This document shows, in pieces, positions 1 to 20,000 of a stretch of 20,000 nucleotides of DNA. A model generated the notes under the pieces. It saw only the letters and a list, made by a program, of their open reading frames with translations, was not told where the DNA came from and ran no database searches. Position numbers and translations under genes: made by a program. The stretch is from an uncultured virus (IMG/VR IMGVR_UViG_2938983465_000007) (lineage: Duplodnaviria > Heunggongvirae > Uroviricota > Caudoviricetes): IMG/VR virus record IMGVR_UViG_2938983465_000007. One strand, 5' to 3'. Position 1 is the stretch's first letter. Each line of letters starts with the position of its first letter.

Positions 1-539
1 TCGTCGATCACCACATCGCCCTGCAGGCCGCGCAGGTTACTCGGCCGGCTGCTCAGGGCCTGGATCTTCCGCCCCGACTTCGGGAAGCGGATCATGTAGG
101 TCAGGATCTCTTCCTTCTTCCCTTCGTCCCAGAAGGTCTGCTCGTAGACGTCAGCCTCGGCCAGCTCGTTGAAGGCGCGGGCGAACAACGCGCAGGCGGC
201 GATGTACTCCAGCGCCATCTCCTGCTTGCTGCCGACGTAGAAGGTGTTGCAGCCACCTCGGCGCCGCGGCTTGGCGGCATTGATCACGTTGCGCCCGGCT
301 TCGGCCCAGGTCAGGCCGGTGCGGCGAGACTTCTCCGCGATCATGATCGGACTCTCGTCCTCGAACCAGCGCTGCTGGTAGCCCAGGAAGACGGCGTCGT
401 TGGATGGAATCGCCTCGGATATCTCCTGCGGCACATCGACGCCATGCAACGCCATCTCCTCGGCCAGGTCGATCTTGCGCGGCGCGCTGGTGGCCTTGAG
501 CTTGGAGCCCAGGCTATCGGACGTTGCGTGCATGGCCAT
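1..539 (-). CDS. Terminase large subunit (Mu gp28-like), 5' part; runs off window
   Basis: Manual translation from ATG 539: MAMHATSDSLG...YQQRWFEDESPIMIAEKSRRTGLTWAEA (Walker A-like) ...SNLRGLQGDVVID(E) (Walker B). Follows the small-subunit gene. Confidence 0.92.
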   Translation of the reverse strand, partial: MAMHATSDSLGSKLKATSAPRKIDLAEEMALHGVDVPQEISEAIPSNDAVFLGYQQRWFEDESPIMIAEKSRRTGLTWAEAGRNVINAAKPRRRGGCNTFYVGSKQEMALEYIAACALFARAFNELAEADVYEQTFWDEGKKEEILTYMIRFPKSGRKIQALSSRPSNLRGLQGDVVID

Positions 540-540
540 G

Positions 541-1116
541 TCAGGCTTTCCCCAGCAGGATGTCGCGGATACGTTGTTCGAGCTGCTCGCTCATGCCATC
601 GCTGCCACGCATCTCTTCCAGGCGCTGCTCCTGTTCCTGGAGCTGTTTCTCGCGGCCCCGCTGCTCAGCCTCTGCCTGGAACTTCTTCAGCGTGACGCTG
701 GAGCGCGTCAGCGTCGCGATGTTCTTGGCCGCAGACGCCAGCAGTCCGACACGATCGGCCGGGTCCATCTCTTCATCACCAGCCTCCTGCAGGGAGATGA
801 TCGACTCGAACAGCTCGGACTGGATCATCGCCGTCAGCGCTTCGCTGCGTGCGTCCAGGTCGTCGCCGGCCTGGGCACGGATCAGCTTGGCCGCCTCGGT
901 GCTGGCACGAATTGCCGCCAGCCGTCGCTCCAGCTTCTGGCCGTAGCGATGCACGGCCGCACGGCTGGGCAGCTCGCCGGCCTCGGCCTGGCTCGGGAAC
1001 TGCGCCTGCAGGTCCGCGATCAGCTCGTCCAGGGTCATCCGGCCATCGGCCAGGCGCCCCTCGATGTAGGCCCGGACTTGATCCGGTAGCCGGGAGATCG
1101 ATGATTTCCGCCCCAT
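541..1116 (-). CDS. Terminase small subunit (DUF3486 / Mu gp27-like), 191 aa
   Basis: MGRKSSISRLP...LPSRAAVHRYGQK signature; directly upstream of terL; start reassigned to ATG 1116. Confidence 0.85.
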   Translation of the reverse strand: MGRKSSISRLPDQVRAYIEGRLADGRMTLDELIADLQAQFPSQAEAGELPSRAAVHRYGQKLERRLAAIRASTEAAKLIRAQAGDDLDARSEALTAMIQSELFESIISLQEAGDEEMDPADRVGLLASAAKNIATLTRSSVTLKKFQAEAEQRGREKQLQEQEQRLEEMRGSDGMSEQLEQRIRDILLGKA

Positions 1117-1121
1117 GGTCG

Positions 1122-1430
1122 TCACCAGTACTTCTTGGGGCGGGCGATGCCGGGTTCGCAGTCGATGGTGTACTCGGCGACGTCGGTGCCGTACCGGGTC
1201 AAATCGGCGAACCACTTGCCAGACGGTTCCTTGACCAGGGTGACCAAGTCACGGTCGGCCAGGTAGTCCAGCTCGCGACGGATCTCCAGCGGTGTGGCGT
1301 CGGGGTACTCGCTCTGTGCGACCGAGAGGACCGGCCCCTCGTAGGCGCCCACCGGTCGAGCGTTGTTCAGGGTCAGCAGAATCAGCCAGCGCAGGGATTC
1401 CCGGCGAATCTTGGCCATATCAGTTTGCAT
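1122..1430 (-). CDS. Mu gp26-like winged-helix protein, 102 aa
   Basis: RRESLRWLILLTL...IRRELDYLADRDLV...LTRYGTDVAE...PGIARP pattern; position before the small terminase. Confidence 0.8.
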   Translation of the reverse strand: MQTDMAKIRRESLRWLILLTLNNARPVGAYEGPVLSVAQSEYPDATPLEIRRELDYLADRDLVTLVKEPSGKWFADLTRYGTDVAEYTIDCEPGIARPKKYW

Positions 1431-1809
1431 GGTTAGCTCCTACCAAGCCGCGCAGCTGCGCGTTTTCCAGTTTCGTGGCCAGGCTGTCGAGCTTCATCTC
1501 GATCACGCTCTGGCCACGGATGTAGTCGTCGCGAAGCACGTACTGGAACGGAAGCTCGGCCTTCAGGCTCATCAGCTCTCGCTCAACGCGCTGCCACTGG
1601 TTGGTTTCTTCCCGCGCGGCCTGCTCGATGGCGTCCAGCCGGTAGGAGAGTTGTTCATGGTTCGCCAGGCGTGCCTGGTCTTGGCTTGCGAACCTCGCAT
1701 CCAGGCTCTTCTGGATCTGGTTGAGCAGCAGCTTGCCGCCGCCCGCACAGGCCCCGAGGAAGGTCAGCAGCAGAGTGATCAACTGCCACAGTTCCAGCTC
1801 GACCTTCAT
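1420..1809 (-). CDS. Membrane-anchored coiled-coil protein, positional equivalent of Mu gp25, 129 aa
   Basis: N-terminal hydrophobic segment (LWQLITLLLTFLGACAGGG) then predicted coiled coil; lies between the spanins and the gp26-like gene. Confidence 0.7.
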   Translation of the reverse strand: MKVELELWQLITLLLTFLGACAGGGKLLLNQIQKSLDARFASQDQARLANHEQLSYRLDAIEQAAREETNQWQRVERELMSLKAELPFQYVLRDDYIRGQSVIEMKLDSLATKLENAQLRGLVGANHAN

Positions 1810-2114
1810 TCCCTATTCCCCTTGTTCCAGTAGTGCGTTGAGCTGAGCGAGATTGCGAAGAGACCAGGCCCCGTAGTCCTGGGCAAAGGCCAGAATGTCC
1901 GCCGGAGTGACACCGCTTTCCAGTAGCTCGGCGTCAGAACCGGCGGCGGGCCAGGTCGCTGCTTGAGTGCCGGCGGAAGCGGTGCGCGCTCCTGTGGCGG
2001 ACAAACTGGCGCCGAGGGCGGTGTTGAAGTCGCGCACCCAGCCGCGAGTGAAGACACAGCGAGGGATAGCAGTAGGCGCAGCACCAGGTGCCGCTCGGTA
2101 GGCGGTCGATACAT
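1806..2114 (-). CDS. o-spanin (Rz1-like lipoprotein) embedded out of frame in the i-spanin gene
   Basis: Signal peptide with lipobox-like LAAG-C, Pro-rich mature region, AGGAG about 10 nt upstream of the ATG; stop overlaps the next start (ATGA). Confidence 0.75.
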   Translation of the reverse strand: MYRPPTERHLVLRLLLSLAVSSLAAGCATSTPPSAPVCPPQERAPLPPALKQRPGPPPVLTPSYWKAVSLRRTFWPLPRTTGPGLFAISLSSTHYWNKGNRE

Positions 2115-2424
2115 GGGCGATTCGCTCCTGGAGTTGGTGTCGGGTGTCGGTCAGTTGCTGCTGTACCTGCAGCAGTTGCTCCTCGGCCAGGTTGGCGCGC
2201 GCGATCTGCTGCTTGTACTGGACCAGGCTGTCCTGAAGGACCTGGGCGCGCTCGTTGGCGTGCTGCATCTGCAGGTTGAGCAGAGCAGCGTCACCCTCCG
2301 CGCGGGCGGCGGCATACCCACGGTCGTAGCTGGCGGAGCCGTGGATCACCACAGCGGCGCCGCACAGCACTGCGCTCAGCACGAGCCAGAACGTACTGGT
2401 GCGTAGGAGGCTAAGGACGGCCAT
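1813..2424 (-). CDS. i-spanin (Rz-like), 203 aa
   Basis: N-terminal TM (FWLVLSAVLCGAAVVI), long Q/A/L-rich coiled coil, C-terminal CVFTRGWVRDFN; downstream of the endolysin. Confidence 0.8.
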   Translation of the reverse strand: MAVLSLLRTSTFWLVLSAVLCGAAVVIHGSASYDRGYAAARAEGDAALLNLQMQHANERAQVLQDSLVQYKQQIARANLAEEQLLQVQQQLTDTRHQLQERIAHVSTAYRAAPGAAPTAIPRCVFTRGWVRDFNTALGASLSATGARTASAGTQAATWPAAGSDAELLESGVTPADILAFAQDYGAWSLRNLAQLNALLEQGE

Positions 2425-2608
2425 GATTTCTCCGCTTGTACTTGCGAGCCTTACGTTTCGCCCGAGCCACCCCCGACTTTCCGTGTCTCTCCCGAGGGAG
2501 CGGCGAATAGTGGAACTCTGGCCGGGCCAGCCAGTTGCGGGATGTAGCGCCGAGGGTGATCGAACCCACCAGGCCAACGGCCAGGCAGCTCATGAGCAGG
2601 CGTTTCAT
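2411..2608 (-). CDS. Small lysis-cassette protein with hydrophobic N-terminus and very basic C-terminus, 65 aa
   Basis: ATG overlaps the endolysin stop; GAGG upstream; sequence MKRLLMSCLAVGLVGSITLG...ARAKRKARKYKRR. Confidence 0.6.
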   Translation of the reverse strand: MKRLLMSCLAVGLVGSITLGATSRNWLARPEFHYSPLPRERHGKSGVARAKRKARKYKRRNHGRP

Positions 2609-3234
2609 AGCTGATACCTCTGGCCGCACACACCGTCGCCCCACTGCAGATAGATCCGCTCGTAGCGCAGCAGGATGAGGCGCGGGTAGTTGCGGTTCTC
2701 GCGGAAGTTGGCGGCCGAGCGCCCGGCGTTGAAGCGCTCGACGGAGTCGAACCAGGCCAGCTGGTCGGCGCCGGATGCCGAGGCCAGCCTACGGTCGCGA
2801 TTTACCCACCCCTGGCCGCCGTTGTAAGCGGACAGTACGAATGCCCAGCGATCACACTCGCTGGAGGCCTGGTTTCGGTCGTAGAGCCAACGGTCGTAGG
2901 TGACCAGCGCGCGCAATGCCCAGCCTGGATTGAACGGCTGGTTGGTGCCAAGGGCGCCCGGATACAGGCCGGCGATCCATTCCGCAGTGCCGGGCATGAA
3001 CTGCGCCAGACCCTGGGCACCAACAGGCGAGCGGGCATCAGCACGCCAACGGCTTTCCTGGTGAACCTGTGCGGCAAAGGTGGCGATCGGCGCCGACAGG
3101 CCCCATTCGGCATGGGCGCTGCGCACCAGGGTGCGCCGGTATTGCTCGGCGGCAGTGGGGATGCGATCCGTCGCGAAGGCCGGCTGGCAGGCGGTCAGCA
3201 GACCCAGCAGGCCGAGGGTGAGCAGGCGCTTCAT
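2605..3234 (-). CDS. Endolysin, SLT-domain lytic transglycosylase with N-terminal export signal, 209 aa
   Basis: SLT motifs QVHQES (catalytic E), GAQGLAQFMPGTA and SAYNGG; leader MKRLLTLGLLGLLTACQPAFA. Confidence 0.92.
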   Translation of the reverse strand: MKRLLTLGLLGLLTACQPAFATDRIPTAAEQYRRTLVRSAHAEWGLSAPIATFAAQVHQESRWRADARSPVGAQGLAQFMPGTAEWIAGLYPGALGTNQPFNPGWALRALVTYDRWLYDRNQASSECDRWAFVLSAYNGGQGWVNRDRRLASASGADQLAWFDSVERFNAGRSAANFRENRNYPRLILLRYERIYLQWGDGVCGQRYQL

Positions 3235-3389
3235 CCGAAGAAGCCTCCCCACCACACCAGGGCCGTCATCGCGATCACGTCGAACACGCGCTGCTTGAAG
3301 CTGATCACGTTAGTGAGGCCATCGCACGCATAGGACGTAACCAGGACCACAGAGGCCAGGACGATCCAGATGATTTGCGGGACGCCCAT
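3231..3389 (-). CDS. Small 2-TM membrane protein (antiholin/holin-partner candidate), 52 aa
   Basis: MGVPQIIWIVLASVVLVTSY...VIAMTALVWWGGFFG; tightly packed between holin and endolysin (ATGA overlap). Confidence 0.65.
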   Translation of the reverse strand: MGVPQIIWIVLASVVLVTSYACDGLTNVISFKQRVFDVIAMTALVWWGGFFG

Positions 3390-3391
3390 GG

Positions 3392-3688
3392 TCAGAGCCC
3401 CAGCGTCAGGCCGAGGATGCAGGCCAGCACGATCAGCCCGCGGCGCAGCCAGGCACCCACGACCACCAGGTTGGCCGAGCATTCGTGCGGGCGGGCCACG
3501 TACGGAAACAGGCTGCGGTCGATCCAGTAGCCGGCCACTGCGCCCAGCGTCACCAGGACCAGCTTATAGGCGACGACCTGGAGCTGCTCCGGGCGAATGG
3601 CGGCGAGGATGATCAGCAGGACGAGGGTGACCAGCGTCCAGCTGGTCATACGCGGCGCGCGGCGGCGCCGGGGTTGCGGCGATGACAT
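3392..3688 (-). CDS. Putative holin (2/3-TM family), 98 aa
   Basis: Three hydrophobic segments; YKLVLVTLGAVAGYWIDRSLFPY and LRRGLIV motifs; first gene of the lysis cassette; GGGAG RBS. Confidence 0.8.
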   Translation of the reverse strand: MSSPQPRRRRAPRMTSWTLVTLVLLIILAAIRPEQLQVVAYKLVLVTLGAVAGYWIDRSLFPYVARPHECSANLVVVGAWLRRGLIVLACILGLTLGL

Positions 3689-3759
3689 GACGATGCTCCC
3701 GATGGGGTGGCCATCCCTGGCCAACTGATGGGCATCCTGCTCCTGCAGGACGCCCGGAC

Positions 3760-3831
3760 ATCATCGTCACGCGCGCGCGAAGGCTCTTTTTGGGTACCGA
3801 ACAATCAATCGATAGGGCGACGGATCAGCAT
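3760..3831. promoter_or_regulatory. Putative Mor/C-dependent late promoter region
   Basis: Imperfect dyad TTGGGTACCGAA (3790-3801), A-tract, CGCGCGCG spacer and a GACGAT/GATGAT -10-like element on the minus strand upstream of the holin; no good -35. Confidence 0.5.
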
Positions 3832-3861
3832 TGGATCTCCATCACCGAGGAGACCACTACC

Positions 3862-4761
3862 ATGTCCAGGCATGAAGACCTGCTGTTGCAACTCATCCAG
3901 CGTGACCCCGACAAGATCAGGAGCATCCTGGGGCTGCCCGCTCCAAAGCCAGACCTGTCCTGGTACGAAGGAGCAGAAGTCTGGATCGAAGCGGGACACC
4001 GTAGCGACAGGGGCGCGGAACTACGCATAGCCTTCGGGGGGCCACTCCCGCATGGCTATGCTGATTTCTGGATACCGTTCAGCGGACCGGATGGCAACGC
4101 GCTGGGCTGGCTGCGCTTCAGCTACATCACCACGGTACGGGAGAAGTCTCTGTTCACCGCCTCTGAATGGCGCTCCGCAGGCGAACCTGCCCCGGCCGAA
4201 GAGAGCCGGCTGGATCTGCCGATGGACCCGCTGCCGGGAGGTTTCGCACCCGTGTCCAACAAGGGCGCGAGTGACGGTGCCGATCAGCACTCTGTAGCGC
4301 ACAGAGCGAGCAAAGGGATCGATGAGCACCTCTTGGTGGCAATGGCAGATCCCAACGTGATAGCAGCAATCATGCAAGCAGCACGGGCCAAGCGGTTTGC
4401 AAAGCTCGCCCCCTTAACCACTCAGGAGTGGGCGACTGAAACAGAGCGAATGAAGGCTCAGCTTTCGCCTCCTGCGCAGGCGCTGGAGCCCGAAGAGCCG
4501 GCCAAACCGGGGCCCCTGCAACACATCGGGTTTTCAGGGCCTCAGCGTGTCCTGCTGGACCAGTTGGCGCAGTACTGGCTCAGGATCGCCGCAGTGTCGA
4601 AGCGCGAGGCTGAGGCGAACCCCAACCCGGACCGGAAGCGCGGGCTGGAGATGAGGTACATGGCGCACTACAACTGCGCGGCAGAATTACAGAATCTGCT
4701 CCAGACCGGGGAGCTTCCGGGCCATCTCGGTTTTCAGGTACTCGCGCAAAAGCCCGAATGA
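3862..4761 (+). CDS. Hypothetical accessory protein, 299 aa, divergent from the lysis operon
   Basis: GAGGAG RBS at 3847-3852 before ATG 3862; long ORF with protein-like composition; no family recognised. Confidence 0.75.
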   Translation: MSRHEDLLLQLIQRDPDKIRSILGLPAPKPDLSWYEGAEVWIEAGHRSDRGAELRIAFGGPLPHGYADFWIPFSGPDGNALGWLRFSYITTVREKSLFTASEWRSAGEPAPAEESRLDLPMDPLPGGFAPVSNKGASDGADQHSVAHRASKGIDEHLLVAMADPNVIAAIMQAARAKRFAKLAPLTTQEWATETERMKAQLSPPAQALEPEEPAKPGPLQHIGFSGPQRVLLDQLAQYWLRIAAVSKREAEANPNPDRKRGLEMRYMAHYNCAAELQNLLQTGELPGHLGFQVLAQKPE

Positions 4762-4820
4762 CCAAGAGGCCGAGGGCTTCAGAATGACGTCCTTGGCCTT
4801 CTTCCACAGCGTGTCCTCAC
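4687..4820 (-). pseudogene. 3' relic of a DUF2513-like gene
   Basis: EDTLWKKAKDVILKPSASWSFGLLREYLKTEM resembles the DUF2513 C-terminus (recalled consensus DTVWxKAKxxhLKPxASWTFxLLxEYLK). The N-terminal MKRDxDL part is absent. Confidence 0.55.
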
Positions 4821-5020
4821 TTACCCAGCATACCCAAGAGCTGACGGTAGACTCCCTCGATAAGGTCGGGCAAGGGTGGAGTGCTCTCTCTTTCCTCGAT
4901 GCCGAACCAGTACTGCTCTCGGGAGTCCAGCATCTGGTTTTGGCTAGTGACATAAGTCGTCACCAACTGCACAGCCAACTTCATGACTTCTCGCCTGGTT
5001 TCTTCACTGAAATCATTCAT
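4817..5020 (-). CDS. Small protein downstream of the repressor, 67 aa; resembles the MucR/Ros N-terminal domain
   Basis: GGAG RBS; starts 20 nt after the repressor stop; MNDFSEETRREVMKLAVQLVTTYVTSQ...LPDLIEGVYRQLLGMLGK. Confidence 0.7.
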   Translation of the reverse strand: MNDFSEETRREVMKLAVQLVTTYVTSQNQMLDSREQYWFGIEERESTPPLPDLIEGVYRQLLGMLGK

Positions 5021-5039
5021 CACAGCATCTCCGTAATCA

Positions 5040-5480
5040 TCATTCGCCGCCTTGGCGTTTCTCTTTCGCACGGTCCTTGTGCGCCAGAGCACTCGCTGTG
5101 CTCTCCATGGCTCTCCGTCCTTCTTCATCTGATCCCCGATAGTTCTCGATCAGGGCCTTTTCTCGCTGATTGAGCCTGTACTCGCCAAGCGGTTCAGCGA
5201 CGACTGAGTGTGTGACTGGATTGGTTTTTTCGGTCATATGTTGCGATGGCGCAACATATGCCTGATCAGTAGCGAGCGGCGCTCGCTGACCTGTCAATAC
5301 ATAAAGAACATCAACTCCGGCCGCCGCAATGGCGGCCAGGTATGCGGCATCTGGATGCCGCTCATCCTTCTCGTAGTTGATCTGCGCGCGCTTTTGCACC
5401 CCACCGACCTCAGCAAAAGAGGACTGGTTCATTCCTTTCCTCTCGCGCTCTTCCCTTAATCGTTCGCCGATGGTGCTCAA
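5040..5480 (-). CDS. Prophage repressor, XRE-family HTH without a peptidase domain, about 146 aa
   Basis: IGERLREERERKGMNQSSFAEVGGVQKRAQINYEKDERHPDAAYLAAI...DVLYVLTG; divergent from the gp16-like gene; probable TTG start at 5480. Confidence 0.88.
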   Translation of the reverse strand: MSTIGERLREERERKGMNQSSFAEVGGVQKRAQINYEKDERHPDAAYLAAIAAAGVDVLYVLTGQRAPLATDQAYVAPSQHMTEKTNPVTHSVVAEPLGEYRLNQREKALIENYRGSDEEGRRAMESTASALAHKDRAKEKRQGGE

Positions 5481-5519
5481 ATGATCACCTTTCGCTTGCA
5501 ATGTGCACGAATGAACACC
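5472..5519. promoter_or_regulatory. Two 18-bp operator-like imperfect palindromes
   Basis: GGTGCTCAAATGATCACC (5472-5489) and TGTGCACGAATGAACACC (5502-5519); 14/18 identical, 30 bp apart. Confidence 0.7.
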
Positions 5520-5524
5520 ATAAT
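5496..5524 (+). promoter_or_regulatory. Sigma70 early promoter
   Basis: TTGCAA-N17-CATAAT upstream of the first early gene. Confidence 0.75.
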
Positions 5525-5576
5525 CAATCCAACAAAACACAAACATCATTCAGCAACCAGTCAAGGAGCCACCGCC

Positions 5577-5786
5577 ATGGCTACCCAGAAGGCACTGACC
5601 CCTGACCAGGTCAAACAGCGTTTCCGCCAACGCGGAATCACCATTACCCAGTGGGCCGCAGAGCATGGTTACAAGCGCAACGCTGTGTACCGCGTACTCA
5701 ACGGCTTCGACAAAGCCAACTACGGCCAGGCCCACGACATCGCCGTAGCCCTCGGCCTCAAGGCCTGCGACCCCGTCGCCGCCTAA
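5577..5786 (+). CDS. Ner/Cro-equivalent DNA-binding protein (BcepMu gp16 family), 69 aa
   Basis: LTPDQVKQRFRQRGITITQWAAEHGY...VYRVLNG...GQAHDIAVALGLK; AAGGAG RBS. Confidence 0.88.
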   Translation: MATQKALTPDQVKQRFRQRGITITQWAAEHGYKRNAVYRVLNGFDKANYGQAHDIAVALGLKACDPVAA

Positions 5787-5831
5787 TTCTTTCGCCTCCA
5801 ACAACAGCAGCGAGGGACACCGCCATGTCCA

Positions 5832-6152
5832 TCAATCGTTTTCAGGCTTCTGGCCAGCGCCTGGCTGCTTGGGCTCGCCAGCAAGGCTTGGTGCCGGCAT
5901 CAGTTGAAACCCTGAACGCCGCAGCAGCACCTCGGGTTCATCAACCAGCATCCCAAGCATTCGCTGAAACAGCACGTCCTGAAGCGAGTCCGGCTCTATC
6001 TGCTGGTTGTGCCAGTCCGCAAGTAGACGGGCGTACTCCGCTGTGTCCAGCTGCCCCGTCTTGCCCAGTGCCAGCACTAACGCCTGAAGCAGTTGCATCA
6101 CTCCCTCGATGCCTTCCAGAGCCCAGTCCCGGCCCGTTTCCTGTTCTTCCAT
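5832..6152 (-). CDS. Hypothetical helical protein antisense to the early operon, 106 aa
   Basis: AGGAGG RBS about 4-5 nt before the ATG; amphipathic-helix composition, whereas the overlapping plus frame is low-complexity P/A/S-rich. Confidence 0.7.
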   Translation of the reverse strand: MEEQETGRDWALEGIEGVMQLLQALVLALGKTGQLDTAEYARLLADWHNQQIEPDSLQDVLFQRMLGMLVDEPEVLLRRSGFQLMPAPSLAGEPKQPGAGQKPEND

Positions 6153-6178
6153 CCGTCCTCCTAACGAGGGTCACCGCC

Positions 6179-6859
6179 ATGACCGATCAACCGCAACTCA
6201 TGACCGAGGAGATCGAACTGATCCCCCATCCCATGGACGCCTGGCGTGCCGCGCTCAACGCGCTGATCGCCTGCGCCCCTGGCGACAGTGCAGCCATCGC
6301 CGTACACCTGGCCGAAGCCCGCCAGCAGGCCCTGGTGTTCGTCGATCGCACTGCTGCCACCGAGGGCACCCGCAAGTTGGTCGACCGTCTGATGCTGATC
6401 GGCGCTGGCCGTATCGTGGGTGATCGCCTGCAGTCACAAGCCGCTCCAGCAACCGTTGCCTCCCTAAACCGCCGCGTAACCGCCCGCATGACCGTAGTGG
6501 TCAACGGCACGGACTACGACGTATCCACCATGCCCGGCGTGATGGTGGGCGACATGATCCGCGTCGATCCCAACAACATGCCTCCAGCGCTCAATCCTGA
6601 TGCTGTTCTCGGAGGATTCTTTCAACCTGGCCGGGTGTTTTCCCTGCCTGAAGCAGGTACTCCCTCAGGACCTGATCAGCCAAGTGCTCAAGGAAATGAG
6701 CTACCTCCGGTTGCACCTGCAACAGATCGGCGTGGCGGCGCATCTCAGCCTGCAAACGCTGAGTGTCAATCACACCCTGCTGCTGCAGAAAGCCAGCCAG
6801 CACCACATACCCACGCTCAAGCGCCTCAAACCGCGCCGCAAAAGCCTGATCAGCCATAA
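6179..6859 (+). CDS. Early protein, 226 aa (344 aa if started at 5825), containing a transposase C-terminal-domain-like segment
   Basis: GAGGG RBS; RRVTARMTVVVNGTDYDVSTMPGVMVGDMIRV aligns with the window's own transposase. Confidence 0.7.
   Translation: MTDQPQLMTEEIELIPHPMDAWRAALNALIACAPGDSAAIAVHLAEARQQALVFVDRTAATEGTRKLVDRLMLIGAGRIVGDRLQSQAAPATVASLNRRVTARMTVVVNGTDYDVSTMPGVMVGDMIRVDPNNMPPALNPDAVLGGFFQPGRVFSLPEAGTPSGPDQPSAQGNELPPVAPATDRRGGASQPANAECQSHPAAAESQPAPHTHAQAPQTAPQKPDQP
6591..6857 (-). CDS. Hypothetical helical protein antisense to the early operon, 88 aa
   Basis: GAGG RBS before ATG 6857; MADQAFAARFEALERGYVVLAGFLQQQGVIDTQRL...; the overlapping plus frame is P/Q/A-rich. Confidence 0.7.
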   Translation of the reverse strand: MADQAFAARFEALERGYVVLAGFLQQQGVIDTQRLQAEMRRHADLLQVQPEVAHFLEHLADQVLREYLLQAGKTPGQVERILREQHQD

Positions 6860-6984
6860 CCCGTACCTCGTTCTCGTTGGTGAATGTACCCCAACAGAGT
6901 GGCCATTTGGTAACGACATTGCCAAGGGCAAAACAGAGTTTTTGATTGGAAGCCGCCTCAGACGGCCCAAAGGAGCCCCATCCA

Positions 6985-7473
6985 ATGAAGCGTCGAAATT
7001 GGAAACACTGGGTGCCGCGCTCGCCAGCCGACGCACTGGACGGCTGCGCGCAGCTGGCCATGCAGCGCTACAACCGAGGAATCGAACGTTTGGCCTGTGA
7101 TCACCTGGGCCAGAACAACCACAGTTCTCTCTATAAGTGGATCGGCAACGGCCGCCTGCCGCTGAGCCTGATCCTGCCGCTGGAGCACGCCTGCGGCCTG
7201 CCGCTGATCACCCGCTACCTGGCCGCCGCTCACGGCAAGCTCCTGGTCGACATCCCGGTTGGCAAGGCCTGCAACGCCAGCGACCTGCAGCAGCTGCAGG
7301 GCGTGCTGCACAACGCCACCGGCGCGCTGATGGCCTTCTACGACGGCAAGCAAACCGCCGAACAGACCCTGGACGCCATTCGCGCCGGCCTCGAATCCCT
7401 CGCTTGGCACCACGGCAACGTCGCCCAGGCAGAAACCCCTCAACTGGACTTTGGAGTGGCTGACGATGAGTAA
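6985..7473 (+). CDS. Early regulatory protein, CII-like HTH candidate, 162 aa
   Basis: AAGGAG RBS; IERLA...LGQNNHSSLYKWIGNGRLP HTH-like pattern followed by LEHACG...ITRYLA. Confidence 0.65.
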   Translation: MKRRNWKHWVPRSPADALDGCAQLAMQRYNRGIERLACDHLGQNNHSSLYKWIGNGRLPLSLILPLEHACGLPLITRYLAAAHGKLLVDIPVGKACNASDLQQLQGVLHNATGALMAFYDGKQTAEQTLDAIRAGLESLAWHHGNVAQAETPQLDFGVADDE

Positions 7474-7726
7474 GGCCATCGACCTGCAGGCCCTGCTGCG
7501 GCGCCTGGACGAGCAAGCCTATGAGCAGCTCTGCGCCGAAGCTGCGCGTCTTGCCGAAGAGAACGAGTACCTGCGCACCGAGCTGACCCGCATGGAGGAA
7601 TGTGCCGAAGGATGGTGCAACGAGGCCCAGCATCTCCACCAGCAACTGGCGGAAGCCACCGCTGGCCAGGCCGCTATCACCCAGTCCGGCGCCCTGATCG
7701 TCATTCCGATGGAGCGCTGCGCATGA
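7466..7726 (+). CDS. Hypothetical coiled-coil protein, 86 aa
   Basis: GGAG RBS; overlaps both neighbours. Confidence 0.7.
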   Translation: MSKAIDLQALLRRLDEQAYEQLCAEAARLAEENEYLRTELTRMEECAEGWCNEAQHLHQQLAEATAGQAAITQSGALIVIPMERCA

Positions 7727-8022
7727 GCACCAAACGCACCCACGACAGCGTCAGCCGCGCCCTGCGAGTACTCAAGGCCCTGCGCGGCCACACCCTCAAT
7801 GGGCTGAGTAACGCCGAGCTGGCCAAGGCGCTGGGCGAGAGCCCGGCGAACATCACCCGCTACATGGACAGCCTGATCGAGGCCGGCTTCGCCACTCGCC
7901 TCGACAGCGGACGCTTCGCCCCGAGCATCGGCTTCCTGCAATACGCGATGGCCACCGCCGAGGAGCTGCAGCGCGGCGCCGCACGCATCAACGAGATCCA
8001 GGCGCGCATCAGCGCCCACTAA
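7723..8022 (+). CDS. IclR-type winged-HTH protein, 99 aa
   Basis: SVSRALRVLKAL...GLSNAELAKALGESPANITRYMDSLIEAGFA...SGRF. Confidence 0.85.
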   Translation: MSTKRTHDSVSRALRVLKALRGHTLNGLSNAELAKALGESPANITRYMDSLIEAGFATRLDSGRFAPSIGFLQYAMATAEELQRGAARINEIQARISAH

Positions 8023-8079
8023 ACAAGGAGCAACACCCATGAACTATCGGAAATCGGCTGGTGATCGGAGGGTTGCCTG

Positions 8080-9036
8080 ATGGCTCGCAAATCACAAGCC
8101 GCTGTTGAACTGCTCGAAGATGACATCGAGCAAGGTCAGGCCCTGCTAGCCAAGCAGCACCAAATGGCCGCGCTCAACACCGAACACGACAATCAGGTCC
8201 GCGCTGTGGCTGCACAACTGGGCTATCAACTACCGGCCGATTGCACGGACCCAGACCTGATCCAGCGCGACATCGCCGCCAACATGCGCCGCAGCGTAGA
8301 GGCGTGCCTTGAAGTGGGGCGTGGGCTGCAAGTGCTCAAGTCGGCATGCATCCATGGCAGCTTTATCGAGCGACTGAATGCGTTGGGACTTGAGCGCACA
8401 GTTGCCTTCCGCTTCATGGACGCTGCGACCAAATTCTCTGCGCTCGGTAGCAACGCCACTTTGACGAAGGCCATTGACAGCCAGTCGAAGCTCTTCGAAA
8501 TGCTCGTCCTGGAGGATGAAGAGATCCAGGAGCTGGAACTCACTGGCCAGACCGGCGAGCTGAGCATTGACGATGTGGCCACCATGTCGGTCAAGGAGTT
8601 GCGCAAGGCCCTGCGCGAGGCCCGTGAAGACAAGAAGGCCCTCGCCCAGGTCAACGCCGACAAGAACACCAAGATCGACGAACTGGCTGCTCAACTGGCG
8701 CGAAAGCCGCTGGTGGTCGTGCAGCCGATGGATGAGCAGTTGGCCGAACGACGCGAAGAACTCGCCACCAAGGCCACCGCGGCCGAAGCCGCCATTGCCG
8801 GCGCACTGCATCCAGCCGTGCAACTGCTGGTCGAGAAAGGCGAAGAGTCCGGGCAAGACCAGCGTCCGATCATCGCCGGCATGCTCGCCCAGGTAGAGCG
8901 GGCACTGCTGCAAATCCGCGCTGAATACAACATCCCCGCCACGCCGTCCGCCAGTGCCACGCCGACCTGGATGGCTGATGACAGCGAGGAGGCGGTGAAG
9001 GCCGCGTTGGCCGAAGCCGCCAAGCAGGGTGAGTAA
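8080..9036 (+). CDS. DUF3102-like protein upstream of the transposase, 318 aa
   Basis: RRSVEACLEVGRGLQVLKSACIHGSFIERL...TVAFRFMDAA and DDVATMSVKELRKALRE motifs; position typical of B3-like phages. Confidence 0.75.
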   Translation: MARKSQAAVELLEDDIEQGQALLAKQHQMAALNTEHDNQVRAVAAQLGYQLPADCTDPDLIQRDIAANMRRSVEACLEVGRGLQVLKSACIHGSFIERLNALGLERTVAFRFMDAATKFSALGSNATLTKAIDSQSKLFEMLVLEDEEIQELELTGQTGELSIDDVATMSVKELRKALREAREDKKALAQVNADKNTKIDELAAQLARKPLVVVQPMDEQLAERREELATKATAAEAAIAGALHPAVQLLVEKGEESGQDQRPIIAGMLAQVERALLQIRAEYNIPATPSASATPTWMADDSEEAVKAALAEAAKQGE

Positions 9037-9040
9037 GCCT

Positions 9041-10819
9041 ATGAGCGCCGTGATGACTCAACGCCTCGTTGCCCTGGCACACGAGCTGGATCGCTCCACC
9101 GCGAGCAGAACAGAGCTGTGCCAAGCGGCTGCGGACGATCTGCGCATCTCCCTGGCGACTCTGTACCGGAAATTGAAGGAGGTCACTGTGACCCAGCCCC
9201 GAAAGAAGCGGGTCGATGCCGGCACCTCAGCGTTGACTCGCGATGAGGCGGAGCTACTCAGTACCACGCTGATCCGCTCCATCCGCGATAACGACAAGCA
9301 ACTCAGCACCCTGGAGCGCGCCGTCGAGCGTCTTCGCAACAACGGCAAGATCGTCGCAGGCTCTGTGGATCACCGTACTGGTGAAGTCACGCTCATGTCG
9401 CTCAGCGCTATAGGCCGGGCCTTGCGTGCCTATGGCTTGCACCCTGAGCAACTACTGCGCCCGGCCCCAGCGGTCGAGTTGGTCAGTCTGCATCCCAACC
9501 ACGTCTGGCAGATCGACGCCTCGATCTCCACTCAGTTCTACCTGGCCAATGACGGCGCGCGCGCCATGAATAAGGCCGAGTTCTACGACGGCAAGCCAGA
9601 GAATCTCAAGCGCATCGAGAAACAGCGCCTATGGCGTTACGTCATCACGGACCACACCAGCGGTACCCTGTACGTGCATTACGTGCTCGGCGCTGAAAGC
9701 GCGGAGAACCTCTGCCATGTACTGATCAGCGCGATGGTCAAGCGTGGTGATACCGACCCGTTCCATGGCGTGCCCTTCATGATCATGACCGACCCCGGTG
9801 CGGCCATGACCTCCTCGATGTTCCGCAACCTGTGTCGCGCCCTGGGCATCGAACTGATCATCAACAAAGTCGGTAACGCACGCGCCAAGGGCCAGGTCGA
9901 GCAGGCCCACAACATCGTCGAGCGTGAGTTTGAAAGTGGCCTGCAACTGATGCAGAAACCGCGCACTCTGGACGAGATCAACGGGCTGGCCGGACGCTGG
10001 ATGCGGCACTACAACGCCACCGCCATCCACACCCGACATCACCGCACTCGCTACGCGGCCTGGATGACGATCAAGCCTGAGCAACTGCGCATTGCACCGC
10101 CTGCAGAGACGATGCGCGAACTGGCCATTGCCGCACCGGAGAAACGCAAGGTTTCTGCCCGGCTGCGGGTGCCGTTCCGCGGCGCCGAATACGACGTATC
10201 CGTTATCCAGCACTTGCAGGTCGGTGACCAGGTGCTGGTTACCCGCAACCCGTTCCGCGATGCGGATAGCGCTCAGGTTGTGCTTGTTGGAGACGACGGC
10301 CGCGAGCACTACCAGGTGGTCGAGCGTGTTGAGCGTGACGACAACGGGTTCGCGGCTAACGCTGCCACTCGCCGGGTGATTGGCGAAGAGTACCGAGCCT
10401 TGCCAGAGACCGCCGCGCAGAAGGACCGCAAGCACCTGGACCAGCTCGCCACCGGCACCAGCTCGGTCACGGAGGCAGAAAAGGCGATCAGGTCGCGAGC
10501 AGTGCCGTTCAACGGCGAGATCGATCCGTTCAAGGAACAGGCCAACACCGTGTTGCCAACCTACCTGCCCAAGCGCGGTACCGAACTGGAGACTCGCGTC
10601 ACCGTGGCTGGCTTGGCCTCGGTCGAGCTGAAACCACTGAACCGCATCGAGCTAGCCAAGGCGCTGCGCGCACGTATGGGTACAGCCTGGACACCAGCAT
10701 CCATGGAGTGGCTCAAGACCAACTACCCGGACGGCGCTATGGAGGAGCAACTCGACAGCATCGTTCAGCAGTTGCAGGCACCTGCACGCCCAAGCCTGCG
10801 CCTGGTAGGGGGTGAGTAA
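9041..10819 (+). CDS. DDE transposase A (Mu-like/integrase core)
   Basis: N-terminal HTH (ISLATLYRKL); catalytic triad contexts WQIDAS, MTDPG and AKGQVEQAH; alternative GTG start at 9029. Confidence 0.95.
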   Translation: MSAVMTQRLVALAHELDRSTASRTELCQAAADDLRISLATLYRKLKEVTVTQPRKKRVDAGTSALTRDEAELLSTTLIRSIRDNDKQLSTLERAVERLRNNGKIVAGSVDHRTGEVTLMSLSAIGRALRAYGLHPEQLLRPAPAVELVSLHPNHVWQIDASISTQFYLANDGARAMNKAEFYDGKPENLKRIEKQRLWRYVITDHTSGTLYVHYVLGAESAENLCHVLISAMVKRGDTDPFHGVPFMIMTDPGAAMTSSMFRNLCRALGIELIINKVGNARAKGQVEQAHNIVEREFESGLQLMQKPRTLDEINGLAGRWMRHYNATAIHTRHHRTRYAAWMTIKPEQLRIAPPAETMRELAIAAPEKRKVSARLRVPFRGAEYDVSVIQHLQVGDQVLVTRNPFRDADSAQVVLVGDDGREHYQVVERVERDDNGFAANAATRRVIGEEYRALPETAAQKDRKHLDQLATGTSSVTEAEKAIRSRAVPFNGEIDPFKEQANTVLPTYLPKRGTELETRVTVAGLASVELKPLNRIELAKALRARMGTAWTPASMEWLKTNYPDGAMEEQLDSIVQQLQAPARPSLRLVGGE

Positions 10820-11988
10820 TGCTGCGTCTGAAGGAAGTACTCGCAACCCTCAGCCTTGGCCAGGCTGATCTGGCCAGGGCGATGAAGCTCAGCCCGGCAG
10901 CCATCGCTCAGTTGGTCAATCACGACCAGTGGCCCAAGTCCATCGACAAGCAGGAGCTGTGGGGCCGTATGGCCGACTGGCTCTATGACGTTGGTGCGCA
11001 AGACGGCGACATCGCCGCCTTGGAAGAAGAAGTGGAGTCGCCGCGCGCCAACGCGGCGACTCCTGCAACCCCGGAAACCAATCACGAAAACCAGGAGTGC
11101 CCCGACATGCTAATGGCAAAACAATCCCTGCGGCCAGACACCAAGCGCGCCTTCGGCGTGATGGTCGACCCGTTTGGCGATCTACGCTGCGCCGAAGACA
11201 TGTATTTCAGCGGCGATATTCGCTACATCCGCGAATCGATGTACCAAACCGCACGCCATGACGGCTTCCTCGCCATCGTGGGCGAGTCCGGTGCCGGCAA
11301 GAGCACTCTGCGTCGCGATCTGACCCACCGTCTTCGCAACGAGCCGGTCATAACCATCGACCCCTTCGTGGTTGGCATGGAGGCCAACGACATCAAGGGC
11401 AAGACCCTGAAAGCGACTCACATCGCAGAAGCCATCATGTATGCCGTGGCACCGCTGGAAACACCTAAGTCCAGCCCCGAAGCTCGCTTCCGCCAGGTCC
11501 ACACCTGCCTCAAGAACTCATACGCCGCCGGCAACCGTCATGTCGTGATCATAGAAGAGGCGCACTCGATCCCGACCCAGACCCTCAACCACCTCAAGCG
11601 CATGCGCGATCAGTTCGAGGACGGATTTGACAAGCTGCTCAGCATCATCCTGATCGGTCAGCCCGAACTGCTCATCAAGCTGTCGCCACGCAACGCCGAC
11701 GTGCGCGAAGTAGCCCAGCGGGTCGAGATCGCCATCTTGCCGGCCATCCCCTCGGGTGATGTAGAGCAGCACCTGGCATTTCGTGTCGGACGCGCCGGCA
11801 AGAAGCTGGACGAACTGATCGACCAGGGTGGCATCCACGCCATCGTTGAACGCCTCGCCAGCTCCGGCAAGGACGGAACCAGCCAGCTCTATCCGTTGGC
11901 GATCGGAAACCTCTTCAACGCAGCGCTGAACCTGGCTGCCGAGATCGGTGAAAGCCGCATTACCGCTGATGTGGTCAAGGGGGTGTGA
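10819..11988 (+). CDS. Transposition protein B, AAA+ ATPase (ExeA-like) with N-terminal HTH, 389 aa
   Basis: Walker A GESGAGKS, Walker B VIIEEAH, ILIGQPEL; coupled to the transposase stop (TAATG). Confidence 0.92.
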   Translation: MLRLKEVLATLSLGQADLARAMKLSPAAIAQLVNHDQWPKSIDKQELWGRMADWLYDVGAQDGDIAALEEEVESPRANAATPATPETNHENQECPDMLMAKQSLRPDTKRAFGVMVDPFGDLRCAEDMYFSGDIRYIRESMYQTARHDGFLAIVGESGAGKSTLRRDLTHRLRNEPVITIDPFVVGMEANDIKGKTLKATHIAEAIMYAVAPLETPKSSPEARFRQVHTCLKNSYAAGNRHVVIIEEAHSIPTQTLNHLKRMRDQFEDGFDKLLSIILIGQPELLIKLSPRNADVREVAQRVEIAILPAIPSGDVEQHLAFRVGRAGKKLDELIDQGGIHAIVERLASSGKDGTSQLYPLAIGNLFNAALNLAAEIGESRITADVVKGV

Positions 11989-11989
11989 G

Positions 11990-12331
11990 ATGAACGTCGT
12001 ACCGATCACTGGCCGCCGCCCTGAAGAGCATCCGAAAGCTACCCATCTGCCGCTCTGCACCGTGCTGACGCCAGAGCTGGCCCGCTGCCTGGAGGCCGTC
12101 AACAGCGCCACCCGCGCCTTGCGTCAGGCGCGCATTCCGATTGAGCAGACGTCGGTGCTCGATCGCCGCCTGTTCATCCGCGAAGAGGATTCGCTGCGGC
12201 TGCACCGCCACTTCCGCAAAGCCATCCGCGGCATTCGCCAGACCACTTACGGGATGGTCACCGTCCATGTCGTCAGCCTGCTCGACGTCGACGTGGCCTG
12301 GACGACCCCGGTGAAGGAGCAGGATCAATGA
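11990..12331 (+). CDS. Hypothetical early protein, 113 aa
   Basis: ATG right after the B-protein stop; ATGA overlap with the next gene. Confidence 0.7.
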   Translation: MNVVPITGRRPEEHPKATHLPLCTVLTPELARCLEAVNSATRALRQARIPIEQTSVLDRRLFIREEDSLRLHRHFRKAIRGIRQTTYGMVTVHVVSLLDVDVAWTTPVKEQDQ

Positions 12332-12633
12332 CCGTCATCACCCATGCTTACACCCCGCTGATGGACGTTGATGCCATGAGCGAGGAGGACTGCCGCCTGG
12401 CCCTGAAGGATGTTCTGCGCGATGGGTTCGCTAAGGACCAGCAAATGGTCGAGCTGAAGACCATCAACCACACGCTGAATCAGCAGCTCAATCACGCGAA
12501 CAACATCTTGATCAAGCTGGCGGAGTTGAAGCTGGCCTATCAACACGAGGCGTATGAAGCCGAGCTGGAGCAGTTGGCCGCTTACTACCTGCACCTCAAG
12601 GCCGAGCAGCAGACTGCTGGGAGGGTGCACTGA
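12328..12633 (+). CDS. Hypothetical coiled-coil protein, 101 aa
   Basis: AGGAG RBS; coupled start/stop overlaps. Confidence 0.7.
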   Translation: MTVITHAYTPLMDVDAMSEEDCRLALKDVLRDGFAKDQQMVELKTINHTLNQQLNHANNILIKLAELKLAYQHEAYEAELEQLAAYYLHLKAEQQTAGRVH

Positions 12634-13244
12634 TGAACAACGACACACAGCGGAACCAGTGCGATGGCTGCCAGGCCGGCGTGCCGCTGGAGAACGGCAA
12701 ACACCGAATGGGACGTCCTGGTGGCTACCCCGACCTCATGAGCTGCACAGCCCATCTCTATGGGGCGCCGCAAGTACAGCCTGTGGCATGGGCCATTTTC
12801 GACGGCGCCTGGATCTCGGACCACACGGCTGATCCAAACCGAGCGGAGCAATGGGCTGAGGATGGCAAGAACGTGATCGCTCTTTTCGCGATGCCGGTCC
12901 AGCAGCCGGTATCTGCTTTCGCTCGGGATGTGCTGGCAGAACGGCAGCGACAGATCCGACAGGAAGGCTTCAGCCCCGACCATGACGCTGAGCACCGAGG
13001 CGGTGAACTAGCGCTGGCTGCTACCTGCTACGCCGACGAAGCCGTTACGCAGATCTGCCAGCCAGAACGAGAACCGTGCCTGACGCAACTGGTGCCGGGC
13101 TGGTGGCCGTTCGAGCCATCCTGGTGGAAACCCAGCCTGGACGTTCGAAAGAACCTAGTGAAGGCCACGGCGCTGCTCCTCGCACAGGGTGACGCGCTCG
13201 ACCTGCAGATTGATACCGAGCTGGAGGGACGTCCCCATGGCTGA
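12633..13244 (+). CDS. Mosaic phage hypothetical protein, 203 aa
   Basis: N-terminal CDGC...H...C module plus the widespread phage domain RDVLAERQRQ...EGF..DHD...GELALAATCYA...WPF...WWKP...RKNLVKATALLLA. Confidence 0.75.
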   Translation: MNNDTQRNQCDGCQAGVPLENGKHRMGRPGGYPDLMSCTAHLYGAPQVQPVAWAIFDGAWISDHTADPNRAEQWAEDGKNVIALFAMPVQQPVSAFARDVLAERQRQIRQEGFSPDHDAEHRGGELALAATCYADEAVTQICQPEREPCLTQLVPGWWPFEPSWWKPSLDVRKNLVKATALLLAQGDALDLQIDTELEGRPHG

Positions 13245-13437
13245 TGTTCTGGAAATCGACTGCCCCGCGTGCAGCACTCCGTACCCCGAAATCACCGCAG
13301 GCTCTGCAGCTCATGACCCGAGCCTGATCGAGCTGGTGATCACCTGCAGCAACTGCGGACACATCCTGAATGCGTTCGTCTCTCTGGCTGAGATGAGCGT
13401 TGTACCGAATCCCGAAGAGGAAACACCCCATGGCTGA
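13237..13437 (+). CDS. Small Zn-ribbon protein, 66 aa
   Basis: CPAC...CSNC; GGAGG RBS. Confidence 0.7.
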   Translation: MADVLEIDCPACSTPYPEITAGSAAHDPSLIELVITCSNCGHILNAFVSLAEMSVVPNPEEETPHG

Positions 13438-14053
13438 ACAAGTAGTGCACGTTCCCGCCGGGTACCGCATGGACGCCAAGGGGCGCCTGGTACCTGAAGA
13501 AATGATCAAGCCCATCGACCTGGAGCGCGACCGCCTTGTGCAGGAGATCGTTGCCAAGGGGAAGGCTCTGAACAAGGCGTTGCTGGATTTCAAACTGGCG
13601 ACATTCGGCGATATCGAAGCCTTCATCACACTGTCGGCCGAGCAGTACCAGGCGAAGGTAGGTGGCAAGAAGGGCAACGCCTCCCTGGTCAGCTTCGACG
13701 GTCGCTACAAGGTCATTCGGGCCATGGCCGACAACATCGCCTTCGACGAGCGCCTGCAGGCGGCCAAGGCGTTGATCGACGAGTGCCTCCACGAATGGAC
13801 AGAAGGTGCTCGCGCGGAGGTCATCACGCTGATCAACGATGCGTTCCGCGTTGACCAGGCGGGAAACATCCGTACCGGCAGCGTGCTCGCTCTGCGCCGC
13901 CTACAGATCGACGACGAGCGCTGGCAACGTGCAATGCAGGCCATCGGCGAGGCTGTCCAGGTCGTGAGCACCAAGGCGTACGTGCGTATCCAGGAGCGGG
14001 TCGGGGACACCGACCAGTACCGCTCCATTCCTCTTGATATCGCGGGGGTGTGA
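13430..14053 (+). CDS. DUF3164 family protein, 207 aa
   Basis: GYRMDAKGRLVPEEMIKPIDLERD...GGKKGNASLVSFDGRYKV...FDERLQAAKALIDECL. Confidence 0.85.
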   Translation: MAEQVVHVPAGYRMDAKGRLVPEEMIKPIDLERDRLVQEIVAKGKALNKALLDFKLATFGDIEAFITLSAEQYQAKVGGKKGNASLVSFDGRYKVIRAMADNIAFDERLQAAKALIDECLHEWTEGARAEVITLINDAFRVDQAGNIRTGSVLALRRLQIDDERWQRAMQAIGEAVQVVSTKAYVRIQERVGDTDQYRSIPLDIAGV

Positions 14054-14054
14054 C

Positions 14055-14744
14055 ATGGACCAGGACCGTATCCTCGACAAGATCAAGAAGTGCCTGGAAA
14101 TGGCCAAGGGGCGGGGTTCCAACCCGAACGAGGCCGAGATCGCGCTGCGTCATGCCCACAAACTGATGGAAGCCTACAACCTGGAGATGGGCGACGTGCT
14201 GGCCAGCATGGCTGGCGAGGCCAGGGTTCCCGCCGGCTCGGATGGAAAACCGCCGGCCTGGCGGGTGCGCCTCGCTCAAGTGTGCTGCCATGCCTTCGGC
14301 ACGCACCTGATCATCTGCACCTCCTATTTCGAAAGCGCTTCGTTCCTGTTCGTCGGCTGCGCGGCGGCGCCGGAGCTGACCGGCTACGCCTACCAGGTGC
14401 TGGAGCGACAGCTGCAGAAGGCGCGCAAGGACTTCCTGAGCACACAGAAACGCTGCAAGCGGTCCACCAAGGTGGCCCGTGGAGATGCCTTCGCACATGG
14501 ATGGATTGAGGCCGTGTACGCCAAGGTCGACCAGTTCGCGGGCGTCGACGACAACATCGCCGACGCGATCCAGGCGTACATGGCGAAGCACCACGCTGAC
14601 GTCGGCAAGTTCGAGATGAAGCGCCGCAAGCTCAAGGCACGTGACGAAGTGGCCAGTGAAGCGGGGTATGCCGCGGGCAAGCGCGCGCGGCTGCACCAGG
14701 GGATCGGGCACCAGGCCGTGGCTCGGCTTACTCAGGGGGTGTGA
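14055..14744 (+). CDS. DUF2786-domain protein, 229 aa
   Basis: RILDKIKKCLEMA...NPNEAEIALRHAHKLMEAYNL; later FAHGW and GYAAG motifs. Confidence 0.85.
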   Translation: MDQDRILDKIKKCLEMAKGRGSNPNEAEIALRHAHKLMEAYNLEMGDVLASMAGEARVPAGSDGKPPAWRVRLAQVCCHAFGTHLIICTSYFESASFLFVGCAAAPELTGYAYQVLERQLQKARKDFLSTQKRCKRSTKVARGDAFAHGWIEAVYAKVDQFAGVDDNIADAIQAYMAKHHADVGKFEMKRRKLKARDEVASEAGYAAGKRARLHQGIGHQAVARLTQGV

Positions 14745-14745
14745 T

Positions 14746-15465
14746 GTGGCCACCGTACTTAGCCAAATCGCCCAGGATGCTCTTGGCCGAGCTTATGGCC
14801 GGCTCCGTCATCGCAGCGCATGCCGGAGCCGCAGGCCCTGGACTGATGAGGAAATGGAGCAGCTACGTCTGCGGTATCCCCATGAGCCTACTGCTGATAT
14901 CGCCGAGGATCTTGGCCGCTCTATTCATATGCTCTACCACAAGGCCGAACAGCTCGGCCTCAGAAAAACGGCAGCCTTCCTCGCGAGTCCATTGTCCCGC
15001 CGTCTGAATGGCTCACAGGGCTCCGGGCACCGGTTCGCCAAGGGTTCCACTCCCTGGAACAAGGGGCTCAAGGGGTTGCCTTCGATTGGGCGTAGCTCGG
15101 AAACCCAGTTCCAGCCTGGCAGCAAGCCCGGCAATTGGCTGCCAATTGGCAGTCACCGGCTGAGCCGGGATGGCTACCTGCAGCGTAAGGTCACGGATAC
15201 AGGCTATCCCCCCAAGGACTGGGTGGCCGTCCATACATTGCTGTGGGAAGAGCACAACGGCCCAGTTCCAGAGGGACACTGCCTCTGCTTCAGAGACGGT
15301 AACAAGCAGAACATCACCCTGGACAATCTCGAACTCATCACCCGCGCCGAACGTATGCGGCGCAACACCATTCACCGCTATCCGCCGGAGCTAAAAGACG
15401 CAATTCGCGTGGTCGGCAAGCTCAAGCGCACCATTCGGGAGATTGAGCATGAAAAACAAAGTTGA
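14746..15465 (+). CDS. HNH endonuclease with N-terminal DNA-binding motifs, about 239 aa
   Basis: WTDEE...YP...LGRS, FAKGSTPWNKG, VHTLLWEEHNGPVP...FRDGNKQNITLDNLELITRAE; GTG start inferred. Confidence 0.85.
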   Translation: MATVLSQIAQDALGRAYGRLRHRSACRSRRPWTDEEMEQLRLRYPHEPTADIAEDLGRSIHMLYHKAEQLGLRKTAAFLASPLSRRLNGSQGSGHRFAKGSTPWNKGLKGLPSIGRSSETQFQPGSKPGNWLPIGSHRLSRDGYLQRKVTDTGYPPKDWVAVHTLLWEEHNGPVPEGHCLCFRDGNKQNITLDNLELITRAERMRRNTIHRYPPELKDAIRVVGKLKRTIREIEHEKQS

Positions 15466-15661
15466 AGACCTCCGTAATCATCTCTTCGCCACCCTCGAAG
15501 GGCTGCTTGATAAAGACGAACCACTGGATATCGAGCGGGCGAAGGCGGTTGCCCAGGTGAGTTCGGTGATCATCGAGTCGGCCAAGGTCGAGGTGAAGGC
15601 CATGGAGTTGCTCGACGCCAATGGCAGTAAGTTTCTCCAGATCGGTGAGGAACCGCGGTAA
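15449..15661 (+). CDS. Conserved small phage protein accompanying the HNH gene, 70 aa
   Basis: MKNKVEDLRNHLFATLEGL...IERAKAVAQVSSVIIESAKVEV. Confidence 0.75.
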   Translation: MKNKVEDLRNHLFATLEGLLDKDEPLDIERAKAVAQVSSVIIESAKVEVKAMELLDANGSKFLQIGEEPR

Positions 15662-16224
15662 TGGCCCTCGCGAAAGCACTACTCAGCAAGATCCACATCG
15701 CTCGTCAGCAGCTCGGCCTGCAGGACGATGTCTATCGGCAGAAGCTGCAGGTGATGTTCGGCAAGGGGTCGGCGCGGGATCTGAACCTGCGCCAGGCCGA
15801 GCAGTTGCTGACGGAGTTCAAGCGCCTGGGCTGGCAACCACAGCCCAGCAAGCGAGCAGCCGGCAAGCCGCATAACTTCAGTCAGCTGCCCGCCGAGGTC
15901 CAGGTCATCGAGGCGCAGTTGGCCGAGATGAGGCTGCCCTGGAGCTATGCCGACAAGATCGCCAAGCAGATGTTCGGCGTGGCCAAGGTCGCATGGCTGA
16001 AGAAGCCAGATCAGCTCACGGCAATCCTGGCGGCGTTGCACGTCGAGCAGGAGAAACGGTACCTCCTCGCCGAAGTGGATCGGCTCTGCCAGGGCCTGGG
16101 CATCGAGCATCCAGAACAGGCGGCCGGCCTGGAACAGCTGCCGAAAGGATGGCGGCGGCAGCGTCCAATCCTCAAGGCCCTGGTGGAAACGCTCCAGGCG
16201 GCCGCAGATAGCAAGCGGAGGTAA
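15661..16224 (+). CDS. gemA: GemA / Mu gp16 family (DUF1018), 187 aa
   Basis: KIHIARQQLGLQDDVYRQKL...GKGSARDL...EFKRLGW; immediately upstream of mor. Confidence 0.88.
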   Translation: MALAKALLSKIHIARQQLGLQDDVYRQKLQVMFGKGSARDLNLRQAEQLLTEFKRLGWQPQPSKRAAGKPHNFSQLPAEVQVIEAQLAEMRLPWSYADKIAKQMFGVAKVAWLKKPDQLTAILAALHVEQEKRYLLAEVDRLCQGLGIEHPEQAAGLEQLPKGWRRQRPILKALVETLQAAADSKRR

Positions 16225-16226
16225 TA

Positions 16227-16586
16227 ATGAAGGAGATCCGTTCGCAGCAGATCCGCCGCCGGAACAACATGCTCAGCGAGCTGGCCGAACTGATCGTCGA
16301 AGCGTTCGTGCGCAACGGGATTCCTCGGGAGAAGGCGGTGCCCGAGTCGGAAGAGGTGGCGTTCCAGCTGCATCGGCGCTGGGCCGGTTTGACATTTGTT
16401 TTCCCGGTCAAGGATGACCTGGCCCGCAAGCGTCTGGAGTTGCACATCCTGCAGCGCTACGATGGATCGAACGCCGACAAGCTGGTCCAGGAGTTCGGAA
16501 TTTCAGAAGGGCTGATCTACGAAATCGTCAGGAAGCACCGCAGGCAGCGAAAGGATCAGATGACGCTTTTTGACCCGGCCGAATGA
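16227..16586 (+). CDS. mor: Mor/C-family transcription activator, 119 aa
   Basis: WAGLTFVFP...ILQRYDGSNADKLVQEFGISEGLIYEIV Mor-type HTH; GGAGG RBS. Confidence 0.85.
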   Translation: MKEIRSQQIRRRNNMLSELAELIVEAFVRNGIPREKAVPESEEVAFQLHRRWAGLTFVFPVKDDLARKRLELHILQRYDGSNADKLVQEFGISEGLIYEIVRKHRRQRKDQMTLFDPAE

Positions 16587-16601
16587 GCCGGGTCTTCGTT
16601 T
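16572..16601 (+). terminator. Probable intrinsic terminator of the early operon
   Basis: GACCCGGC-cgaatga-GCCGGGTC (8-bp stem; the loop contains the mor stop) followed by TTCGTTT. Confidence 0.55.
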
Positions 16602-16709
16602 CACCCCTGGCAACACCTTTTCATTCTCTCGTCCCGATATTCCCCATCCCCTCCCGCTATATCTCGATTTTTCGCGCACCTCCCCCTAGGTATTTCTCAC
16701 CCTCTCTCA
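16600..16709. other. Prophage end (att-like transposase-binding region) with terminal 5'-TG on the minus strand
   Basis: Non-coding, strongly pyrimidine-skewed tract with loose repeats (TCCCGATATTCCC / TCCCGCTATATCTC), ending ...CACCCTCTCTCA. Confidence 0.8.
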
Positions 16710-17606
16710 GCTGCCGTCACCGTCGCCGCTACCATCGCCCCCGCCGTTGCCGTCCCCTCCCCCGCTGCCGTCGCCGCCATTGCCGGTGCCGCCGTCGTTG
16801 CCGCCGCCGTTGTTGTCTCCACCGCCATTGCCATCGCCGCCGCCGTCACCGCCCGGCGTGGTTGGGTCGGTTGGATCCGTGGGATCGGTCGGGGTCTTGA
16901 CGCAGGTAGTCCCCGACCACGACCAGCCGGGCGGGCAGCCGGGGTCGTTCGGGTCGGAAGGATCGGTGTTCGGGGTGTCGGGCGGGTTCAGCGAGTCGCC
17001 GGTCTGCGCGAAGGTGTAGGAATCGGCACCGCAATTCTGTCCGGTGCCCTTGAGGATGTAATTGCAGAAGCCGGTGGTGGTGGAGCCTTTGACCAGATAG
17101 CAACTGGCCGGGCTGGGGTTGCCGCCGTACTCGCAGCTTTGATAACAGGCGCTCGGTGCGCCGCCGTCGCCGACATAGTTCCGCCCGCCCGAGGTGACAA
17201 CAGGCGAGTCCGGGCCCTTGGCCGGAAACAGTTCGCCTTCCTTGCACTCTTCGGGTGGCGGCTTGCAGGCACCGTCGGCCGGATCGAGTTCTTGCTCTGG
17301 AGGACAGCTATCGCCAGTCAAGATGGTAGCCGACGTCTGCCAGGTGATTCCGCCAGTACCCGAAACATTGCACTGAACTTCCTTGTAGCTCAGTTTGTTG
17401 ATTTCCTTTAGCCAGTTGGCCGACGTGTTATCGAAGTAGTACTGGCACGCCGCCGTATAGGATGGAAAGAAGGCCGTGGGCTTTCCGGGGATGGAAATCT
17501 TCCATTGGTAGAAGTCCGCGCTCGCCAAGGAATGCCACAGCAACGAGACCAGCAGGCCCAGCAGCGGAAGAAGTCGGCCAAGGCCGGAACGTGCGTTGTT
17601 ACTCAT
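16707..17606 (-). pseudogene. coaA: Pf minor coat/attachment protein CoaA (pIII, PA0724 homologue), truncated by phage insertion
   Basis: Signal peptide, Cys-rich domains, PTD repeats and Gly-rich linker, then an abrupt stop after GDGDGS. The C-terminal domain and TM anchor of the full-length protein (over 400 aa) are missing. Alternative start at 17618. Confidence 0.92.
16710..16895 (-). repeat. Low-complexity coding repeats (PTD x3; GGDG/GGNG linker) in coaA
   Basis: Visible ccg/gcc-rich repeats encoding PTDPTDPTDPTTPGGDGGGDGNGGG.... Confidence 0.85.
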
Positions 17607-17619
17607 CCAGTCACCCATG

Positions 17620-17654
17620 AAAAAGCCCCCTGCCGGAAACTCCGGAGGGGGCTT
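17620..17654 (-). terminator. Intrinsic terminator downstream of coaB
   Basis: Minus strand AAGCCCCCT-CCGG-agttt-CCGG-c-AGGGGGCTT followed by TTT. Confidence 0.85.
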
Positions 17655-17672
17655 CCGCCTCGGTCTGTTCGG

Positions 17673-17750
17673 TTAGAAGAATTCGCCGGTCCGGTACCCG
17701 GTGATGAAGGCGCCGGCGAAGAACGCCCCCAACCACACCGACCAGAGCAC
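17673..17750 (-). CDS. Putative 25-aa hydrophobic mini-protein between coaB and the terminator
   Basis: GTG 3 nt after the coaB stop; MLWSVWLGAFFAGAFITGYRTGEFF*. Confidence 0.45.
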   Translation of the reverse strand: MLWSVWLGAFFAGAFITGYRTGEFF

Positions 17751-17753
17751 CCG

Positions 17754-18002
17754 TTACGCCTTGCGCAACATGCTGTAGATCAGGCCGGCGACGGCCAGGA
17801 TCACCAGGGCGCCGACGATGTAGCCGCCAATGGCCTTCATATCGCCCTGCCCATCGGTGATCGCCGATTCCACCGCGCTGGTGTCGATCACCCCGGCGAA
17901 GGCCGGCAGCGAAGTCGCGGCAGTGACGGAACCGGCGATGCACAGGTTGCGGAACGAGGCGATCGGGCTGAACTTGGCGATGCGTTGCTTCATTGCTTTC
18001 AT
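17754..18002 (-). CDS. coaB: Pf major coat protein CoaB (pVIII, PA0723 homologue), 82 aa
   Basis: Mature sequence GVIDTSAVESAITDGQGDMKAIGGYIVGALVILAVAGLIYSMLRKA matches the Pf1 coat protein. Confidence 0.98.
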   Translation of the reverse strand: MKAMKQRIAKFSPIASFRNLCIAGSVTAATSLPAFAGVIDTSAVESAITDGQGDMKAIGGYIVGALVILAVAGLIYSMLRKA

Positions 18003-18014
18003 GGTGTTTCCTCT

Positions 18015-18266
18015 CTACTTGGCTTTACGAAGAAGTGACGCGACCCAGCCAATCAAAAGCCCCGTCACGAACGATCCCAGGACGCCAGCGGCACCGATGC
18101 CGAAGGCTTCCGGGGAGAAACCACCGTTGACCAGGATGTCCACGTATCCAGCAGCCTCGGGCGGAATCAGGTAGGCCTGTTGCCATGCGAGTTCGCGACA
18201 CGCCGTGAAGCCCTCGGGGGTCGAGGTCCACGCGGTACACACCTGCACAGCGACAACGCCTGACAT
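18015..18266 (-). CDS. Pf PA0722 homologue (minor virion protein), 83 aa
   Basis: MSGVVAVQVCTAW...; C-terminal TM; position before coaB. Confidence 0.9.
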   Translation of the reverse strand: MSGVVAVQVCTAWTSTPEGFTACRELAWQQAYLIPPEAAGYVDILVNGGFSPEAFGIGAAGVLGSFVTGLLIGWVASLLRKAK

Positions 18267-18278
18267 AGCGATCAGTCC

Positions 18279-18371
18279 TCAAACAGCCAGGGAGGCCGCT
18301 AGGCCGTCGATCCAGCCCCAGGCGTAGCCGGTGGCCAGACCTACCGCGAACAGCGAGAGATAGCGGAGCAT
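18279..18371 (-). CDS. pfsE: PfsE (PA0721 homologue), 30-aa superinfection exclusion/minor coat protein
   Basis: Manual translation [39 protein letters not shown]. Confidence 0.9.
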
Positions 18372-18387
18372 CGCGGCCTCCTACGGC

Positions 18388-18822
18388 TTACGCCTTGGCG
18401 TCCGGGGACTTGTCTTGTTTGTCCTGGCCCTGCGGCTGCTGGGCCGGGCGCGGGGCTTGGGCCTGTGCTTGCGGGCGGGCCGGGGCTTGGGCGGTCGGCG
18501 CCATCGGCTTGCCGCCCACCGCCAACAGATCCACAAGGACTTGGGTATTGGTGATCCGACCGAAACGGTCTTGGGTCGGGCGGACCACGCTGGCGAACTT
18601 GCAGAGCACCGGCTGGCCTTCGAAGACGATGGCGTCCAGCAGGGTCGGCTCGATGTTGTATTCGCTGATCTCGAAGCCCTTGGCGTTGCCACGGGCACCT
18701 TCCGGGATCGGGGCGATGGACTGGACCGAGGCGTAGATTTCCCCGGTCTTGGTCGAGGTATAGGTGTCGGTCTTGGTGACCCACAGTTCGACGACGCCGC
18801 CTTGGGTTGCAAACATGTTCAT
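18388..18822 (-). CDS. Pf ssDNA-binding protein (gene V, PA0720 homologue), 144 aa
   Basis: MNMFATQGGVVELWVTKTDTYTSTKTGEIYASVQ... matches the Pf1 gene V protein; GAAGGAG RBS. Confidence 0.95.
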   Translation of the reverse strand: MNMFATQGGVVELWVTKTDTYTSTKTGEIYASVQSIAPIPEGARGNAKGFEISEYNIEPTLLDAIVFEGQPVLCKFASVVRPTQDRFGRITNTQVLVDLLAVGGKPMAPTAQAPARPQAQAQAPRPAQQPQGQDKQDKSPDAKA

Positions 18823-18955
18823 CGGTGTTTCTCCTTCAATTCGCCTTTTTCGGCGTGAGTTGTCCCGCTGCTGCAAATTCGGCTGTTTCGCCTTCATTCA
18901 GCGGTGTTGGGTGAAAGTGATGTGTGGGCGATCCCTTCGGGCCGGGCTCTATTCG

Positions 18956-19333
18956 CTAGCGAACCAAGCCAACCACGGGTGTTCGTCTCAGCCCATTCGA
19001 GTAACGGTCCCTATCGCAACGTCGTCTCCGACAGCCAAGGGGAACGCTTCCCCTTGGAACCCGCAGAGCAACACCAAGGGCTCTGCCCTTGTCATCCCGC
19101 TCTTGCCGCCGAGGGCTCGGGAGCGCGGGGCGGAGGAGCTGCCCCACACTCCCAAGCAGAGGCTGTTTCAGGGGGGAGGCGTTCAAGGGTGCGCTGCGCC
19201 CGTGCTTCCGTTCGCCGGAACGGTGAGGCTGTTCCGACGAGCCGGGAGCGCGGCCCTTGACCGGATCGGCCACGGTGCGGGCGGCTTGGATCAAGCAGAG
19301 CAGGAGCAGCGCTTTCAGGGTCTTAGCGAGCAT
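18956..19333 (-). CDS. PA0719 homologue, hypothetical 125 aa (coincides with a hairpin cluster)
   Basis: ORF in the canonical position with GGAGG RBS; composition atypical for a folded protein. Confidence 0.55.
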
Positions 19334-20000
19334 GGGTCAGCCCTCCAATTGGAATGCTTCGCGCACGGGCACAAAGGGCGTGGGCTTCCCGCTGTCGTAC
19401 ACAACGTGCCAGTACTTCGGCGGACGCCGGGACGGGTCGTGTTTCGCGCAGAAGGAACGGGGACGGCAGAGCCAGCGGCCACCTTCCAGATAGGGCAGCC
19501 CAGGGGGCCGGCAGTCCGGACACGGCGACGGGTTGTGCAATGGGATGGCCTGCCTTGCGGACCAGCACACAGAGCAGGCGCAGTCCGGGGCGTGGGTTTG
19601 GCGCAAGTAATTCGGAGACGACATGGTCAGCTTCCTCCTTATCTTGGCGAGCACGACCCCAGGCGAGAGCCTCAACCCGCAGGTCGGTCAGATAGGATTC
19701 TTCCGGCTGGGAGAGGTAGCCGGCGTCCATGAGGCCATCGATCAGCATCAGGGCGCGGTCGAAGGGTTCGCTGGGATGCTCTGCCGCGTGCAGCAGATAG
19801 CCCTCAAGGAAGCCCAACAAGGCGTTAATCGGGTTGCTCGACAGAACGCGCGCTACCTCATCAGCGCCTTCAAAGCTCTGCTCAACACGGAAGACCAGTT
19901 CGGCATTCAGGGAACGCATAGAGGCCTTGGCAGCCTGTTCAACCCGAGCGCGAAGAGCTGGAGGCATACGGAGCTTGAATTGCGGATCAGCGCGGCTCAT
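19323..20000 (-). CDS. Arc-family ribbon-helix-helix protein fused to a helical domain, with a read-through tail
   Basis: [43 protein letters not shown] is an Arc signature; ATG at the window edge. Confidence 0.8.
19337..19624 (-). CDS. pflM: PA0718 homologue (DUF5447, PflM), Cys-rich, 95 aa
   Basis: [17 protein letters not shown]...CPDC...C...FCAKHDP...[24 protein letters not shown]. Confidence 0.8.
   Translation of the reverse strand: MSSPNYLRQTHAPDCACSVCWSARQAIPLHNPSPCPDCRPPGLPYLEGGRWLCRPRSFCAKHDPSRRPPKYWHVVYDSGKPTPFVPVREAFQLEG

Follow-up and report, generated by a model that had tools for sequence, protein, structure and literature searches.

A transposase-barrel-like module in the early protein PM105_17 of a PM105-like Pseudomonas prophage

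The early region of the prophage

The window analysed here is a stretch of 20,000 nucleotides from an uncultured virus (IMG/VR record IMGVR_UViG_2938983465_000007), in which positions 5000-12000 match Pseudomonas phage vB_PaeS_PM105 (a transposable phage of the B3 type, Beetrevirus) with 100% identity. Altogether, 44 phage records match this region, 7 of them over at least 80% of the query, and the window is a PM105-like, Mu-like prophage (Beetrevirus). The PM105-type genome ends inside the window (base 1 of its record lies at about 16439) and is followed by Pf-like sequence; positions 16710-20000 are about 97.5% like Pf filamentous phages, with coat protein A, the ssDNA-binding protein and coat B. 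Since this match lies past the PM105-type genome end, the transposable prophage is inserted in a Pf prophage of a P. aeruginosa lysogen.

The repressor gene (5040-5432, minus strand) forms the end of a presumed lysogenic minus-strand unit, which starts upstream of 6857. The early operon runs in the opposite direction, its first gene coding for a ner-like helix-turn-helix protein (5577-5786, plus strand, assigned by annotation and PHROG) and being preceded by a promoter-like site (5496-5524). A minus-strand gene, PM105_18 (5832-6152, 106 aa, phrog_23931), stands between ner and PM105_17 (6179-6859, plus strand, 226 aa), the gene which is the subject of this work. PM105_17 is annotated as "hypothetical", is a homologue of Fc02 ORF10 and B3 ORF16, and the PM105 genome note is silent on it (PMC4777764). 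Further along the plus strand lie a CII-like gene (6985-7473), two small genes, gp13 (8080-9036), transposase A (9041-10819; a 592-aa DDE enzyme with an rve core) and the transposition ATPase B (10819-11988). An earlier note on this DNA had proposed from the sequence that PM105_17 is an early gene preceding A and B, and this is correct.

Some minor features of this region deserve mention. PM105_18 is missing in B3, Fc02 and H71, where ORF10 comes directly after ner, and it would join the minus-strand unit of the repressor. Upstream of its annotated start, the PM105_17 frame stays open as far as a GTG at 5651 (5651-6859, 402 aa), and an extended start of this kind is used by one database cluster (P0002, 344 aa); the extension from this GTG runs antisense to PM105_18 and probably results from faulty gene calling. 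In RNA-library contigs from three runs of three studies, positions 5241-5517 (275 nt, comprising the 5' part of the repressor gene and the operator region) are swapped for 274 other letters, with flanks about 99% identical, which probably corresponds to a heteroimmune variant of the same phage.

PM105_17 and its antisense partner

The first part of PM105_17 (aa 1-88, 6179-6442, plus strand) is a helical domain belonging to phrog_38063 (PHROG E 4.9e-30 over aa 8-91), for which AlphaFold2 (AF2) proposes three helices with low confidence and for which pN/pS is about 0.03-0.4. This domain is present in 50 phage records, including B3 ORF16 and the post-ner gene of Fc02, H71 and JBD67 (tblastn E about 1e-23 to Fc02, H71, B3, JBD67 and others). 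Fc02 ORF10 is 58% identical to PM105_17 (cluster P0001) over aa 9-89 (E 4e-23), and aa 1-78 are identical in D14F, U11 and Young. The position in the early operon, after ner and upstream of the CII-like gene, A and B, is the same in PM105, Ps60, B3, D14F, U11, Young, H71 and Fc02, with the minus-strand gene PM105_18 intercalated between ner and the ORF10-type gene in the PM105-type phages. Judged by the homology of its N-terminal domain to Fc02 ORF10, Ps56 gene 10 and B3 ORF16, and by its place in the operon, PM105_17 represents, in PM105, the early protein known in beetreviruses as "gene 10/ORF10".

This family has been linked to superinfection exclusion. According to the Fc02 study (PMC9936078), ORF10, the gene after ner, is transcribed together with ner from pE after induction; when expressed from a plasmid it excluded all phages tested, and premature stops abolished the exclusion. 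The same study describes a 7.9-kDa gene on the opposite strand, olg1 (also sie1), whose start abuts the end of ORF10; on a plasmid it also excluded superinfecting phages, premature stops again abolished the effect, and in the lysogen it is transcribed with the repressor from the distal promoter pC1 (PMC9936078). Superinfection exclusion by Ps56 gene 10 is cited there as well (PMC9936078). The published Fc02 primers place ORF10 at 1780-2271 and olg1 at 2051-2275 (minus strand) of the corresponding locus (L040).

The 3' half of PM105_17 is organized in the same way: a small antisense gene overlaps it and begins, with its ATG, right next to the stop of the ORF. This unannotated gene (6591-6857, minus strand) codes for 88 aa, matches phrog_37333 (E 8.9e-11) and has a GAGG 8 nt before its ATG. 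Its pN/pS lies between 0.10 and 0.29 across all 7 locus pairs compared (0.29 against 1.21 in the plus ORF frame). In the last stretch of PM105_17 (codons ~137-226, 6587-6859), a P/A/Q-rich read-through tail, the plus-frame pN/pS is 1.2-3.2 in six of the seven pairs and 0.75 in a near-identical pair, GC3 in this frame declines from 0.75 to 0.33, and the residues are unalignable between members of the family. The 88-aa antisense ORF is a real gene, and the tail of PM105_17 is unselected. The ORF 6179-6859 of the earlier note thus exists, as the annotated PM105_17, but just its first ~150 codons are coding-like in that frame. In consequence the annotation should be corrected: the sequence encoded by the final ~90 codons of PM105_17 is not under selection as protein, and the position of sie1/olg1 is taken by a gene which had not been annotated.

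The 88-aa gene occupies the relative place of olg1/sie1 in Fc02, and a BLASTP comparison of its product with Fc02 Olg1 detected no homology (E 2.6); the sister cassette of one related locus (L018) matches the PHROG of Olg1 (phrog_7132, E 4.2e-8). The corresponding slot of the relatives, behind the module described below, holds at least three different, unrelated-looking types of antisense cassette, always in the same phase relative to the plus ORF. The probability of the plus frame being open is 0.30-0.71 per cassette, with a product over four cassette types of about 0.04, so that selection keeping the plus frame open across the antisense gene is only weakly suggested. RNA-library contigs from four studies cover the PM105_17 region, although they show no strand and are no proof of transcription. 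A contig of 1,996 nt, found in two of the studies, corresponds to 5030-7026, from the repressor end to just upstream of the antisense gene, and such strandless contigs give a weak hint of a pC1-type unit.

The module and the transposase barrel

Between the N-terminal domain and the tail lies the segment on which the earlier note had focused, having seen a likeness to the transposase of the same phage. The translations concerned are RRVTARMTVVVNGTDYDVSTMPGVMVGDMIRV (6470-6565) and RKVSARLRVPFRGAEYDVSVIQHLQVGDQVLV (10145-10240), and their gapless alignment, as had been noticed, is real, with identity at 14 of 32 residues (56 of 96 bases). The shared 12-mer TACGACGTATCC is also confirmed: it occurs solely at 6515 and 10190, and two matches appeared in none of 200 shuffles. 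It codes in frame for YDVS in both genes, and the DNA around it is merely 58% alike, so that the 12-mer is accounted for by residues in common and by codon bias, and not by recent copying of DNA.

At the protein level, BLASTP of PM105_17 against transposase A finds 19 of 50 residues identical (35.8 bits, E 9e-7). When aa 79-160 of PM105_17 were searched with tblastn against 50,697 phage records, 66 records matched, 4 of which were self matches (PM105 and Ps60). Among the 36 non-self matches listed, 29 fell under transposase or integrase annotations (best E 1e-3) and three in other named genes (E 0.6-3). The transposase matches came from Mu-like phages of Pseudomonas, Burkholderia, E. coli, Klebsiella and Ralstonia, and lay at the same protein site. 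A profile check gave a significant result, with hhalign aligning 18 PM105_17-like proteins to 41 B3-type transposases with 96.3% probability and E 1.5e-9 over 39 columns (alignments A2 and A3), PM105_17 aa 94-132 falling onto transposase aa 365-403. On these sequence comparisons, the similarity between the PM105_17 segment and the transposase is homology, not chance.

The site matched in the transposase is a β-barrel. An AF2 model of transposase A, built from 41 sequences, has a mean pLDDT of 80 and predicts, after the RNase H-like core, a six-stranded barrel (aa 365-430 of 592, 10133-10330, plus strand) with pLDDT 83-89 and strands at 367-370, 376-379, 382-385, 397-402, 410-416 and 422-429; the module corresponds to aa 365-403(417). 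In structure comparisons the model is similar to ShCAST TnsB (Foldseek E 1e-17), with a VIA Z score of 19.7 over 377 aligned residues (model 1-431, thus spanning the barrel), as well as to IstA, Tn7 TnsB, MuA (4fcy_B, Foldseek E 1.6e-10) and the MuA core-domain entry 1bcm_B (E 1.4e-7). From the AF2 model and these Foldseek and VIA matches, the barrel of transposase A is the positional equivalent of domain II-β of MuA and TnsB. In MuA, the barrel is described as a non-specific DNA-binding, target-recognition domain (PMC3362531), and in TnsB as one that touches the target backbone and joins in the completion of an inter-subunit β-sheet (PMC9371665). The assignment of the segment to the barrel region after the DDE core, which had been anticipated for the transposase family of PM105, is consequently supported by hhalign, BLASTP and the AF2 model of A.

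Sequence libraries have little to say about this barrel. PDB sequence searches with the transposase and its profile returned retroviral integrase cores only, with no barrel match, and the module profile gave no PDB match at E<=10. In Pfam (E<=0.01), PM105_17 (P0001) matched no family and no barrel family was matched by either the module or the PM105 transposase; since transposase A itself yields rve alone, the Pfam library is without coverage of this barrel lineage. No usable match for the module was found in the ESM Atlas, and a comparison of aa 85-160 with longer proteins (database of 5.8 billion) was uninformative, with none of 74 candidates at E<=10.

The module (aa 97-150, about 54 aa, 6467-6628, plus strand), as delimited by profile match, conservation and pN/pS, comprises a core (aa 97-136, 6467-6586) followed about 12 residues later by a semi-conserved h-x-G-F/Y motif, and, from the hhalign alignment and the AF2 model of A, it aligns to strands 1-4(5) of the six in the barrel. 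Like domain II-β of MuA and TnsB, therefore, the module has a sequence relationship with the B3-type transposase barrel at the II-β position; unlike it, the module stands alone, without a catalytic core and with counterparts to strands 1-4(5) only. It shows no rve match and is preceded not by a DDE core but by the helical phrog_38063 domain, in keeping with the fusion to an unrelated helical N-terminus that had been described. The motif T-R-N-P-(W/F)-R of the transposases is D-P-N-N-M-P-P in the module. The module has a net charge of -1, which does not suggest strong DNA binding.

With regard to the origin of the module, its identity to individual B3-type transposases reaches 50-51% over 35-36 aa, compared with 37.5% over 56 aa for its own transposase, and the transposase consensus (..YDVSxVPxVMVG..) is closer to PM105_17 than PM105's own transposase is. 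Among the 40 of 79 HSP rows listed, 39 distinct transposases are represented, all matched at the same site with 32-51% identity. A phylogeny of 40 columns places the 29 stand-alone modules on one side of a branch and the 53 transposase rows on the other (SH-aLRT 93); with just 40 columns, the tree is consistent with a single old origin and is not proof of it. A recent duplication from the A gene of PM105 is ruled out by the 58% DNA identity, by the better matches to other transposases and by the tree. The earlier idea of a capture from the phage's own transposase is likewise not supported, the segment being closer to other B3-type transposases and grouping with stand-alone modules found on other N-termini.

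The module behaves as a cassette. In blastn comparisons with D14F, U11 and Young, DNA homology ends at 6411 and is found again only from 6880, and with two viral-contig loci (L018 and L019) it runs to 6593-6603 and resumes at 6855-6869. Because the breakpoints differ by relative, the variable region is made up of two sub-cassettes, A (6412-6593), which carries the module, and B (6594-6854), which carries the antisense gene. Among named phages, cassette A occurs in PM105 and Ps60 only (4 records at >=99% among the 50,697 phage records, corresponding to these 2 phages), and Fc02, B3, D14F, U11 and Young differ from PM105_17 in having no module and unrelated C-terminal halves. With the N-terminal domain in 50 records and the module limited to two phages, the module is dispensable for beetreviruses. 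It is found in 11 of 27 viral-contig loci (L013-L022 and L039) and in 18 Pseudomonas protein clusters, and the cassette is common to many Pseudomonas prophages.

The relatives show other variations in the same gene. In a locus of Pseudomonas chaetocerotis (L009, 3001-3810), the barrel-like module is preceded by an extra module of the ATRANGKxLLT... type, which is flanked by duplicated PATVA codons; L018 has this type of extra module behind the barrel-like one, and in D14F, U11 and Young a related extra module stands in place of the barrel-like one. These positions point to module shuffling within one gene. Two further loci (L010 and L030, ORF from 3001) carry an ORF10-family C-terminal variant with an end that looks, by eye, like a helix-turn-helix (..GRRQRLARAMGTSTQSVYRHV..).

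The module is also found in other proteins. An exhaustive phmmer search with aa 89-150 against 1.84 billion representatives (E<=1e-3) gave 16 matches, nine of them to small proteins with a single matching stretch (176-340 aa) and seven to long proteins with 4-9 stretches, which were set aside as repeat proteins (the one inspected, P0110, shows a "NGTTYDxSNPSGTE" repeat in tandem). Of the nine small proteins, three have an ORF10-type N-terminus and six another one. A Pfam Mor domain precedes the module in three (P0103, E 3.9e-12; P0106, 1e-7; P0114, 7e-10), and three more (P0108, P0111 and P0113) have an N-terminus that is Mor-like by eye, without a Pfam match. A metagenome scan with P0113 yielded a single locus, which was discarded as a chance match inside an unrelated membrane-protein gene. 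The three small proteins with a Pfam Mor domain resemble the activators of the Mor/C family (PF08765), the canonical members of which, including PM105_01 in the window, differ in having no C-terminal module, as PM105_17 differs in having no Mor domain. The module is a selected, portable unit, seen behind other (Mor-type) N-domains.

Proposed function of the module

The overall explanation that we consider probable is that PM105_17 is an ORF10-type protein with a transposase-barrel module that may modulate transposition. Its structural and evolutionary part can be held with considerably more assurance, the module being very probably an ancient paralogue of strands 1-4(5) of the B3/BcepMu-type transposase barrel. 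Concerning the mechanism, a tentative proposal can be made from the sequence relationships, in which the module would bind the ligand of the transposase barrel, either the backbone of the transpososomal or target DNA or, through β-sheet completion, the surface of a transposase. The ORF10-type N-domain might in this way be brought to the transposition machinery, and the outcome could be that the phage's own transposition is modulated or that of a rival is blocked. Both families, that of the module and that of the transposase, keep the polar signature R..V / Y-D-x-S / G with little or no variation, and since these polar positions, kept together with V, would be needless for a mere scaffold, a shared ligand is probable; the incompleteness of the barrel would suit it to strand complementation. 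Given that PM105_17 is made alongside the phage's own A and B, a dominant-negative decoy, one of the roles suggested in the earlier note, would have to spare its own transposase. Also weighing against the mechanism are the low-confidence AF2 model of PM105_17, the net charge of -1, the exclusion obtained with ORF10 proteins that have no module, and the absence of the module from most beetreviruses.

A more specific version of this mechanism, which we regard as unlikely, would make the module a domesticated, separately evolving copy of the II-β barrel, mounted on ORF10-type and Mor-type domains, that serves the transposable phages as an anti-transposition device. Acting as a superinfection-exclusion or timing factor, it might dock on the transpososome or on target DNA and stop target capture or assembly by rival Mu-like phages, with the phage's own enzyme spared. 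The Tn5 inhibitor protein, IS911 OrfA and the P-element KP repressor are transposase-derived regulators. The proposal shares with them the idea of a transposase fragment without catalytic activity that is produced along with the enzyme and can tune or poison the complex; unlike them, these being truncations or alternative products of the transposase gene, the module is an old, separately evolving paralogue on other domains. If the module does engage the transposition machinery, Mu-like phages would have in it a novel means of regulating or sabotaging transposition, and in any case a gene family already connected with exclusion between transposable phages of Pseudomonas aeruginosa contains a definite domain that lends itself to testing. 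The ORF10 gene family and its antisense partner are already published; at the level of titles and abstracts, the literature searched gave no account of a stand-alone barrel module, of its cassette nature or of Mor fusions.

About as likely as the mechanism by which the module would modulate transposition is that it is a generic small β domain for oligomerization or DNA binding, which shares the ancestry of the barrel and has no present link to transposition. Such a domain would serve ORF10-type and Mor-type N-domains, for instance by dimerising them or by tethering them to DNA or to the envelope for exclusion or regulation. Its occurrence behind Mor-type DNA-binding domains fits with this role, and, with the stand-alone modules forming a single old branch apart from the transposases, its function may have drifted. 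Moreover, in the Fc02 study, ORF10 excludes phages while having no module (PMC9936078), and, since the homologues reported there as tested (Fc02 ORF10 and Ps56 gene 10) are without it, exclusion needs no module. Against a generic role, the R, YDxS and G positions kept in both families suggest a shared ligand, and the named contexts of the module are so far, Mor fusions apart, all transposable phages.

A decaying, functionless relic of a transposase gene fragment, fused in frame by chance, is highly improbable. This possibility had been raised in the earlier note and would agree with a barrel that is just partly present, with the location in a recombination hot spot and with the lack of a confident fold (the AF2 model of PM105_17, from 18 homologues, has an unreliable mean pLDDT of 42.4 and one hairpin, at 105-114). 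The module is, however, kept by selection: the pN/pS in its plus frame is 0.23 (pS 0.227, pN 0.051), the lowest of the six frames, so that the selection check which had been proposed for the segment shows it to be under purifying selection. In the core, 37 of the 40 residues (aa 97-136) are invariant or at least 90% conserved in 18 proteins, the N-domains of which diverge by as much as 45%; in P0100 and P0101, identity is 58-66% in the module versus 45-48% in the N-domain. In proteins with unrelated N-termini the module still has 44-58% identity, and no frameshifted copy was found in the 11 translated loci carrying it (L013-L022 and L039).

Equally improbable is that 6467-6590 is conserved as DNA or RNA (a site, a terminator or the leader of a minus-strand lysogenic transcript) with the protein likeness incidental. 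In its favour, the region directly follows the minus-strand gene, beyond its stop and within the unit covered by the RNA-library contigs, and includes a 36-nt stretch with a single variable site in the closest 8 sequences. Against it, no terminator-like site was found in 6467-6590, the match to the transposase profile is at the protein level, and the distant copies vary mainly at third positions (21 of 39 codons, in 10 distinct DNA versions), which rules out a DNA-level constraint on the module and places its conservation at the level of the protein.
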